Shown here: piece by piece, positions 1 to 64,000 of the stretch
How the letters are laid out: each line of letters begins with the position of its first letter
How positions within the stretch are numbered: position 1 is the stretch's first letter
NCBI GenBank assembly: GCA_050506795.1
Contig: JBJHCF010000009.1
Span: 1 to 64,000, forward strand
Direction of reading: 5' to 3'
Source: Opitutia bacterium
GTDB taxonomy: Bacteria > Verrucomicrobiota > Verrucomicrobiia > Opitutales > T3Sed10-336
DNA: 64,000 bases
The notes under the pieces: model-generated
What the model saw: the letters and a program-made list of their open reading frames with translations, nothing else
The model's database searches: none
Told to the model about the DNA's origin: nothing
Made by a program: the position numbers and the translations under genes

Positions 1-265
1 AGTGAGCACACGCACACCGCAAAAATCAGCCTGTTTCCACATCATCTTGCGAAAAACCTCCTGATCGAGCCCCTCCAGCAAGTGCTGTTTGCCCACGATC
101 CGGCTCATGCAATGATACACCGCACTCCTGTCCCCCTGAACCTTGATTCTTCGCGATGCCATGCCCCCACCATCCCCAACCCTCTCAGACTGTCAATAAT
201 AAATAGCCTGGCTTTTTATTTAATTAGATTTAGTCAGAGAGCACGTCACGGACTTTGCAAAACGA

Positions 266-1003
266 CTAGATCTCAATTCTCGCAGCTGCCGCCGAATCGA
301 GTAGCCAGGTCACTTTTTCTGAATAATGACTCAGTAACTGAGCTGGCCTGAGGTCAGGCTGGCTGATGCTGGAAAATATGCTTAGAAGTGGCACCGCCTT
401 TGACTCGCCCATCGCCATCACGACGATTATTCCGCAACGCGAAAAGCCGTGGGGAGTAACGGTGAGCCTTGAGCCTCGTCCCGGGACTTCGACCGACGCG
501 AAATTCTCTTTGACCTGACTTGCCAACAACGGGCTGTGCGGGAAAAGCGATGCGGTGTGGCAGTCATCTCCAATCCCAAGAAAGCAGACATCGAAACATT
601 CCGCGGGCCCTCGCTGCTTGTTCCACATATCGTTAAAAACATGTGCCGCTTCCGCGGGCGACATGTCGGTGGGCCATGGGTATTTATTTTCCTCCTTGAT
701 TTCGTAATGCCTTAGCAACAAACGGTCAAGATTCCCGAAGTTACTCTCATCGCTGGAGATTGGCACCATGCGTTCGTCACTGGTGTACCAGACGCCATGG
801 TCAACAAACTGCTTGGGAATCGCGTTATGCTCACGGCAAAAATCGAAGAACGCCTTCGGCGTGGATCCTCCGGCCATGGCCAGGCTGGGCTTCGGAACGG
901 TGCCGTGTCCACAATGGTCTTCCGCCAATTCCAGAGCCAGGCGGAAGAGTTCTTCTTCCTCGCCGACGACCACCGATCCATAAGGGGTTTTTCCTGTTTT
1001 CAT
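266..1003 (-). CDS. pgl: 6-phosphogluconolactonase
   Basis: AGGSTP, SDERMVP..SDESN and LGIGDDCHTASLFP motifs; start set at MKTGK (ATG 1003). Confidence 0.9.
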   Translation of the reverse strand: MKTGKTPYGSVVVGEEEELFRLALELAEDHCGHGTVPKPSLAMAGGSTPKAFFDFCREHNAIPKQFVDHGVWYTSDERMVPISSDESNFGNLDRLLLRHYEIKEENKYPWPTDMSPAEAAHVFNDMWNKQRGPAECFDVCFLGIGDDCHTASLFPHSPLLASQVKENFASVEVPGRGSRLTVTPHGFSRCGIIVVMAMGESKAVPLLSIFSSISQPDLRPAQLLSHYSEKVTWLLDSAAAARIEI

Positions 1004-1117
1004 ATTAGAGGCCTTTCTCATTCACAGATGGGCAAACTTTCGGTCGTGAGAGCCCGACCTGCTCAACAGCAGTCTCACGAAATCCCGCGCCAAGTCAAAC
1101 CGGTATCCGTCCCCGGA

Positions 1118-1849
1118 TTAAGCCCGTTTGGCTAAGTCGAGCAGGTCCTTCAAGCTCACCTTTTCATCGTAGAGGGCTTTTCCCACGATAACGCCATCCA
1201 GATTTGCAAATCGTCGGGCGATATCGGCAAAATGTTGGATATCCTCGCGCCGGGAAACGCCTCCGGAGGCAATAACGTTCGCGGGTACCGTTGCCAAGAG
1301 TTCCTCCTGGGCCGCGAAATTGGGTCCGGTCAGCGTTCCGTCAGTGGCTATATCAGTGTAGATCAGAGTCCCAACCCCCAAATCAACCATGCGTCGAGCG
1401 AGATCCAGCGCTCCGATCTCAGTGGTGTTTACCCACCCGTTCACTGCTACCTTTCCGTTTCGCGCGTCGATACCGACCGCGATTTGCTCTCCGAAATCTC
1501 TGACCAAATCCCTGACAAATCCGTCGCTTTCGCAGGCGCGGGTGCCGATCACCACCCGTGAAACCCCTATTTCAATCGCTTCTTGCACCGCATCCCGGGT
1601 GCGTATTCCTCCGCCCAACTCCACCTGCAATCCGGTGGACGCTATCCGCCTAATCGCATCCCGATTGGCCGGCACCCCTTCAAAGGCGCCATCCAGATCG
1701 ACCACGTGGACCCATTCAGCACCCGCCTGACACCACAAGTCGGCCGGTTCCGCCGGGTCTTCATAATACACCGTAACTTGATCCTTCTCTCCTCGGTGGA
1801 GGCGCACGCAACGCCCTCCCAGAATATCGATCGCCGGATAAATCTTCAT
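1118..1849 (-). CDS. hisA: ProFAR isomerase HisA
   Basis: MKIYPAIDILGGRCVRL, HVVDLDGA, GGGIR, YTDIATDG, ASGGV. Confidence 0.95.
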   Translation of the reverse strand: MKIYPAIDILGGRCVRLHRGEKDQVTVYYEDPAEPADLWCQAGAEWVHVVDLDGAFEGVPANRDAIRRIASTGLQVELGGGIRTRDAVQEAIEIGVSRVVIGTRACESDGFVRDLVRDFGEQIAVGIDARNGKVAVNGWVNTTEIGALDLARRMVDLGVGTLIYTDIATDGTLTGPNFAAQEELLATVPANVIASGGVSRREDIQHFADIARRFANLDGVIVGKALYDEKVSLKDLLDLAKRA

Positions 1850-2096
1850 TGGAAACACAACACCCTAGCTCCAGTACGACTCTCAAGGCAATTCCCCATT
1901 CACCCGTTCTTTTCACCTGAATAAACATTCGGTCGGGACCATCGATTTGATTCATGGTCACGCATTGTTGCTTGACCCGGATTCATGTCGTCCGTAACAA
2001 GCACCTTCAACCTGTCCAGGCCGGCGGCAAAAACCCTTTGCACCTCCAGGCCCGGGAAACAAAACAAGAACAATAAGCCAACAAACCTACAGCCAT

Positions 2097-2681
2097 ATGA
2101 AAAAACTCATCGCCTCACTAACGGTCGCGACCCTCATGACTTCGGTATTTGCCATCGCCCAGACCGATCCCCCGGCCGGCATCAATTACAACTATATTGA
2201 AGGCAATATCGCCTTCTATCCGGATGCCGATGGCCAGGATTTCGTCGGCCCCCGCGTCCGCGGCTCGTTCCTGGTGGCCCCTCAAGTCTTCGTTTTCGGA
2301 CAGTTTCGCTACCTTACCGACGACATCGATTATACCCAGGCCCATTTGGGCGCCGCCTACCGTCATGCGGTGGCAAACGACACTGACATCTACGGCGGCC
2401 TGAGTGTCGAGTATGCCGAATTTGATTTCCCAGGCCCGTTCGGCAGTGTCGATGAGGTCGGTTTCGGAGTCCGCGCAGGCCTGCGCCATAGACTGAATCA
2501 GGATTTCGAGCTGGCGGGTGAGATTCGCTACGTCAATTTCGGTGGTGATATCGACGACGATTACGTCGGTTTTACCGGCACTCTTCAGTATTTCATCCAG
2601 GAGAATCTCGGTTTGATCGGCGAAATCGACGTTGAAGACGGCGAAATCGGGTTCCTCGCCGGGGCGCGCTTCAATTTCTGA
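2097..2681 (+). CDS. Small outer-membrane beta-barrel protein
   Basis: Signal peptide, alternating beta-strand pattern, C-terminal ARFNF (terminal Phe). Confidence 0.8.
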   Translation: MKKLIASLTVATLMTSVFAIAQTDPPAGINYNYIEGNIAFYPDADGQDFVGPRVRGSFLVAPQVFVFGQFRYLTDDIDYTQAHLGAAYRHAVANDTDIYGGLSVEYAEFDFPGPFGSVDEVGFGVRAGLRHRLNQDFELAGEIRYVNFGGDIDDDYVGFTGTLQYFIQENLGLIGEIDVEDGEIGFLAGARFNF

Positions 2682-2706
2682 TTCCGGCGTCAGCGCACGA
2701 AACTTC

Positions 2707-2739
2707 AAAGGGTGCTTTCCGCGGGGAAAGCACCCTTTT
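2707..2739. terminator. Bidirectional intrinsic terminator
   Basis: AAAGGGTGCTTTCC-GCGG-GGAAAGCACCCTTT perfect hairpin between convergent genes. Confidence 0.85.
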
Positions 2740-2766
2740 CTGCTAAGGCCCGCCCCACTCTATTCT

Positions 2767-4251
2767 TCACCCGGCAATTGCCTTTTCGGCCGCAATTGTA
2801 CCACTCAGAAGCACAAGCGGAATTCCTCCCCCCGGGTGGGCACTGCCGCCGGCGAAATAAAGTCCGCGCGCCCGCCCGGCGTTGGGCACGCGTCTAAACG
2901 CCGCCGAGAGCCGATTCGAGCTCGCTCCATACAGCGCTCCTTTCCATGCGTTGAAGGTCTGCTGAAAATCATGCGGGCCTCGCGTCCAGCGCCAAAGCAC
3001 ATCCGAAGGCTCCAACCGAAGCGGCCCGTCGCGCAAAAGTCTTACAATTTCCTCATCATAGCCATGCCAGACATTCCCCTCGCCATCCCCGCTGGGTGCG
3101 TTTACGAGCACAAACCAACCTTCTTTGTCGGCCGGAGCCATGGCAGCTTCACATTTGGCGGGCGCCGAGACATAAACGGTCGGCTCGGCGAGGGGTTTTT
3201 TGCGGCGAAACAATTCCTCAAATTCCCGCCGATAATCCCGACAGAAAAGGATATTGTGGGGCGCCAACTCCAAATAACGTCGATTCAAAGCAAGGCAAAG
3301 GACGTAGCCGCTGCTTGATGGCTCCTCGCTTTGCCGCGAATTTCGCCACACCCGGGCCCGGGGATGTCCGGCCAGCAGTTCGCCCGTCACAGCCGACATC
3401 GCATCGGCATTGACGATCACGCTCGCGGCCTCGCGTACCGAGCCGTCTTCCAGCTCCACGCCATCAACCCGATCTCCGTTCGATGAAAAGCGCACCCTTC
3501 GCACGGGAGTGTCGGTTTCGATACACACCCCGAGATCCCGGGCCGCTCGGGATAGAGCTTCGGCCAGTGCGTACATGCCGCCGCGGCAACGCCAGGAACC
3601 AAAAGCGATTTCCACATAAGGAATCACGTTAAAGGCGCTCGGCGTTCGATACGGATCCGAGCCGTTGTACGTCGCGAAACGATCAAAAAGCTGTACCAGC
3701 CGGGGATCCTTGAAGTGCGCACTTACCACCCGGTGCATGCTCCCCGGTCGCATCAATGCGAGCATACCGGAAACGTGGCACGGGCGAAAACGCCTCAAAG
3801 CCTGCCAATCCAACGGATTCCTCAAGAAAAAGGGTTCGCTGATCTCCCACAACCGTTTGCCGTATGCAAGAAACCGTTCGGCCGATTTCCCTTCCCCCGG
3901 AGCGAAATTCTCAACCGCATCACAAAACGCCTCCACCCCGCCAGGAGAATCGAAGCGCGACCCGTCCGGAAAGAAGTACCGGCATCCGGGCTCCACTCGC
4001 TCAATCTCGAGGTAGTCTTCACGGGAGAGACCTACGTCAGCGAAAAGGCGCTCCAACACAATCGGCAGGGTCAGAACCGAAGGTCCCACGTCGAATCGAA
4101 ATTCCTCCCAGCTCACTTGATCGCACTTGCCGCCGACCCGGGAATTTTTCTCCAGCACGACAACCTCCCTGCCGTCATGGGCCAACCGCATGGAAGCGGC
4201 CAACCCTCCGAGGCCTCCTCCAATGACAATCACCGTATGCTTATTCGACAT
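2767..4251 (-). CDS. Phytoene desaturase (CrtI/CrtN/CrtD family) FAD oxidoreductase
   Basis: IGGGLGGL Rossmann motif, FDVGPS, RFATYNGSDP, GGSAHPGGGIP. Confidence 0.85.
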   Translation of the reverse strand: MSNKHTVIVIGGGLGGLAASMRLAHDGREVVVLEKNSRVGGKCDQVSWEEFRFDVGPSVLTLPIVLERLFADVGLSREDYLEIERVEPGCRYFFPDGSRFDSPGGVEAFCDAVENFAPGEGKSAERFLAYGKRLWEISEPFFLRNPLDWQALRRFRPCHVSGMLALMRPGSMHRVVSAHFKDPRLVQLFDRFATYNGSDPYRTPSAFNVIPYVEIAFGSWRCRGGMYALAEALSRAARDLGVCIETDTPVRRVRFSSNGDRVDGVELEDGSVREAASVIVNADAMSAVTGELLAGHPRARVWRNSRQSEEPSSSGYVLCLALNRRYLELAPHNILFCRDYRREFEELFRRKKPLAEPTVYVSAPAKCEAAMAPADKEGWFVLVNAPSGDGEGNVWHGYDEEIVRLLRDGPLRLEPSDVLWRWTRGPHDFQQTFNAWKGALYGASSNRLSAAFRRVPNAGRARGLYFAGGSAHPGGGIPLVLLSGTIAAEKAIAG

Positions 4252-5116
4252 TCTGCAGTTGCTCGCGAATTCGCTCCAATTCGTTCTTGCAATCGATTAC
4301 CCGTCGCGAAACGCGAATATCCGAAGCCTTGCTTCCGATGGTGTTAATCTCCCGGTTAATTTCCTGCAGGAGGAAATCCGTTTTTCGCCCCACCGCGTCA
4401 TTGGTCTCGCGCAACAGAATCTCCAACTGATCCAAGTGGCTCATTAGCCGGGTCACTTCCTCGGCGATATCACATCGGTCGGCAAACAACGCCACTTCCT
4501 TCAATACCCGATCGTCGTCCAGATCCAGTTCCAGATCGGCTTGTCGCAGACGCCTGAGGAGCAACTCCCGGTAGGCCGGAACCGTTTCCTCCGCCAGCCC
4601 GTTAATCTCCCTCACCCACTCCCGGATCAGCGCGGCCCGTTCCTGCATATCGGCCGCGAGGATGGCTCCCTCTTTGCGACGCATTTCGGACCACGCTTGC
4701 AGGGCCTTGTCCAGGGCCGCGTCCAGGCGCTCGCGAAAGGTCTCCGCCTCAGGCAGCCTCCCGGAATCACTGCAGTCCCGCACGATCCGATACAACAAGT
4801 CCGCATCCGGCGCAAAAGTAACGTCATGGCGTTCAGCCAGGTCCCGCAAGCGGTCCAGCACATTGCTCACCATCGAATCGTCCCAGACGATCTTCCCGGT
4901 TTCGTCCAGCCGGCCCATTTGAATCGAAAGGTAAACCTTCCCCCGCCGGCAATAACCACGCACCTGTTCCGCCACCCCGATTTCGAGGTCCTTCCATTCC
5001 CGCGGCAGCGAAACCGAAACATCGAGATTCCGCTTGTTGACCGACGAGACCTCCACCGACAACTCGTAAGAATCAAAGGCCGCCGCGGCACGCCCGTATC
5101 CGGTCATGCTTATCAT
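4241..5116 (-). CDS. yicC: YicC/YloC family endoribonuclease
   Basis: MISMTGYGR N-terminus; DIAEEVTRL, QEINREINTIGSK, ERIREQLQNVE. Confidence 0.92.
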   Translation of the reverse strand: MISMTGYGRAAAAFDSYELSVEVSSVNKRNLDVSVSLPREWKDLEIGVAEQVRGYCRRGKVYLSIQMGRLDETGKIVWDDSMVSNVLDRLRDLAERHDVTFAPDADLLYRIVRDCSDSGRLPEAETFRERLDAALDKALQAWSEMRRKEGAILAADMQERAALIREWVREINGLAEETVPAYRELLLRRLRQADLELDLDDDRVLKEVALFADRCDIAEEVTRLMSHLDQLEILLRETNDAVGRKTDFLLQEINREINTIGSKASDIRVSRRVIDCKNELERIREQLQNVE

Positions 5117-5120
5117 GGCG

Positions 5121-6347
5121 TCACTCGCGGCCCCCGGCCTTGATAAACCGGGATGCCTCTTGCACATCCTTGTCTCCGCGTCCGCTAAGATTCACGACCA
5201 GCAAGGAATCGGAGCTCATTTCCGGCGCGCGTTTCATAACGTATGCCAAGGCGTGGGAGGACTCCAGGGCCGGGATGATTCCCTCCAAACAGGCGCAGGC
5301 CCGAAACGCTTCGAGCGCTTCGGAGTCTGTGGAATAGGCGAAATGGATACGCTCCTGGTCGCGATAATAGGCGTGTTCAGGCCCGATGGCCGCGTAATCG
5401 AGTCCGGCGGAAACGGAATGGGTGAGTTCGATCTGGCCTTCGGGATTCTGCAGGATGAAGGTCTTGCATCCCTGCAAAACCCCGAGCTTCCCTCCTTCAA
5501 ACCGGGCCGCGTGTTCACCGGGCGTGATGCCGCGTCCTCCCGCCTCCACCCCAACCAGGCGAATCTCCGGATCGTCCAGGAAATCGAAGAAAAATCCTAT
5601 GGCATTGCTGCCTCCTCCCACACAAGCCGCCAGTTCATCGGGCAACCGCCCTTCGGCCTCCAGAATCTGCCGCCGGGTTTCCTCCCCGATCACTTTGTGG
5701 AAATTGCGAACCATCATCGGATAGGGATGCGCTCCAAGAGCGGATCCGAGTACGTAATGGGTGGACCGGACATTGGTGACCCAGTCACGCATCGCCTCGT
5801 TGATGGCCTCCTTCAACGTCCGTTGGCCGGCGTCGACTCCGCGAACCTCCGCCCCGCAAAGGCGCATCCGGTAGACGTTGAGCGCTTGCCGTTCCATATC
5901 CACGGCACCCATATAAATCACACACTCCAACCCGAGGTTCGCGCAGACCGACGCCGTGGCGATACCGTGCTGGCCTGCTCCAGTCTCTGCTATGACCCTC
6001 GTCTTGCCCATTCTTTTGGCCAGCAGCGCCTGGCCGAGGGCGTTGTTGATCTTGTGCGCCCCGGTGTGCAGAAGATCTTCCCGTTTCAGATAGATCCGGG
6101 CGCCGCCGAGATGCCTGGTCAGGCGCTCGGCAAAATAAAGCTCGGTTGGCCGGCCCGCGTAGGTACGAAGACGTGCGTCCAGGTCCGCGCGGAAAGCGGG
6201 GTCGTTCCAGGCTTCCTCATAAGCCGCTCCGAGTTCCTGAAGCGGGGTCACCAGCGTTTCGGGCACGAACATGCCCCCATAAAGCCCGAAATGTCCGGTT
6301 TTGTCGGGAAGCGCGTAGCGCCCCGCTGCCGTTTGCACCGTAGTCAT
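5121..6347 (-). CDS. trpB: Tryptophan synthase beta chain
   Basis: [18 protein letters not shown] motif, [19 protein letters not shown]. Confidence 0.97.
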
Positions 6348-6411
6348 ATCCGGCCAAGTTACCGACGGGCTACCGGAGAGTAAAGTGTTATCAAAACCCC
6401 TGAGGGGATGT

Positions 6412-7857
6412 TCAGGTCCTCCTTATTGCGACCAGCGTGATATCGTCCGCGTAGGAAGAAAGGTTGCCGGCAAAACGATCGACGGTTTCGATGATGCCAA
6501 GATTGAGCTCCTGCGCCGGACGATTACGCAGAGTCTTGACCACATCCGCCAGCCTGCCGGTCGAAAACTCCAGCCCCTCTTCGTTACAAGCCTCTGTTAC
6601 TCCGTCGGTATAGAGCAGAAAGATATCCCCGGTTTCAAATGGGATTCGTTTCTCCTCGATCACGCTGTCAAACAGGTCGTCCGACACCATTCCGACCGCC
6701 ATCCCTTCCGAAGCCAGCATTTCGGTGACAAAGATTCCGGCCTTTGAGTCGTGCCGCCCGTGGAGAGGACGTTCATGTCCACAGCGGCAGAACGTAATAT
6801 GCCCGGCCTGCACGTCGATCACAGCGTAAACGAGCGTTATAAACATATCCCCGCGCATGTCCGGCGCCATGGAGCGGTTGAGTTCGCACAAAACGCGTGA
6901 AGGCGACGCATGAAGGCGCGAGTAATGGCGCAAATTGGTACGGCAAATCGTCATCAACAACGACGCTGGAATCCCTTTTCCCGAGACATCGGCCACCGCC
7001 ACCCCCAGTCGTCCATCATCAAGCGGAAAGAAGTCGTAAAGGTCGCCGCCCACTTTCTGGGCGGGCACATAAAACGCGTCGATATCGAGAGATTCGATCT
7101 GCGGGAACGTGGTGGGTAGCAGCATTTGCTGAATGTTGCTCGCAAGGGTGAGGTCGACGTCCAGCTTGCGCTTCTCAAGTTGGAGGTTGAGAAGAAAAGA
7201 ATTGTGAATGGCCAGGCCCGCCTGTTCGGCCAGGGTCTGGATCAAAGAAACATCGGTCTGGTTGAAACTGAATCCATCCGAAGGATTCGCAACCGCAAGC
7301 ACACCGATCAGCTGTTTGCGGAAGAGAATGGGGGCGGCGATCATCGATTTGACCACCAGCGAAGAATCGTCGTGTGTGACAATGCGCTCATCGTTCTCTC
7401 CGTCCTCCACCAAAATCACCTCTCTGGACTGGGCAGCGGAGCCAATGACCCCTTCCCCGATTTGCAGGACCTCCGATTTCAGCACCTGTTCGATGAACTT
7501 CGCCCGGGTGGTCAGCTTGACCCGGGAACTCTCCGGAACCGGGCGCTGGGGCGGAAACAATCCCTCAACCGCAACCCCCTTGAGCTTCCCTTCCGGAGTG
7601 AGCTCGAAAACACAGGCACTGAGCGCACCACTACTGAGAATCGCGGCGTGAACAATGCGCTGGTAAAGCTCATTCTTATCCAGCCCCTCTCCCAACGCCT
7701 CGACCATGTCGTGCATGAAATCGAGCACCATCTGTTTCTCCTGGCGGAGCCGTTGATTTTCCTCGTCCAATCGCACCATAGCCCGACGGGACTTCAGGCT
7801 GAGAATGCCGAGCGCGACCGCAAAAACCACCGCAATCGTAAGTATGACGTCTAGCAT
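6412..7857 (-). CDS. GAF-domain PP2C (SpoIIE/RsbU) serine phosphatase with N-terminal TM
   Basis: [29 protein letters not shown] segment. Confidence 0.9.
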
Positions 7858-7895
7858 TTGACCGTGCCGCTACCCTACTGATCCCATTCCCCGCC

Positions 7896-8405
7896 CTATT
7901 TTGACTCAACCTGATTCTTGAGGTAAGCAATGACGTCCTGAAACTTGCTGCGGTTTTCCTCGTCAGCCTTCACCAGATTCTCATGCGCCTCAAGGACCAT
8001 TCGAGCCTTGTCGGATTGAGACTCGTCCTCCTTGCCCGCGGGTAACGCCGCAGTGCCGCCACTAACGACCCGATCCCCCGCGTCCACCTCCATGATCCGA
8101 TGCAAACCCAGATTGCGGATAAGCTCTAAATTTCGTTCGCCCAGGCGACAGAGAAGCACCCGTCCCGGAGGCTGTTTTCTGCGGAGTTCAAGGGCCACGC
8201 CCGCCAGGATTCCAAGGAAGGTACTGTCCATTCCCGAACAATTGCGGAAATCGATCACAAAACGCTGACAGCCGGAGGAGATCACCTGATCAAAAAAATC
8301 TCGCAATGGCCCGCTGTTGGCGAAATTAACACGCCCATTGACCTTGACGATGGCGGGATCGGAATAGGCGTCGACCAGAAAGGCCGGTTTTTCCTTATCA
8401 GACAT
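7896..8405 (-). CDS. STAS-domain anti-sigma-factor antagonist
   Basis: IDFRNCSGMDSTFLG STAS phospho-Ser motif; adjacent to RsbU-like gene. Confidence 0.85.
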   Translation of the reverse strand: MSDKEKPAFLVDAYSDPAIVKVNGRVNFANSGPLRDFFDQVISSGCQRFVIDFRNCSGMDSTFLGILAGVALELRRKQPPGRVLLCRLGERNLELIRNLGLHRIMEVDAGDRVVSGGTAALPAGKEDESQSDKARMVLEAHENLVKADEENRSKFQDVIAYLKNQVESK

Positions 8406-8430
8406 AGTACGCCATCAATGCCAAACAGTT

Positions 8431-11298
8431 TCAGGATTTTAGAATTTCGCGCAGGACATAGGGAAGTATGCCCCCGTGACGATAATACTCGAATTCTATC
8501 GCCGTGTCGATGCGGGCGATCAGTTCCAAGCGATCAACGGCACCGTCGGCCCGCTCAATCACCAGGGTGACGGTCTGCCCCGGCTTCATATCATCGGAAA
8601 TCCCCTCGGTGGAGAAGGTTTCGGACCCGTCCAATTCGAGGGTTTCCGCGCTGACTCCTTCGGGGAACTGCAGCGGCATGACTCCCATTCCGATCAGATT
8701 GCTGCGATGAATGCGCTCGAAACTGGTCGCCACCACCGCGCGAACGCCCAAGAGGCGCGTCCCTTTGGCCGCCCAGTCCCGGGAACTGCCCATGCCGTAG
8801 TCGCTGCCCGCGAAGACGATCAGGGGAATCTCCCGCTCGGCGTAACGACAGGCCGCATCATAAATCGTCGCCGGTTCCGCCTCCGGCATCACCTTGGTGA
8901 AACCGCCCTCCTTGCCGTCGGCCATCTTGTTCTTGATACGCACGTTGGCAAAAGTTCCGCGGGTCATGATGCGGTCGTTTCCGCGCCGCGCCCCATAGGA
9001 GTTGAACTGAGCCGGCTCCACATCTTTGGACAGAAGGTATTTCCCCGCCGGGGTTTCCTTTCCAAACGCTCCGGCGGGAGAAATATGATCGGTGGTCACC
9101 GAATCCCCCAGGATGGCAAGCGGCCGCATACCCTTAACATCCTCCGCCTTTCCGGCGTTCATGGAAAAATCCTCGAAGTAGGGAGGCTGTTGGATGTACG
9201 TGCTGTCCTCGTTCCACTGGTACAATTGCCCCCCGGCAACATCAATTTCCGCCCACTCCGGATTCTCATCGAGCACGTTCTCGTATTTGCTCGTGAACAT
9301 CTCTGGGTCGAGACCGCCGGTGATTGCTTCCTGGATTTCCTTCCCGGACGGCCAGATATCCTTGAGGAAAACCGGCTTTCCGTCGGAGTCGGTGCCAAGG
9401 GGGTCGTTGTCCAAATCAATATCCACTCTCCCGGCCAGAGCGAACGCCACGACCAGGGGCGGCGACATCAGGAAGTTGGCACGTATTGCCCCATGAATGC
9501 GGGCTTCGAAATTCCGATTGCCGGACAGGACGCTGGCGGCCACCAGGTCCCCCTCTTTAACGGCGCCTTCGATCGCGGACATGAGCGGACCGCTGTTGCC
9601 GATACAGGTGGTGCAACCGTATCCGACCAGGTTGAAGCCGAGTTGATCGAGGTAGGTGTCGAGTCCGGTCTTCCGCAGATAATCGGTCACCACCCGCGAA
9701 CCCGGAGCCAAACTGGTTTTGACGGCCGGAGAAACGGTCAGGCCCTTTTCCACCGCCTTTTTCGCCAGCAATCCGGCCGCCAGCATGACACTCGGATTAC
9801 TGGTATTCGTGCAGCTGGTGATGGCCGCGATAAGAACCGAGCCGTGGCGCAGCCGGATGTTTCCTCCGTCGGACGGACCGGTGGCCTCAAAATCAGACGT
9901 TTCAATATCGGTAGGCCGGTTGTTCACCATCTCCAACTCGCCCCAGGTCTCCGCGACCGTGCCGTCCGGACGAGGTTCCTGGCTGCCGGATCCGACATCC
10001 CCGGCGTGCACGGTGACATCGTTTAGCGCCACCTCGACCTCCGCGTCGCGGTCGGCGGCGGATTTCCCAAAACCACCCGCGGAAGGGCCGCTGGTGAAAA
10101 GCTCGTCGAAACGGGACTTCAGCTCTCTCACCGGCATGCGATCCTGGGGTCGCTTGGGTCCCGCAATCGAAGGCTCGATCTCAGCAAGGTTCAACTCGAG
10201 CACTTTAGTGTAATCGATCTCGCCCTTCTCCGGCATACCGAACATGCCCTGAGCGAGATAGTACTCACGGACCGAATCAATCAACGCCTCGGGGCGGCCG
10301 GTGGCGCGCAGGTATTTGAGACTTTCTTCATCCACCGGGAAGAACCCGACGGTGGCGCCGTATTCCGGGGCCATATTGGCCACCGTCGCCCGGTCGGCAA
10401 CGGTCAGGCGCGCGGCGCCGTCGCCGAAAAACTCAACGAACTTCCCCACCACATTTTCCCGGCGCAACATCTCGGTGACCCGCAGCGCAAAATCCGTGGC
10501 AGTGGCGCCCTCGCTCAAGGCGCCGGTGAGATGCACTCCGATCACTTCGGGAGTCTGGAAATAAACCGGCTGACCCAACATGCCCGACTCGGCCTCAATG
10601 CCGCCCACACCCCAGCCCACAATACCGAGGCCGTTGATCATGGTCGTATGGGAATCGGTGCCCACCAGCGAATCCGGATAGAACAACCGCCCGCCATCGA
10701 ACTCACGCTCAAAAACCATTTTCGCCAGGTACTCCAGGTTAACCTGATGCACGATCCCCACCGACGGTGGAACCACGCTGAAGGTCTTAAACGCCTGCTG
10801 TCCCCATTTGAGAAAACGGTAGCGTTCTATGTTGCGTTCAAATTCGATTTTGACATTCAAGCCGAGCGCGTCCGCGGTCCGAAACCGGTCCACCTGAATC
10901 GAGTGATCCACCACCAGGTCAACCGGAACCAGAGGTTCGATCATATCCGGATCCTTGCCCACCGCGGCAACCGCGGAGCGCATCGCGGCCAAATCAACCA
11001 GCAGCGGAACTCCGGTAAAATCCTGCAACACGATACGCGAGACCACGAAAGGAATTTCCCGCTTGCTAGGGGAGGCCGCCTCCCAGCCTGCCAACTGGGC
11101 GACATCCTCCTCGGCGATCCGTTTCCCGTCGCAATTCCGCAACACCGACTCCAACAGCACCCGGATCGAAACCGGCAACCGGGAAATCTTTCCCAGGCCG
11201 GCTTCCTCCAGCGCCGGCAGCGAGTAATAATAACGCCGGTCACCGGCTTCGGAACCGAGGGTTCGCAATGCGTCAAAAGAATTGTTCCGGGAACTCAT
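8431..11298 (-). CDS. acnA: Aconitate hydratase A
   Basis: [55 protein letters not shown]. Confidence 0.97.
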
Positions 11299-11357
11299 AA
11301 TAAGGTGTCGCTAATTCTAAATGATAGGTCCGCTGAGCGCGGAATCGCCAAACGGGA

Positions 11358-11834
11358 TCAGGCTTCCTCCAGCGCCTTCTTGACCTCGTCGAAATCGGGG
11401 AACTGTAACGGGTCGTCACTTGTGAACGAGTAGGCAATCCGGCCTTTTTCATCGATGACAAAAGCCGAACGTTTGGCCACGTGTTTGAACCCGAGAACGT
11501 CCTCGAAGAGCACGTCGTAAGCGCGGCAGGCCTTGCGGTTGAAATCACTCAGCAAAGGGAACTTAATGCCGTTCTTCTGCGCGAATTGCTCCAGAGTGAA
11601 CGGCGTGTCGACGCTGATGCCGTAAACCGCCGCATCGAGTTTTTCATATGCCGCCATCGATTCGCTTACCGCGCACATCTCCTTGGTGCAGGGATCGCTG
11701 AAGGCGAAAGGGAAAAAAAGCAGGACCGTCTTTCGCTTCCCGAAGTTTTCGCTGAGGTGGACGTCTTTAAGACCATCCGCGGTTTTCGTCTTCAAAGTGA
11801 CGTCCGGTGCCGAGATTCCTTTGTCCAATGCCAT
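11358..11834 (-). CDS. Peroxiredoxin (AhpC/TSA, AhpE/BCP-like)
   Basis: FFPFAFSDPCTKEMC, GISVD, LLSDFN, KRSAFVID. Confidence 0.85.
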   Translation of the reverse strand: MALDKGISAPDVTLKTKTADGLKDVHLSENFGKRKTVLLFFPFAFSDPCTKEMCAVSESMAAYEKLDAAVYGISVDTPFTLEQFAQKNGIKFPLLSDFNRKACRAYDVLFEDVLGFKHVAKRSAFVIDEKGRIAYSFTSDDPLQFPDFDEVKKALEEA

Positions 11835-12059
11835 AACAAATACCTTTAGTTGTGTTTTCAGTCGAATTGCTTCCCCCCCCGATCAGGCCGCTTCCAGCGC
11901 AACCGGAGTCAGGTCGCGGCACGACGACCAGCGGGTCGAAGGCCTGGAGGAAAGATTTCCCTTTCCACACTCTTCAAAAGCATGCACAAAAAACACCTGC
12001 CAAGGCAAGAGGCAATTGACGATTTGTCTCTGTTGCCTGTCAACACGTTAGCCGTAATC

Positions 12060-13250
12060 ATGTCCGTCGCAAGCGACCTGCAACTTCTTCAAAACGCCAC
12101 CGATACCGTTATCAGCCCGGAAGAGCTGGATCGGAAACTGGCGCTGGGCCGTCCGCTCCGGGTGAAACTCGGCCTCGATCCCACCCGTCCGGATCTCACG
12201 CTGGGACACGCCGTGGTGTTCCAGAAACTGCGTCAGTTCCAGGACCTCGGTCACGAAGCCCACCTGGTGATCGGCGACTTCACCGCCACAATCGGCGACC
12301 CTTCCGGGCGCTCCGCCCTGCGACCGCAACTCACCAGGGAAGAAGTTGAAGCCAACGCGACAACCTACCTGGAACAGGCGTTTCGAGTCATCGATAAGTC
12401 CAAAACCGTCATTCACCGCAACAGTTCCTGGTTCGACCGCATGTCGTTCGAGGACGTGCTGATCCTTACGCGCAAAATGACGGTCGCCCGCATGCTCGAG
12501 CGCGACGATTTTTCCAAGCGCTACCAGGCGAACGCTCCGATTTCCATTGTTGAGTTCCTCTATCCGCTGGTGCAGGGGCATGACTCGGTGAAGCTGGTTT
12601 CCGACGTCGAACTGGGCGGCCGTGATCAGTTGTTCAATATGCTGGTGGGACGGCAACTGCAGAAAGACGCCGGCCAGGAGGAGCAGGTCGTGATCTGCAT
12701 GCCCCTGCTGGTGGGCACCGACGGCACCCAGAAGATGTCCAAAAGCCTGGACAATTACATCGCGTTCAACGACCCCCCAAAGGAAATGTTCGGCAAGATC
12801 ATGTCGATCGCCGACGACCTCATGTGGAGTTATTTCACCCTCCTTCTGGGCAAGAGCCCCGAGGAAATCGGGGCCATGAAGAAGGAGCATCCCATGGAGA
12901 TGAAAAAGCTTCTGGCGGAAACCCTCACCGCCCGCTTTCACTCTCCCGAGGACGGCCGGCGCGAGCGCGCCGCATTCGAGCAGGTTTTCTCCCGGCATGA
13001 AACGCCAGATGACATGCCGGAGGTGACCTGGAGTTCGGTGCAATCGGGTGCCGGAGAGCCCACCCTGCTCGACGCCTTGAACGCGAGCGGGTTGCTGCCG
13101 AGCAAAAAGGAAGCCCGGCGCCTGATTCAGCAGGGCGCGGTAAAGATCGACGGGGAGAAGATCGAAACCCCTGAGCACCCGCTGCCCGCCACCGCCGGAA
13201 CCCGCGTAATCCAGGCGGGCAAGCGCAGATTCTTTCGCTTGATTCCTTGA
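12060..13250 (+). CDS. tyrS: Tyrosine--tRNA ligase
   Basis: KLGLDPT..DLTLGH, YPLVQGHD, LGGRDQLFN, KMSKS, C-terminal S4 domain; start at MSVASDL. Confidence 0.95.
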   Translation: MSVASDLQLLQNATDTVISPEELDRKLALGRPLRVKLGLDPTRPDLTLGHAVVFQKLRQFQDLGHEAHLVIGDFTATIGDPSGRSALRPQLTREEVEANATTYLEQAFRVIDKSKTVIHRNSSWFDRMSFEDVLILTRKMTVARMLERDDFSKRYQANAPISIVEFLYPLVQGHDSVKLVSDVELGGRDQLFNMLVGRQLQKDAGQEEQVVICMPLLVGTDGTQKMSKSLDNYIAFNDPPKEMFGKIMSIADDLMWSYFTLLLGKSPEEIGAMKKEHPMEMKKLLAETLTARFHSPEDGRRERAAFEQVFSRHETPDDMPEVTWSSVQSGAGEPTLLDALNASGLLPSKKEARRLIQQGAVKIDGEKIETPEHPLPATAGTRVIQAGKRRFFRLIP

Positions 13251-13259
13251 GAAGCCGCC

Positions 13260-14216
13260 TTACACCGCCCCGGCGCGCCGGGCACGGGACCGCGCCTTGC
13301 CGACACTCGCGGCGGACCCGGATTCGGTCGCGTTCACCGGGTGGTTGGTCAGGGTTTCCAGGAGCTTTTGCAGGGCGGGCGTCATCACCTTCCCCTTGCG
13401 GTGAAGGATCGCCAGCGGCCGACTGCGGCGCTTGGCATCGATTTCCACCGCGGCCAGGGCGCCCCGGGCCACTTCCTGCTTCACCGTAGCCGCGGGCACG
13501 ATCGCCACGCCGGCATCAATTTCGACCGCCCGTTTAACCGTCTCGATGTTGTCGAACTCCATGACCGGATCGACGGTCAGTCGCCTCTCCCGGAACATGG
13601 CGTCAATTCCTTTGCGAGTGGGAATATCCGCGTCGAATCCGACGAATTTGTTACGCGCGATCTCTTCGAGCGACACGCTCGATTCCGAGGCCAGCGGATT
13701 ATCGGGATGACAAATCAGCACGAGGGTGTCCTCGCGGAAGGGAATAATCTCGATTCCTTTGGTTTTTACCGGGAAAGCAACCAGGCCGAGATCGAAGGAA
13801 TTCTGCAGAATATCCTCGTAAACGTGATTGGACCGGCGGTATTCCACCCGCAGGTTCACCGCCGGGAACTCCTTCAGGAAGCGTTTGATATAGGGGGGCA
13901 ACTCATGCAATCCGATGCTGTAAATCGTGGAGAGATTGATCGGTCCGCTGACCACGTTCTTCATTTCCTGCAGCTCGCTGTTCAAGGTCTCGGTAATCGC
14001 GAGGATGCGCTGGGCGGCCGCGTAGAGCTTTTTTCCCTCGGGTGTCAGCCGAAACTGTTTCTGGCTTCGGTCAACGATCAAAATATTGTAGTGCTTCTCC
14101 ATGGCCCGGAGCTGCTGGCTGACCGCCGACTGGGTGATTCCGTTCAACTTGGCCGACTTGGAAAAGCTCTCGCTGTGCACCAGATCGGAAAAAACTTTCA
14201 GATTTTCGATATGCAT
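13260..14216 (-). CDS. LysR-family transcriptional regulator
   Basis: SFSKSAKLNGITQSAVSQQLRAME HTH plus substrate-binding domain. Confidence 0.92.
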   Translation of the reverse strand: MHIENLKVFSDLVHSESFSKSAKLNGITQSAVSQQLRAMEKHYNILIVDRSQKQFRLTPEGKKLYAAAQRILAITETLNSELQEMKNVVSGPINLSTIYSIGLHELPPYIKRFLKEFPAVNLRVEYRRSNHVYEDILQNSFDLGLVAFPVKTKGIEIIPFREDTLVLICHPDNPLASESSVSLEEIARNKFVGFDADIPTRKGIDAMFRERRLTVDPVMEFDNIETVKRAVEIDAGVAIVPAATVKQEVARGALAAVEIDAKRRSRPLAILHRKGKVMTPALQKLLETLTNHPVNATESGSAASVGKARSRARRAGAV

Positions 14217-14271
14217 CGGGTCAATAATGACATCTACTAATCAAAAGTCAATAGATCCAAAAGCCTTTCTT

Positions 14272-14970
14272 ATGCTCATATCCTACGAAACTTTCGCCGC
14301 CCGGGCCCGCGAGCTCGAGAAAACGATCGCCGAATTCTGCGCGGACGCGGGACGCTTGGCCTCGGAGGTCAAGTTGATGGCCGTAACCAAAACCCACCCG
14401 CCCGCGGCCGCCGAATACGCCGCGCGCTACGGCCTTCCATGCGTGGGTGAGAACCGTGTGCAGGAAGCGGTCACCAAAATTGAGGAGGCGCGAACCGAAA
14501 TTCCCTGGGAACTGATCGGGCACCTCCAGTCGAACAAAGCCGCCCTGGCGGTCAGGAATTTCGCTCGCATCCAAAGCGTCGACCGGAAAAAACTCGTCGT
14601 CCGCCTCAACGAATGCTGCGAACGGGAAAACCGGTCCCTGCCCATTCTGCTTCAGGTCAACGCCGGCCGGGACAGCGCCAAATTCGGGATTCCTCCGGAG
14701 GAGGCGGCAGGCTTGCTCAAGGCGGCGCTGGAGGCTCCCCGGCTTCAAGTCCAGGGATTGATGACAATAGCGCCTCTATCCGATAACCCAGCGGTGGCCC
14801 GCACCACCTTCGCGCGACTGCGGGAACTGCGCGACGAACTGCAGGACCGGTACCGGATCGCCCTGCCCGAATTGTCGATGGGAATGAGCGCCGATCTGCG
14901 CGAAGCCATCCGTGAGGGCTCCACCTGTGTGCGTGTCGGCTCGGCGTTATTCGGTCCACGCCACCCATAA
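14272..14970 (+). CDS. yggS: PLP homeostasis protein (YggS/PLPBP)
   Basis: AVTKT, GENRVQE, IGHLQSNK, LSMGMSAD, VRVGSALFG. Confidence 0.93.
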   Translation: MLISYETFAARARELEKTIAEFCADAGRLASEVKLMAVTKTHPPAAAEYAARYGLPCVGENRVQEAVTKIEEARTEIPWELIGHLQSNKAALAVRNFARIQSVDRKKLVVRLNECCERENRSLPILLQVNAGRDSAKFGIPPEEAAGLLKAALEAPRLQVQGLMTIAPLSDNPAVARTTFARLRELRDELQDRYRIALPELSMGMSADLREAIREGSTCVRVGSALFGPRHP

Positions 14971-15052
14971 CGCATCGTCCGCCGCGGTCCGCCAGGCATT
15001 CGCCATGCCTTTATAGATTGCGCCAAACCGGATTTTGGGCTTCTTTACTGGC

Positions 15053-15922
15053 GTGGAAACTCGACCGTACAGTCGGCCTCTTCAAGCGGCCCTTCGCACC
15101 CTGATCGACGACCCGAATCCGGTGGTGCGGAAAGCCCTGCTGGATAAACTCAAGGAGGATGAAGCCTCCGGGGGAGCATTTCTGCGCGAGATCGCCGAAG
15201 GTGACAATCGCGTGCTGGCCGTCCACGCCGCCCGCTTCCTGCGGGAACTCAAATTCGCCAACCCCCAGGCGGAGTTCTTCGATTTCATTCAATCCCTTAA
15301 TTACGAACTGGAAACCGGATCGCTTTTGCTTTGCCGGGTGATCTACCCGGACCTCGACATCGGTCGTTACTGCGGCTTTCTGGACGAGGTGGCCGCCCGC
15401 GTGCGGGAAATCATGCTTCCACCCATGTCCGCCCGGGAACAATGCCGCTCCCTCAACCGCGTGCTGTTTCACGAATACGGCTTTCGGGGCAACGCGGAGG
15501 CCTATTCCGATCCGCGAAACAGCTTTCTTACCGAGGTGATTGGTCGCAAGCGCGGAATACCGATCACGCTGAGCATTCTCTACATCCTGATCGCGCAGCG
15601 TTGCCGGCTCACCTTGGAGCCGGTGGGTCTCCCCGGGCATTTTCTTGTCGGGTGTTTCTCGGACAAAATGCCGTTCTTCATCGATCCCTTCGCCGGAGGC
15701 GCCTTCCGTTCGCCCGACGAGGTTTTCTCCATGCTCCGTCGCCATAAGATCCCCCCCAAGCTGACCTACCTCGCACCCATGCCGGTGCGCGAAGTGCTTT
15801 GCCGCAACTGCCGAAACCTCGTCAACCAATACCGTGCGGCCCAAAAGCCCGACCTCTCGCGACTATTCGCCCGCTTTGTCGATGAATTCGAAGCCACCTA
15901 CCGCCGCCACGCAAAATCCTGA
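15053..15922 (+). CDS. Transglutaminase-like SirB1/YchA-family protein
   Basis: GFRGNAEAYSDPRNSFL, RKRGIPITLS, PGHFL, IDPF; start uncertain (GTG 15053). Confidence 0.8.
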   Translation: METRPYSRPLQAALRTLIDDPNPVVRKALLDKLKEDEASGGAFLREIAEGDNRVLAVHAARFLRELKFANPQAEFFDFIQSLNYELETGSLLLCRVIYPDLDIGRYCGFLDEVAARVREIMLPPMSAREQCRSLNRVLFHEYGFRGNAEAYSDPRNSFLTEVIGRKRGIPITLSILYILIAQRCRLTLEPVGLPGHFLVGCFSDKMPFFIDPFAGGAFRSPDEVFSMLRRHKIPPKLTYLAPMPVREVLCRNCRNLVNQYRAAQKPDLSRLFARFVDEFEATYRRHAKS

Positions 15923-16823
15923 GCAAACGGTCTTCACCCTGGAGGACCTGCAAACCTGGAACTACGAGGGGGTCAGCCTCGCCGTGCTTGGGCACCCGGT
16001 GGCCCATTCCATCAGCCCGGCGATGCACAATGCCGCGCTGGCGAAGATGGCCGAGGCCGATCCGCGATTCCAGCGCTGGCGTTACTTCAAATTCGATATC
16101 CCGCCAGGCAACCTGCCGGCAGCCATGCCGTTGCTTCATCAGCGGGGCTTTTATGGCGTAAACCTTACCATTCCCCACAAAACGGAGGTCCTGCCCCTGC
16201 TGGACGAGATCGACCCGGAAGCCAAACGGATGGGCGCCGTGAACACATTGCGTCGCCTGGAATCGGGGTACGAGGGATTCAACAGCGACGGTTACGGACT
16301 CTCCACCGCCGTGGCCGAAGAGCTCGGTATCCGCCTGGCCGAAAAACCGGTGGTCCTCCTGGGCGCGGGCGGTGCGGCGAGAGCCGCGGCGGTCCAATGC
16401 CTGACCGAGTCGTGCCCGGAACTCTGGCTGGGCAATCGCAACCCCGACCGGCTTGCCGCGCTGCGAGATAATATCGCCCGGTTCAAAAGCTCGTCCACCA
16501 GGCTCGAGGCTTTCGCCTTGACCGATCTTCCGCAAGGTTTCCCGGACGATGCTCTGATAATCAATGCCACCTCGGTCGGACTTCGTCCCGATGACCCGTC
16601 TCCGCTCGATCTCACTCGTCTGCGCGGCACCTACGCCGTTTATGATATGATCTACAATCCCCCGGAAACCTCTCTGATGGAATCCGCGCGTCGTCTCGGC
16701 ATGCCGGTCGCCAACGGTCTTTCCATGTTGGTGCATCAGGGCGTGCGCTCCCTGCAAATCTGGTCCAACGCCACCGTCCCGGTGGATGCCATGATTCAAG
16801 CCGCTCGACATCGCGCCTGCTAA
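15882..16823 (+). CDS. aroE: Shikimate dehydrogenase
   Basis: GHPVAHSISP, NLTIPHK, GAVNT, NSDG, GAGGAA, NATSVG, MLVHQG. Confidence 0.93.
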   Translation: MNSKPPTAATQNPEQTVFTLEDLQTWNYEGVSLAVLGHPVAHSISPAMHNAALAKMAEADPRFQRWRYFKFDIPPGNLPAAMPLLHQRGFYGVNLTIPHKTEVLPLLDEIDPEAKRMGAVNTLRRLESGYEGFNSDGYGLSTAVAEELGIRLAEKPVVLLGAGGAARAAAVQCLTESCPELWLGNRNPDRLAALRDNIARFKSSSTRLEAFALTDLPQGFPDDALIINATSVGLRPDDPSPLDLTRLRGTYAVYDMIYNPPETSLMESARRLGMPVANGLSMLVHQGVRSLQIWSNATVPVDAMIQAARHRAC

Positions 16824-16892
16824 CTCCTGCTAACTCCGCCCGAACTCCCGCCGGCCGGCCCACCTTATAATCCGACAAACCTTCCTGTATCC

Positions 16893-17789
16893 ATGCTCAC
16901 CGAAATCGCCTCGATCGATGAACACTTTCCCTGGTTCTTCACCTCGCTCTCTTTTATATTCGGCGCCATTGTCGGAAGCTTCCTCAATGTATGCATCTAC
17001 CGGATACCGGCCGAGAAGTCGGTCATCACTCCGGGCTCGCACTGCGCTTGCGGCAAACCGATCGCCTGGTATGACAACATCCCGATTCTTAGCTGGATCC
17101 TCCTGCGGGGGAAGGCACGTTGCTGCGGATCCCGTTTCAGTTTCCGCTATCCCTTGGTCGAACTGCTGACCGCCGGTCTTTTCCTGCTTTGCTGGATCCA
17201 GTTTCCACCGGCCATGGCGCTATGCGGATGGGTATTCGTATCCATCCTGATATGCTCCACCTTTATCGATCTGGACCACATGATCATTCCGGACCGATTC
17301 ACCATTGGAGCCGCCATGGTGGGCCTGGGGTTGGCGTTCCTTTTTCCGGTTTTGCACGGCCAGACGGAGGGATTGCTGCTGATCGACAACCTCCGCGCAC
17401 TGATTATCGCCGCCATAGGTCTCCTGATCGGATCGGCTACCGTATTGTGGATCGCCCTGGTTTCGGAGATCGTGCTTCGCAAGGAAACCATGGGGTTCGG
17501 CGACGTTAAATTTCTCGGCGCCATCGGCGCCTTCACCGGGTGGGAGGGGGCAATTTTCGCCATATTCGGCGGTGCGATCATCGGCACCGCGGGACTCCTC
17601 GTGTTCCTCGCTCTACGGCCGTTCTTGCCGAAGAACCCCGATCCGGAGTCCGGCCTTCTCGGGCGGCCCATTCCATTCGGTCCCATGCTGGCATTGGGCG
17701 GATTATTGTATTTCCTATTCCTGCGCGAACCGGTCGATGCTTACTTTCTGGAAAACGCCGAAATGCTTTTCGGAGAATTCTCGCCGTAA
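16893..17789 (+). CDS. pilD: Prepilin peptidase (A24)
   Basis: GSFLNVCIYRIP, Cys cluster, DLDHMIIPD, MGFGDVK, IPFGP. Confidence 0.92.
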   Translation: MLTEIASIDEHFPWFFTSLSFIFGAIVGSFLNVCIYRIPAEKSVITPGSHCACGKPIAWYDNIPILSWILLRGKARCCGSRFSFRYPLVELLTAGLFLLCWIQFPPAMALCGWVFVSILICSTFIDLDHMIIPDRFTIGAAMVGLGLAFLFPVLHGQTEGLLLIDNLRALIIAAIGLLIGSATVLWIALVSEIVLRKETMGFGDVKFLGAIGAFTGWEGAIFAIFGGAIIGTAGLLVFLALRPFLPKNPDPESGLLGRPIPFGPMLALGGLLYFLFLREPVDAYFLENAEMLFGEFSP

Positions 17790-17818
17790 AAAAACCCGCA
17801 GTTCTCACCGCGGGTTTG
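17790..17818. terminator. Bidirectional terminator between pilD and HU gene
   Basis: AAACCCGC...GCGGGTTT inverted repeat with A-tract. Confidence 0.7.
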
Positions 17819-17840
17819 TGGAAACTCAATGTGATGGTGG

Positions 17841-18116
17841 TTACGCCATCGCCTTCAGCGCCGCTCCCGGTTTAAACTTCACCGTTTTCGAAGCCTTGAT
17901 GGAAATCGTTTCTTTGGTGCGGGGATTGATCCCCTTCCGCGCCGCACGTTTGGCCACCGAAAAGGTGCCGAACCCGACCAGCTGCACTCCCTTGTCTTTC
18001 TTGACCCCCTTCTTGATCGCATCCAGTACCGAATCCACCGCGCGTTCCGCCGCGGCTTTCGATGTTTCCTTACCTAGCGTCTTCTGAACTTCTTCCACGA
18101 GTTCTGATTTGTTCAT
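17841..18116 (-). CDS. hup: HU family DNA-binding protein
   Basis: [32 protein letters not shown]. Confidence 0.95.
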
Positions 18117-18223
18117 TGCTTGATTCCTTTTCTAATTGAATTAGTGGGCTGCAATCCTACCCCACGCCATGCGGAGCAGTACGATGAACCGAAAACAAGG
18201 GGCTTTCCCGGGTTCAGTCAACA

Positions 18224-18487
18224 TTAATCCGCCTGTTTATGCGGATTCCCGGGATGCCGTTCGCCGAACTCGCCGGAACTCGGACCGCTTTCCCGATAGA
18301 CTTCCCCACGACGTCCGTAAGCGAACACCTTGAGAAGGTATTCCATGGCATCGACGCGGCCGATCCCGCGCTCCCGCTCAAGCTGGTCGGCGCGCTTCTG
18401 CAACTGTGCAGCCATCACCGCCGAGCGACCGGGATCAACCCCGTGGGATTCAAGAAACGTCTGCAACTGCCGGCGTTCGGTATTCAT
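18224..18487 (-). CDS. Hypothetical protein
   Basis: 87-aa helical ORF abutting the ygfZ stop codon. Confidence 0.6.
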   Translation of the reverse strand: MNTERRQLQTFLESHGVDPGRSAVMAAQLQKRADQLERERGIGRVDAMEYLLKVFAYGRRGEVYRESGPSSGEFGERHPGNPHKQAD

Positions 18488-19429
18488 CTAAGGTCGCGGA
18501 TTCTGACGCCCCAAAATTCGGATACATGCCTTTCCGTCCGGACGCAATGAGAGACCCTCGGCCTGTTCGGCAACCGAGCGATCCACCAGGACAAAAGCGA
18601 GCCGCTCCCCATCACGTTCACCGAGCGAGGTGATACGCCCGGCCTCCTTTCCGTTGTGATAAACCGGACAGGGAATCCGCTCGGCCGGTTCTTCCAGTCT
18701 TGCCGTCACCAGGCCGCGCCGCAACCGCCCTTTATGCCGCAATCGCGCCATAACCTCCTGCCCGGTGTAACACCCTTTTTCATACGATACCGCAATCCGT
18801 TCCAGACCCCCCTCCTGCGGAAGCGCGCCGCAAGCGACATCCAACATCGCAGCCGGCATTCCGGAACCTATCCGCTCGAAGTGAAAATCCGATTCGCCGG
18901 CCCATTTTCCCGCACCCGCGGCCAACCGATCCTTCACCAAATGGGAGATCGATTCCCACCGGTCCGACAGGACCACAACCTCGAACGCCCCGTTTGCCGA
19001 CCACCAGGCCGGAACAATCCAGATCCAGTTCTCGGGCCGGGTGTAGGTTCCGGGCTGGGGAACCTGCCAACCGAGAGCCTCGATCAGATCCCGCGCACCA
19101 GTCCCCCAAAGCGTCAGCGCCTTAACCTGATCCGTGTGGTCGTCGACTATGACATCATCGGAAAAAACAAACGTCTCAAGCCGTTCCTGCAGCGCCGAGG
19201 CCGGGGTTATGCCGCTGTATAAAATAAACCGATTTCCTTCCCCCCGAAGCACCAGGCTGTCTCCCTCGAGCCCGCCCTTGGCGTTCAGCCAAAGACCGTA
19301 TGTGGCGGCATTCGCCACCGATGAATCGAGATTGTTGCTGAACTGCCCCTGGAGAAAAGCGAACGCATCCTCCCCGGAGACTTCGACCCAGGCCGCAGGT
19401 GAATATGAATAGGCCAACAAATCCGCCAT
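18488..19429 (-). CDS. ygfZ: Folate-binding protein YgfZ/GcvT-like
   Basis: VSGEDAFAFLQGQ and signature KGCYTGQE; start uncertain. Confidence 0.88.
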   Translation of the reverse strand: MADLLAYSYSPAAWVEVSGEDAFAFLQGQFSNNLDSSVANAATYGLWLNAKGGLEGDSLVLRGEGNRFILYSGITPASALQERLETFVFSDDVIVDDHTDQVKALTLWGTGARDLIEALGWQVPQPGTYTRPENWIWIVPAWWSANGAFEVVVLSDRWESISHLVKDRLAAGAGKWAGESDFHFERIGSGMPAAMLDVACGALPQEGGLERIAVSYEKGCYTGQEVMARLRHKGRLRRGLVTARLEEPAERIPCPVYHNGKEAGRITSLGERDGERLAFVLVDRSVAEQAEGLSLRPDGKACIRILGRQNPRP

Positions 19430-19613
19430 GGAGCGCATCGTCCTCCTTTTCCATCGCGAGCGCAATGCGGGAATCCGCCCGCGCAGACTACAGACTCATT
19501 GCGCCGCCCCATAAGATCCCCTTTTCACTCCATTAGATTTGATAAGACTTTCTGATTTGACATTGACTCAACAATAACCAGCCCTTATCTATAAAACCAT
19601 CAGCCAACACTTT

Positions 19614-19701
19614 CTCCCGCTAGTCGGGAGTTTTGGGGTAACTAAGAAAGCAGTACGGGGCGGACCGTTTTGGGGTAGACGGTCCGCCTTTACTGTTTTT
19701 T
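19614..19701 (+). promoter_or_regulatory. Structured leader or small RNA with terminator upstream of DAHP synthase
   Basis: Hairpin CTCCCG-ctagt-CGGGAG, then long GC stem 19650-19696 followed by a T-tract; TTTTGGGGTA occurs twice. Confidence 0.55.
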
Positions 19702-19755
19702 CGCACAAGAAAACAATTTGCACCCTTCCGGCCATTGGACATATTGATACAGGTT

Positions 19756-20820
19756 GTGCAGAAAGTAACCGACATCAATGTTTTCGAAACCCGGCCGCTG
19801 CCGTCGCCCATTGAGCTGCTGCAGGAGATCCCGCGCAGCCAAACCCAGGAGGAGCTGATCGTTCGCAGCCGGGAGGAAATCCACGAAATTATTTTCGGGG
19901 ACGACAAGCGCCTGTTGTTCGTGGTGGGCCCCTGCTCGATCCACGACCCTGAGGCGGGGCTGGAGTACGCGAGACGCCTTTCCGGGCTGGCTCGAGAGGT
20001 CTCCGACCGGCTGCTGCTGGTGATGCGGGTCTACTTCGAAAAGCCGCGCACAACGGTCGGATGGAAGGGGTTGATCATGGACCCGAACCTCGACAATTCC
20101 TGCGACATTCCTCGCGGGCTGGCCGGGGCTCGGACCTTTCTCGGGAAGGTGCTGGATGAAGGTTTGCCCACCGCTACCGAACTCCTGGATCCGATCACGC
20201 CGCAGTACATCGCGGACCTAATCAGCTGGTCGGCGATCGGAGCGCGCACCACCGAATCGCAAACCCATCGGCAAATGGCCTCGGGCCTCTCCATGCCGCT
20301 CGGATTCAAGAACGGAACCGACGGAAACATCACCACCGCGATCAACGCCATTCGCGCGGCATCGGAGCAGCAGACTTTTCTCGGAATCAACCAGGACGGG
20401 CGGTCCTCGGCCGTCACCACCCGGGGCAATCCCAGTTGTCACCTCATACTGCGGGGTGGCTCCAGGGGACCGAACTACGAAAAACCCTTTGTCGACGAAG
20501 CCCGGACCGCGTTAAAGGCCGCCGGATTGATTCCGGCGATCATGATCGACTGCAATCACGGCAACAGCAGGAAGGATCCGGAAAATCAGTCCCTGGTCGC
20601 CGCCAATGCACTGGGTCAGATCCAGGAAGGCGACACTTCCGTCATTGGATTTATGGTGGAAAGCAACATCAACCCCGGCAAACAAGCGTTTCCCCGGCCG
20701 CGGGAGGAACTCGCCTACGGGGTATCGATCACTGACGGCTGCCTCGGTTGGGAGGCCACGGAAGAATTGATTCGTGACACCTACCGGGCCCTGGAATCGC
20801 GCTTCGCCGTCAACGCCTGA
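19756..20820 (+). CDS. DAHP synthase class I-alpha (AroF/G/H type)
   Basis: VGPCSIHD, RVYFEKPRTTVGWKG, IGARTTESQTHR, GVSITDGC. Confidence 0.95.
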   Translation: MQKVTDINVFETRPLPSPIELLQEIPRSQTQEELIVRSREEIHEIIFGDDKRLLFVVGPCSIHDPEAGLEYARRLSGLAREVSDRLLLVMRVYFEKPRTTVGWKGLIMDPNLDNSCDIPRGLAGARTFLGKVLDEGLPTATELLDPITPQYIADLISWSAIGARTTESQTHRQMASGLSMPLGFKNGTDGNITTAINAIRAASEQQTFLGINQDGRSSAVTTRGNPSCHLILRGGSRGPNYEKPFVDEARTALKAAGLIPAIMIDCNHGNSRKDPENQSLVAANALGQIQEGDTSVIGFMVESNINPGKQAFPRPREELAYGVSITDGCLGWEATEELIRDTYRALESRFAVNA

Positions 20821-20827
20821 AACCGGC

Positions 20828-22600
20828 TCAGGCTTCAAGAATCCGGGTCACCTCCCCCACCGATCGGGTGTTCAAAACCGATTCTTTCGTCAGCCACCCT
20901 TTGCGGGCCACCAAAATGCCGGTGCGAACGAACCGCAAACCGTCAACCGAATGGGCGTCCGGATTGATACTGGTCATAACGCCCCTGGCGGCCGCTCGTT
21001 TCCAGTAACGCCAATCCATGTCGAGGCGACGGGGATGCCCGTTGATCTCCAGGATCACCTTATTGGCGGCCGCGGCATCAATGATCTTCGCATAATCGAC
21101 CCGATAACCTTCGCGCGCCAGCAGGAGGCGCCCGGTTAGATGTCCGATCATGGTGACACTCGGATGTTCGATAGCGCGAATGATCCGGCTGGTCATCTCC
21201 TCCTGCGTTTTGCTGAACGAGGAATGTACAGAAGCCACGACATAATCGAGCTCGGCAAGAATCGAGTCATCGAGATCCATTCGGCCGTCGGGAAGAATGT
21301 CGCACTCCACTCCGGCGAACACGTGTACCTTGGATTTCCCGGACGCGTTGAATTTGCGAATCTCCTCCAACTGGCGGGCCAGACGCTCCTCGTTCAACCC
21401 GTTGGCCTGAAAGCTCGCTTTGGAGTGGTCGGCAATCCCTATATAATCCCAACCGAGATCTTCGGCGGCCCGCACCATCTCCTGCAGAGAGTGCCTACCG
21501 TCACTCGCCGTCGTGTGATTGTGAAACGCGCCGCGGAGGTCGGACGCCTCCACCAAACTCGGCAACTCGCCCGCTTCCGCCGCTTCAATCTCATCCAACC
21601 CTTCGCGCAATTCCGGCGGAATCTCCTCCAATCCCAGGAAGCCGAACAATTCCGCCTCGCTGCGAATCGTACTGGGATCATCGGGAGTGCCGGGTTTGGG
21701 ATTCCTGGAACGCCCCCCTTCCTTGCGCGCGGGTTTTCCTTCTTCCGCCGTCAATCCCCACTCGCTGAGGCTGAAGCCAAAAGACAGCGCACGTTGTCGC
21801 ATTTTCACGTTGTGGTCCTTGGATCCGGTAAAGTGATGCAGGGCGAACGCGAACTGGTCCGCCGGCACCACGCGCAAATCCGCCTGCAAGCCGCCCTGGA
21901 GTCGAATGCTGGATTTGGTTTCACCGGATGCCGTGACCTCGGTCACCGCTTCCTGACCGGTAAACCAATCCATGACCGGCCGGGCATCACCGGCCGCGAC
22001 AATAAAATCGAGATCTCCCACCGTCTCCAGGCAACGCCGCAAACTCCCGGCATGCTCGGCCCGCTCCACTTCCGGCAATCCGCGCAACCCATCCAGAATC
22101 GGCTCGGCGACCTGAAACGCCTCCCACCAGAGGTGTCTTTTCGCGTAAGCTTCACGATTACGGATGCCGGAAAGAATCTTTTCTTCCGATTTCTTCCCGA
22201 ATCCCTCCAGGGCGGAAACCCGCCCTTCGCTGCAGGCTGCGGACAACTCCTCCAGGGTGGTAATACCCAACTCGCTGTAGATCGCCTTGATTTTTTTCGG
22301 TCCGAGGCCCGGAACCTCCAGCATGTCGAAAAGCCCCGCCGGCAATGAAGCCTTCAATTCCAGGTACAGCGGCAACTCCCCGGTTTCATGCAGCCGGACA
22401 ATCTTCTCCGCCAAAGCCTTTCCGATCCCGGAGACCTGATCCAGACGCTCCTCCGCGATCAAGACCCCGAGATCCTCCTCCAGATTCTCCAATGCACGCG
22501 CTCCGCTCGAATACGCGCGCACCTTGAACGCATTTTCCCCGCGCAACTCCAGCATCACTCCGATCTCACGGAGCACATCGGCAATTTCGACTCGGTCCAT
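20828..22600 (-). CDS. polX: DNA polymerase X with PHP domain
   Basis: [43 protein letters not shown]. Confidence 0.93.
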
Positions 22601-22701
22601 AATTTTCGCCCCAACAAACCCACTCCCCGAACAAATGTCAAAACCCTCCACCCGGCGGCAAACGTCGAGGTTCTGATGCCGGGTCTCTCAATCCCGGGCG
22701 G

Positions 22702-23433
22702 TCACGGATTGGGTATGATCTTCCGTAGAAAGTGCGAACGATGGATCGGGGACGGGCCGTTTTGGAGGATGGCCTTGCGGTGGGTTATGGTGCCGTAACC
22801 TTTATGGCAGGCAAACCGGTACTGCGGATATCGGTCGTCGAGACGGGTCATGATCCGATCCCGGGTGACCTTCGCCAGGATGGAAGCGGCGGCGATGACC
22901 AGGGATTTGCCGTCGCCCTTCACCACACCACTGTGCAGGAAAGGAAAGGGTTTCAGCGGCAGGCCGTCCACCAGGAGCCGAACACGCGATCCGTTTCCGG
23001 GAATCGGATCGAACAGCTCCAGACCGTCTCCGCAAAATTCGAATCCCCCGGAAACACCGTCCGCAGACAGCACCGCTTCAATGGCGCGACGCATGGCCAG
23101 CCGGGTCGCGCCCAGGATATTCAGTCCGGCGATTTCGTTCACCGACCCTTCTCCCAGACCGGCCAACAGGACTCCTTCGGCCACCAATTCCTGGATTCGC
23201 GCAAAAGCCGCTTCGCGTCCTTCCGCCGAAAGCCGCTTGGAGTCATCGACCACCTCCGCCAGAGCCGCACAAACCCCGCTGTTATAGAACTCCCGGCGGA
23301 TAAAAACCGTTCCCGCGACCACCGGTCCGGCCAAAGCTCCCCGACCGGCTTCGTCAACGCCCGCCAGGAATTCCCAATCTCCGGCGCACGCCAGATCGAA
23401 CCGATGTAAACTGTTGGAAACGGATTGCTTCAT
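22702..23433 (-). CDS. rnhB: Ribonuclease HII
   Basis: GVDEAGRGALAGPV, DDSK, KGDGKS, HKGYGT. Confidence 0.93.
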   Translation of the reverse strand: MKQSVSNSLHRFDLACAGDWEFLAGVDEAGRGALAGPVVAGTVFIRREFYNSGVCAALAEVVDDSKRLSAEGREAAFARIQELVAEGVLLAGLGEGSVNEIAGLNILGATRLAMRRAIEAVLSADGVSGGFEFCGDGLELFDPIPGNGSRVRLLVDGLPLKPFPFLHSGVVKGDGKSLVIAAASILAKVTRDRIMTRLDDRYPQYRFACHKGYGTITHRKAILQNGPSPIHRSHFLRKIIPNP

Positions 23434-23479
23434 TCTAAATCCCGCAACTGGATCAACCGATCCCCCGGACCATGGCGAA

Positions 23480-24475
23480 TTACGATCGCTCGAAAATCGG
23501 TTTCAGCGGCGGCAACTCGATCTGGCCTCGCACCCCCTCGGCATCCACCACTTCGTGGGCGGTACGAAAATGCAACTTGGCGAAGTCGGCCAGCGCCTCC
23601 GCGCCGAGCTTCCGAATGATCTCACCGGCCTGCTCCTTGACCCTGGCGCTCGCCCCCTTCTGCAGCTTCTGGCCAAAGCGGTCCGACAGCTTTCCCATCT
23701 GCCGCACGTATTCGGCGCGAGCCACCACCGATGCCGCCGCCACCACCGGATCGGATTCGGCCCGGGTGCGCATTTGCAGGTCGAAATCCGTGTCTTTGAA
23801 ATACCGCTGCACCAGCGGTTGTTTGCTGAACTGGTCCAACAAACCCCAGGGAACCGGTTTTTTCTTGAGAGCGACCTCCAACGCCTTGGCGTGCTGCCAG
23901 GCCATGAGCCGATTCACGTTGGCTCCCGGTTTGGCCATCAGCTCGTTGTACTTGCGCATGCCGCAAAACACCACTTCCACCACAACCCCGGGAGTGGTCC
24001 GGATCATTTTGTCCAGCTTGACGATGGGGCCGTCCGAGATCTTCTTGCTGTCTCGAATCCCCGCCTTCAGCCAGGCTTCCACCGCAGCCCGATCGGCAAT
24101 GACCGTGGCACAGACAATCGGGCCGAAAAAATCGCCTTTGCCGCTTTCATCGAGACCGGCATGAGACTCGAACCATTCCGGATGGTGGACCTCGTCATAA
24201 CCGAAGCGAGCCTCCCCGGTCACCTGCGGTTCCAGGACATCAACGATGAACTCCTCGGTGCCCTTTCCCTGGATCACCACCTTGCCGCTGGTGTACCCGA
24301 CCACATTGACCTTGGGTCCCTTAAAAGCAAAACGCGCATAAGCCACCTCGTAGGGGTCCCACATTTTCTCCTGGCAAACCCCCTGCAAGAGCGCCATGCG
24401 ATCATCGTCCAACTTGATCGTATACAGGGTCTTCCGGGAGGCCTCTTCCGGGTTTTCCGATTTCTTCTTTTTCAT
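23480..24475 (-). CDS. rnhC: Ribonuclease HIII
   Basis: N-terminal TBP-like YTSGKVVIQG; GLDESGKGDFFGP, DSK, DQF, KLHF. Confidence 0.92.
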   Translation of the reverse strand: MKKKKSENPEEASRKTLYTIKLDDDRMALLQGVCQEKMWDPYEVAYARFAFKGPKVNVVGYTSGKVVIQGKGTEEFIVDVLEPQVTGEARFGYDEVHHPEWFESHAGLDESGKGDFFGPIVCATVIADRAAVEAWLKAGIRDSKKISDGPIVKLDKMIRTTPGVVVEVVFCGMRKYNELMAKPGANVNRLMAWQHAKALEVALKKKPVPWGLLDQFSKQPLVQRYFKDTDFDLQMRTRAESDPVVAAASVVARAEYVRQMGKLSDRFGQKLQKGASARVKEQAGEIIRKLGAEALADFAKLHFRTAHEVVDAEGVRGQIELPPLKPIFERS

Positions 24476-24529
24476 GCCCGACGGTTATAGTCACGCCCGG
24501 GATAAAATGACGACTCCTTTTCGCCCGGT

Positions 24530-24937
24530 TCAGCGCTCTCCCAGTCCCCGCAGCGCGTCGAGGATACGCCTCTCCCGCTTGGTCGGCCGGCCCATCCCTT
24601 TGCTGCGCATAAACGGATCGCGCATGGCGCCCTGTTCCCGCTGCCGTTCGTATTCGGACGCGGGGGTCAAGTCCTCCATGAACTCCGGAACCCGCGCCGC
24701 TCCGACCCGTTTTTCCACCACATCGAGCACGCGCAAGGTCCGGGTCAATCCGGGTTGCCGCACCGAAATCACCTCTCCGGGTCCGACCGTACGGGACGGT
24801 TTCAAAGCCCGCCCGTCGATTTTCACCGTTCCCGCATTACATGCCTGGACGGCCACGGAACGCGTTTTAAAAATGCGCACTGCCCAGAGCCATTTATCGA
24901 TCCGCACTTTACCGTCTTTCCGGTCGTTAGCGCTCAT
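24530..24937 (-). CDS. hslR: Ribosome-associated heat shock protein Hsp15
   Basis: RIDKWLWAVRIFKTRS S4 domain; GRPTKRERR. Confidence 0.92.
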   Translation of the reverse strand: MSANDRKDGKVRIDKWLWAVRIFKTRSVAVQACNAGTVKIDGRALKPSRTVGPGEVISVRQPGLTRTLRVLDVVEKRVGAARVPEFMEDLTPASEYERQREQGAMRDPFMRSKGMGRPTKRERRILDALRGLGER

Positions 24938-25048
24938 AGAAGATCCACTCGCGGGTCCTTTTGACAACACTGCTGCACAGTGCCAAGGTAGCCAATTTCC
25001 AAACCAAGTTAAAGCGAAACCGCCAATTCGAACCCACCCGCATGCCGC

Positions 25049-25942
25049 ATGTTGTCACCGCCCACAACAACTCACGAAATCCTGCCACCAGGCCAATGGC
25101 AGGCCCGCGTCACCGCGCATGAGGCCCGGTTATCCCCGTGGGTGGAAGCACACCGCCGCCGCACCTCCCGCGGAGAGCGCCACCCGGTCTACGATTTTCT
25201 GTTCGAATACTACTCGTACCGGCCGGGACTCCTCCTGCGCTGGGTACCGGGGCTCGGAGTCACCCTGGATGGAGAGGAGGCCGACGCTTTCCTGCGATGG
25301 CGGGATTTTGCCCGTACGGAGGCCGGAGTCGCGCTGGATTCCCTGCGTCTGACCGAACGAATCCGGCAAACCGCCGCCTGGATAGGAGAACTCCTGCGCC
25401 GCTGCCGTGAGCGCGACGGGCATTTCGGCTGCCACGGCCTCCACGAATGGGCCATGGTGTACGAAACCCCGGAAGTTCGTCACGACTCCCAACCCCTGCG
25501 TTTCTCCCCCGACGAAATCCGGGAAATCGTCCACGCACAGACCATCCGCTGTTCCCATTACGACGCGTTCCGCTTTTTCACTTCCGCGGCCAAACCCCTG
25601 AACCGCTTGCAGCCGTGCAAGGAAACCCGTTTGGACCTGGAGCAGCCCGGGTGCCTCCACACCAACATGGACCTGTACAAATGGGCCTACAAATTGGCGC
25701 CCTGGACCCCCTCCGAACTGGTGGCCGAAACCTTCGAGTTGGCCCGCGACATCCGCAAAGTCGACATGCGCGCCAGCCCCTACGATCTCCGGCATCTCGG
25801 ATTCGAACCCGTTAAGATCGAGACCCCGGACGGCCGCCGGCAATACCAGGACCTGCAACGCGCCTTCGCCCGCCGGGCCGGACCGCTCCGCGACCGCCTG
25901 ATCGCGGTCTGCGATCGGATCACGGCATTCCCCTTGCCTTAA
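25049..25942 (+). CDS. Conserved protein (family often labelled '3-methyladenine DNA glycosylase'; function unverified)
   Basis: HPVYDFLFEYY, GCHGLHEWAMVY, CSHYDAFRFF, EQPGCLH, DMRASPYDL. Confidence 0.7.
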   Translation: MLSPPTTTHEILPPGQWQARVTAHEARLSPWVEAHRRRTSRGERHPVYDFLFEYYSYRPGLLLRWVPGLGVTLDGEEADAFLRWRDFARTEAGVALDSLRLTERIRQTAAWIGELLRRCRERDGHFGCHGLHEWAMVYETPEVRHDSQPLRFSPDEIREIVHAQTIRCSHYDAFRFFTSAAKPLNRLQPCKETRLDLEQPGCLHTNMDLYKWAYKLAPWTPSELVAETFELARDIRKVDMRASPYDLRHLGFEPVKIETPDGRRQYQDLQRAFARRAGPLRDRLIAVCDRITAFPLP

Positions 25943-25995
25943 ACCGCCGGTTCGCGCTAATTCAGAATAACCGGTCTCCATTCAATTCTTCCGCC

Positions 25996-27567
25996 ATGGC
26001 CGAACTCGACATCGACTCCGTACAGAAGCAAATCAAAGTTCGTCCGATCACCCTGGAGGACTTTCCCGAACTCGTCCGGCTGCAGAAACGGTGTTTCTCC
26101 GGTATGACCCCGTGGAAACCGGAACAAATTGAAAGCCAGTTGAATCGCTTCCCCGAAGGCCAGATCTGTATCGAGTTCGACGGACGACTGGTCGCGTCCT
26201 CTTCCAGTTTGATCATCGACTTCGACCCCTCGACCGAACGTTTGAGCTGGGACCAGATTTGCGACTTCGGCTATATCGGCAACCACAACCCGGAAGGCGA
26301 CACGCTGTACGGCATCGAGATCATGGTGGACCCCGACTTCCGCGGCATGAAACTCGCCCGACGGCTCTACGACAAGCGAAAGGAACTGGTAATCGAAAAG
26401 AACCTGATGCGCATTGTCATCGGCGGCCGGATTCCGGGTTACAAAAAACACTCCCGGGAGATTTCGGTGCACGAATACGTGCAAAAGGTCACCAACAAGT
26501 CGCTCTACGATCCGGTACTCACCACCCAACTGGCCAACGGTTTCGTCCTTAAGCGCATCATTCGCGACTACATCGACGAGGACAAGGATTCTTCCGGTTA
26601 CGCTGTTTTCCTCGAATGGTCGAACGTCGACTACGCCCCTGATGTCTCCAAGCGGTACCTCCCCACCAAACCCCTTCGGATCTGTTGCGTGCAATACCAG
26701 ATGCGGCCGATTCGATCCTTCTCCGACTTCGCGCAACAGTGCGAGTACTTCGTCGACGTCGCCTCGGACCGCAAGAGCGACTTCGCCCTGTTCCCCGAGT
26801 TGATCACTTCACAATTACTCTCCTTTATCGAAGCCAAGCGCCCGGAAGTCGCGGCCCGCAAGTTGGCCAAATTCGCCCCCCAGTACCTCGAGCTCTTTTC
26901 CGACCTGGCGATCCGTTACGACGTCAACATTATCGCCGGCTCCACCTTCGTCCAGGAAGAGGACTACCTTTACAACGTGGCCTTCCTTTTCAGGCGCAAC
27001 GGGGAAATCGAAAAACAATACAAGATCCACATCACCCCCAACGAACGCGAATGGTGGGGCGTCACCGCCGGGAAAGATATCCAGGTTTTCGATACGGACC
27101 GGGGCAAGATTTCCATTCAACCCGGCTACGACGTCGAGTTTCCCGAAGTGAGCCGGATCGCCACGGAGAAAGGCGCGCGCCTGATCTTTGTGCCGTTCTG
27201 CACCGACGAACGCCACGACTACCTCCGCGTGCGCTACTGCGCCCAGGCGCGTTGCATCGAAAACCAGGTCTACGTCGCCACGGCGGGCACCGTGGGCAAC
27301 CTGCCGCATGTGAAAAACATGGATGTTCAATACGCGCAGTCGGCCATCCTCACGCCCACCGACTACGTCTTCGCCCGCGACGGCATTGCCGGCGAGTGTA
27401 CGCCGGACGCGGAAACGGTTCTAATCCATGACCTCGATCTGGAGATCCTCAACCGCCACCGCCTCAGCGGCACCACGCGCAACTGGAACGACCGGCGGAC
27501 CGACCTTTACCGGGTCGTCGACGCGACGAACCCGAACCGGTTTTCCTGGGAGCCGCCGAAAACGTGA
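25996..27567 (+). CDS. GNAT acetyltransferase / carbon-nitrogen hydrolase fusion
   Basis: N-terminal GNAT (VDPDFRGMKLARRLYD, GGRIPGY); C-terminal FPE, QYKIHITP, YDVEFPE, ARCIENQ. Confidence 0.9.
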   Translation: MAELDIDSVQKQIKVRPITLEDFPELVRLQKRCFSGMTPWKPEQIESQLNRFPEGQICIEFDGRLVASSSSLIIDFDPSTERLSWDQICDFGYIGNHNPEGDTLYGIEIMVDPDFRGMKLARRLYDKRKELVIEKNLMRIVIGGRIPGYKKHSREISVHEYVQKVTNKSLYDPVLTTQLANGFVLKRIIRDYIDEDKDSSGYAVFLEWSNVDYAPDVSKRYLPTKPLRICCVQYQMRPIRSFSDFAQQCEYFVDVASDRKSDFALFPELITSQLLSFIEAKRPEVAARKLAKFAPQYLELFSDLAIRYDVNIIAGSTFVQEEDYLYNVAFLFRRNGEIEKQYKIHITPNEREWWGVTAGKDIQVFDTDRGKISIQPGYDVEFPEVSRIATEKGARLIFVPFCTDERHDYLRVRYCAQARCIENQVYVATAGTVGNLPHVKNMDVQYAQSAILTPTDYVFARDGIAGECTPDAETVLIHDLDLEILNRHRLSGTTRNWNDRRTDLYRVVDATNPNRFSWEPPKT

Positions 27568-27636
27568 ACGCGGTCATCGGCGGAAGCGCCGACACTACGA
27601 TCAAGCGCCTTAACCGCGTGGCATTCGGACTAGGCC

Positions 27637-27870
27637 GAATGGCAAGGATAGGCCATTGATCGAAGCAGCGTGGTTCTACTTTGGCAAGATTACCAAAACC
27701 ACGCCCGGTTTAAAACATTGCTTAACGGTGAAGGTTCTCACACGGAGCCACGGATCTCACGGAGGCGGGTCCTGTAAAAATCTCCGTGACTTTGTGCCTC
27801 CGTGTGAGCCCAATTTCCGCTGTATTTTTTGCTTCATCGAACGATACACCGCCTTAACCGAGTACCATTC
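27637..27870. mobile_element. MITE-like element with IS4-like ends
   Basis: Starts GAATGGC, ends CTTAACCGAGTACCATTC; flanked by GGACTAGGCC / GGACTAGGTC; internal palindrome shared with 28451-28611 and 54826-54932. Confidence 0.65.
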
Positions 27871-27873
27871 GGA

Positions 27874-28326
27874 CTAGGTCCGTTCGAAATTTCTGAGGAA
27901 TTCGTCCTTCCAACGGTAGCCCTCAAGAAGCGTCGGATCGTCGTCGCCCAGTATTCGGCGGGCGGCGTACAGGGCTTCCACCGAGGCCAGACCGGTTTCC
28001 GGATCCTGGAAGAGCTTGCTTTTGCGCGGGTAAGCCGTGACGAGGCCGGCGGGCAGGCTGCGGCGAACCGGTTCGCCGGTCAAACACCCTTCCAAATCGG
28101 CGGCGTAACGCCAGGTGCCGTCGAGCAGCAACAACGGCCGCTCGGCGTCGGCCGAAGTCAAAACCGGCGCGTCAGGAGTCAGCAGCGTGTAACCGCCGGC
28201 ATCAAACCGGAAAGCACCGGTCGCCTTGTAAAACGTGATATCCGGGCGCCCGTGCAAAGGCACCAGACTGCACTTGGACAGCCGTTCCTTTGGATGGCGG
28301 ATCACCACGGTTTTTATGGCGGACAT
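27874..28326 (-). CDS. DTW/Tsr3-like aminocarboxypropyltransferase-fold protein
   Basis: RHPKERLSKCSL, LLLLDGTW, RRSLP, GLASVEAL. Confidence 0.7.
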   Translation of the reverse strand: MSAIKTVVIRHPKERLSKCSLVPLHGRPDITFYKATGAFRFDAGGYTLLTPDAPVLTSADAERPLLLLDGTWRYAADLEGCLTGEPVRRSLPAGLVTAYPRKSKLFQDPETGLASVEALYAARRILGDDDPTLLEGYRWKDEFLRNFERT

Positions 28327-28408
28327 GTCTTCAGAAAATCGGCGTGCCGGGGTGATTGACAACTTGCAAATTCCCGGAAACCGCGTTCGCATTGCCGCCA
28401 CCGCTCAA

Positions 28409-28431
28409 CGCCGTCTAAAGAGCGGCGCTAC
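28409..28431 (-). repeat. Solo GTAG-family REP
   Basis: Reverse complement GTAGCGCCGCTCTTTAGACGGCG resembles the REP units at 50175-50497. Confidence 0.55.
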
Positions 28432-28450
28432 TTTCCACCAGCAATAACAA

Positions 28451-28611
28451 AGGTTCTCACACGGAGTCACCCCCCTCGACGAGCTCAGGCCGGTGAGAGC
28501 TCACGGAGCCGGGTCCGGCTGAACTCTCCGTGTCCGTGCCTCCGTGTGAGCCCAATTTCCGCTGTATTTTTTGCTTCATCAAACGATGAACCGCCCAACC
28601 GAGTGCCATTC
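28451..28611. repeat. Second, left-truncated copy of the MITE-like element
   Basis: AGGTTCTCACACGGAG...CCTCCGTGTGAGCCCAATTTCCGCTGTATTTTTTGCTTCATC...AACCGAGTGCCATTC matches 27732-27870. Confidence 0.75.
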
Positions 28612-28644
28612 ACTCTAACCTGCCTTATTCGCGAATAATCCAGG

Positions 28645-29265
28645 CTAAAATCGCTCCCCGTACCAGCGGGCGGCGCATTCGAGATCGCGATTCGTGAGGC
28701 CATGGTCGCCGGGAAAGCGTTTGTGGGTGACCGCGGCGCCGAACTTCTCCAACAGAGTTGCCAATTGCTCGCTGTTCTCCTTTGGAATCAGCGGATCATT
28801 CTCGCCGGAGACCATGAGAACGGGAGTGCCGCCCAGATCGATCGGAGTGTCGGGCTCGAACGGGGTCATGGCCCGGAACAGAATCGCGCCGCCCAAGAGG
28901 CCGGGGCGGGAGAGCAACAAACTGGCGGCGATATTGGCTCCGTTGGAGAACCCCAGCGCCACCACCGGCCGGTCGCGGAACCCGTACTCGATCCCAGCCG
29001 CCTCGACAAAGGCCGCCAACTCGGTCGTTCTCACCCGCAGGTCCTCCAGGTCGAATACGCCTTCTTCGATCCGCCGAAAGAACCTCGGCATGCCGCGCTC
29101 GAGCACTTTCCCCCGCGGACTGAGTACGCCGGCCCCGGGGGCGATGGCCTCCGCCAGAGGCAACAGATCGTTCTCGTTGCCGCCGGTGCCGTGAAGGAGC
29201 AGGAGCACAGGACGGGCAGGATCACCTGGCTCGTAAACATGGATGAAATCGAGGTCTTCGTTCAT
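28645..29265 (-). CDS. Alpha/beta hydrolase (phospholipase/carboxylesterase, MhqD-like)
   Basis: LLHGTGGNE, PRFFRR, GFSNGANIA, catalytic D and H. Confidence 0.88.
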   Translation of the reverse strand: MNEDLDFIHVYEPGDPARPVLLLLHGTGGNENDLLPLAEAIAPGAGVLSPRGKVLERGMPRFFRRIEEGVFDLEDLRVRTTELAAFVEAAGIEYGFRDRPVVALGFSNGANIAASLLLSRPGLLGGAILFRAMTPFEPDTPIDLGGTPVLMVSGENDPLIPKENSEQLATLLEKFGAAVTHKRFPGDHGLTNRDLECAARWYGERF

Positions 29266-29573
29266 AGGGCAAAGGTACACGATTGCGGAAACCAAGAAGA
29301 ACGAAAAAAGAGTCCCTCCAAAGCGGCAATCGACTCGGGAGGATCGTGTGCCGGGGTGTGTTCCAGGAAAACTCCTTCCGGCGGATTATGGAGACAGCCT
29401 GCCTTGATCTCAAGATGCCTTCGATCAATCGCTTGGGAACCCTCGAAGATCCCGCGGCCGAAACCGGGCGACCGAGTTCCAAGCATAAAGAATAACTTAT
29501 TTTAGAGTTGATTCTCCTGAAGAATTGCTTATGCTTGAAGTTTAGGCCCAAATGTTATCCAGAAAGGTTTTTT

Positions 29574-30350
29574 ATGAAAAAACACCTGTACCTTTCACTT
29601 ATCCCGGAGTCTTTGATCGCCTCGATGCTGCCTCCGGATGAATTCGGTGCTTATTATGCAACCGGAACGCATCGGCATTCGCGTGGCCGGGCGATTTTCT
29701 TCGAGGTTTCACGGGACTTTCGTTCGGACTATTTTCACTTGGATGAAATCGACAAGCGCTGTGTTCCGCATCCCGATGGACGACCCCGTAAGTCGACTTA
29801 TCTTGGCGTCTACCGGGTGCTGGAGCATGTTGGGCGCGAATTCCTGGGGAAGATCTATCTCGTCACCGCCGACGGCAGGGTCTTGGGCCTGGACCCGGCC
29901 GAAGAGGCTCCCGAGGACGGGAAGCTCGGACTTCACCTCTACCAGGAACTCTGTCCGTTGCGACCACGTGTGGCGAGCAACCTCGGTCCGCGGGCCTTTG
30001 GCGCCAAGCTCACTGATCGCAGCCAACCCGTATCCGTAAACCGCATCGTCTTTTGTGAGCTTCGGCTCGACGAGTTGGCGGAGAATCCGGAAAGGGGCAA
30101 GGCGGATGATCTGCCGTACGCGAGCATCGCCCATTTAAGGGATTGCTTGCTGTTGTTGCGCGATCGTCCGGAAAAGGAGGTCAAAGTTGTCGTGCGTACC
30201 ATGCCCGAGGATTTTCTCTATCGAACCATCCTGGGCGGTTTCTACGTGGCGGATGCGTCGGGTCTGACCTACTACCCCATGCCTGAGCTCGAGGTCCTGG
30301 AAAGGGATCATCACGAATGGGAACGTTCCGCGATGTCCAGCCTGCCCTGA
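29574..30350 (+). CDS. Conserved hypothetical protein
   Basis: 258-aa ORF with coding-like composition; CVPHPDG..KS.YL.VYRVLEH motif. Confidence 0.75.
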   Translation: MKKHLYLSLIPESLIASMLPPDEFGAYYATGTHRHSRGRAIFFEVSRDFRSDYFHLDEIDKRCVPHPDGRPRKSTYLGVYRVLEHVGREFLGKIYLVTADGRVLGLDPAEEAPEDGKLGLHLYQELCPLRPRVASNLGPRAFGAKLTDRSQPVSVNRIVFCELRLDELAENPERGKADDLPYASIAHLRDCLLLLRDRPEKEVKVVVRTMPEDFLYRTILGGFYVADASGLTYYPMPELEVLERDHHEWERSAMSSLP

Positions 30351-30409
30351 GATAACGCGAACCCATCCGCCCCTCACTTTGGCGTCCTGCACAGCGCCTG
30401 GGCTGTGCT

Positions 30410-33400
30410 TCAGTTCCCTTCCAGCTCGTCGAGTTCCTCGGGGGTGTAGGGCACCCAGCGGCGTTCTTCGAGTTCCCCGCGCAACGCCTCGACGGCGTCG
30501 GGTGAGACCGGATCCTCGCTCAACCCGGCGAAAGCGTAGCGCACGTAGCTGGCAATCGCCGCGATCTGATCGTTCTCGAGATGGCTGGCTCCCGGCATGA
30601 TACTGTCGAATCTTTCGCCGGCAATCTCCACCGGTCCGCGCATCCCTCCCAGGATCACGCGCAGCAGTGTATCGGGATCGCCATGCACCCGGCCCGCGCC
30701 GACGAGCGCCGGAAAAGAGCCCGGCACCCCGGTTCCGTCGGGCTGGTGGCACTCAAGGCAGGACATTCGATAATACTCACGCGCGGCGACCAGGTGTTCC
30801 GGCAGTTCCGGCAGGGCGACTTCGGCAACCGCGGTCGCCGCCAGCATCTCCTCGACCGGTGGACGGAATGCAGCTGGAAGCTGATCGACCAAGTCGACCA
30901 GCACCGGCCGCTGCGGGCCGGCCGCGACGCGTTCGGCGATCGCCATCAATTCCTCGGCATACCAGGTGTCCAATACCCGCTCATCCAGGGTCCGGGCGGC
31001 AGCGATCAGGGTCATCGATCCCTGCCGGCGCATCGCCAGACGGGCCGCCTGCCGCAGGGCACCCCGTTCGAGCGCATCCTCGCCGGCCACCAACGCCCAA
31101 ACGATCCGCGCCACCGGTTCGTTAGGAACGGACTGGGCGGCCAAAGTGAGCGCGAACAGGCGTTCCCTGGGTTCTTCGACCAACATAATCAGGCTCGGCA
31201 ACGCCCTCACGACAGCGGGATCTTCCGCACCCAGGGCAAGAAGCGCATGACGGCGCAGCAGCGGGTTGGCGCTCACACTGAGAAGGTTCGTGACGGTGTT
31301 CCGCGCATCGCTTCCGGTCCGTTCGAGCTGATTGAGCCCTTCAAGCGTCCAGATGGCATGGACCGCGGCGAGAGGCTTTTGGCCGCCGTCGGATGTGGCC
31401 TCGGAAGAAACCAGATCGACCAGCGCCGGAACGACGTCGGCCTCTCCTCGCTCGACCAGCAGCCGTTGCGCGTGCAGCCGGATGTGCTGCGACGGAGAAC
31501 TCAGCGCGGCCAGCAGCGCCTCCGGATTGCCGGCATCAAGGGCGACTTCCCGACGAATCTCGCCGTCCGCGGGCACGACGCGCCAGATGCGTCCGTGCTC
31601 CCGGTCGCGTAGCGGCGTCACATACGCGTTGCCGGCTCCCGGACCGCGGTGCCCCGTGTGGTAGGGGCTGTGCGGATGATCGTATTCAAACCTGGGATTC
31701 CAGAAACGGAAAACAACGTTGTGCTGGGCGATCGGATTGTACCAGTCCGCGATCCAGACCGCGCCATCCGGACCGGCACGCACCGCGACCGGGGCGACCC
31801 AGGCGTCGGCACTCGCCAGGAGATTATTGCCGCGAAAATGCACCGCCTTGAGGGCGTCGCGATCTTCGAGTTGGCCGATGCCGACCAGGTGCACGGTGGG
31901 GTCGGTCACAAGAACGGAGTCGGGTCCGAGCAGGTCGCCGAAAATGTTGTCGTTGTAAAAGGCATGCCCGGCAGCCGACGTGTAGCGATTGATAAAATCG
32001 ACTTGAGTGAAGTCCCGGGTGTTCGGGTACACTAGCGTCGAGGTATCGGCGCGCGGGGTACGGGGCTGCTCGATTCCGGTTCCGGCATAAGCGGAAGCCG
32101 GAATGGAGACGATCCACGAGGGATTGTTGTTCGCCGTCGAGCCCATCACGTCACCCTCTTCGGTCAGTCCTATGCCCCAGGTGTTGTTGGTCGTGTTTTG
32201 CAGCAATTCGAGTTTCGAAAGGTCCGGGCGAAAACGGAAGACGGACTGCCCGAACTCATGGTGCTCGCCGTGCAACTCCATATCGATGCCGCTGTAACCG
32301 ACTACCGCGTAGATCCAGTTGTCGAGCCCGTAGTGAAAATGAGAGGTCGAGGCGTGGGTGTCCCAGATCCGCAACCCGGTGGCAAGGACCTCGCGGGTAT
32401 CGGCCTTGCCGTCACCGGTCTCGTCGCGCAGGAAAACGATATCGCGCCCGTCGGTGGCAAGAACACCGCCGTTGACGAAGACCGTGGTCGTCGCATGCCG
32501 GAGCCCCTCCGCGAACACGGTCATCTTGTCGGCGCGCCCGTCGCCGGTAGTGTCTTCGAGAATCTTGATCCGGTCCATTCCGGTGCCCGGCTCTTCGGGA
32601 ACGTCGTTCGGATAGCCGAGAGCTTCCACCACCCAGGCGCGCCCGTGCTCGTCCCAGTCGATCGCGATCGGATTGACGACCATCGGCTCGCTGGCAAACA
32701 GCTCCAACCGCGTGCCGGCCGGGACCTGGGTATGGGCGGCGCTCTCCTCGGGAGAGAAAGGGGTTTGCAGCGGGAGCATGGGAATGTCCGGAAAGGCGCG
32801 ATCCTCCAACTCCGGCTCGACATGAACAATCTCCGGTAATTCAAATGACCGGAACGCCTCCGCCCGTTCATCGCCCACCGCCCAAAGGATCGCCCGGTAC
32901 AAGAGGGTCTGGAACGTCCCTTCCTCCCACACCTCGGTGCCATGGCCGCCGGCCGTGTAGAATACCCGCCCATTCTCTTCTTCGCGTACCCAGGACCAGG
33001 GCACCGGCTCGGTTTCGCCGGCATTGAGAGGCGGTCGCACCTGGAGAACATGGACGTCGTCGGCGAAATCGACGTGCCGGTAGGTCTGGTCTTCAATCTC
33101 GGATTCCCGAAGCTCAAGGGTGACAACATGCTCCGTATCCACCGTCTCAGGAGTAAAGGAATGCACTTCGAAATTCTCCAGGGCGGCTCCGATCAACGCG
33201 GTCCACTCCGGTGAATCCGGAAAACTCTTGCTCGCACTGTGAACGGCGACCAGGCCCCCGCCGTCGCGGATCCAGGGGATAACATCGGCCGGGAGCGCCT
33301 CCTGCCGGTTGGCGTAGACCATGAGCGCGTCGTGCCGGTCGAGCGTTGCCCGGTTGAGCCGGTCCAGGTCCTCCAGATAGCTGAGGTTGATCCCTTGAGT

Positions 33401-33565
33401 CCCCAGGACGAGCTTGAGGGCGCGATAGCGCTCCAGGGGCTGGTGCTCACCGTCGTCGCCCACGAAGAGCACTTCGAGGCGGCGAGGGTCCGATGCGGGT
33501 TGAGCATGGATGAAAGTGGCGGAGGTGACGGCGGTGAGAACAAGGAGAAGGATTTTGTTTATCAT
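30410..33565 (-). CDS. PVC-type haem-binding dehydrogenase-like protein (ThuA-like + beta-propeller + helical repeats + cytochrome c)
   Basis: Signal peptide; GRVFYTAGGH ThuA; LFASEPMVVNP and GPDGAVWIADWYN propeller; CLECH haem motif. Confidence 0.85.
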   Translation of the reverse strand: MINKILLLVLTAVTSATFIHAQPASDPRRLEVLFVGDDGEHQPLERYRALKLVLGTQGINLSYLEDLDRLNRATLDRHDALMVYANRQEALPADVIPWIRDGGGLVAVHSASKSFPDSPEWTALIGAALENFEVHSFTPETVDTEHVVTLELRESEIEDQTYRHVDFADDVHVLQVRPPLNAGETEPVPWSWVREEENGRVFYTAGGHGTEVWEEGTFQTLLYRAILWAVGDERAEAFRSFELPEIVHVEPELEDRAFPDIPMLPLQTPFSPEESAAHTQVPAGTRLELFASEPMVVNPIAIDWDEHGRAWVVEALGYPNDVPEEPGTGMDRIKILEDTTGDGRADKMTVFAEGLRHATTTVFVNGGVLATDGRDIVFLRDETGDGKADTREVLATGLRIWDTHASTSHFHYGLDNWIYAVVGYSGIDMELHGEHHEFGQSVFRFRPDLSKLELLQNTTNNTWGIGLTEEGDVMGSTANNNPSWIVSIPASAYAGTGIEQPRTPRADTSTLVYPNTRDFTQVDFINRYTSAAGHAFYNDNIFGDLLGPDSVLVTDPTVHLVGIGQLEDRDALKAVHFRGNNLLASADAWVAPVAVRAGPDGAVWIADWYNPIAQHNVVFRFWNPRFEYDHPHSPYHTGHRGPGAGNAYVTPLRDREHGRIWRVVPADGEIRREVALDAGNPEALLAALSSPSQHIRLHAQRLLVERGEADVVPALVDLVSSEATSDGGQKPLAAVHAIWTLEGLNQLERTGSDARNTVTNLLSVSANPLLRRHALLALGAEDPAVVRALPSLIMLVEEPRERLFALTLAAQSVPNEPVARIVWALVAGEDALERGALRQAARLAMRRQGSMTLIAAARTLDERVLDTWYAEELMAIAERVAAGPQRPVLVDLVDQLPAAFRPPVEEMLAATAVAEVALPELPEHLVAAREYYRMSCLECHQPDGTGVPGSFPALVGAGRVHGDPDTLLRVILGGMRGPVEIAGERFDSIMPGASHLENDQIAAIASYVRYAFAGLSEDPVSPDAVEALRGELEERRWVPYTPEELDELEGN

Positions 33566-33922
33566 CGATTTGGTCCAAGGAAGGCTGACTTTTCCGCGAA
33601 ACACACCTCGCCAGAATCAAGGAAACTTACCGAGATGTGTGGTCACAATTATATAGAGATCTATCCTGGCGGGTATAGCCAGCTTCGTTCAAGCTTTTCT
33701 TTAACCCATGCGTGCGTTTTTCCGACGCTTGCGAAATCGAAGTCGCCGATATCTGTAAATTCATTCCCTTCTAATGAACGCTATTAAACTTTCTCCAGAT
33801 CAGACCGCACTCTGATGTCGCTGAACGGCGCCTGGCGGCACCGCTTGCCCAAGCGCAAATTAGATTCCATGGCATTCGAGGTTTCCATTTGGGTGAGTTT
33901 GTGAATACTTCAAGTTCTCATT

Positions 33923-34873
33923 ATGGGTGTTAGCGGAAAAAATCTCGCGCGGTGGTATCGGGAAGTGGCGCAACACCTGGCCGCCGGTTTGCCGTTGCCC
34001 CGGGCGGTGGTGAACGCGGGCGGTCCGGCGCGAAAGGACCGCAAACGCATGGAGGAGGAACTGACGGCCGGACGCTCCTGGCAGGAGGTCCTCAAATCCG
34101 CTCACTGGCTGCCGGCTGAAGATCGGCCTCTGCTGGGCGCGGCGGGGGAAAACGGACGCCTGGTCGAGGTGCTGGGACCCTTGTCCAAAAAGCGGGCCTT
34201 GCTGGCCGATCAAAACCGTCGCGCGGTCGGGGCATGCATTTACCCGCTGCTGGTGCTGCATTTCGGCGTGCTTGCGGTGCCACTACGGTTGCTGGTCACC
34301 GGGGATACCGACCTCTACCTGCAGCAAGTCGGCATCGTTCTCATTCCTTTGTGGGTGGTCGTGGCAATCCTGACCTGGGGGGCTCGCGGCCGTCACCGCT
34401 GGCTGCAATTCGTCACGCGCTCCATCCCCTTCTTTCGCGCCTACAGCAAACGACGGGCGCTGGCGGATCTCGCCTTCACGCTGGAGGGTGGCGTGATTGC
34501 CGGGCAGTCGATCCTGCGCGCCTGGGACAACGCGGGATTCGCTTCCGGCGATCGACGTCTGCAACAGGCCGCCGCCCAAATCACCGCCGCCGCCCGCGAT
34601 GGCGAAGAGCCGGGCGCCGCCCTGAGCCGGGAGAAGGCCTTTCCCGAGGATTTCGTCTCGCTTTATCTCACGGGCGAAAAGACGGGACAACTCGACGATA
34701 ACCTGGGCCACCTCGCACGGATCTACTCCGAGCGCGCCTCGGACAGTCTGCGAGCGGCCACGGCCTTTTATCCCAAAGTCCTCTATTTTCTGGTCGTCCT
34801 CTGGGTGGTCTACACGGTGCTGTCATTCTATGCCGGATACTACGGGCAAATCGGGGAATTCGAGCGGTTCTAA
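33923..34873 (+). CDS. Type II secretion F / PilC-family platform protein
   Basis: Two T2SSF repeats (AAGENGRL; TGEKTGQLD), IYP-TM and C-terminal TM. Confidence 0.82.
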   Translation: MGVSGKNLARWYREVAQHLAAGLPLPRAVVNAGGPARKDRKRMEEELTAGRSWQEVLKSAHWLPAEDRPLLGAAGENGRLVEVLGPLSKKRALLADQNRRAVGACIYPLLVLHFGVLAVPLRLLVTGDTDLYLQQVGIVLIPLWVVVAILTWGARGRHRWLQFVTRSIPFFRAYSKRRALADLAFTLEGGVIAGQSILRAWDNAGFASGDRRLQQAAAQITAAARDGEEPGAALSREKAFPEDFVSLYLTGEKTGQLDDNLGHLARIYSERASDSLRAATAFYPKVLYFLVVLWVVYTVLSFYAGYYGQIGEFERF

Positions 34874-34976
34874 GCCAGGGAACAGCCGAGCCGGAAGCGA
34901 AACCACCGATGCGTCGGGTGAATAATTGACTTGGCGGCCTTCAGGGATTTCACTCGTTGCCGAAGAAGGTAATCCC

Positions 34977-37900
34977 ATGTTTGAAAAACGATTCCGCATA
35001 ACCCCGTGCCTGCTGCTGCTCGCAGGGGCCGTGTCTCCGTTATTCGCCGGTTCCCTCGCCTGGACGTGGCATCAGCCGCTGCCGCAGGGGAATTCACTCA
35101 CCACGCTGGCAGCGGGGGATGATTTTCTCATCGCCGCGGGATTACAGGGAACCGTTCTACGTTCCGAGAACGGCGAGAACTGGGAGCACATCGACACGGG
35201 CCCGGACGAAACGTTCTTTTCGTCCGCCTACGGCGACGGTCGCATTCTGCTGGGCGGCAACGGGGTGATCCTTTCCACTCAGGACGGCATTACCTGGACC
35301 GAAGTACTCGACACGGACGGCGTCATCGTGCAGGGCATCGCCTACGGCGAGGGAACCTGGGTGGCCGTCGGACGGTACTTTAACCAGGAGGAATCAAGAA
35401 CCGACAGCACGGTTTTCCGTTCCTTCGACGGTGTTGAATGGGAGCGACATGACTTCGAAGCGGGAGAGAACTTTTTCGTCCGTGACGTCGCCTTCGGCGC
35501 CGGCGACCGATTCGTGCTGACCGGCAGTCCGCCGGGTGCGTTGAGCAGCAGCGTGCTCGTATCCACGAACTCCGGCCAATCCTGGACACCGGCAAACGAT
35601 CCCCTTGAGTTCGCGGGTCAGTCGTTGACCTGGAACGGAGCAAACTTCGCCGTCGCGGGCGCCAACGGCGGCGTGGCCTTTTCGAGCGATGGGTTGCAGT
35701 GGGAAACGCGAAACGCGGACAGCCCGATGGCGTTGCGCCATATTCTTTACGCGGACGGACTCTGGGTGGCGGCCGGGCTCTCGTTTCAAGGAAACCGGGA
35801 ACCGGGGCTTCTCTATTCGACCGACGGAGTCGAGTGGGAAGAAACAGTTCTGCCCTATGCCAACAGCACCCCAACCGCGATCCTCCATTTCGCCGGCCAG
35901 TTCCTGACGGTCGGCCTCGATGGCGCCACCCTCAAAGGGAATCACCCGGAGAACCTGCAACCGGTCGCCAATGGCCTTCGCCGCCCCCTGAGCGGCATTG
36001 CCCACAACGGCGCCAGGTATGTCGCGGTCGGCGGACCGCCCCCACCGGAAACGCGCTTTTCCACCAATCCGATTCCCGGCAACACCATTGGAGGCGAGCA
36101 GACCATCCTCACATCCACGGACCTCCAGACCTGGACCGCGCTTGAAACCGCCAGTGACGAGCCCCTTTTCAGCATCACCTACGGCAATGGACGTTTCGTG
36201 GCGGTGGGAAACAACGGCACGGTCCTGACCTCGGACGACGGACTGGAATGGACCGCGCGCGATTCCGGCACCGAAAGCAACCTCACGGGCGTGGCTTACG
36301 GCAACGGATATTTTGTGGCGGTGGGACGCAACCTCTCCTATATCGGTATTTCCCCTGACGGCATTAACTGGACGGAACCCGACCATGTCCCGGCCATCAC
36401 CGAAGGTTTGTCCGATGTTGTTTTCGCCGACGGACGTTTTGTTGCGGTCGGATCAACGAGGGACGGCGTATTGCATACGACGAACCCTTTGTCCTGGGAG
36501 CGCGTCTCGGGCTCGTTCGACGAGGCAATCCTGCTATCGGTAACGCACGGGGCCAACGGTTTTGTCGCCGCCGGGTTCACTTCCATTTCCTCAAACGCTC
36601 CGTTCGTCCTGTCCTCCCAAAACGGGATCGACTGGACACAGGAAACGATTGAGGGCGCTCTCCCGATTACCGCCGTCACCGCTACGCCGGACGGTTACCT
36701 CGCCGCGGCCAGCTTTTTCGATTTCAGTTTCGGAAACACCGCGTTCCATACTTCGACGGACGGCCAGGTGTGGACTGAAGTCCCCGCATTCCCGCGTCCC
36801 CGGTTGATCTGGGACTTCGTGGTCACCGGCGACGGCGCCGTGGGAGTCGGCGACGGAGGCTCCATCGTGTCCACCTCCTTCACCGATCCCATCATTGAAC
36901 AACACCCCCAATCCCTTTCAGCCTTTTCGGGTGAAACCGTCGAGTTTACCGTGGCCGCAAGTGATCCCCTTGGCGGCGAGCTTGCCTACCAGTGGCTCTT
37001 TGAAGGAGACGCGATCGTATCCGATACCCGCATCAGCGGAACCGAATCAAACACGTTGCGTATCGAAAATGTCCATCCGGACGACGCGGGAGAGTACCGG
37101 GTGGTGGTCGGCAACGCGCAGGGAACGGTCACCAGCCAGGCAGCTTTGCTCACGGTGCAGGCCCTGCTCCGGGTCAGCCTCGATTTCGACGAAAACACGC
37201 CGGGATGGGGGGTCACGCGTTTTGACTCCGTACAGGAAGCGATCGACGCCGCACCGGCGGACGAGGCCTCCACCCTTGTGGTCGAACCGGGCGTCTATTT
37301 CGAAAATCTTCGCCTCCACGGCAAGCCCATCACCTTAACCGGCACCGACCCGCGGAATGCGGAGATCGTGGCTTCGACCGTTCTCGACGGCTCGGCGCAG
37401 GCGGACAGCGTGATTGCCATCATTGACGGTGAGGACAACCGCACCCGGATCCGCGGATTCACCATCCGAAACGGAACTCCTTCCGGGTTCAACCTTCGCG
37501 GCGGAGGGATTCGCATCGAGCATAGCACCCCCGTTATCGAGGACAACCGCATCCTGACGAACGCCGGCGGCGACGGGAGCGCAGGGGGCGGTATCTTCGC
37601 CATGGGCACCAATCTCCCCGACTCCGAATTCCTAATCATTCGCCGAAACGAAATCCGGGACAATACCGCCGAAATCGGCGGTGGCATTTTCCTGGTTCAC
37701 CGGTACGTAAAAGTATCTGAGAACCTGATACTCGACAACAGCGCCTACCATGAAGGAGGGGGGATATTCGCCGCCGAAATCCAAGCCGGACGCGGTTACC
37801 TCACCCAAACCGCGATTTTTGTCGAGCACTGCGTCCTGCACGGCAACCGGGCGGCCAACAACCCCGCGGCCGTCCTGCAACGGTTTGGCGAGAGTGATTT

Positions 37901-39053
37901 CGTTAATAACATCGTCGCCGAAAACCGGGCGATCGCCGCTCTTGACCCCTTGGCGCGTCCCTACGGAGCCTATCAGACCGTGATGACCGAAGGCAACTTC
38001 AGCGTGCGCTACAACAATTTCTGGCAAAACGCAGTGGAAGATCGCGGCGCGGAAAACCTTCCCTTTGGCCAGGACGGAAACATCGCCTTTTCCCCCTTGT
38101 TCGCCGACCCGGAGAATTTTAATTTCCGGCTGCGTTCGCAAGCCGGGCGCTGGGATCCAGCGATTGAGGATTGGATCATCGACGTCGAACACAGCCCGCT
38201 CATCGCCGCCGGAGCGCCGAACACCGACGGTTCCCGGCCCAACCTGGGAGCCTACGGGCTTTCCGAAACCGCCAGTCTGGCGCCGGAACAGAGCGTCGTC
38301 TCGATCGCCGCGGTCTCCCCCGGCGACCTGGCCCGGTCGCAGGAGTTGCCTTTGCAGGTGGTGCTGGGACGAACGGGCTCCCTGGACGAGGCGCTTGCAT
38401 TCGAGTTGAGCGCCGGCGGCGACGCCGAAGCGGGAATTGATTTCACCGAGGAAACTCTCCCTGCCGGATTCTCACCCGGCCAGGCCGCACTGACGTTTGA
38501 AATCGCGCCTCTGCCGATCGAATCCGTACGCGGGCATCGCCAACGCATTTATTCACTTGAACCTTCCGAAGCCTTCCTGCCGGGAAATGAGAACACCGCC
38601 ATCATCAACCTCTGGGATCACCCCTACCATGACTGGGTGGCGACGCACTTCTCGCCCGGCGAATGGGAAGACCCGCAACGGGTCGGACCCGAGGCCACGC
38701 CCGGCCAGACCGGATTGACCAACCTCCACCGGGCAGCCTTTGCCATCGGGTTAGAGCCATCACAGAGGGATCGGCTGCCACAGGTGTCCGAGGTCGGGGA
38801 ATCCGTTGGAGAAGACGCCATCAGAAAGATTCGTATCCAGTTCACCCGTCCGGCCCCCCACAACGGTTTCGAATACTCGCTCGAAGCCGCCGAGTCCCTC
38901 CCCCATTGGAGCCCGGCCGAACCGCTGACGGTTACCGTGGAACCGCTGGAAGCGGAGAACGCGGAACGCGTCACCTGGGAGTACGAAAGCTCCAGCCAGT
39001 CTTTTTTCCGAATCCGCACTCGATCGACGGGAAACCTGTACCTGTTTCCATAG
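34977..39053 (+). CDS. Large secreted multidomain protein (BNR-like propeller repeats, Ig domain, beta-helix, C-terminal domain)
   Basis: Signal peptide; repeated YGNGxFVAVG...SxDGxxW; QHPQS..YQW..DAGEY Ig; GGGI beta-helix repeats; terminal FFRIR. Confidence 0.8.
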   Translation: MFEKRFRITPCLLLLAGAVSPLFAGSLAWTWHQPLPQGNSLTTLAAGDDFLIAAGLQGTVLRSENGENWEHIDTGPDETFFSSAYGDGRILLGGNGVILSTQDGITWTEVLDTDGVIVQGIAYGEGTWVAVGRYFNQEESRTDSTVFRSFDGVEWERHDFEAGENFFVRDVAFGAGDRFVLTGSPPGALSSSVLVSTNSGQSWTPANDPLEFAGQSLTWNGANFAVAGANGGVAFSSDGLQWETRNADSPMALRHILYADGLWVAAGLSFQGNREPGLLYSTDGVEWEETVLPYANSTPTAILHFAGQFLTVGLDGATLKGNHPENLQPVANGLRRPLSGIAHNGARYVAVGGPPPPETRFSTNPIPGNTIGGEQTILTSTDLQTWTALETASDEPLFSITYGNGRFVAVGNNGTVLTSDDGLEWTARDSGTESNLTGVAYGNGYFVAVGRNLSYIGISPDGINWTEPDHVPAITEGLSDVVFADGRFVAVGSTRDGVLHTTNPLSWERVSGSFDEAILLSVTHGANGFVAAGFTSISSNAPFVLSSQNGIDWTQETIEGALPITAVTATPDGYLAAASFFDFSFGNTAFHTSTDGQVWTEVPAFPRPRLIWDFVVTGDGAVGVGDGGSIVSTSFTDPIIEQHPQSLSAFSGETVEFTVAASDPLGGELAYQWLFEGDAIVSDTRISGTESNTLRIENVHPDDAGEYRVVVGNAQGTVTSQAALLTVQALLRVSLDFDENTPGWGVTRFDSVQEAIDAAPADEASTLVVEPGVYFENLRLHGKPITLTGTDPRNAEIVASTVLDGSAQADSVIAIIDGEDNRTRIRGFTIRNGTPSGFNLRGGGIRIEHSTPVIEDNRILTNAGGDGSAGGGIFAMGTNLPDSEFLIIRRNEIRDNTAEIGGGIFLVHRYVKVSENLILDNSAYHEGGGIFAAEIQAGRGYLTQTAIFVEHCVLHGNRAANNPAAVLQRFGESDFVNNIVAENRAIAALDPLARPYGAYQTVMTEGNFSVRYNNFWQNAVEDRGAENLPFGQDGNIAFSPLFADPENFNFRLRSQAGRWDPAIEDWIIDVEHSPLIAAGAPNTDGSRPNLGAYGLSETASLAPEQSVVSIAAVSPGDLARSQELPLQVVLGRTGSLDEALAFELSAGGDAEAGIDFTEETLPAGFSPGQAALTFEIAPLPIESVRGHRQRIYSLEPSEAFLPGNENTAIINLWDHPYHDWVATHFSPGEWEDPQRVGPEATPGQTGLTNLHRAAFAIGLEPSQRDRLPQVSEVGESVGEDAIRKIRIQFTRPAPHNGFEYSLEAAESLPHWSPAEPLTVTVEPLEAENAERVTWEYESSSQSFFRIRTRSTGNLYLFP

Positions 39054-39102
39054 TAACCCGTTTCGGATCAAACGTTGAAACGCCTTAACCGTGTCAATCC
39101 TC

Positions 39103-39873
39103 CTAACGGCCCATCCAACCGCCGTCCACCAGGAGGGTGGCGCCGTGGACGTAGGCGGCGGCAGGGGAGGCCAGGAAAACGACCGCGCCTTTGAAATCCG
39201 CGGGCTCGCCCCAGCGGCCGGCGGGGATGCGTTCGAGGATTTGACGGCTGCGGCTGGGGTCATTGCGGAGGGCTTCGGTGTTGTCGGTGGCGATATAACC
39301 GGGGGCGATGGCGTTCACATTGACGCCGTGCGCGGCCCATTCGTTGGCGAAGGCTTTGGTCAATTGCCCCACCCCGCCCTTGCTGGCGGCGTATCCGGGA
39401 ACGGTAATGCCGCCCTGGAAGGTGAGCAGCGAAGCGGTAAAAATCACCTTCCCCTCGCCTCGCGCCACCATCTCTTTACCGATTTCGCGGGTAAGGATGA
39501 ACTGGGCGTTGAGGTTGATTTCGATGATTTTGTCCCAGGACTCGTCCGGGTGCTCGGCGGCGGGCGCGCGCAGGATCGAACCCGCGTTGTTGACCAGGAT
39601 GTCGATCCGGGGATGCGCCTTCTTCACGGTCTCGATGAAGGCATGCAGCGCTGAGCGATCGGAAAAATCACAGGCATAACCGCTGAAACGGCGTCCCAGA
39701 GCGACAACCTCCCGTTCCACCTCGCTGCCGGAGGCCTCAAGCGTGGCGCTGACCCCGATAATATCGGCCCCGGCCTCCGCCAATCCCAACGCCATCGCCC
39801 TCCCGATTCCACGTCGGCACCCGGTGACCAGAGCCGTTTTTCCAACAATTTTAAAGTTGTCGATCACGCTCAT
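39103..39873 (-). CDS. kduD: 2-dehydro-3-deoxy-D-gluconate 5-dehydrogenase-like SDR
   Basis: TGCRRGIG, NNAG, FQGGITVPGYAASK, ERIPAGRWG, VDGGWMGR. Confidence 0.85.
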   Translation of the reverse strand: MSVIDNFKIVGKTALVTGCRRGIGRAMALGLAEAGADIIGVSATLEASGSEVEREVVALGRRFSGYACDFSDRSALHAFIETVKKAHPRIDILVNNAGSILRAPAAEHPDESWDKIIEINLNAQFILTREIGKEMVARGEGKVIFTASLLTFQGGITVPGYAASKGGVGQLTKAFANEWAAHGVNVNAIAPGYIATDNTEALRNDPSRSRQILERIPAGRWGEPADFKGAVVFLASPAAAYVHGATLLVDGGWMGR

Positions 39874-39910
39874 AAGATTTTTCCTTCGCACGGCAGCGAC
39901 TCAGCCCGGT

Positions 39911-40939
39911 TCATTTCTCCGGATTGCCGCATTGTATCAGAATTTTCATGACATCTCCGCCGGTCGACATCAAATCAAGCCCTTTCTTGATATCCTCCAG
40001 GGAATAGATGTCGCTGATCAGACGATCGAGGGGCAAATCACCCGAGGCCGCGAGCTCGATGGCGCGATCGAAATCCCGGTTTTCGTAAACGCGCGCGCCG
40101 CACAAGCGCAACTCACGCCAGAAAAATTGAAAGAGGTCGATCTCCGGCGGTCGGGCGAAAATCCCCACCGCCACAATCAATCCGCGAGCCTTGGGCAAAC
40201 GGGTCATCATTTCGGCCCCGGAAGGATGACCGGTCACTTCGAAAACCACATCGGCGCCGGCGCCCTCGGACAACTCCTCCACCAGCGCCGGCAAATCGAC
40301 CGCCCGGGGGTCAACAGCCTCCAGTCCGAGCGCTTCCAGGTGTTGTACCCGGTAGGGGTTGATTTCCGACACGATCACCCGCGCCCCGTCCCGCCGCGCC
40401 ACCAGGGCAATCAGCGTTCCGATGGGACCGCCCCCCAGGACCACGGCGAGGTCGTTTGACGCCAACTCACCCAAACGAACATCGTGACAGGCCACCGCGA
40501 GGGGCTCGATGAGCGCGGCGCGGGAAAGCGACAAGGCCGCGGGCACCTTCCGCGCGGTGTGCGCCGGGACGACCCAGCGCTCCTGAAACGCGCCCGGAGT
40601 GTCGATACCGAGAAAACGCAGGTTTTCGCAAATATGATCGTGTCCCGCGCGGCAGGTCGGGCATTCGCCGCAGGGGTCAAGCGGCATTACGGTGACCCGA
40701 TCCCCGGCCGCGAAATCGCCGACCCCGTCGCCAACCGTACGCACCACCCCCGACATTTCATGCCCCATCACCTGCGCCGCCGCCACCCGCCAGTCCATTT
40801 TACCGTGGTAGATTCCGACGTCGGTACCGCAGATGCCGCAATAAGCCACTTCGATCTCGATTTCTCCGGGTCCGGGCGCAGCCGGAGCGGTATCCCCGAT
40901 TCTAATGACGTGGTTTCGTTCGTAATAAGCGGCTTTCAT
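39911..40939 (-). CDS. Zinc-binding alcohol/sugar-acid dehydrogenase (MDR)
   Basis: GICGTD, GHE, CGECPTC..HIC, EPLAVACH, GGGPIG. Confidence 0.88.
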   Translation of the reverse strand: MKAAYYERNHVIRIGDTAPAAPGPGEIEIEVAYCGICGTDVGIYHGKMDWRVAAAQVMGHEMSGVVRTVGDGVGDFAAGDRVTVMPLDPCGECPTCRAGHDHICENLRFLGIDTPGAFQERWVVPAHTARKVPAALSLSRAALIEPLAVACHDVRLGELASNDLAVVLGGGPIGTLIALVARRDGARVIVSEINPYRVQHLEALGLEAVDPRAVDLPALVEELSEGAGADVVFEVTGHPSGAEMMTRLPKARGLIVAVGIFARPPEIDLFQFFWRELRLCGARVYENRDFDRAIELAASGDLPLDRLISDIYSLEDIKKGLDLMSTGGDVMKILIQCGNPEK

Positions 40940-41196
40940 GGCAGGTCGATGGTAATCAAAGAAAAAGGACCCGGCAAACTCAAAACCGTCGAAGAAGCCA
41001 CCCGGGGATTTTTATTCGGCCTCTGAAGGCCGCACGAAAAACGTTTGAGATTCCTCGCTGAGAAATGCGGGGCGCAGCTCGGTCACACTCATAAGTGCGG
41101 CAAATTGTCGGTATTTCCTTACCTTATAAGAACAGCCTTGCAAACGGCTCGCATAGCGTCTAAGAACAATCCGCAATGTAACCGAAGGTTTACGCT

Positions 41197-41757
41197 ATGC
41201 GATACAATACACCCACTATAATCACGGTACTCTTCGCCTTTGTTTTTGGCTCGATCGCGCCAGCGATCGCGGCTTACGACGCGTTTCTCAAAATCGAAGG
41301 TGTGGAGGGCGAATCAGCCGACAAAGATCACGGAGGATGGATCGATATCGAATCGTTTTCCTGGGGAATGAACCACCCCGCCTCCACCAGTGGTGGCGGC
41401 GGAGCCGGCAAAGCCAATTTCATGGAACTCGACCTGGGCAAACATCTCGACAAGGCCACGCCGCTGCTGATGCTCAGGAGCGCGGAGGGTCGACACATTC
41501 CGGAAGCGCACCTGGTTCTCCGCAAGCAGGGGGAATCCGGTCACGTTTTCTTCGAGATTGAATTGAAGAATGTGTTTGTCACCAGTGTCGGCATTCAAGG
41601 CGAGGCCGGCGACACGGTGCCCAGCGAAACCCTTTCGCTCAACTACGAGGAGATTAAAATCACCTACACGCCACAACGCGCGGATGGTGGCCCCGAGGAA
41701 CCGGTTTCCGCCGGATGGAACGTGGCGGAGAACCGGCGGGTTGATACCGATTCATGA
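41197..41757 (+). CDS. hcp: Hcp (T6SS tube protein) homologue with N-terminal signal peptide
   Basis: AYDAFLKIEGVEGES..H.GWIDIESFSWG, DKATPLL, ETLSLNYEEIKITY, GWNV; preceded by a 25-aa hydrophobic leader ending AIA. Confidence 0.88.
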   Translation: MRYNTPTIITVLFAFVFGSIAPAIAAYDAFLKIEGVEGESADKDHGGWIDIESFSWGMNHPASTSGGGGAGKANFMELDLGKHLDKATPLLMLRSAEGRHIPEAHLVLRKQGESGHVFFEIELKNVFVTSVGIQGEAGDTVPSETLSLNYEEIKITYTPQRADGGPEEPVSAGWNVAENRRVDTDS

Positions 41758-42581
41758 ACGAAAAGGCCATGCGCTGGCAATTACTGCTGCCGACCGTATT
41801 CGCGCTGTGGCTGACGTGCTTGAGCGCGCCGGCGGCGTACGACGCCTTTCTCAAAATCGACGGCATTGACGGCGGATCGGAAGTCGACGGCCGCGAGGGA
41901 TGGATTGACCTGTTTTCGGTTGCCCAGGGAATGAGCCGATCCATGAGCCTCGTTGCCAGGGACGGCGCTTCCAAACCGGAATTTGACGAGTTATGGCTCG
42001 CAAAACCGGTGGACAAAGCCACTCCACTGCTGATCGAGGCCTGCGCCGCAGGTAAACATTATCCCGAAGCCATACTCGATCTTGTCCGCGCGGATTCCGC
42101 CGCCACCCGTTTCTTCCGGGTACGGCTGGAAGACGTTTTTATCTCCCGGACGGAGATTCAGGGAAACGCATCCGATGGCCACACCCTGGAAAGCATCGGG
42201 CTGACCTATGGCTACCTGGAATGGTCCTATGTGGAATTCGATCTCACGGGCCAGGAAGTCGCGGAGCACCTGGCCTACTGGAATCTCCTGGAGAACCTGG
42301 GCGGCAGCTCGGTCATTCCCGCAAACGGCGGCAGTCCCACCGATCCGCATGATGGGTTCCGCCGCGGGGTCGCCTTTAACCTGTCGGGCCAGACCGGCGC
42401 CGGCACTTTGAGCTGGACCAGCGAAAGCGGCAAAACCTACGGAATCTACTACAGCCCCGACCTGAACGAACCGTTCGACACATTGGTGAAGACCGTACCC
42501 TCCGAAGGCGATGACACCACCTCCACAACGGTCGATCTGGTCGGCAGCCGGGGATTCTTCATCATTCGGGAAATCGATTAA
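41754..42581 (+). CDS. hcp: Second signal-peptide-bearing Hcp homologue with a C-terminal extension domain
   Basis: AYDAFLKIDGIDG, GWID, DKATPLL, ESIGLTYG, YWNL; leader ends APA; about 90-aa extension; ATGA overlap with the first hcp. Confidence 0.85.
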   Translation: MNEKAMRWQLLLPTVFALWLTCLSAPAAYDAFLKIDGIDGGSEVDGREGWIDLFSVAQGMSRSMSLVARDGASKPEFDELWLAKPVDKATPLLIEACAAGKHYPEAILDLVRADSAATRFFRVRLEDVFISRTEIQGNASDGHTLESIGLTYGYLEWSYVEFDLTGQEVAEHLAYWNLLENLGGSSVIPANGGSPTDPHDGFRRGVAFNLSGQTGAGTLSWTSESGKTYGIYYSPDLNEPFDTLVKTVPSEGDDTTSTTVDLVGSRGFFIIREID

Positions 42582-42630
42582 CCGAACACGATCAGCTTAG
42601 CCATATCGAATTCCCAACGGCTCTTCACCC

Positions 42631-42732
42631 GGAGGGCCATGCTCCCGTACGACCGGATTCGCCGGGAACGCGGGCATCCTGCCCGCACCGGCGGCGCGGG
42701 AGCGCCGCCCTCCACGCTGGAGGCCATGCTCC
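42631..42732. repeat. REP-like palindromic repeat (empty group II intron target)
   Basis: GGAGGGCCATGCTCCCG...GGGAGCGCCGCCCTCC; 42669-42712 is identical to the reverse complement of 57638-57681. Confidence 0.85.
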
Positions 42733-42849
42733 TGCCTGGCCGTAATCGTCCAGGACGGACGTCGTGACCCGTTCCCTTCGCCCCCCAACGGGCCCCCTCC
42801 GGAACGACCGCTTTCACAGATCAACCCGATATCCAGTCGGGAATTGAAG

Positions 42850-43932
42850 TCATTCCTGGATGTTCTCCAAGGCGAAGCACGCCGCCATATCCGAGGCCAG
42901 GCCGGCGACATCGTCGGGAGAGGTATCCCATGAGCACATGAAGCGGCAAAGCCCCGGTCCGTCCTCGCCGCCGCGGCCGATGAAATCGTAAAACCCCCAG
43001 CCTTTCGCACGCAGCGCGGCAGCGGTTTCGGCGGGAAGGTGCAGGAATACGGCGTTGGCCTGAACCGGGAAGGCCGGTGCAAGACCCGGAATTTCGGAAA
43101 TCCCTCGGGCCAGTTCCGCTGCCATTGCGTTGGCGTGCGCGGCGTGTCGCAGCCAGGCGCCGTTTTCCAAAATTCCCGCCCAGGGGGCGGCGAGGTAACG
43201 CATTTTGGATGCGAGTTGTCCGGCCTGCTTGCAGCGGTAATCGAACTCCCGGGCCAAATCCTTGCGGAAAAACACCACCGCCTCCCCCACCGCGAGACCG
43301 TTCTTGGCGCCGCCGAGACAGAGAACATCCACCCCGGCCTCCCAGGTGATCTCTCTGGGCGCCGCGCCCAGCGCCGCGATCGCATTGGCGAATCGGGCGC
43401 CGTCCATGTGCAGGCGCAGATCGAATTTCCGGCAGAGCTCGGCAATGGCCTGCAGTTCTTCCGGAGAATAGATCGTTCCCAGTTCGGTGGGCTGGGTGAC
43501 GCTGACCACGCGCGGTTTTGGATAATGGATGTCGGTACGGCGCCGCACCATGCGTTCGATGGCCGGAGGGAAGATGCGCCCGTTTTTTCCGGGAAGCAGA
43601 AGGAGCTTGGTGCCGTTGGTGAAAAATTCCGGCGCTCCGCATTCATCCGTTTCAATGTGCGCGGCGTCGTGACAGAGCACGCTGTGATAGGAGCGGCACA
43701 TGGAGGCGAGCGAAAGTGAATTGGCCGCCGTACCGTTGAAGGTGAAGAAGACATCGCAGTCGGTTTCAAAAACCTCGCGGATCAGGTCGGTGGCCTTTTG
43801 CGTCCACCGGTCATCTCCGTACCCGGGGACAAAACCCCGGTTGGCTCGCTCCATGGCCTCCCATGCCTCCGGGCAAATCCCCGCGCAATTGTCGCTGGCA
43901 AAGGTGTAACGGGTTGAATCGGATGCAGGCAT
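42850..43932 (-). CDS. ltaE: Low-specificity L-threonine aldolase
   Basis: FASDN, YGDD, NGTAAN, DECGAPEF, HMDGARFANA, GQLASKMRY. Confidence 0.9.
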   Translation of the reverse strand: MPASDSTRYTFASDNCAGICPEAWEAMERANRGFVPGYGDDRWTQKATDLIREVFETDCDVFFTFNGTAANSLSLASMCRSYHSVLCHDAAHIETDECGAPEFFTNGTKLLLLPGKNGRIFPPAIERMVRRRTDIHYPKPRVVSVTQPTELGTIYSPEELQAIAELCRKFDLRLHMDGARFANAIAALGAAPREITWEAGVDVLCLGGAKNGLAVGEAVVFFRKDLAREFDYRCKQAGQLASKMRYLAAPWAGILENGAWLRHAAHANAMAAELARGISEIPGLAPAFPVQANAVFLHLPAETAAALRAKGWGFYDFIGRGGEDGPGLCRFMCSWDTSPDDVAGLASDMAACFALENIQE

Positions 43933-44276
43933 AGCAGCAATAAAAGCACTATCTCTGATGGGATTGCGGCTGACGTGCAAGCGTTTATGCCAACGACGGC
44001 GTTTCACCGCGTCCGACCGCCAACGGGTGCACACGATTGAACAGAAGCCGCGTAGCGTTCCACCGGAAATCGGCGGATAATGAGCGCTAATAAGAAAAGT
44101 TCCATCCGCGCGCATCACACCATCCGCACAACCACGTTTTTCCGGCATTATCCAACCTTCTCTCAGGCAGTTTCCACCTTCAGAGATCCCCCGATAACCT
44201 CGGTGGAATCCCGCCGCGATTTCTTATGGCTTACTATTGCTCTCGGGTGCAAACGCGTCTAGCGTTCATCGACGCG

Positions 44277-45170
44277 ATGGAGCGACGGCAGAAACTCTTT
44301 TTGGAGAAGCTCACGGCTTCCCGTATTTTTCAGGATTATAAACAGGCGTTTGAGTCGGGCACGGGGTTGCCGCTGGCGGTCACGTCCTCGCAATCCTGGG
44401 GTCTGCCCCACCGATTCGGGGAGAAGGAAAACCCGTTCTGCTCCCTCATGGCAAAGTCCAGCAAATCCTGCGCCGCCTGTCTGGAGGTGCAAAAACGTCT
44501 TTCGGACGAGTCGGAGCACGGCCCGGTGACCCTGACCTGCTTTGCCGGACTCTGTGATTCGGCGGTGCCCATCCGCATGGGTGAGGACCTGATCGGACTG
44601 CTGCAGACGGGGCAGGTATTGGTCGAAGCTCCCGACGACGCCGGATTCAACCGCATCACCCGCACCCTCATCCAATGGGGCATCGATGCCGACTTGAAAG
44701 ATCTGCGCGAAGCCTATTTCGCCACTCGCGTGCTCGAACCGGAACAGTATCGGTCGTTCGTGAACATGTTGCACATTTTCGCCGAACACCTGGCCCTGGT
44801 GGGGCACCAACTCGAGATTGCCGCAGAAAGCCGCGAAAGTCCGGTCATGCGCCGCGCAAGGGTCATTATCGAGGAAAAGCAGGCCGATGACATCACCTCG
44901 CGTGACGTGGCCAGGATGTTGAATACCAGCACCTTTTACTTCTGCAAACTGTTCAAAAAGGCCACCGGTCTGACCTTTACCGAATACCTGACCCGGGTAA
45001 GGGTGGAAAAGGCGAAGAATTTTCTGCTCAATCCCCATCTGCGCGTGAGCGAAATCGCCTACCAAGTGGGCTTCCGCTCATTATCCCAATTCAATCGCTC
45101 GTTTCGCAACCTCGTGGGCCAGACGCCTTCCGAGTACCGGGATGCGCGCGGGGTGTCGCCTTCGACCTGA
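44277..45170 (+). CDS. AraC-family regulator with PocR ligand-binding domain
   Basis: NPFC...C...CFAGL PocR cysteines; C-terminal AraC double HTH. Confidence 0.9.
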   Translation: MERRQKLFLEKLTASRIFQDYKQAFESGTGLPLAVTSSQSWGLPHRFGEKENPFCSLMAKSSKSCAACLEVQKRLSDESEHGPVTLTCFAGLCDSAVPIRMGEDLIGLLQTGQVLVEAPDDAGFNRITRTLIQWGIDADLKDLREAYFATRVLEPEQYRSFVNMLHIFAEHLALVGHQLEIAAESRESPVMRRARVIIEEKQADDITSRDVARMLNTSTFYFCKLFKKATGLTFTEYLTRVRVEKAKNFLLNPHLRVSEIAYQVGFRSLSQFNRSFRNLVGQTPSEYRDARGVSPST

Positions 45171-46932
45171 CCGGCAACCTTCCATGTCGCCGGATCGCCC
45201 ATTCCACCGGTGAAACGGCGTGGTCGCCGTTGGCTCGCATCGCCTCCACGTCCTCGATCGCCTCAAAAAGCCGGCGGCAGGCCACCGGGTAGGAAACGCC
45301 GGTCAGATCCGCGATCAAGCGAGTCCCGCGGTCGATCAACTTCTTGTTTCCCGGCGCCACACAGGTCATCCAATTGCCGGTCACACGTCCCATTAAGGCC
45401 ATGGTGGCGGTTGAAACGGCATTCAGGCAGAGTTTGAGCACCACCCGCTCCCAGAGGTCCAAAAACGAAGCGGCCCCCGGGCAATCGATCACCAGGTGAG
45501 GCTCCCCGGGGAAAACGGACGCTGGCCCGGCAAAATTCACCACCGCCGTCCGGGCGAAGGGTTTCTTCAAACGCCGAAAAGCCTCGTTCGTGGTCGAGGA
45601 AGCCGGAGAACCCGTCTGCAGCGCAATCAAGGCGTCTTTTCCCCTGTCGTACCGCGAAGGATCGTCCTCCGCGCCGATGCGAAACCGGAACAATTCGTCC
45701 CGACCCAGCTTCGAAGGGTGACGGACCAAGGCTTCCGGAGCGCCCAATTCGGCATAAACGGTGGAACCCCACTCCAGGCAACGCGGTTCGCGCCCCAGGA
45801 GGTCCCGCCAGGCTTCCTCCGTCGAAAGGGCCGGATGCTTGAGAAAGGCCCAGGAATCCGGCGCGGTGGGGTCGTCGTACTTGCGAAAAGGCGGCAAACT
45901 GAAGGTGGGCGACCTTTCGGTGGTGTCCGTAAGAATATCCAGCAGATAGTCGAACGCGGCATAAGTCACCCGGGCGCCACCGGAGTAAACGTCATGCTCT
46001 AGCTCCGTCCAGCCGGCCAGGGCGGCCAGGTTTTCCGGCGTCCGCAGGCGATCGAGCACCCCTTGGAATCGACCGGGGAGATTTTCAGGTTCCGGGACCG
46101 CAGGGTCCAGGCTGGCGCGGACCTTCGCCGGCAGCGAGGCCTCCAGAAAACGATGCAGGCCTATCTCCAGAGCGGTTCCAACCACCAGGAGCTCCGCCGT
46201 CGTCGCCTGCATCCGGGTGGATCCGGCGATGGCCATCGGTCCCGTGGCAAGGTCGAGCCGGGTGATGCGGTTGTCCTCCAGAACCTCCCGGGAACGTTCC
46301 ACCGTGGCCGCCAGTACCGACGCCGGGTTGTTGAAAACAAAAAACACCTCGGCGCCGAGAGTCACCCCTTCCCAGGCCGTTCCGATCACAAACGAAGTCT
46401 CGCCGCCCTCAGTGATCGCAACCACCACGTCGCCCTCCCCCACGCCGCTCTCACGGAGCTGGTGCCGACCGAAACCGGCGAAGTCTTCGAACCCTTCCAC
46501 CGAACGGATCAGCGCGTAGTCCCCGCCGGCCATAATGCTGCGGGTCAGGTCCTCCCGGTCGGGTACCGAATCGGCCAGACCGTGCCGCAAACGCCGCCAG
46601 GCTTTCCGCCAGGCAGCATCGAGCAGGATACTCAGTCTTCCGGTAGCGCCGCACCCGGTAAAAACAATTCGCTTGTTCTCGGATATCGCCCGGGTAAACG
46701 CCTTGACCAAGGCTTGGAACGGCGCGCCGCACATCACCCGGCGCAGCATCGGCACGAGGTCCAGGTCCACGGAAAGCAGGAGATCGATTCCCTCGGCGGT
46801 ATCGGCCGCCAACACCCGGTCCAGGTTCGCGGTAAGCGGATGTGACTGCTCCGTGGGCAATGCGCCCAGATGAAACTCGGTCTCCCTCGCGATAAAATGG
46901 TCCGCCTTCTCCCGGGCTCCCGGATTGCTCAT
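45091..46932 (-). CDS. MurQ/GCKR-like SIS-domain protein
   Basis: TEQSHP, GCGATGRL, SVEGFED, AGSTRMQA, GNWM..NKKL.DRG. Confidence 0.75.
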   Translation of the reverse strand: MSNPGAREKADHFIARETEFHLGALPTEQSHPLTANLDRVLAADTAEGIDLLLSVDLDLVPMLRRVMCGAPFQALVKAFTRAISENKRIVFTGCGATGRLSILLDAAWRKAWRRLRHGLADSVPDREDLTRSIMAGGDYALIRSVEGFEDFAGFGRHQLRESGVGEGDVVVAITEGGETSFVIGTAWEGVTLGAEVFFVFNNPASVLAATVERSREVLEDNRITRLDLATGPMAIAGSTRMQATTAELLVVGTALEIGLHRFLEASLPAKVRASLDPAVPEPENLPGRFQGVLDRLRTPENLAALAGWTELEHDVYSGGARVTYAAFDYLLDILTDTTERSPTFSLPPFRKYDDPTAPDSWAFLKHPALSTEEAWRDLLGREPRCLEWGSTVYAELGAPEALVRHPSKLGRDELFRFRIGAEDDPSRYDRGKDALIALQTGSPASSTTNEAFRRLKKPFARTAVVNFAGPASVFPGEPHLVIDCPGAASFLDLWERVVLKLCLNAVSTATMALMGRVTGNWMTCVAPGNKKLIDRGTRLIADLTGVSYPVACRRLFEAIEDVEAMRANGDHAVSPVEWAIRRHGRLPVRSKATPRAHPGTRKASGPRGCETSD

Positions 46933-47138
46933 GGGATGACATTGTCTTTTCAGCGGCCGTTCTCGTCGATGGCAAAACGCGCCAGTTCAGCGGAACGGCC
47001 TCCAAGCCACCGCCGTTCCGCTTTTCTGCTTTACCGGAAAAACCCCTTTCACCTACACTCCAGCCGTCACGGAGGGCCGGTCGGGAGCTCACGGATCGAC
47101 TCCTCCACGCAACATTAAACCACTCATCCAAATTTGCC

Positions 47139-47711
47139 ATGAGAACCAAGCCTTCTTTCTTCCTTCGCACCCTGATCGCGGTTTCCCTGTTCTCGGGAAG
47201 CAGCCTGCTTTCGGCCGACATACCCGACCAGCAGATAAACGGTCCGGACGACAACGGTCCCGTATTCACCGCCAAGGGACGATCCGAGCTCGGCTTTCAT
47301 GCGAGTTATTCCATTCTCGATCCGGACGGTCAGAGCAGCGTGGATATTCTCAGCGGACACCTGGATTTTTCCTATTTCATCCTGGATAATTGGGCGCTCC
47401 GGCCACAGTACCAGGTCATCCGCTACGACAACGGCACTTCGCTCACCGCGCACGTGCTGGGATTGGGGGTCGATTTCCACATTCCCCATGAGAACATCGC
47501 CTTCTATTTCGGCGGCGCTCCCAGTGTCGGTTTTGTCAGCGCGGATGATTCGGACAGCGACACGGAGTTCCTGATGGAGCTCCGCGGCGGAATTAAACAC
47601 TACCTGTCCCAACGCCTGGCGCTGAACACACAAATCTCCTACTCGTTCGGCAGCGATTACTCGCTGACCCGGGCCACCATGGGATTATCCGTACTGTTCG
47701 GAGGAAACTAA
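47139..47711 (+). CDS. Outer-membrane beta-barrel protein
   Basis: Signal peptide and amphipathic beta strands. Confidence 0.7.
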   Translation: MRTKPSFFLRTLIAVSLFSGSSLLSADIPDQQINGPDDNGPVFTAKGRSELGFHASYSILDPDGQSSVDILSGHLDFSYFILDNWALRPQYQVIRYDNGTSLTAHVLGLGVDFHIPHENIAFYFGGAPSVGFVSADDSDSDTEFLMELRGGIKHYLSQRLALNTQISYSFGSDYSLTRATMGLSVLFGGN

Positions 47712-48703
47712 TCGCCCTCCAGGCCGAAGGTCGGTTCGAAATAACGCCAGGACACCGGTTCGCCGGTTTCGTCCAACTCAACCGCCACCGAAAACGGCGG
47801 CGGCTGATCGCTTGGCCGCAGCCTCTCCGCCCAGGGATGCAGGGTGCGAAAGCGCAGGTCCGAATACAAGACGGTTCGCTCTTCGTTCTCGCGCCCGATT
47901 TCCTCCATCGCCGCATAAACCGCGAACCACTCCCAGGTGGCGAAAAACGATTCCTCCGCGCCCCAGCGCCGCAATTCTTCCCGGTCGGCCCGCCGGTAGG
48001 TTTCAAACCGGCCCTCCGGGGCGGTTCGGAAGAGGTGAAAGGGTTCGACGAGGTATTCCTGTTCGGTCTCAACGATGAGTTTCCAGCGAAAGGGAGTCAG
48101 AAAATCGGGATCGAGATGGATCCGCTCAAAAACCAGCCCGTCGTCATCCAGCGCCGAGGAGATACGTGCCTCGAGAATGGTTTTCACTCCAAAATTCGTA
48201 AACGGGTAAATAAAGATAAACCCCAAGGCCACCAGCCCGTACCGCGGCTTGCGGTGGGACCCGACCAAAAGCGACCCCAGAAAAAGCGCCAGGACCGTAA
48301 CGGTGAGCAATGGATCAATGATGAAGACGCTGCCCAGGGCGTAACGATTGGTGGAGAACGGGGCCAACACCAGCGTTCCGTAGTTATTGATCCAATCGAG
48401 AAAAACGTGCAGGAGCACACAGGCATAGCCAAAAAGAAAGAGCTGGGGAAACCGCCAGGACCGGCGTCGAAAAATCCAGAATGCCCCGGCCACCACGGCC
48501 GCCACCACCAGCCCGCCGAAAAACGAATGGGTGAATGCCCGGTGGTGGAGCAGGTAAAATTCGGGATCAGAGCTGAGAAAGTTATCGATATCGGGCAGCC
48601 ACGCCGCGAGCATGCCGAAGGGCACGATCGCTTTGCCCGGAAAGCGGCGACGCACTGCCTGCCCCGCCAGCCCGCCGGCGACAATATGAGTGACTGGATC
48701 CAT
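47708..48703 (-). CDS. Membrane-bound metal-dependent hydrolase (YdjM/YfhP-like)
   Basis: MDPVTH, PDID, HRAFTHS, HVFLD..NNYGT, FIIDP. Confidence 0.85.
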   Translation of the reverse strand: MDPVTHIVAGGLAGQAVRRRFPGKAIVPFGMLAAWLPDIDNFLSSDPEFYLLHHRAFTHSFFGGLVVAAVVAGAFWIFRRRSWRFPQLFLFGYACVLLHVFLDWINNYGTLVLAPFSTNRYALGSVFIIDPLLTVTVLALFLGSLLVGSHRKPRYGLVALGFIFIYPFTNFGVKTILEARISSALDDDGLVFERIHLDPDFLTPFRWKLIVETEQEYLVEPFHLFRTAPEGRFETYRRADREELRRWGAEESFFATWEWFAVYAAMEEIGRENEERTVLYSDLRFRTLHPWAERLRPSDQPPPFSVAVELDETGEPVSWRYFEPTFGLEGD

Positions 48704-48879
48704 ATGCCCGGCATCCTAGTGTCCGAGGTCCCGATGCCCATTGCAAAATCCACCCCTGAACCGTGATGGCGCGGAAAAATTCGGGAAAAAAGTATTGAAA
48801 CTATGATCACATGTCCCTAGCCCTGATCTTCGGGGGCCGTCGACGCGGTCATTCCCGGATGTCACTCAAGGAAGCAACC

Positions 48880-49974
48880 ATGGCCAAAGAAACCACCAAC
48901 AGCAGAAAAAGCGCGAACGCTGCCGCGTCGGAACGGGAACAGAATCTCAATCTGGCGCTTTCCGCCATCACCAAACAATACGGTGAAGGCTCTATCATGC
49001 GCCTGGGAAGCAACCGAAGAATGGATGTTTCCGCGATTTCCACCGGATCGCTCGCCATTGACCTGTCTTTGGGCATCGGGGGCCTGCCCCGCGGTCGCGT
49101 CTCGGAAATCTACGGCCCGGAATCTTCGGGTAAAACCACCCTCGCCCTCAGCCTCATCGCCGAGGCCCAACGGCAGGGCGGGCTGGCGGCTTTTGTCGAT
49201 GTGGAACACGCCCTCGACCCCAAGTATGCCCGGGTGGTTGGCGTGAACCTCGACGACCTCCTTGTTTCCCAGCCCGACAGCGGCGAAGACGCTCTCAACA
49301 TCACCGAAAGCCTCATTCGCTCCAACGCCATCGACGTGGTCGTCATCGACTCCGTGGCCGCCCTCGTTTCAAAGGCGGAACTTGACGGGCAGATGGGCGA
49401 CGCCACAGTCGGCTCCCAGGCCCGTCTGATGAGCCAGGCCATGCGCCGTCTGACCGCGGTCATCAGCAAAACCCAGTGCGTCTGCCTCTTCACCAACCAG
49501 ATCCGGGAAAAAATCGGCGTCATGTTCGGCAGCCCCGAAACAACCCCCGGCGGCCGCGCCCTCAAGTTCTTTTCTTCCGTCCGCATGGACATCCGCCGCA
49601 TCGGTCAGATCAAGGATCCCGGCGGCAAGGTCATTGGCAACCGTACCCGCCTCAAGGTGGTGAAAAACAAGGTCGCCCCACCCTTCACCGAGTGTGAGTT
49701 CGATATCATGTACAACGAGGGCATCTCCACCACGGGATCACTCATCGACCTCGGCATCGAGCACAAGATCCTGGAAAAGAAGGGCGCCTGGATTTCCTAC
49801 AACGGCAATCTGATCGGCCAGGGTCGCGAGGCAGCCAAGCAGCACCTGATGGACAACCCGGAGGCGGGAAAAGAAATCCACGTCGCCGTAACCGAGAAAA
49901 TGAAGGAATCAGCCACCCCCGCCCGCAACGCCGCCAAGTCGTCGGCCGAAAAAGCCGAAACCAACGGCGAATAG
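48880..49974 (+). CDS. recA: Recombinase RecA
   Basis: [42 protein letters not shown]. Confidence 0.98.
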
Positions 49975-50173
49975 CGGGGAGACTGGATGAATTAGGAATT
50001 GAGAAGAGAGAATTATGAATGCTGTACTGGCAGCCAGGTGAACCGTTGATTTGTGTTAGTTATTACTAATAAGCAATTTGCAGAACACGCGATATAGGTC
50101 GTGGAAGTTCGATGAACGGAACCGAGGCTAACCACGAAGGACATGAAGGGGGACTGAAGGGCGAGGAGCTTTC

Positions 50174-50497
50174 CGTAGCGCCCAGCTTTAGCGGGCGATT
50201 TGTGAGGCGTGCGAACGGCCGGTACCGGTGAAGAAAACTCCGTCTAAAGCACGGAGCTACGGGTACCGGAATTCGTAGCGCCCAGCTTTAGCGGGCGTTT
50301 TGTGCGGTGTGTGGACGATGGTTCCCGGGAAGGGGTCTCCGGCTGAAGCACTGAGCTACGGGTACCGGAATTCGTAGCGCCCAGCTTTAGGCGGGCGTTT
50401 TGTGCGGTGTGCGAACGGCCGGTACCGGTGAAGAAAACTCCGGCTAAAGCACGGAGCTACGGGTGCCGGATTTCGTAGCGCCCAGCTTTAGCGGGCG
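50174..50497. repeat. BIME-like tandem array of GTAG-family REPs (about 100-bp period)
   Basis: CGTAGCGCCCAGCTTTAG(G)CGGGCG at 50174, 50274, 50373 and 50474, alternating with inverted CTCCGKCTRAAGCACKGAGCTAC. Confidence 0.85.
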
Positions 50498-50688
50498 AAC
50501 CGCCGCGTCGGTTTTGCAACTGTCGGCCGGAAGCGTCCGCACGCGTCCGACATAATGGGTAGCGCGACGGAGGAAGCGGACACACTACGGGGCTCTGGTC
50601 TCTCGGAATCATTGACTCTTCATTCATAATTCTTCATTCATACTTTGATTGATGGCCCGGCCATTCTCGTGTTGAAGAAGACCTGAGA

Positions 50689-52044
50689 ATGAGTAGCGAA
50701 ACAGAAACCATCGTCGCGCCTTCCACCCCCTACGGGGAGTCGGCGATTGCAGTGATACGCGCCAGCGGTCCGCTGACGCCCGCTTTGCTCCACGGGATTT
50801 TCAGCCGTCTTCCGGAGCCGCGACGGGTCACCCGCGGGGTCTACCGAGACCTGCAGGGTCGCGCTGTAGACGACCTTGTCTACTGCTATTTCCAAAAACC
50901 GGCGTCGTACACCGGGGAAGACGTCATGGAACTCTATTCCCATGGAAACCCGCTGATCGTTCAGAGGATCACCGACGACCTCCTGGCGCGCGGCTGCCAA
51001 TCCGCCGGCCCCGGTGAGTTCACCCGCCGCGCCTTTCTCAACGGCCGCATGGACCTCAGCCAGGCGGAAGCGGTGATCGATCTCATCCAGGCCGGATCGG
51101 AACGCGCGCTCGAAGCTGCCAACCGTCAGTTGCGCGGCGAACTGGGCCGAAGGATCCAGTCCCTGACCGACACGCTCCTGCAAATCCTTGCGGAAATCGA
51201 AGCCTACATCGATTTTCCCGAAGAGGATTTGCCGGACGAAAACGCCGGCGGCCCCGTCACACGTATCCGTACCCTTCTTACGAGCGTTAAAGAGCTTGCG
51301 GCCACCGCGCGCTACGGAACCCTCCTGCGCGAAGGCGTCGGAACCATCATCCTTGGCGCTCCAAACGCCGGCAAAAGCAGCCTGCTCAACCGCCTGGTCA
51401 AACGCGACCGGGCCATCGTGAGCGATCAGCCCGGCACCACCCGGGACTTCCTGGAGGAACGTCTCCACCTGGCAGGTTACTGTATCCGCCTTTTGGATAC
51501 GGCAGGTCTGCGCGACGAAGGCGATCCCATTGAACGCCTGGGCATGCAGAAAACCCTGGAACAGGCCGACGAAGCCGACCTGTTCCTCCTGGTGCTCGAC
51601 GCCACCCTCCCCCACCCTCCCCTGCCCGAATCCCTTCGGGCGCGCCTGACTCCAGGTAACACCCTGGTGATCCACAATAAAGTTGACCTCCTGGGTAAAG
51701 GCCAACCTGCCCCTTTTCTCCCGGAGTGCCGCCAGGTGGCCCTCTCGGCGCTAACCGGTGACGGACTGGACTCCCTGGAAACGGCTCTCGAATCTCTGCT
51801 AAGAAAAGAAGCCGAATCCCCCGGCGCCGACCGGATCGCGGTCAGCGCCCGTCACGCCCAAGCATTGGAGCGCGTCCGCCTGGCATTGGAAACCGGACTG
51901 GCACACCTCCTCGACCACCAACCCCCCGAACTGGCCGCCAGCGAACTGCGCGCCGCCCTGGACGCCCTGGGTGAAATTGTCGGCCGCATCGATAACGAAG
52001 CCATGCTCGACAAACTCTTCGCCACGTTCTGCATCGGAAAATGA
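50689..52044 (+). CDS. mnmE: tRNA modification GTPase MnmE
   Basis: SYTGED, GEFTRRAFLNG, GAPNAGKSS, GTTRD, DTAG, FCIGK. Confidence 0.97.
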   Translation: MSSETETIVAPSTPYGESAIAVIRASGPLTPALLHGIFSRLPEPRRVTRGVYRDLQGRAVDDLVYCYFQKPASYTGEDVMELYSHGNPLIVQRITDDLLARGCQSAGPGEFTRRAFLNGRMDLSQAEAVIDLIQAGSERALEAANRQLRGELGRRIQSLTDTLLQILAEIEAYIDFPEEDLPDENAGGPVTRIRTLLTSVKELAATARYGTLLREGVGTIILGAPNAGKSSLLNRLVKRDRAIVSDQPGTTRDFLEERLHLAGYCIRLLDTAGLRDEGDPIERLGMQKTLEQADEADLFLLVLDATLPHPPLPESLRARLTPGNTLVIHNKVDLLGKGQPAPFLPECRQVALSALTGDGLDSLETALESLLRKEAESPGADRIAVSARHAQALERVRLALETGLAHLLDHQPPELAASELRAALDALGEIVGRIDNEAMLDKLFATFCIGK

Positions 52045-52112
52045 AAGCGCGAACGAACCGTAAGCCATTGTCCTCCAGGAGCCTGGCTTGCCGATCTCTT
52101 TAAAGGCAGGTA

Positions 52113-52254
52113 TCTCACACGGAGGCACGGAGCCACGGAGATTCCTTACAAACGGTGACACCCCTTCCTTGTTTATCGGCCCAGTTTCGTACACCTCTAT
52201 CATTCATCCCCTTTCATAAACGCCTCCCCCTTTGTGTCTTCGTGCCTTGTGAGA
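52113..52254. repeat. Intergenic inverted repeat with 8-nt periodic arms
   Basis: TCTCACACGGAGGCACGGAGCCACGGAG ... TTTGTGTCTTCGTGCCTTGTGAGA. Confidence 0.6.
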
Positions 52255-52428
52255 AAATCTCCTGTCACTTCCCTGAAACGGTTGTTTTCATATCCGGACC
52301 GTTTTGGAGTCTATGGGCGAAGCCCGACCGACTCCCGCTGCCTTACCTCTGCAAGTTTTCTCGCAAACGGGCTGAGAGCGGCTTAGGTTTGCGTCTTTTC
52401 AGCCTTTGAGTACCTGTTTCCTTTCAGA

Positions 52429-54297
52429 ATGCACGACTTTACCAGTAAACGTTACGATGTGATCGTCTGCGGCGCCGGCCATGCCGGCACCGAAGCCGCG
52501 CTGGCTGCGGCGCGTATGGGCGCGCAAACCCTGCTGTTGAGCGGAAATATCGACACTATCGGCCAAATGAGCTGCAATCCGGCTATCGGCGGACAGGCCA
52601 AAGGACACATGGTGCGGGAAATCGACGCACTGGGCGGAGAAATGGGCGTGAATGCCGACGTCACCGGCATCCAATACCGTAAGCTCAACGCCTCCAAAGG
52701 GCCGGCTGTGCAGGCGCCGCGCACCCAATGCGACAAAAAAGCCTACCAGTTCCGCCTGAAACATACGATAGAGCTCCAGGAGAACCTCACGCTGTTCCAA
52801 GCAACCGTGAACAGCCTGATCTTCGAAGGAGACCGTGTGGTCGGGTGCCGCACCAATCTTGACGTTGATTTTTACGGCCAAACCGTAGTGGTCACCACCG
52901 GAACATTCCTTCGGGGTCTCATGCACGTTGGAAAAAACAAGAATGAAGGCGGCAGAATGGGGGACTATAGCGCAAAAACGCTCTCCGCCAGCTTTCTGGA
53001 AGCCGGAATCGAGCTGGAACGGCTAAAAACGGGCACGCCGCCTAGACTGCTGGGACGCAGTATCGACTTTTCGGTCATGGCGGAACAGAAGGGGGATGAG
53101 GAGCCGAGTCTCTTCGGATTCTACGACACCCGCAACGGGGAAGATTTGTTCCACGTGGAACAATCCGAAGAACGCCGGCTGGGGTGGACTCCGGGCGAGA
53201 AGCAGGTTTCCTGCTTTATCACCTACACCACGGAGGAAACCGAGAGAATCGTTCGCGAAAACCTCCACCTGTCCCCAATGTACAGCGGACAGATCGAAGG
53301 CACCGGCCCTAGATATTGTCCGAGCATTGAAGACAAGTTCGTTCGGTTCCCTGACAAACCCAATCACCGTTTTTTCCTGGAGCCGGAAGGGCGCAATACG
53401 AATGAGTATTACATCAATGGCTGTTCCACCAGCCTGCCGTTGGATGTGCAGATCGCGATGATCCACAGTGTGCCCGGTCTGGAGAAAGCCGTTATTCTCC
53501 GCCCGGCCTATGCCGTGGAGTACGATTTCGCCCCGCCTACGCAGTTAAAGCCGTCCCTGGAGTCTAAAAAGGTGGAAAACCTCTTTTTTGCGGGACAAAT
53601 CAACGGAACCTCCGGATACGAGGAGGCCGCGGCGCAGGGTCTGGTGGCCGGGTTAAACGCGGTGCGCAAGGGCAGGGGAGAGGAGCCCATGGTTCTCGGA
53701 CGGCACGAGGGCTATATCGGCGTGTTGATCGACGATCTGGTCACCAAGGGAACCTCCGAACCCTACCGGATGTTCACTAGCCGGGCGGAGTACCGCCTAC
53801 TTTTCAATCACGGCAGCGCGGAGCTGCGGCTTCGTCACCACGCCCGGCAGCACGGCCTTTTATCCCCAGCTCGCCTGGATCGAATCGAAGCCAAGGCCAA
53901 AGCGATTGAGACCTGGATCCAGCGATTGGAGTCGGAAAGGGCAGGGGAAGGGACCTTTGCCGAACGCGCGCGCCGCCGGGAATCAAACATTCCCTTCCCG
54001 GCGGATTTTCAATCGCTTCCCGCCGCGGTTCAGGAAGAGGTGCTCTACCGGGTCGTATATCGTGGGTACCTCGAACGCGAATTGAAGCAGATTGAAAAGC
54101 TTTCCCAGGTAGAAAACGTGCGCCTCCCGGAAACCATTAACTTTCTCACTATTAATGGCTTACGAAATGAAAGCGCCCACAAACTCGACGCCATTCGTCC
54201 CCGAACCCTCGGCCAGGCCAGCCGCATCAGCGGCGTCAATCCCGCCGACATCAACATCCTGATGGTTTATCTCGCGGGCAAACGGAAGAAGAGCTGA
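52429..54297 (+). CDS. mnmG: tRNA uridine 5-carboxymethylaminomethyl modification enzyme MnmG
   Basis: [45 protein letters not shown]. Confidence 0.97.
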
Positions 54298-54390
54298 ATT
54301 CGTGTTCTCGGACCGTTGAATTCACGCCAGCGCGGCGCAGCTGCAACCAGGCTTCCCTGACCACAGCTCATGATCGACTGCGGAAATCGG

Positions 54391-54568
54391 TCTGCACCGC
54401 AGAGACGGGAAGGGCGCAGAGGATCGGAATCGAGACCGATGAATTGCCAGTATCGGCTGTTTCAACCTCAATGGCAGCTCAAGCGGTCGATCTCACTCAT
54501 GCTCTGAATGGAGATTTGATCGAGTCCACAGTCTTACCTCTGCGCTCTTCCATTCTCTGCGGTGCAGA
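54391..54568. repeat. Long-range intergenic inverted repeat
   Basis: TCTGCACCGCAGAG...GCGCAGAGG (54391-54422) pairs with CCTCTGCGC...CTCTGCGGTGCAGA (54537-54568). Confidence 0.7.
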
Positions 54569-54825
54569 TACTATTCCTTTCAGCAGTAACTTGATCGTAA
54601 CAGTTGCCTCGTTCCCGTATCGGCAAAAATAAGCGTCATACTAGGCCGAAAATTTTGCTCAAAAAACAGAAATTTGCGGTTTGTAGTACAGATGCCAAAG
54701 TGGATCGACCGGGAGCGATTCTTCGAATGCGCGGAATGTACCGCAGAACCCGGAGTCTGTCCGGCTTGGCAGACGGACAGTTGATCGTTCTATTTTGGTG
54801 TGAGGTTAACGAATCATCCAAGTTA

Positions 54826-54932
54826 GCGGAATTTGGTCTCACACGGAGGCACAGAGACACGGAGAGTTTGACCGGACCCGCCTCCGTGAGCTCTCTCCGG
54901 CCTGAGCTCGTCGAGGGCGTGCCTCCGTGTGA
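54826..54932 (-). repeat. Third, inverted copy of the MITE internal palindrome
   Basis: Near-exact reverse complement of about 28455-28562. Confidence 0.75.
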
Positions 54933-54964
54933 TCATTTCCTCTCCCGGTCTTGTTATGGGTTCG

Positions 54965-55375
54965 TTACCTCCAGTCTTCCAGTCTCAGTCCTGGGAAGTC
55001 CTGGAAGTGCCGGACATTCAAAGTGGCGAGAACTAGCCCGTGGTGAAGGGCCGTGGCGGCGATCAGCAGGTCGAAATCCGCCCGGGGGAGTCCCGCGGCT
55101 TCCTGTTCGGCTTTAAGCCGGGCAAAGACGGCGGCAACCCCTTTGTCCACGGCCAGTACCGTGAGACGATCCTCCAGATAGTCGCGGTACTCCCGCCAGA
55201 GACGGTCTGATTGTTTTTTCTCCAGACCGTAAAGCAGTTCGGCTTCCGCTATGGCGGGGATTGCCAGAGCCGAATCGCCCAGTTCCCGCCAACGCCGAAT
55301 CACCACTGGCAGCGGGTGAGGGCGCAGCCGCTGGGAGTAGACGCTGGTATCAAGCAGGTGAGTGATGGTTGCCAT
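54965..55375 (-). CDS. vapC: VapC PIN-domain toxin
   Basis: LLDTS, EAELLYG, DLLIAATA, TLNVRHF. Confidence 0.9.
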   Translation of the reverse strand: MATITHLLDTSVYSQRLRPHPLPVVIRRWRELGDSALAIPAIAEAELLYGLEKKQSDRLWREYRDYLEDRLTVLAVDKGVAAVFARLKAEQEAAGLPRADFDLLIAATALHHGLVLATLNVRHFQDFPGLRLEDWR

Positions 55376-55624
55376 TTAGAACGGGGTGGGGCGGTTGCGG
55401 GCGGGATTCCTGGCCGGCAGCTCCAGCTCTTCCGTAATCGGCCCGTAACGGGCCTGGGCCTCCTCCACCGTATCCCAGACCGACCCGGAGGACTCGTCCA
55501 CCGGCACTATTCTCACCAGGGGCTTTCCCCTCCGCGTAACCGTGCACGGCTCACCGCTCCGGGCCACCTGGTCGCAAATCTCGGACAGACGATTCTTGGC
55601 ATCAAACAGACCAAAGGACTTCAC
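55376..55624 (-). CDS. Phd/YefM-family antitoxin
   Basis: GTG start; FDAKNRLSEI, VTRRGKPLVRIVP; abuts vapC. Confidence 0.88.
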   Translation of the reverse strand: MKSFGLFDAKNRLSEICDQVARSGEPCTVTRRGKPLVRIVPVDESSGSVWDTVEEAQARYGPITEELELPARNPARNRPTPF

Positions 55625-55659
55625 AAAAGACAATCTAGCTGTCTGGCTGTTTTTGTCAA
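55625..55659 (-). promoter_or_regulatory. Sigma70-type promoter/operator of TA module 1
   Basis: TTGACA-N16-TAGATT-N7-GTG; AGACA...TGTCT palindrome over the -10. Confidence 0.6.
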
Positions 55660-55761
55660 TCCTGAGTGTGGACGATTCGTTATCGGAAGCAGGGTAGCGA
55701 ATGGCACGGTTAGGGCGGTGGATCGAAGGCGCATAGCTAAATCGCATCGGCCGTTCCCCTG

Positions 55762-57637
55762 ATAGGGGTAGGGACGACGCATTGGTTTGCGTCGCCCCTC
55801 CCTCCGAACCGGACTGGCGGATCTCTCGCATCCGGCTCTCCAGTCAGCGCATTTTGCTCCGTTATGGAGACTGGAACTCCTTCACACGGGCTTCTTCCAG
55901 GCAGAAGAGCCCGAGCTCTGCAAAGTAGCGGTTGGGCCAACGTTGATGATCCACGCCTCGGGCTCTCCCACGAAGCTTCTTTCGCTTGCGCAGGATCGCT
56001 CGCAGACGTCCTCGCACCCAGCCATCCATCTCTCCAAGGGCTGCCGGTTCGGCTTGTTTGAAGTAGCCATACCAGCCTTTCAGGCTCGGATTGATTTTCT
56101 GAATGATTGCGTTCATGCACTCTCCGTTGGTCCGTTTGGTCAGGGGCTTGAGACGGGCTTTGAGCCTCTGGCGGCTTTTCGGCCGGATGTAGCGCGCGAT
56201 GCGGCCGCGTTTGTTTCGCCAAAACCGGTAGCCGAGGAAGTCGAAGTGACTCCCCGATTCGGTCAGCGCCACAACCCGCGTCTTTTGCGGGTGCAACTGC
56301 AATCCCGCCTCTCTCATCCAGCTTTCAACTTCAGCCAGCGCTCGTTGCGCCGTCTCCGCGTCGCGGCACAGGACGACCATGTCGTCGGCATACCGCACCA
56401 TTTCGTAGCCCTTTTCCTTCAGCAGATGATCCAGAGGATTGAGGTAAATGTTCGCCAAGAGCGGGCTGATGATTCCGCCTTGCGGCGTGCCTTCCTCCCT
56501 TTCGGCCTCCACTTCCATTCCCTCCATCACGCCTGCTTTCAGGAATCCTTCGATCATTCCCAGCACACGCCTGTCGGCGATGCGTCCCCCGACCAGCTTC
56601 ATCAGCCGGTCGTGGGGAATGGCGTCGAAGTAACCTTTGATGCCGATGTCCACGACGTGCGAATAGCCGCTTTTGAGCAGCGTGTCCACCTGCCGCAGAG
56701 CATCTTTGCATCCGCGTCCGGGACGGAATCCGTAACTAGCGGGAGAAAACTCGCTCTCGAAGATCGGTTCGATGACCATCCTCAAGGCGGTTTGCACCAC
56801 CCGGTCGCGCACCGTCGGGATTCCCAACGGACGTTTCTCCGGGCTGCCCGGTTTTGGAATCCAAACCCGTTTGATCGACTGGGGTTGGTAGGCGTTTCGT
56901 TCGATTTGCTCTTTCACGGCGAGCAACCGAGTTTGGCTGTCTTTTGCGAAACGTTTTACCGTAATGCCGTCCACGCCACAAGCCCCTGCGTTGGAATGCA
57001 CCTTTGCCCAAGCCAATTCAAGGGTCGTCGCCTTTGAGACTTTGTCGATAAGGCTGAACCACTTGTTTCCTTTGACCCCCTTGTCGAGGGCTTCCAGCAT
57101 CTTCTCGCTCCATATCCGGCGTTCGGCCTTATGGCGTTCCCACAAGTCCTCTTCTCCTTGTTTATCCGTTTCCGAAACTGACGGAGATTTTCCTTCGCTT
57201 TCCATGGTCATGGAAGATTCGCCTTCCTGCCGTCCTTGGCTCCACCGGCGTTACCCGGCTTCATCACTACTATGACGGCTCTGACTTCTGACGGCGTTCG
57301 CTTCCCGAACTCCTGATTCCGCCAGATCTCCATACGTCCACATGATACCTTCCCCGCGTTCTCACACCAACCACCCGCCGACGCCCATGACTGCATCCTT
57401 GGCGTCGGTCCTGACGCGTCATGGTCGCTCCTTCCGGAGCAGGCTTCGCCAATCCCTCGCAGGCTCGCCGCTTCAGTAGGCCAAATCGTGTTCACTCTCG
57501 TTTGGGACCGCAGGTCCGCTTCCGGCTGCTCCCCACCCCGCCTCACGGCGACGCAGTTGCCTTCAGCTGATCTTCCCCTTGACGCTTCGGAAGATTTTGG
57601 ACTTTCACCATTCGATTTCATGTATGTGTATTCGCAC
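55762..57637 (-). mobile_element. Complete group II intron (1876 nt)
   Basis: 5' GTGCG at 57637; D5 GAGCCGGATGCG...GTCCGGTTC (55806-55838); D6 ending CCCTACCCCTAT; internal RT ORF. Confidence 0.92.
55862..57211 (-). CDS. ltrA: Group II intron reverse transcriptase/maturase (no endonuclease domain)
   Basis: RPLGIPTVRDRVVQ, SYGFRP, GTPQGGIISPLLANIYL, RYADD, FDFLG, domain X GWYGYF. Confidence 0.95.
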   Translation of the reverse strand: MTMESEGKSPSVSETDKQGEEDLWERHKAERRIWSEKMLEALDKGVKGNKWFSLIDKVSKATTLELAWAKVHSNAGACGVDGITVKRFAKDSQTRLLAVKEQIERNAYQPQSIKRVWIPKPGSPEKRPLGIPTVRDRVVQTALRMVIEPIFESEFSPASYGFRPGRGCKDALRQVDTLLKSGYSHVVDIGIKGYFDAIPHDRLMKLVGGRIADRRVLGMIEGFLKAGVMEGMEVEAEREEGTPQGGIISPLLANIYLNPLDHLLKEKGYEMVRYADDMVVLCRDAETAQRALAEVESWMREAGLQLHPQKTRVVALTESGSHFDFLGYRFWRNKRGRIARYIRPKSRQRLKARLKPLTKRTNGECMNAIIQKINPSLKGWYGYFKQAEPAALGEMDGWVRGRLRAILRKRKKLRGRARGVDHQRWPNRYFAELGLFCLEEARVKEFQSP

Positions 57638-57716
57638 GAGGGCGGCGCTCCCGCGCCGCCGGTGCGGGCAGGATGCCCGCGCTCCCAACCCGGCGGCGCG
57701 GGAGCATGGCCCTCCA
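57638..57716. repeat. REP-like palindrome forming the intron 5' exon
   Basis: Long hairpin; same family as 42631-42713. Confidence 0.85.
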
Positions 57717-57864
57717 GGCGAATTGCCGATGCGATATTTGCGAGCATTGATCGGCATGTCTTACCGAAGATTCTCAAATCCAAAATCTGCGATCTGAAAA
57801 GCGTTTTCAATCCGAAGGCAGGTTTCCTCTGGATTCCGGCGGTGTTGTGTGATACTGCAGGACA

Positions 57865-59445
57865 ATGCGTTATATCCTGGGCCTCGACCTCTCCACTCAA
57901 AGTTTCTCTTCGGTGCTTATCGATCCCGACGACAACCGGGTTGTCGATACGGAATCGGTGAATTTCGGCAAGGACCTCGCCCACTACCGCTCGCCGAACG
58001 GTTTTCTGCCGGAGACGGAGGACGGTCAGGTCCACTCCGATCCGCGCATGTGGCTGGAAGCGCTCGATCTGTTGCTGAACCGGATCCAGGCGAAAGGGAT
58101 CGATTTGAGCCGGGTGGCCGCGGTTTCCGGCGCCGGGCAACAGCATGGCAGCGTCTATCTCGACGCCGGCTGGTTCGACCGTCTGGCCGCCTTGAAGGCC
58201 GACGAACCATTGGTGGATCAAATCGCTCCCGCGTTTTCCCGCGCGACGTCTCCGATCTGGATGGACAGCTCGACCGGCGCGGAGTGCGCGGAAATCGCCG
58301 CAAGTCTCGGCGGCGCGGCGGAAGTCTGCGCCCGAAGCGGGTCGGTGGCGATCGAGCGGTTCACCGGGCCCCAGATCCGGGCGTTCTGGAAGCGCGATCC
58401 CGACGGCTACCGGCGCACCGCCCGTATTCATTTGGTCAGTTCGTTTATCGCGAGCCTTCTCGCCGGCCGCGATGCGCCCATCGACCACGGCGATGGAGCG
58501 GGCATGAACCTGGCGAATATTCATACTTGGAGCTGGGACGACGACCTGGCGAAGGCGACCGCGCCGGACCTCATTGAAAAACTGCCACCGCTGAAACCTT
58601 CGGCGACCGTGGTCGGAACGGTCGCGCCGTATTTCCAGAAAAAATACGGCTTCTCTCCGGAGGCGCAGGTCGTGGCGTTCACCGGGGACAATCCCAGCAG
58701 CCTGATCGGCATGGGCGCCGGCACACCCGGCCGGGTGGTCATCAGTCTCGGCACCAGCGACACCCTGTTCGCCGCGATGGAGGAATGCCACACCGATCCG
58801 CAGGGGTTCGGTCATGTCTTCGGCAATCCAACCGGCGGCTACATGAGTCTGCTCTGCTTCCGCAACGGTTCGCTGGCGCGAGAGAAGGTGCGCGACCGCC
58901 TGGGCGCGAGCTGGGACGATTTCGATGTCGACGGTTTGAGCACCACGCCGCCCGGAAACAACAACAACCTGATGATTCCCTTTTACGGCGCGGAGGTCAC
59001 CCCGCGCGGCTCCCTGCCTGAGCCGGCGCTTTCGGGCACCGATGCCTTCGTCCGCTACGAAGACAAACCGGCCGTCGTGCGCGCTTGCCTGGAGGGACAG
59101 TTCCTCAACATGTGGCTGCACACTCGCTGGCTGGCGCAGGAGACCTCGTCGATTTCACTGACCGGCGGCGCGTCGCAAAACAACGGCATCGCCCGAATGG
59201 TGGCCGACATCTTCGGCGCCGAGGTCAACCGCCTGGCGGTGTCGGGCTCGGTGGCGCTCGGTGGCGCGCTGCGCGCGGGGCAAACGGCGCTCGGACTCGA
59301 CGGAGCCGCGCTGGAGCAGGCCTTCTGCCGGCCGGATCCGGGCTCGACCGTACGACCCGATGCGAAGGCCACGGAGGTCTATCGCCAACAGGCGGAGCGT
59401 TTTCGCGAACTACTCGAAAAATCACTGCGCCCGCCGGAGGCTTGA
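57865..59445 (+). CDS. xylB: Xylulokinase-like FGGY carbohydrate kinase
   Basis: LGLDLSTQS, SGAGQQHG, SPIWMDSST, ERFTGPQIR, TGDNP, SLGTSDT, TGGAS. Confidence 0.82.
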   Translation: MRYILGLDLSTQSFSSVLIDPDDNRVVDTESVNFGKDLAHYRSPNGFLPETEDGQVHSDPRMWLEALDLLLNRIQAKGIDLSRVAAVSGAGQQHGSVYLDAGWFDRLAALKADEPLVDQIAPAFSRATSPIWMDSSTGAECAEIAASLGGAAEVCARSGSVAIERFTGPQIRAFWKRDPDGYRRTARIHLVSSFIASLLAGRDAPIDHGDGAGMNLANIHTWSWDDDLAKATAPDLIEKLPPLKPSATVVGTVAPYFQKKYGFSPEAQVVAFTGDNPSSLIGMGAGTPGRVVISLGTSDTLFAAMEECHTDPQGFGHVFGNPTGGYMSLLCFRNGSLAREKVRDRLGASWDDFDVDGLSTTPPGNNNNLMIPFYGAEVTPRGSLPEPALSGTDAFVRYEDKPAVVRACLEGQFLNMWLHTRWLAQETSSISLTGGASQNNGIARMVADIFGAEVNRLAVSGSVALGGALRAGQTALGLDGAALEQAFCRPDPGSTVRPDAKATEVYRQQAERFRELLEKSLRPPEA

Positions 59446-59478
59446 CAAAACATTAAACCAGACCAGACTTGGTCTGGT
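59442..59478 (+). promoter_or_regulatory. Promoter/operator of TA module 2
   Basis: TTGACA-N16-CAGACT-N7-GTG; perfect inverted repeat ACCAGACCA-N4-TGGTCTGGT. Confidence 0.65.
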
Positions 59479-59752
59479 GAAGGTCGTTAATATCCAGAAC
59501 GCCAAAACCCACCTCTCCCGGTTGCTGGAGGACGTGGTTGCGGGAGAGGAGGTCGTGATTGCCAAAGCGGGCAAACCCATGGCTCGGCTTACGGCGTACG
59601 AAGAGACCCGCAAACCGCGGACCCTTGGGCTCTTGCGGGGAACGGTCACCGAAGCCCCCGACTGCTGGGAAGCGGATCCGGAAATCGAAGCGTGGTTTTA
59701 CGGCGCCGACGACCAATCGTCGCAGGATCGCGTCGCGGAAGACCGGAAATGA
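59477..59752 (+). CDS. Phd/YefM-family antitoxin
   Basis: VNIQNAKTHLSRLL..GEEVVIAKAGKPMARL. Confidence 0.9.
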   Translation: MKVVNIQNAKTHLSRLLEDVVAGEEVVIAKAGKPMARLTAYEETRKPRTLGLLRGTVTEAPDCWEADPEIEAWFYGADDQSSQDRVAEDRK

Positions 59753-60126
59753 ACCTCCTTCTCGATTCCCATGCCTTGCTTTGGGCTCTGCACAATCCCG
59801 GAGAAATGCGGTCCGCCGCCCGCCAGGCCTTGGAGAATCCGGAAAACCTGGTGTTTTTCAGCGCCGGGGCGGTGTGGGAGCTTGAGTTGAAAGCGGCCAA
59901 AGGAAAACTGGTGTTGCCGAAAGGATGGCTGGAGGCGGCGGGGGAGACCGGTTTTCGGGAGTTGCCGGTGACTGCGGAGGACGCCGCCGCCAGCGCCCGG
60001 CTGCCCTGGCATCACAACGATCCCTTCGATCGCCTTTTCATCGCCAAGGCCGCACGGCGAGGTTGGAGCCTGGCCACCCGCGACGCCTTCTCTCCCCGGT
60101 ACGCGGTCCGTATACTGCCGGTATAA
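59749..60126 (+). CDS. vapC: VapC PIN-domain toxin
   Basis: MNLLLDSHALLW, WE, HNDPFDR, TRD; ATGA overlap with the antitoxin. Confidence 0.9.
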   Translation: MNLLLDSHALLWALHNPGEMRSAARQALENPENLVFFSAGAVWELELKAAKGKLVLPKGWLEAAGETGFRELPVTAEDAAASARLPWHHNDPFDRLFIAKAARRGWSLATRDAFSPRYAVRILPV

Positions 60127-60364
60127 AATCCCACGCCTGTATGGCGGTTAAGAATATTGTCCGATGCCGCAGGCTCTGGTCTATCAGGGAATTTTTGACC
60201 ACAGATTTCTCAGATGACCACCGAATTAAAGGCGAAAATTCCGGGTCTTTGAAAGAATTCATTGGCTAACAATGACTGAAACGATTGGCTGAGAAAGGAC
60301 CCGGAAAAGCTTTCGCGTTTCAGCAGGGAGCCCTGCCTTTATCCAAAAAAAGTCCGTTTTGAAA

Positions 60365-60512
60365 ACCACTAATTGACGCTAATTCACACTAATCAAAACA
60401 AGAACCTGGCATAAAAGTGAGGCTTACCGTGGCTTCAACCTGGGCGAATGGAATCGATAGACGTGGTTTCAGGTAAAGCATTTATTAGTGCTGATTAGTG
60501 AATATTAGTGGT
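60365..60512. repeat. Inverted repeat with 10-nt periodic arms
   Basis: ACCACTAATTGACGCTAATTCACACTAAT ... ATTAGTGCTGATTAGTGAATATTAGTGGT. Confidence 0.7.
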
Positions 60513-61274
60513 AACCCCAACTCCGGAATCAGGGTTCACTGTTTCTTCTCTGCCAGGATCTGTGGTTCAAGGTCGATTCTTGATTCGGGGTCATCCCGCA
60601 AGGCGGGATGCTGCGATCGAGGGCCATAAACGTCGCATTCATCTTGGCCTGTTCGAATCGGACGGGGCCTCTCTGTATAGATTTGGTCAATTGTTCCTTT
60701 CCGTGAACCGTACCGGTTTCACCGTCGTAATTGGCATCGCGGCTGCTGAAGGTACGGTGGCGTTGATCCGGTAGTTGAAACCCGGCGCCAAAGTTCCCTC
60801 GCATCACAGGGGAAGGCATCAAACCGAGAAAATAGACATCAAATGGATATTAGAAAAAACAACACCCATTACATTCCGCTGGTCGTTATCGCCGCTTTCG
60901 GCGCGGAGGTGGAACGGATCGTTTCCGCCCCAGGCACCCTGTTGCACGCCGGGCATCCAATCGTCCTGATCGGGGAGCAGGTGATCGCGTGAAGGACGAC
61001 CTGTGCGAACCTTTCGCGGTGGCGGGCTCGGAAGAAATCACGCGCTTTGGCGGGTGCCGATCCTTCCTCGATGCGATACCTGTCAGTGACACCCAGTCGA
61101 TCGATGCGGATTCCCCTGGCGACCGCCATTCCTCATGAAGCGTCTGCCTCCTCGTCACCGGGACTGCTCCTGGAGATCAATGCGGGAACGGGCGTCAGGC
61201 AGGAAGCCCTTGGAAGGTTGATTCTCCGGGGATTCTTGTGCTCATTGTGGAACTCACGACACTGGTATCACCGA

Positions 61275-61895
61275 ATGAAGATCCCGAACGCCTGCGACCC
61301 ATCACCGCCCGTTTTATCCGAGCACTACCGCCGCGTCCTGCACAACAGGCGCCAGAGTCTGCTCGCCGACCTCGACCGGGTGCCGCACGGTCGCGCTCCC
61401 TACGACCTGGAAATCGGTTGCGGGCACGGGCATTTCCTTTCCGGCTACGCCGCGGCGCACCCGGAAAGGTACTGCATCGGCATCGACATAGCCGGCGGAC
61501 GCCTGGAACGGGCGCGGCGCAAGACGGACCGTGCCGGACTCGACAACGTAGCCTGGATTCAGACCGAGGCACAACTTTTCCTGGAATGTCTCCCGGAAGC
61601 CATTCGGTTTTCACGCGTCTTTATTCTTTTTCCCGATCCCTGGCCCAAAAAGCGGCATCACAAAAACCGTCTGGTTAACCTGGATTTTCTCGACCGCCTG
61701 GCGAACGCCTGCACTCCCGCCGCCGAGCTTTATTTCCGCAGTGATCATTTTCCTTACGTGGATGCAGCGGAGAAGGCACTCATCGCCGGCGATGGCTGGA
61801 AGCTGCGCTACGACGCCGATTGGCCCTGGGAACAGCCGTCGGTGTTTCAGGATCTGGCGCACGATTACCGGTCGTTAATCGCTACCAGGGCGTGA
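61275..61895 (+). CDS. trmB: tRNA (guanine-N7)-methyltransferase
   Basis: LEIGCGHG, FPDPWPKKRHHKNRL, RSD. Confidence 0.9.
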   Translation: MKIPNACDPSPPVLSEHYRRVLHNRRQSLLADLDRVPHGRAPYDLEIGCGHGHFLSGYAAAHPERYCIGIDIAGGRLERARRKTDRAGLDNVAWIQTEAQLFLECLPEAIRFSRVFILFPDPWPKKRHHKNRLVNLDFLDRLANACTPAAELYFRSDHFPYVDAAEKALIAGDGWKLRYDADWPWEQPSVFQDLAHDYRSLIATRA

Positions 61896-61977
61896 GGCGC
61901 AGAGGCAGTGACTCTTCCCGAACGATTCGATCAAACGGGGATCAGACGCAAAGTAACGCACCGGCCGGACGAGACGC

Positions 61978-62178
61978 TCAAAAGAACTCCAACCAGCCAA
62001 TCAGAAAGAACTGCAACAACGCCATGCAGAACACCAGAACCAGTGTTGCCACAAAAAACGCGTCGAGCGCCATGGTTCGTCCATTGCGTCTGCGTCTGGG
62101 AACGGAGTTCCGCCGTACCGGTTTCTTGAGTGGTCGCCGGCGGTAGAGAGATTCGGTGAGGTTGTCTTTCGGCGGCAT
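61978..62178 (-). CDS. Possible small membrane protein
   Basis: Basic N-terminus plus one hydrophobic helix; co-oriented downstream of rnd. Confidence 0.4.
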   Translation of the reverse strand: MPPKDNLTESLYRRRPLKKPVRRNSVPRRRRNGRTMALDAFFVATLVLVFCMALLQFFLIGWLEFF

Positions 62179-62285
62179 GACGACTAATCGGCTTTCGGGG
62201 AACCGGTAACACACCCGAATTCCTGAAATTCAGTCTTTGAGTTCCCTGTAATCACTGCGGTTAATTCCGTTCCCATAATCCGACC

Positions 62286-63389
62286 TCACTTCTCATCCAG
62301 GGCCTCCCGCAACAGTTCGGCCTGCCAGGGCAAAAGCAGCTCGTCCATTTTCGTCTGGGTGCGGCTGAGCACAGCCAGTTGTGAGCGATTGGCGATAAGC
62401 GACGGATCGATGCCCAGCTTCGTCGCCTTACGGTCGCGCACCTCCCGCAACGCCTCTTGCCGCTCCAGTTCCTCGGTGCTGAACGGGTGGCGGCGGCGCC
62501 CCTCGTTCGGGCGGCTGGGAAGGGAATCCGGATCGCGTTCCCGTCCGCGCTGGACCGCCTTTTCCAACGCTTTGCGATGCCGGGCGAAAAGACGGGCCGG
62601 CAACGCCTTGTGCCATTCGGTTCCCGGAGAACGTCCCGCCGCGGCGGCCACGTCCACCATAAAGTTGTTGTTCAGAATTTTGAAGGGCGGAAGATCGGCC
62701 TTTTCGGCTGAGCGTTCCCGCCAATGCCACAGTTCATAGAGCACCGCCTGACTGCGCGGGGGAAGCCGGGTGGAGCCGGCCAGCCGCCAGGCGTTTTCGT
62801 CTTTTTCGCCAAAACCGTCGACCGCGGCTTCAATTTGGAATTCGCAGCGCTGCCGCAGCCAATCAACCCGCTTTTTCCGTTTCAACTCCGCCAGCATCTT
62901 CTTCCGGATCTCCTCCAGGTAGAGAACGTCTTCGGCGGCGTATTCGAGCATCTTTTCGGGCAGGGGTCGCTTCGACCAGTCGCTTTTCTGATGCCCTTTG
63001 GGCATCTCAATGCCCACGTAATGCTCCACCAACCCCCCCAAACCGGTCTTGGGCAAACCGAGCAGCTGGGCACCGAGCATCGTGTCGAAAAGGCGCTCCG
63101 GACGAAAGTTGTAGTGATCGGCCATCAGGCGCAGATCGAAATCACTCCCGTGCATGATCAACAGCCGGGTCCTGAAAACCTCCATCAGGGCCCGCATGTC
63201 AAGACCTTCCAACACGTCGACCAGAAAGATGCGATCACCCGCCTTGATCTGGAACAGGCAAATCCGGTTCCGATAGTGGTACATGTTGTCGGCTTCGGTA
63301 TCGAGCGGAACTTCATCGAAATCCGAGACAATTTCGACCAGCGCATCAAGATCCTCCTGCCGGTCGATCCATTCGTAGGCTTTGGTCAC
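62286..63389 (-). CDS. rnd: Ribonuclease D-like 3'-5' exonuclease with HRDC domain
   Basis: LDTEAD, HGSDFD, FDT, SDWSKRPL, YAAEDV, WRE..A..DLPPFK. Confidence 0.88.
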   Translation of the reverse strand: MTKAYEWIDRQEDLDALVEIVSDFDEVPLDTEADNMYHYRNRICLFQIKAGDRIFLVDVLEGLDMRALMEVFRTRLLIMHGSDFDLRLMADHYNFRPERLFDTMLGAQLLGLPKTGLGGLVEHYVGIEMPKGHQKSDWSKRPLPEKMLEYAAEDVLYLEEIRKKMLAELKRKKRVDWLRQRCEFQIEAAVDGFGEKDENAWRLAGSTRLPPRSQAVLYELWHWRERSAEKADLPPFKILNNNFMVDVAAAAGRSPGTEWHKALPARLFARHRKALEKAVQRGRERDPDSLPSRPNEGRRRHPFSTEELERQEALREVRDRKATKLGIDPSLIANRSQLAVLSRTQTKMDELLLPWQAELLREALDEK

Positions 63390-63603
63390 TCGGGTTTTTC
63401 GGTCGGTTCGATTCGGCAAACGAAAGAGTCGGCGCCAGGGCGCCCCGGAGATAAATCTCATGGCCCCCGGCCGTCCTCCCTTTCGGCATTTGAAAAACTG
63501 ATCACACCCTTTTTGTATTTACGATCCTGAGCGTTTTCAAGTCCGGTGTCGGAAACGTCGTGGCCCGAGAATTAAAAGCGTGATAGGGTTGGGACATCAA
63601 ACC

Positions 63604-64000
63604 ATGAAAGCCATCGTACTCTGCAGCGGCGGGATGGATTCCGTCACCGCCCTCTACCAGGCGCACCGCGAACACGAGGTGGCGGGAGCGCTGGGATTCC
63701 ATTACGGTTCCAAGCACAACGACCGCGAACTGCCCTGCGCCCGGTACCACGCGGACAAACTCGGCGTGCCCTTCCGGGTGGTGAGCCTGGATTTTATGGA
63801 CGCGCTCCTGGATTCGCACCTGCTGCGCTCCGGCGGCGACATTCCCGACGGACACTACGCGGAGGAAACCATGAAACAAACGGTGGTCCCATTCCGCAAC
63901 GGCATCCTGTTGTCGATCGCCGCCGGCTACGCCGAAAGCGCCGGGGCCGGAGGCGTCCTCATCGCGGCCCACTCGGGAGATCACGCCATCTACCCGGACT
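63604..64000 (+). CDS. queC: 7-cyano-7-deazaguanine synthase (partial, runs off the window)
   Basis: MKAIVLCSGGMDS, FHYGSKHN.RE, TVVPFRNG, HSGDHAIYPD; not in the supplied ORF track. Confidence 0.92.
   Translation, partial: MKAIVLCSGGMDSVTALYQAHREHEVAGALGFHYGSKHNDRELPCARYHADKLGVPFRVVSLDFMDALLDSHLLRSGGDIPDGHYAEETMKQTVVPFRNGILLSIAAGYAESAGAGGVLIAAHSGDHAIYPD

Follow-up and report, generated by a model that had tools for sequence, protein, structure and literature searches.

Tandem Hcp-family proteins with predicted export leaders in a verrucomicrobial genome where no type VI secretion genes were found

What might an Hcp protein be doing behind a signal peptide, in a genome where no secretion machinery that would use it can be found? 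Hcp is treated as a diagnostic type VI secretion system (T6SS) component, strictly cytoplasmic and loaded into a sheath. The two adjacent genes described here lie in a 64,000-nucleotide stretch of DNA from an Opitutia bacterium (the window), and each encodes an Hcp-family protein that begins with a predicted Sec-type leader. We assign a probability of about 0.6 to the reading that the pair is a self-contained two-gene operon whose Hcp-fold products work outside the cytoplasm without any T6SS. It appears that the Hcp ring protein has a further role here, one not described before, in the envelope or at the surface of the cell.

Membership of the Hcp family had been proposed from the letters and a list of open reading frames, and profile searches agree with it. 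Both proteins match the Pfam T6SS_HCP profile (PF05638) over its full length, positions 1-129, with 117.1 bits for gene 1 and 96.7 bits for gene 2 at a cut-off of 23.5 (E-values are in Table 1). Both miss the 58.9-bit cut-off of the NCBIfam TssD subfamily TIGR03344, at 56.6 and 51.3 bits, and judged by these scores they are somewhat atypical Hcps that fall below the curated TssD threshold. The hallmark motifs DxFLKIxGVxGES and DKxSPxL are present in both proteins, and GGGGAGK is present in gene 1 only. Of the solved structures, Pseudomonas aeruginosa Hcp1 (1y12) is the nearest to gene 1 by sequence, at E 5.3e-37, and the alignment begins at query residue 26. An AlphaFold2 (AF2) model of gene 2 has a mean pLDDT of 82.4, mostly above 85 over residues 29-189, and Foldseek matches it to Hcp crystal structures at TM-scores of 0.84-0.94 and E of about 1e-12, including 7fcf_E (E 5e-13), 8yun (TM 0.94) and 1y12_B (TM 0.91). 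The proposed Hcp fold is thus borne out by a model for gene 2 and by the sequence match to 1y12 for gene 1. The genome yields no Hcp match beyond these two genes.

Table 1. Coordinates of the features of the tandem hcp locus in the window
Feature	Position	Strand	Description
Possible Shine-Dalgarno GAAGG	41184..41188	+	8 nt before the gene 1 ATG; read by eye
Gene 1 (short Hcp)	41197..41757	+	186 aa
Gene 1 leader, residues 1-25	41197..41271	+	n-region MRYNTP, h-region TIITVLFAFVFGSIA, c-region PAIA; cleavage by signal peptidase I predicted after Ala25
Gene 1 mature Hcp domain, residues 26-186 and stop	41272..41757	+	PF05638 over residues 30-157, E 8.3e-34
Gene 2 (long Hcp with tail)	41754..42581	+	275 aa
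ATGA overlap	41754..41757	+	gene 2 ATG 41754-41756 over gene 1 TGA 41755-41757; translational coupling
Gene 2 leader, residues 1-27	41754..41834	+	n-region MNEKAMR, h-region WQLLLPTVFALWLTCL, c-region SAPA; cleavage predicted after Ala27
Gene 2 Hcp domain, residues 28 to ~189	41835..42320	+	PF05638 over residues 32-159, E 1.6e-27; Gly-rich loop replaced by SMSLVARDGASKPEF
Gene 2 linker, residues ~190-211	42321..42386	+	predicted disordered; AF2 pLDDT <50 over 197-211
Gene 2 C-terminal beta-sandwich tail, residues ~212-275 and stop	42387..42581	+	..LSWTSESGKTYGIYYSPDL..GFFIIREID; AF2 strands at 215-274

The two genes share an ATGA overlap, and the start and stop codons fall exactly where a coupled pair had been described. 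Scanning positions 40900-42900 revealed no sigma-70-like site, and the terminator-like matches there are within chance. Among public sequencing runs, no RNA run was listed with the locus, and most of the stretch is contained in just a single DNA metagenome, probably the one from which the sequence came. Neighbors of the pair in the window include genes for a short-chain dehydrogenase (SDR), a Zn-ADH and a beta-eliminating lyase.

The leaders follow the layout expected for Sec export and cleavage by signal peptidase I. Gene 1 begins MRYNTPTIITVLFAFVFGSIAPAIA|AYDAF and gene 2 begins MNEKAMRWQLLLPTVFALWLTCLSAPA|AYDAF, and judged by sequence heuristics both have a basic n-region, an h-region of about 15-16 residues (about 10-16 are expected of such leaders) and small residues at positions -3 and -1. 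In the AF2 model of gene 2, residues 8-20 form a helix apart from the Hcp domain. Neither protein carries a lipobox ([LVI][ASTVI][GAS]C): gene 1 is free of cysteine, and the WLTC of gene 2 does not fit the pattern (its LTC was judged by eye). Leaders of this kind may result from extending an open reading frame too far upstream. For gene 1 this is excluded by its reading frame, because ATG 41197 is the sole ATG, GTG or TTG at or before the start of the Hcp domain, just as the sequence-only reading had claimed in noting the lack of an in-frame start beside AYDAF. The leader is likewise preceded by a sole start codon in several orthologs: in L035, in gene 1 of L046, in both genes of L047 and in the long gene of L039. 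Upstream of the hydrophobic stretch in the short gene of G257, no canonical start codon occurs. Gene 2 has two further in-frame starts that the sequence-only reading did not mention, an ATG at Met6 that would keep the leader and, at Leu23, a TTG that lies five codons ahead of AYD and from which a leaderless form is formally possible.

Conservation of the leaders gives them additional weight. An ortholog of gene 1 (P0002, 69% identical) has kept the leader, and an ortholog of gene 2 (P0114) carries its own, MKSLIFIALALTVAGPAATA|AYDAY. By a hydrophobicity threshold combined with inspection, leaders are present in 39 of 123 database proteins (40 after P0003 was recoded). Ala25 of gene 1 falls at the alignment position that the initiator Met occupies in canonical Hcps, and across 61 leader-bearing homologs the residue at this position is Ala in 44 and Gly in seven (51 of 61 small), with A, S, T, V or G at position -3 in 40 and a lipobox-like motif in only two. 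Because a small residue occupies the place of the canonical Met, cleavage would yield the usual Hcp N-terminus. The two claims made for this region, that both leaders have n-, h- and c-regions with an AxA site and that cutting there would recreate the native N-terminus, are supported by this comparison.

Absence of the T6SS had originally been noted for the 64 kb alone, and a complete system elsewhere in the genome was named as an observation that would overturn the proposal. The assembly is a draft of 4.94 Mb in 82 contigs and is 97.8% complete. Throughout it, no match was found to TssB (PF05591), TssC (PF05943), TssF (PF05947), TssK (PF05936), Phage_GPD/VgrG (PF05954), PAAR (PF05488) or Phage_sheath_1 (PF04984), with profile searches that were positive in a control genome every time. 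The pair thus departs from a functional T6SS tube subunit in two respects: such a subunit is leaderless, whereas these proteins have leaders of 25 and 27 residues, and it requires sheath, baseplate and spike genes, none of which was found in the assembly.

The same association between leaders and missing T6SS genes recurs in other genomes. Among 401 genomes of Verrucomicrobiota, Hcp was found in 30 and TssC in 19. All 13 genomes with Hcp and no TssC carry Hcps with hydrophobic leaders, whereas the best Hcp in each of the 17 genomes with both is leaderless and starts MA.D (17/17); this contrast counts related sequences, as do those given below for Planctomycetota and for cysteine. For the 301 genomes of Planctomycetota the corresponding numbers are 70 with Hcp and 67 with TssC. 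Leaders are present in seven of the 10 Planctomycetota genomes that have Hcp without TssC, the other three being not judgeable, and where both occur (60 genomes) the best Hcp is leaderless in all 30 loci examined. Absence of a T6SS is no requirement for a leader-bearing Hcp, because the TssC-positive genome G081 also has a divergent one located away from its own T6SS. Leaders are conserved and track TssC-less genomes in two phyla. A survey of leader-bearing homologs had been suggested in the sequence-only reading. The framing of these proteins in that reading as a specialty of PVC bacteria proved too narrow, since leader-bearing homologs also carry the source names Patescibacteria and Dehalococcoidia. 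These are the only two taxon labels among the cluster members of 10 homologs, whose protein names are otherwise 'Hcp', 'TssD' or none. When gene 1 was used to query the genome contigs, it recovered three distant Planctomycetota loci at 32-36% identity and no close named relative; at two such loci (L033 and L034) only the Hcp domain is covered (query residues 30-164), and both genomes are TssC-positive.

Cysteine content also separates the two groups. The conserved Cys of the LMLxCAxG motif occurs in most leaderless domains (95 of 105) and in a minority of leader-bearing ones (20 of 61), and domains entirely free of cysteine number three of 105 and 31 of 61, respectively. Loss of cysteine would be expected in leader-bearing Hcps because they would encounter an oxidizing compartment. 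A phylogenetically independent test of this relationship comprised three well-supported pairs, ran in the expected direction, and was not significant, having no power.

A single origin of leader-bearing Hcps was considered and rejected as the simple reading, as they do not form one clade. A tree of 124 Hcp domains, built with a 'quick' search on a 159-column alignment and containing many long branches, calls for 12 changes in leader state, or 11 once P0003 is recoded, and at least four gains or losses are forced by well-supported branches. Because the leader-bearing proteins are not one clade, a single common function for all of them is an assumption. They fall into at least two subtypes, which can be described as AYDAFLK-type and AEP.HV-type.

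The arrangement of a short Hcp gene followed by a long one is itself widespread. It occurs in 10 of the 13 Verrucomicrobiota genomes that have Hcp without TssC, representing at least nine different families. By coordinates and chosen start codons worked out by hand, the long gene of the nine other pairs starts between 4 nt before and 59 nt after the stop of the short gene. Long partners carry C-terminal extensions of about 90 to about 1,150 residues, with Pfam modules of extracellular type that include Big_9, Cadherin and He_PIG in L037 and TSP3_bac in L040, L043 and L045; no toxin family is found among the Pfam matches of gene 2 or the nine long partners. In all nine other pairs the long partner ends in the tail pattern of gene 2; the pattern is clear in six of them and weaker in L036, L037 and L039. 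Genes beside the tandem differ at every locus (GH2, RecD2, XPD-like helicase, PPDK, HtpG, RlmN and others), and no conserved third gene was observed when the nine other loci and the window were scanned.

Within these pairs, the partners differ in a loop that could matter for assembly. In Burkholderia pseudomallei Hcp1, an extended loop is reported to be a ring-to-ring contact, and a mutation in it abolished the stacking of dodecamers (PMC4650826). The Gly-rich loop SGGGGAGK of gene 1, equated with the Asp40-Arg56 loop of that protein by alignment position only, is kept. In nine pairs, the extended loop contains a GGG run in seven short partners and in no long partner. The earlier suggestion that the two genes differ in role is supported by this asymmetry: proteins of the gene 2 type are tailed and lack the Gly-rich loop that proteins of the gene 1 type retain.

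The tail of gene 2 is less easily classified. Folded alone, it forms five strands at a pLDDT of 79.6. It has no Pfam family above cut-off (the best is fn3_SORL1, E 0.0089) and no PDB match to its fold at E <= 0.001; its weak structural neighbors, all non-significant, are lectin-, CBM- and fn3-like. As a query by itself it retrieves only itself and two close orthologs (88% and 80%).

From these features, a sequence of events can be proposed. The two genes would be cotranslated through the ATGA overlap, and both products would be exported through Sec and cut by signal peptidase I after Ala25 and Ala27, so that each mature protein would start AYDAFLKI, the N-terminus of a Met-processed cytoplasmic Hcp. 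We consider Sec export of both proteins quite probable on the strength of the leaders and their conservation. Each would then fold as an Hcp beta-barrel and oligomerize into Hcp-type rings, a step toward which we lean with less assurance. Gene 1 would supply the bulk subunit, which would be competent to stack because the Gly-rich loop of the T6SS Hcp1 ring contact is kept. Gene 2, in which this loop is gone and a flexible linker and beta-sandwich tail have been added, would be a specialized partner that may tether or target the complex within the envelope or at the cell surface. Since the tail has no established homology to a sorting or anchoring domain, it is architecture that points to tethering, and we offer that role tentatively. 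That the two proteins assemble together is conceivable at somewhat short of even odds; a complex prediction for mature gene 1 (residues 26-186) and the Hcp domain of gene 2 (residues 28-192), made with their own alignments, scored 0.26 relative to a mark of 0.32 and is silent on binding either way. Actual stacking of rings into tubes is unlikely. Its most elaborate version is a sheath-less appendage of the envelope or surface derived from a phage-tail tube, in which the Gly-rich loops would join gene 1 rings, one upon another, into a hollow fiber or conduit, and gene 2 would close that stack and attach it to the cell or to a target by its linker and tail (in other lineages, by arms made of cadherin, Big_9 or TSP3). 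That version is improbable.

Other explanations begin from the same predicted leaders. The exported proteins could be soluble, free Hcp rings that serve as carriers, chaperones or binders by way of the lumen, with the gene 2 tail as a ligand-binding module and with neither stacking nor a fixed structure. Free Hcp is reported as hexameric rings, and Hcp as binding effectors in its pore (PMC8262886; PMC13035841), and the binding-type cadherin, Big_9 and TSP3 modules of the long partners would suit such proteins, as would the non-significant lectin-, CBM- and fn3-like neighbors of the tail. We nevertheless judge this explanation rather unlikely, as no conserved third gene that might encode a cargo accompanies the pair in the nine other loci or the window, and the stacking loop is kept in 43 of 50 short partners, a share similar to that among T6SS-type Hcps (81 of 105), which suggests that the ring contact or some other role of the loop is still selected. 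Alternatively, the leaders could be signal anchors that stay uncleaved. An N-terminal helix would then hold the Hcp domains on the inner membrane's outer face, where they might act, for instance, as a ring or scaffold close to the membrane. Cleavage is called by sequence heuristics only, the AF2 helix of gene 2 would be compatible with an anchor, and four homologs (P0021, P0022, P0099 and P0080) have 15-25 residues between the hydrophobic core and the start of the Hcp domain. Yet h-regions of about 15-16 residues are short for a stable transmembrane anchor, and the placement of a small -1 residue exactly at the canonical Hcp start in 51 of 61 homologs, with a typical -3 residue in 40, has a precision that is hard to explain without cleavage, making anchors quite improbable.

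Two further explanations question whether there is a common exported system at all. Leader-bearing Hcps might be a mixed set with no common function, in which leaders were gained repeatedly and the window pair is lineage-specific, perhaps a scaffold for a surface antigen or adhesin. The number of leader changes in the tree, the existence of at least two subtypes and the wide size range of the long-partner extensions would all fit such a history. Recurrence of the short-then-long order, the tail pattern and the loop asymmetry across the phylum speaks against it and makes it very improbable, and even this explanation is compatible with export and independence from the T6SS. Finally, the proteins might be ordinary T6SS tube subunits or decaying remnants, with the rest of the system located in the unassembled ~2% of the genome, too divergent to detect, or lost, the leaders being fortuitous. 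The draft state of the 82-contig assembly, the ~45% identity of gene 1 to T6SS Hcps and the occurrence of TssC elsewhere in the phylum give this account some footing. However, none of seven independent core or sheath families was found, and the leader-bearing tandem is found in 10 genomes from at least nine families, none of them TssC-positive. The reading frames are intact, the conserved leaders have a precise cleavage motif, and a protein with a Sec leader would be taken out of the compartment in which sheaths assemble, the cytoplasm. We therefore regard it as scarcely probable.

An exported Hcp pair working without any T6SS, the reading we prefer, resembles several known systems in part. 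With canonical Hcp1/TssD (P. aeruginosa PA0085, 1y12; PF05638) the proteins have fold and family in common, gene 1 matching it end to end and the gene 2 model superimposing at the TM-score given above. Canonical Hcp1 is leaderless, cytoplasmic and loaded into the TssBC sheath, whereas the present pair has Sec-type leaders and no T6SS core genes were found, and most leader-bearing relatives lack the conserved cysteine of the canonical protein. Hcps with C-terminal extensions are known as Hcp-ET. Fusions of Hcp1 to toxin domains are reported (PMC3482391). Proteins of the gene 2 type likewise start with an Hcp domain and continue into a C-terminal extension that varies. Unlike Hcp-ET, the present proteins extend into a beta-sandwich tail or, in other genomes, into cadherin, Big_9 and TSP3 modules; no toxin family is among their Pfam matches, signal peptides are predicted, and no T6SS that could deliver them was found. 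The T6SS of Bacteroides fragilis similarly uses two adjacent Hcp paralogs with different roles, one of which determines specificity, and Hcp2-Hcp3 are reported as obligate heterohexamers, a precedent for mixed rings (PMC13035841). Those proteins are cytoplasmic, effector-carrying T6SS parts, whereas the pair described here is predicted to be exported.

Published traces of such proteins are sparse. Full-text searches, which covered few of the subscription journals, found no paper on a signal-peptide-bearing Hcp or an exported Hcp independent of the T6SS. The sole printed hint encountered that Hcp domains exist in exported or surface-bound proteins is that Hcp-domain genes with a PEP-CTERM sorting signal were removed before an Hcp tree was built (Howard et al. 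2021; PMC8262886), and that paper goes no further than to mention their removal. Gene 2, whose tail terminates in ..GFFIIREID, has no PEP-CTERM (PF07589) among its Pfam matches at E <= 1.

If the preferred reading is true, the Hcp ring, which is a phage-tail-tube fold, has been co-opted for a second, extracytoplasmic and uncharacterized role. A sizeable class of proteins would then be mislabeled wherever annotation pipelines or surveys of the T6SS count 'Hcp' genes, as 40 of 122 database homologs examined (the window's own protein excluded) bear leaders. Should the improbable nanotube version hold, the named homologs from Patescibacteria and Dehalococcoidia would hint at a widespread and unrecognized extracellular nanotube system. 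Hcp1 is already in use by protein engineers as a nanotube building block, and an exported, self-assembling ring or tube of defined bore would be of interest to them.

The gene 2 tail may or may not be related to a module of another protein in the window. The protein encoded at 34926-39053 ends in a module of ~130 amino acids, of which nine other copies were found in the genome at E <= 0.001. Compared with the genome, a profile of the gene 2 tail strongly matches only itself (E 1.7e-28) and yields six weak matches. Profile-profile comparison of the tail with the ~130-amino-acid module gives a probability of 11% and an E-value of 0.0027, and the two have the layout ..Y.v..s.dL..W/F....FFR.R in common.

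By fold and sequence, the two proteins encoded by the pair (Table) are members of the Hcp family. Both carry a complete T6SS_HCP domain in a Pfam search (PF05638, profile positions 1-129 in each; E 8.3e-34 for gene 1 and 1.6e-27 for gene 2), and both score narrowly below the curated NCBIfam cut-off for TssD. Pseudomonas aeruginosa Hcp1 (1y12) aligns end to end with gene 1 from query residue 26 (E 5.3e-37). AF2 modelling divides the gene 2 product into four parts (mean pLDDT 82.4), and in the PDB the model is matched best by crystal structures of Hcp (TM up to 0.94). The four bases ATGA at 41754-41757 are common to the end of gene 1 and the start of gene 2. The sequence-only reading had described two coupled Hcp genes, and the ORFs, shared bases and domain matches confirm this description. 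The flanking genes are unrelated to the pair: upstream, on the opposite strand, are genes for an SDR and a zinc alcohol dehydrogenase, and downstream come a beta-eliminating lyase and then, divergent from it, a PocR-sensor/AraC-type regulator with no evident tie to the Hcp genes.

Table. Coordinates of the Hcp gene pair, the parts of the gene 2 product and nearby genes in the window
Feature	Position	Strand	Basis or description
Gene 1	41197..41757	+	ORF, 186 aa
Gene 2	41754..42581	+	ORF, 275 aa
Gene 2 N-terminal helix	residues 8-20	+	AF2 model
Gene 2 Hcp domain	residues 29-189	+	AF2 model
Gene 2 disordered linker	residues 197-211	+	AF2 model
Gene 2 small C-terminal beta-sandwich	residues 215-274	+	AF2 model
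Large exported-looking protein	34926-39053	+	1375 aa; I-set/Ig and disaggregatase-related matches
Beta-eliminating lyase	42850-44148	-	
PocR-sensor/AraC-type regulator	44226-45170	+	

A functional T6SS tube subunit has a leaderless start, whereas both proteins of the pair begin with a Sec-type leader. On inspection, each leader comprises a basic n-region, a hydrophobic core of 15-16 residues and an A-x-A c-region abutting AYDAFLKI. Because gene 1 has no in-frame start codon other than the ATG at 41197 as far as the beginning of its Hcp domain, its leader cannot be an annotation artefact, and the earlier claim that it does not arise from ORF extension is borne out. In gene 2, Met1 and Met6 are both in-frame ATG codons and residue 23 is a TTG, which would formally allow an internal start. 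Among the homologues listed, the closest is P0002 (69% identity), which is encoded on one 71-kb contig together with P0114, a gene 2 orthologue with its own leader.

Leaders, assigned by a hydrophobicity threshold plus inspection, are conserved among homologues. An N-terminal hydrophobic extension was found in 39 of 123 database proteins (120 listed homologues and three cluster members), or 40 once the 5'-truncated P0003 was recoded. The source names on two leader-bearing homologues are Patescibacteria and Dehalococcoidia. When ORFs from fetched loci were added, 61 leader-bearing Hcps could be compared. In the column of the canonical initiator Met, 44 of these have Ala and 7 have Gly; 40 have A, S, T, V or G at position -3, and a lipobox-like motif occurs in only two. 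Cleavage would therefore restore the N-terminus that a cytoplasmic Hcp has after Met processing, a coincidence difficult to account for if no cut were made at this site. In seven longer leader-bearing Hcps (P0021, P0022, P0099, P0080, P0025, P0059 and P0014), 15-25 non-hydrophobic residues separate the hydrophobic core from a conserved ..AA|(A/S)VDYF junction, and this spacer could be a propeptide or mark a second processing step. The source name of P0021 is from Patescibacteria.

A functional tube subunit also needs sheath, baseplate and spike genes. The sequence-only reading had noted their lack in the window, and a search of the whole genome (4.94 Mb, 82 contigs, 97.8% complete) agrees, giving no match to TssC, TssB, Phage_GPD/VgrG, TssF, TssK, phage sheath or PAAR, with a control genome positive each time. 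The only Hcp matches in this assembly are genes 1 and 2. Across 401 genomes of Verrucomicrobiota, Hcp was found in 30 and TssC in 19. Where both occur (17 genomes), the best Hcp is leaderless and starts MA.D in 17/17, and it adjoins TssC in those loci with both coordinates listed; where Hcp occurs without TssC (13 genomes, spanning at least 12 family codes), the Hcps carry a hydrophobic leader in 13/13. Two genomes have TssC without any Hcp match. Among 301 genomes of Planctomycetota, Hcp was found in 70 and TssC in 67. Leaders are present in seven of the 10 Hcp-bearing genomes that lack TssC, the other three being an N-terminus cut by a contig end (G421), a weak match missed by the profile (G542) and an ambiguous case (G586), and the best Hcp is leaderless in all 30 loci examined from the 60 genomes with both. 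These counts come from related genomes and are not independent trials.

The split applies to genes rather than genomes, as seen in G081, which has a complete-looking T6SS with its own leaderless Hcp and, elsewhere, a divergent leader-bearing Hcp. This subtype (leader, then AEP(L/I)HV.I) is found at L048 8127-8678 (-) in G081 and at locus L041 (G327:C29). One caveat among the 13 Verrucomicrobiota genomes with Hcp but without TssC is the short Hcp gene of G257 (L044, G257:C13): in its open frame, no ATG, GTG or TTG precedes the hydrophobic leader-like stretch, and its sole start codon is a TTG inside that stretch; it could use a non-canonical start codon or be a damaged gene. Another Verrucomicrobiota locus (L028, G159:C2:308561-310994) has four tandem leaderless Hcp paralogues directly downstream of TssC and resembles the multi-Hcp loci of Bacteroidota.

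We judge from these sequence comparisons that the proteins are probably exported through Sec, cleaved by signal peptidase I and independent of any T6SS (about 0.8 for the joint claim). In this diderm bacterium, their destination may be the periplasm or the cell surface. The cysteine of the conserved motif LMLxCAxG is present in 95/105 leaderless domains vs 20/61 leader-bearing domains, and only 3/105 leaderless domains are free of cysteine vs 31/61 leader-bearing ones, gene 1 among the latter. Loss of an unpaired cysteine would be the expected outcome of a move to an oxidising compartment. Phylogenetically independent pairs run in the same direction, though the three usable pairs give no power. 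A tree of 124 Hcp domains was inferred by a quick IQ-TREE search over 159 columns, from which the window's own duplicate and one half of the leaderless database proteins were excluded. Leader state shows strong clustering on it (12 changes vs a shuffled mean of 41.6). The leader-bearing Hcps do not form a single clade, and at least four changes are required by well-supported branches. Gene 1 clusters with other Hcps that have leaders (support 97-99) and gene 2 with its close orthologues only; deeper claims are unsafe because many branches are long.

The tandem itself recurs. A short leader-bearing Hcp followed by a longer one is found in 10 of the 13 T6SS-less genomes of Verrucomicrobiota, with the long gene starting between 4 nt ahead of and 59 nt past the short gene's stop (gaps derived by hand). 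The adjoining genes differ at every locus examined, and the two-gene module is therefore self-contained. Within the extended loop after FSWG, a Gly-rich run is kept by the short partner in 7/9 pairs and is missing from the long partner in 9/9. More broadly, a GGG run is present in 43/50 short and 2/11 long leader-bearing Hcps and in 81/105 leaderless Hcps. By alignment position only, this loop matches Asp40-Arg56 of Burkholderia pseudomallei Hcp1, which touches the adjacent ring and whose mutation abolished dodecamer stacking (PMC4650826).

Export and T6SS independence, as proposed by the sequence-only reading, are well supported by comparison, and we infer the rings, tubes and anchoring it also proposed with lower and differing confidence. 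The ~45% identity to ring-forming Hcp1 and the preserved fold make oligomerisation into Hcp-type rings reasonably likely. Gene coupling, the conserved tandem and heterohexamer precedent suggest co-assembly of the two products at somewhat short of even odds, and stacking into tubes seems unlikely. Full-text searches, with subscription journals mostly outside their reach, found no published description of signal-peptide-bearing or T6SS-independent exported Hcps. The only printed trace is in a Methods section, which states that Hcp genes bearing a PEP-CTERM sorting signal had been removed ahead of tree construction (PMC8262886). The present analysis contributes the two-phylum contrast between leader and TssC, the cleavage-site geometry, the cysteine signature and the conserved short/long tandem, whose partners differ in the extended loop.

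Every long partner (275 to 1,304 residues) carries a C-terminal extension. The extensions share an end of ~80 residues (..LSWNS.PG+.Y.v....L...F...TVTA....T..V....gFFRV; alignments A1 and A2) that is clear in 6/9 other long partners and weaker in those of L036, L037 and L039. Before this tail, some have Big_9, Cadherin and He_PIG domains or TSP3 calcium-binding repeats, modules typical of extracellular proteins. The 1,304-aa partner (L045 1318-5229 (+), G299) has ~1,100 residues between Hcp and tail that are nearly empty of Pfam matches (a weak Glucodextran_B and one TSP3 repeat). In the ESM Atlas, three gene 2-like clusters of 90, 54 and 141 members, mostly Verrucomicrobiota, are a lead only.

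As a separately folded fragment, the gene 2 tail is modelled as a beta-sandwich of five strands (pLDDT 79.6), and no PDB entry matches it at E <= 0.001. Its profile finds only itself as a strong match in the genome, and its profile-profile comparison with a ~130-aa C-terminal module of the neighbouring 1375-aa protein is equivocal (probability 11%, E 0.0027). A role for gene 2 as a tether or targeting subunit, which we put forward more tentatively than co-assembly, therefore rests on architecture and not on homology to recognised sorting or anchor domains. Counting the query, 10 copies of the ~130-aa module were found in the genome; it ends at least nine other large ORFs, with open frames of up to 3215 aa (alignment A5).

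What the first reader, a model, noticed from the sequence alone, without database searches (positions are those of the whole stretch)
55762..57716. Group II intron homing into a REP-like palindrome, with an empty target in the same window
Seen: the 44 nt before the intron 5' GTGCG (57638-57681, minus strand) are identical to 42669-42712. The empty copy reads …GCCGCCCTC|CA, and removing the intron restores …GCCGCCCTC|CA, which fixes both boundaries. A loop in intron domain I (GCC-TGCGAGGGATT-GGC; GAGGG at 57454-57458) is complementary to the exon end CCCTC, giving a candidate EBS1/IBS1 pair. D5 has an AGC triad, unlike typical IIC introns, and the RT lacks an En domain. Established: IIC introns target terminator or attC hairpins, and others target IS elements or conserved genes. 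Inference: this intron exploits a multicopy REP family as a safe-harbour target pool.
Basis: partly seen in the sequence, partly recalled or inferred. Interest (0 to 1): 0.7.

Follow-up and report, generated by a model that had tools for sequence, protein, structure and literature searches.

The report
Group II intron targeting palindromic repeats
A self-splicing mobile intron sits at one exact spot of a small palindromic repeat found about a hundred times in this genome, and most of its relatives with a readable landing site sit at the matching spot of their own hosts' hairpins, which points to a hairpin-plus-five-base landing rule outside the one intron class known for it.

Summary
Observation confirmed. 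A 1876-nt group II intron (RT/maturase, no endonuclease, AGC triad) sits 3 nt behind a hairpin of a multicopy extragenic repeat (99 hits). GAGGG is EBS1: over 57 distinct sites of relatives it co-varies with the last five exon bases (4.61 of 5 pairs against 2.43 shuffled). EBS3 was found, no EBS2 signal. 46 of 57 sites follow a hairpin (controls 9-16%). In 26 of 33 close relatives the site reads GTAG, GTGG or GGAG on the other strand, so the cut falls inside a REP-type tag. The target was multicopy in its host in 7 of 8 tests. The RT clade is distinct from class C and holds an intron that Miura 2022 lists as 'Unclassified'. Corrections: the 42.7-kb copy is a sibling repeat, not the pre-insertion allele; this RT has Gly where 124 of 124 others have Asp, so this copy is probably immobile; some relatives use other hairpins. 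Mechanism and safe-harbour benefit are inferred. The scan noted this behaviour before on other DNA; my literature searches found no description of it as a targeting rule.

The parts
55762..57637 (-). Group II intron, 1876 nt, GTGCG...AT, single copy in the assembly
   Evidence: both ends match those of relatives
55862..57211 (-). Intron-encoded RT/maturase, 449 aa, YADD present, no endonuclease domain
   Evidence: TIGR04416 397 bits, cut-off 300; model closest to GsI-IIC RT, Z 34.2, rmsd 2.5, 387 aligned
56642..56644 (-). Codon 190, Gly, at a column that is Asp in 124 of 124 other RTs; probably the first catalytic aspartate, so probably an inactive RT
   Evidence: contigs of two other runs carry the Asp codon, the probable source run carries the window's letter; catalytic role recalled, not from a call
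57454..57458 (-). EBS1 (GAGGG) in an 11-nt loop; preceded by the conserved C at 57459 (probable delta)
57371..57371 (-). EBS3 (G, intron nt 267), pairs with the first base of the 3' exon
   Evidence: 44 of 47 Watson-Crick, with four pair types
55806..55838 (-). Domain V, 33 nt, AGC triad
55764..55805 (-). Domain VI with bulged A at 55769
57638..57642 (-). IBS1 (CCCTC), overlapping the foot of the hairpin by 2 nt
57641..57660 (-). Target hairpin, 8-bp stem and 4-nt loop, ending 3 nt before the intron; GGAG-tagged on the other strand
57638..57720 (.). Composite (BIME-like) repeat of three GGAG-tagged palindromes forming the 5' exon
55736..55761 (-). 3' exon: IBS3 (C at 55761) and a repeat-family flank that elsewhere follows the sister arm
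42631..42714 (+). Intron-free sibling copy of the repeat (potential target, not the pre-insertion allele)

Best explanation
This is a member of an endonuclease-less, non-class-C lineage of group II introns that picks landing sites by a DNA hairpin plus a short RNA guide. Shown: a 5-nt EBS1 pairs with the last five exon bases, EBS3 pairs with the first base behind the site, no EBS2 pairing is detectable, and the site lies mostly 2-4 nt behind a hairpin whose sequence differs from host to host. In the Verrucomicrobiota-rich subclade the hairpins are REP-type repeats: EBS1 positions 1-3 plus EBS3 read the complement of the repeat's four-base tag (GGAG here; GTAG, GTGG, GCAG elsewhere) and positions 4-5 read the foot of the stem. 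Inferred, by analogy with IIC introns: the intron-protein particle binds the hairpin extruded in single-stranded DNA at the replication fork, the hairpin standing in for the missing EBS2-IBS2 helix; the RNA reverse-splices into the strand complementary to the tag and is copied using a nascent strand as primer. The repeats give a large extragenic target pool (156 intergenic hairpin-plus-CCCTCC sites here), and EBS1 is retuned when the intron meets a new repeat family. This particular copy is probably stranded by an Asp-to-Gly change in its RT, which fits 1 occupied site.
For: EBS1-IBS1: 42 of 57 sites 5/5 Watson-Crick, mean 4.61 against 2.43 (max 2.95 in 10,000 shuffles); one site per distinct EBS1 (27): 4.52 against 2.07. 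No intron column co-varies with exon positions -6 to -30 above 0.20 excess, against 0.32-0.67 for four EBS1 columns. Hairpin within 8 nt in 46 of 57 sites; controls 903 of 5700 shuffles, 102 of 672 upstream windows, 4 of 43 mirror-image 3' exons; stem ends 2-4 nt before the site in 40 of 46. 38 close sites fall into 27 exon families under 75% alike. Tag: of 33 sites with RT at least 57% identical and both flanks, 15 GGAG, 7 GTAG, 4 GTGG, 4 GCAG, 3 other. Target copy number in its own host: 8, 24, 42, 83, 69, 23, 148 and 1; reversed-pattern controls 0 in those hosts. Genome G061 holds 7 copies of two variants (83-84% alike) whose different EBS1s match different repeat families, and two introns 98% alike sit behind unlike hairpins. 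Repeat is extragenic: 7 of 66 copies in long frames against 1536 of 2000 random places. Clade 100/100, apart from class C references.
Against: No experiment. 11 of 57 sites have no hairpin by my rule, including the closest relative with a readable exon (L102, 83%). The L017 hairpin is single-copy in G064; the same pattern found nothing in G061, where L015 sits behind a similar hairpin; G063 gave only its own site when searched with the G062 pattern. Only 8 of 57 sites were tested for copy number, chosen by eye for clear hairpins. A betaproteobacterial subclade, left out of the 57 because its 5' end reads GTACG, uses hairpins that look like IS ends or short stems, not tagged repeats. The 57 sites are not independent. 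The stem overlaps IBS1, unlike the spacer-then-IBS1 layout of the IIC structure, so the analogy is imperfect. No RAYT gene flanked by this repeat as its own was found among 16 Y1 loci. Strand bias was not tested.
Confidence: 0.72

Rival explanations
1. Survivor bias: the intron needs only the six-base match (IBS1 plus IBS3) and inserts widely; copies in genes are purged, and repeats are simply a large share of the intergenic matches.
For: EBS2 is absent, so base-pairing specificity is low. In this genome 156 of 488 intergenic CCCTC|C sites already have a hairpin (32%, crude ORF map).
Against: 46 of 57 (81%) is far above 32% (binomial p 5e-14, overstated because sites are related and the baseline is one genome). 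Stem ends cluster at 2-4 nt. EBS1 itself is tuned to the repeat tags.
Confidence: 0.13
2. General hairpin or terminator targeting as in IIC; REP-type repeats are hit only because they are the commonest hairpins, with no special relation to the tag.
For: Miura 2022 reports that about half of g6, U1 and U2 introns lie just after predicted terminators (passages); the pBN3 member of this clade is 'Unclassified' there. The betaproteobacterial subclade uses untagged hairpins. Tobes and Pareja 2006 list 2 of 9 P. putida group II intron copies in REPs (table passage).
Against: None of the 33 close sites ends in a T run; 30 of 33 cut in the same register of a G-N-(A/G)-G tag. EBS1 follows the tag, with different variants on different repeat families in one genome. 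This rival shares the mechanism with the best explanation and differs in how specialised it is.
Confidence: 0.12
3. Sequence-specific homing: the protein reads the repeat's sequence in duplex DNA and the palindrome's structure is incidental.
For: Each variant mostly sits in one repeat family. The stem overlaps IBS1, so part of it must melt.
Against: Hairpin sequences are unrelated across hosts (27 families in 38 sites), and introns 98% alike use unlike hairpins in one genome.
Confidence: 0.03

Closest known systems
Class C (IIC) group II introns, e.g. GsI-IIC, E. rectale intron, IIC-attC introns
   Same: No endonuclease, no EBS2, short EBS1 plus EBS3, insertion just behind a DNA stem-loop, compact 5' RNA (about 426 nt before the ORF). 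Best solved-structure match by sequence (247 bits) and by fold.
   Different: AGC triad; 5-nt contiguous EBS1; stem ends 2-4 nt before the site and overlaps IBS1, where the IIC structure has a spacer and a 4-nt IBS1; targets are tagged repeats without a T run; RT outside the class C clade; the sequence alignment to IIC proteins stops at residue 412-418. Chung 2022 calls the stem-loop motif exclusive to IIC (passage).
'Unclassified' (U1-U3) introns of Miura et al. 2022 (PMC8919778)
   Same: The Paraburkholderia pBN3 intron, labelled Unclassified in their table, falls inside this clade. They report about half of g6/U1/U2 introns just after predicted terminators.
   Different: No hit for 'palindrom' or 'verrucomicrob' in their main text; no EBS analysis seen. 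Which U cluster this is I could not see (supplementary figures not held as text).
Class F (g2-g5, IIF) introns
   Same: En-less RT of similar size; EBS2 dispensable for splicing in vitro (Nagy 2013, passages). A sister relation is not rejected (p-AU 0.41).
   Different: Class F has a co-varying EBS2-IBS2 by that paper; none is detected here. F references and F-like loci mostly lack the hairpin and lie outside the clade.
REP-targeting insertion sequences (ISPa11, ISPpu9, ISPpu10, ISPsy8, IS1397; Tobes and Pareja 2006, PMC1525189)
   Same: Use of a multicopy extragenic palindrome as a target pool.
   Different: DNA transposases, not an RNA-guided retroelement. Their table has a group II intron at only 2 of 9 copies.

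Membership tests
Group II intron | Domains V and VI, GUGYG...AY ends, RT/maturase in the intron | tested here: met
Group II intron | EBS1-IBS1 and EBS3-IBS3 pairing | tested here: met
   co-variation over 57 and 47 sites
Group II intron | Splicing and mobility | not testable with these tools
   only contigs available; no joint that skips the intron among those shown
Class C (IIC) | RT inside the class C clade | tested here: not met
   clade 100/100 excludes the two class C references, themselves 100/99; a sister relation is not rejected, p-AU 0.093
Class C (IIC) | CGC triad and shortened D5 (feature recalled; seen in the genome's other intron fragment L182) | tested here: not met
   AGC triad, 33-nt D5
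Class C (IIC) | No EBS2 | tested here: met
   no co-variation with exon -6 to -30; absence of signal, not a structure
Class C (IIC) | Insertion behind a stem-loop | tested here: met
   46 of 57 sites against 9-16% controls
Class C (IIC) | Stem-loop is a terminator or attC site | tested here: not met
   no T run before the site; no terminator-like match at the site; the target is a dispersed repeat
Class F (g2-g5) | RT groups with F references | tested here: inconclusive
   not nested among them; deep branches unresolved, p-AU 0.41 for a joint clade; only g2 and g3 references
Class F (g2-g5) | Co-varying EBS2-IBS2 | tested here: not met
   against the statement in PMC3753933
Miura 2022 'Unclassified' types | Groups with an RT so labelled | tested here: met
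   pBN3 intron inside the clade; U1, U2 or U3 not determined; a second Unclassified reference (L202) lies outside
REP elements (the target) | Short palindrome, many copies, extragenic, clustered in inverted units | tested here: met
REP elements (the target) | GT[AG]G tag at the hairpin foot (PMC6006769) | tested here: not met
   tag is GGAG in this genome; canonical GTAG/GTGG in 11 of 33 close relatives' sites. Hence 'REP-type'
REP elements (the target) | Cognate RAYT gene flanked by the repeat | tested here: inconclusive
   16 Y1 loci: repeat units flank only C36, where an IS200-type gene sits in a cassette inserted into the repeat, plus one unit near C35; assembly is in 82 contigs

The most novel reading that the evidence does not exclude
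A fourth target specificity for bacterial group II introns, beside homing sites, terminators and attC: a lineage outside class C that reads REP-type repeats directly, using EBS1 plus EBS3 as the complement of the repeat's four-base tag and the hairpin as a stand-in for EBS2, and that retunes EBS1 to each host's repeat families, even two in one genome. It would show that structure-based targeting is not exclusive to IIC, being either ancestral or evolved twice.
Probability: 0.55. Interest if true: 0.75.

Novelty: new variant of a known kind. Interest (0 to 1): 0.6.

Why it matters
The review and structure papers I read treat hairpin recognition as a class C peculiarity and list three target types (passages). 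A second lineage with an AGC triad, no EBS2 and a natural series of 27 EBS1 variants makes the proposal that EBS2 evolved to mimic the target hairpin directly testable. It also adds retroelements to the mobile elements that live on REP-type repeats, and offers a compact, naturally retargeted system with many intergenic landing sites in a phylum with few genetic tools (the last point is my judgement).

Tried and rejected
Other copies in the genome: none; two unrelated RT fragments at 32-34%. A second insertion at C13:6757 (repeat followed by GTGCC) is not an intron: no match to the intron there, and the sequence runs on into an ordinary gene. Relatives in 60 related genomes: 15 have some RT match, 3 belong to the clade by tree (L159, L160, L161), and none gave a 5' exon long enough to score. 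RAYT link: L001 looked like a RAYT locus but is an IS200-type gene (NF033573 77.6 bits over cut-off 55; NF047646 24.1 under 80) in a cassette inserted into the repeat. Reads: contigs only; no empty-allele or splice joint among those shown; one RNA run covers parts of a related intron but cannot show transcription. MFE fold of domains I-III alone was uninformative (z -0.71). First boundary script had a slicing error and was redone. Row losses: of 125 loci with RT at least 45%, 63 had a 5' end found and 57 were distinct with at least 30 nt of exon; the 62 others are mostly truncated contigs, plus the GTACG subclade. The fold search adds nothing to class assignment. I found no paper passage naming the first catalytic aspartate. 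Two intended class references (one C, one E) were not in the collection. Similarity search of earlier findings by sequence gave nothing.

Full report
1. The observation. The sequence facts hold: 44 identical bases, GAGGG at 57458-57454, CA behind both junctions. The intron runs 57637-55762 on the minus strand (1876 nt). Rfam finds domains V-VI. D5 is 33 nt with an AGC triad and D6 has a bulged A. The 449-aa ORF has RT and maturase domains and no endonuclease hit. It lies between a xylulokinase-like gene pointing away from it and a phd/vapC pair; no gene is interrupted. There is one copy in the assembly.

2. The target. The last 20 exon bases have 99 matches within 3 mismatches (42 exact); 65 of 72 ending GCCCTC continue with CA. 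In a census of hairpins with a G[TG][AG]G foot this hairpin is the commonest single sequence (39 copies; its sister arm 34). Copies avoid long reading frames (7 of 66, against 1536 of 2000 random places). It is a composite of inverted palindromes, each with a GGAG foot. Published REPs carry GT[AG]G at the foot (PMC6006769, passages); GTAG repeats are reported in Verrucomicrobia, and GGAG does not occur in that paper's text (PMC3733652, passages). So I call it REP-type. No cognate RAYT was found among 16 Y1 loci. The 3' exon is the flank that elsewhere follows the sister arm (28 of 40 matches; none after the arm seen here). The boundary is thus confirmed, but the filled site is a chimeric copy and the 42.7-kb copy is a sibling. 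Recombination between two intron copies or slippage between repeat arms could each explain this; I cannot tell which. Contigs of the probable source run carry the same 5' junction (30 nt) and 3' junction (40 nt) without differences.

3. Relatives. Two scans gave 145 loci, the closest mostly Verrucomicrobiota. Of 125 loci with RT at least 45% identical, 63 had a recognisable 5' end and 57 were distinct with enough exon. EBS1: the five bases aligned to GAGGG take 27 different sequences and pair with the last five exon bases: 42 of 57 perfectly, mean 4.61 against 2.43 when shuffled among introns. The loop is 11 nt in 53 of 56 parsed, closed by a 3-bp stem with some compensatory changes. A scan of every column against exon positions -30 to +1 ranks four EBS1 columns first, then intron nt 267 with the first 3' exon base (EBS3; 44 of 47), and shows nothing like an EBS2. 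Hairpins: 46 of 57 sites have a stem of at least 6 bp ending within 8 nt, 40 of them at 2-4 nt; controls give 16%, 15% and 9%. Among 33 close sites with both flanks the junction reads GGAG 15, GTAG 7, GTGG 4, GCAG 4, other 3 on the opposite strand. Eight hand-picked targets were counted in their own hosts: 8, 24, 42, 83, 69, 23, 148 and 1 copies. The 148-copy target begins CGTC, the other tagged superfamily of PMC3733652. Genome G061 has seven copies of two variants with different EBS1s on different repeat families. Against: 11 sites lack a hairpin, among them the 83% relative L102; one target is single-copy; and a betaproteobacterial subclade starting GTACG uses hairpins that look like IS ends (my recall) or short stems. 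Labelled references of other classes mostly lack such a hairpin (2 weak ones among 15 boundary rows, some misplaced), while two Niallia introns outside the tree sit behind terminator-like hairpins.

4. Class. With references labelled in Toro 2013 (PMC3552965: parts 1-3 of 4 and Table S2 read) and Miura 2022 (PMC8919778: passages, section 7, parts of one table), the RT falls in a clade of full support that holds the 'Unclassified' pBN3 intron and excludes A, B, C, D, E, CL1, ML, g1, g2 and g3 references (one or two each). Its sister is unresolved: neither class C (p-AU 0.093) nor the F-like group (0.41) is rejected. It works like IIC but is not a member.

5. This copy. Residue 190 is Gly where all 124 other RTs have Asp; the neighbouring Asp varies. 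From recall this is the first of the three catalytic aspartates (PMC12337344 states that there are three, passage, without numbering it). Contigs of runs X2 and X3 carry the Asp codon; X1, possibly the source, does not. A dead RT would explain one occupied site among 156 candidate sites. Inferred, not shown.

6. Mechanism. Shown: EBS1, EBS3, lack of EBS2 signal, fixed position behind unrelated hairpins, multicopy targets. Inferred from the IIC structure (PMC10190682, passages) and from priming at the fork by En-less introns (PMC4424553, passages): hairpin capture on single-stranded DNA, reverse splicing into the strand complementary to the tag, copying from a nascent strand. The geometry differs from IIC, as the stem overlaps IBS1, so its foot must melt. 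Survivor bias is the main rival; the intergenic baseline of 32% in this genome is well under 81%, but kin are not independent.

7. What is known. Zimmerly and Semper list three target types; Chung 2022 calls the stem-loop exclusive to IIC; Waldern 2020 treats only class C as terminator-seeking (PMC7306698, passages). Partial precedents: Miura 2022 (about half of g6/U1/U2 near terminators), Tobes and Pareja 2006 (2 of 9 P. putida intron copies in REPs; one table passage) and Sonbol 2021 (one IIB intron behind an attC site; PMC7923331, passages). Searches that found no description of REP-directed group II introns: (listings only for papers not named here); the library lacks most subscription journals, and Miura's supplementary figures were not visible. 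Earlier notes of this scan report the same behaviour on other genomes; they are unchecked AI notes, and my reading was written before I saw them.

8. Verdict. Real, well supported by comparison, untested at the bench. New variant of a known kind; interest 0.6.

Noticed in passing
G000 C15:70974-71771, C16:12501-12962, C23:24380-24710, C36:49756-50509 (L001): A second mobile element with 15-nt inverted ends and a 6-bp duplication sits in the hairpin loop of the same repeat at four places (331-798 nt), plus a lone end at C23:11245; the C36 copy carries an IS200-type transposase gene.
   Followed up: partly
window 54965-55659: phd/vapC toxin-antitoxin pair directly behind the intron, with a sigma-70-like promoter at 55659-55632; a second antitoxin/PIN-like pair appears near 59500-60126 (not scanned).
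   Followed up: partly
L090 (around 110-230): Two related introns appear to sit back to back at the two ends of one inverted repeat pair.
   Followed up: no
L141-L143, L128, L050, L122, L154, L193, L203: Betaproteobacterial subclade with a GTACG 5' end and EBS1 ACTAA or ATCCT/TACCT, behind hairpins that resemble IS ends; on pBN3 two copies lie in tandem next to integrase and IS91 genes.
   Followed up: partly
L056, L057: Niallia introns (RT about 43% in part) with a GTGCGC start directly behind T-tailed terminator-like hairpins; class not determined.
   Followed up: no
window 50171-50498; 27592-28595; 54391-54917: Other repeat families: a 100-nt tandem repeat with GTAG-tagged palindromes, and dispersed inverted repeats shared between 27.7-28.6, 52.1 and 54.8 kb.
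   Followed up: no
G000 C3:12-728 (L182) and C31:2522-3677 (L176): Two unrelated group II intron remnants; the C3 one has a class C-like D5, the C31 one has stops.
   Followed up: no
L078: The 94% relative has the same EBS1 and a C behind its 3' end, but a different 3' flank and a short disturbed stretch right after the catalytic-motif Asp; its 5' exon is off the contig.
   Followed up: partly
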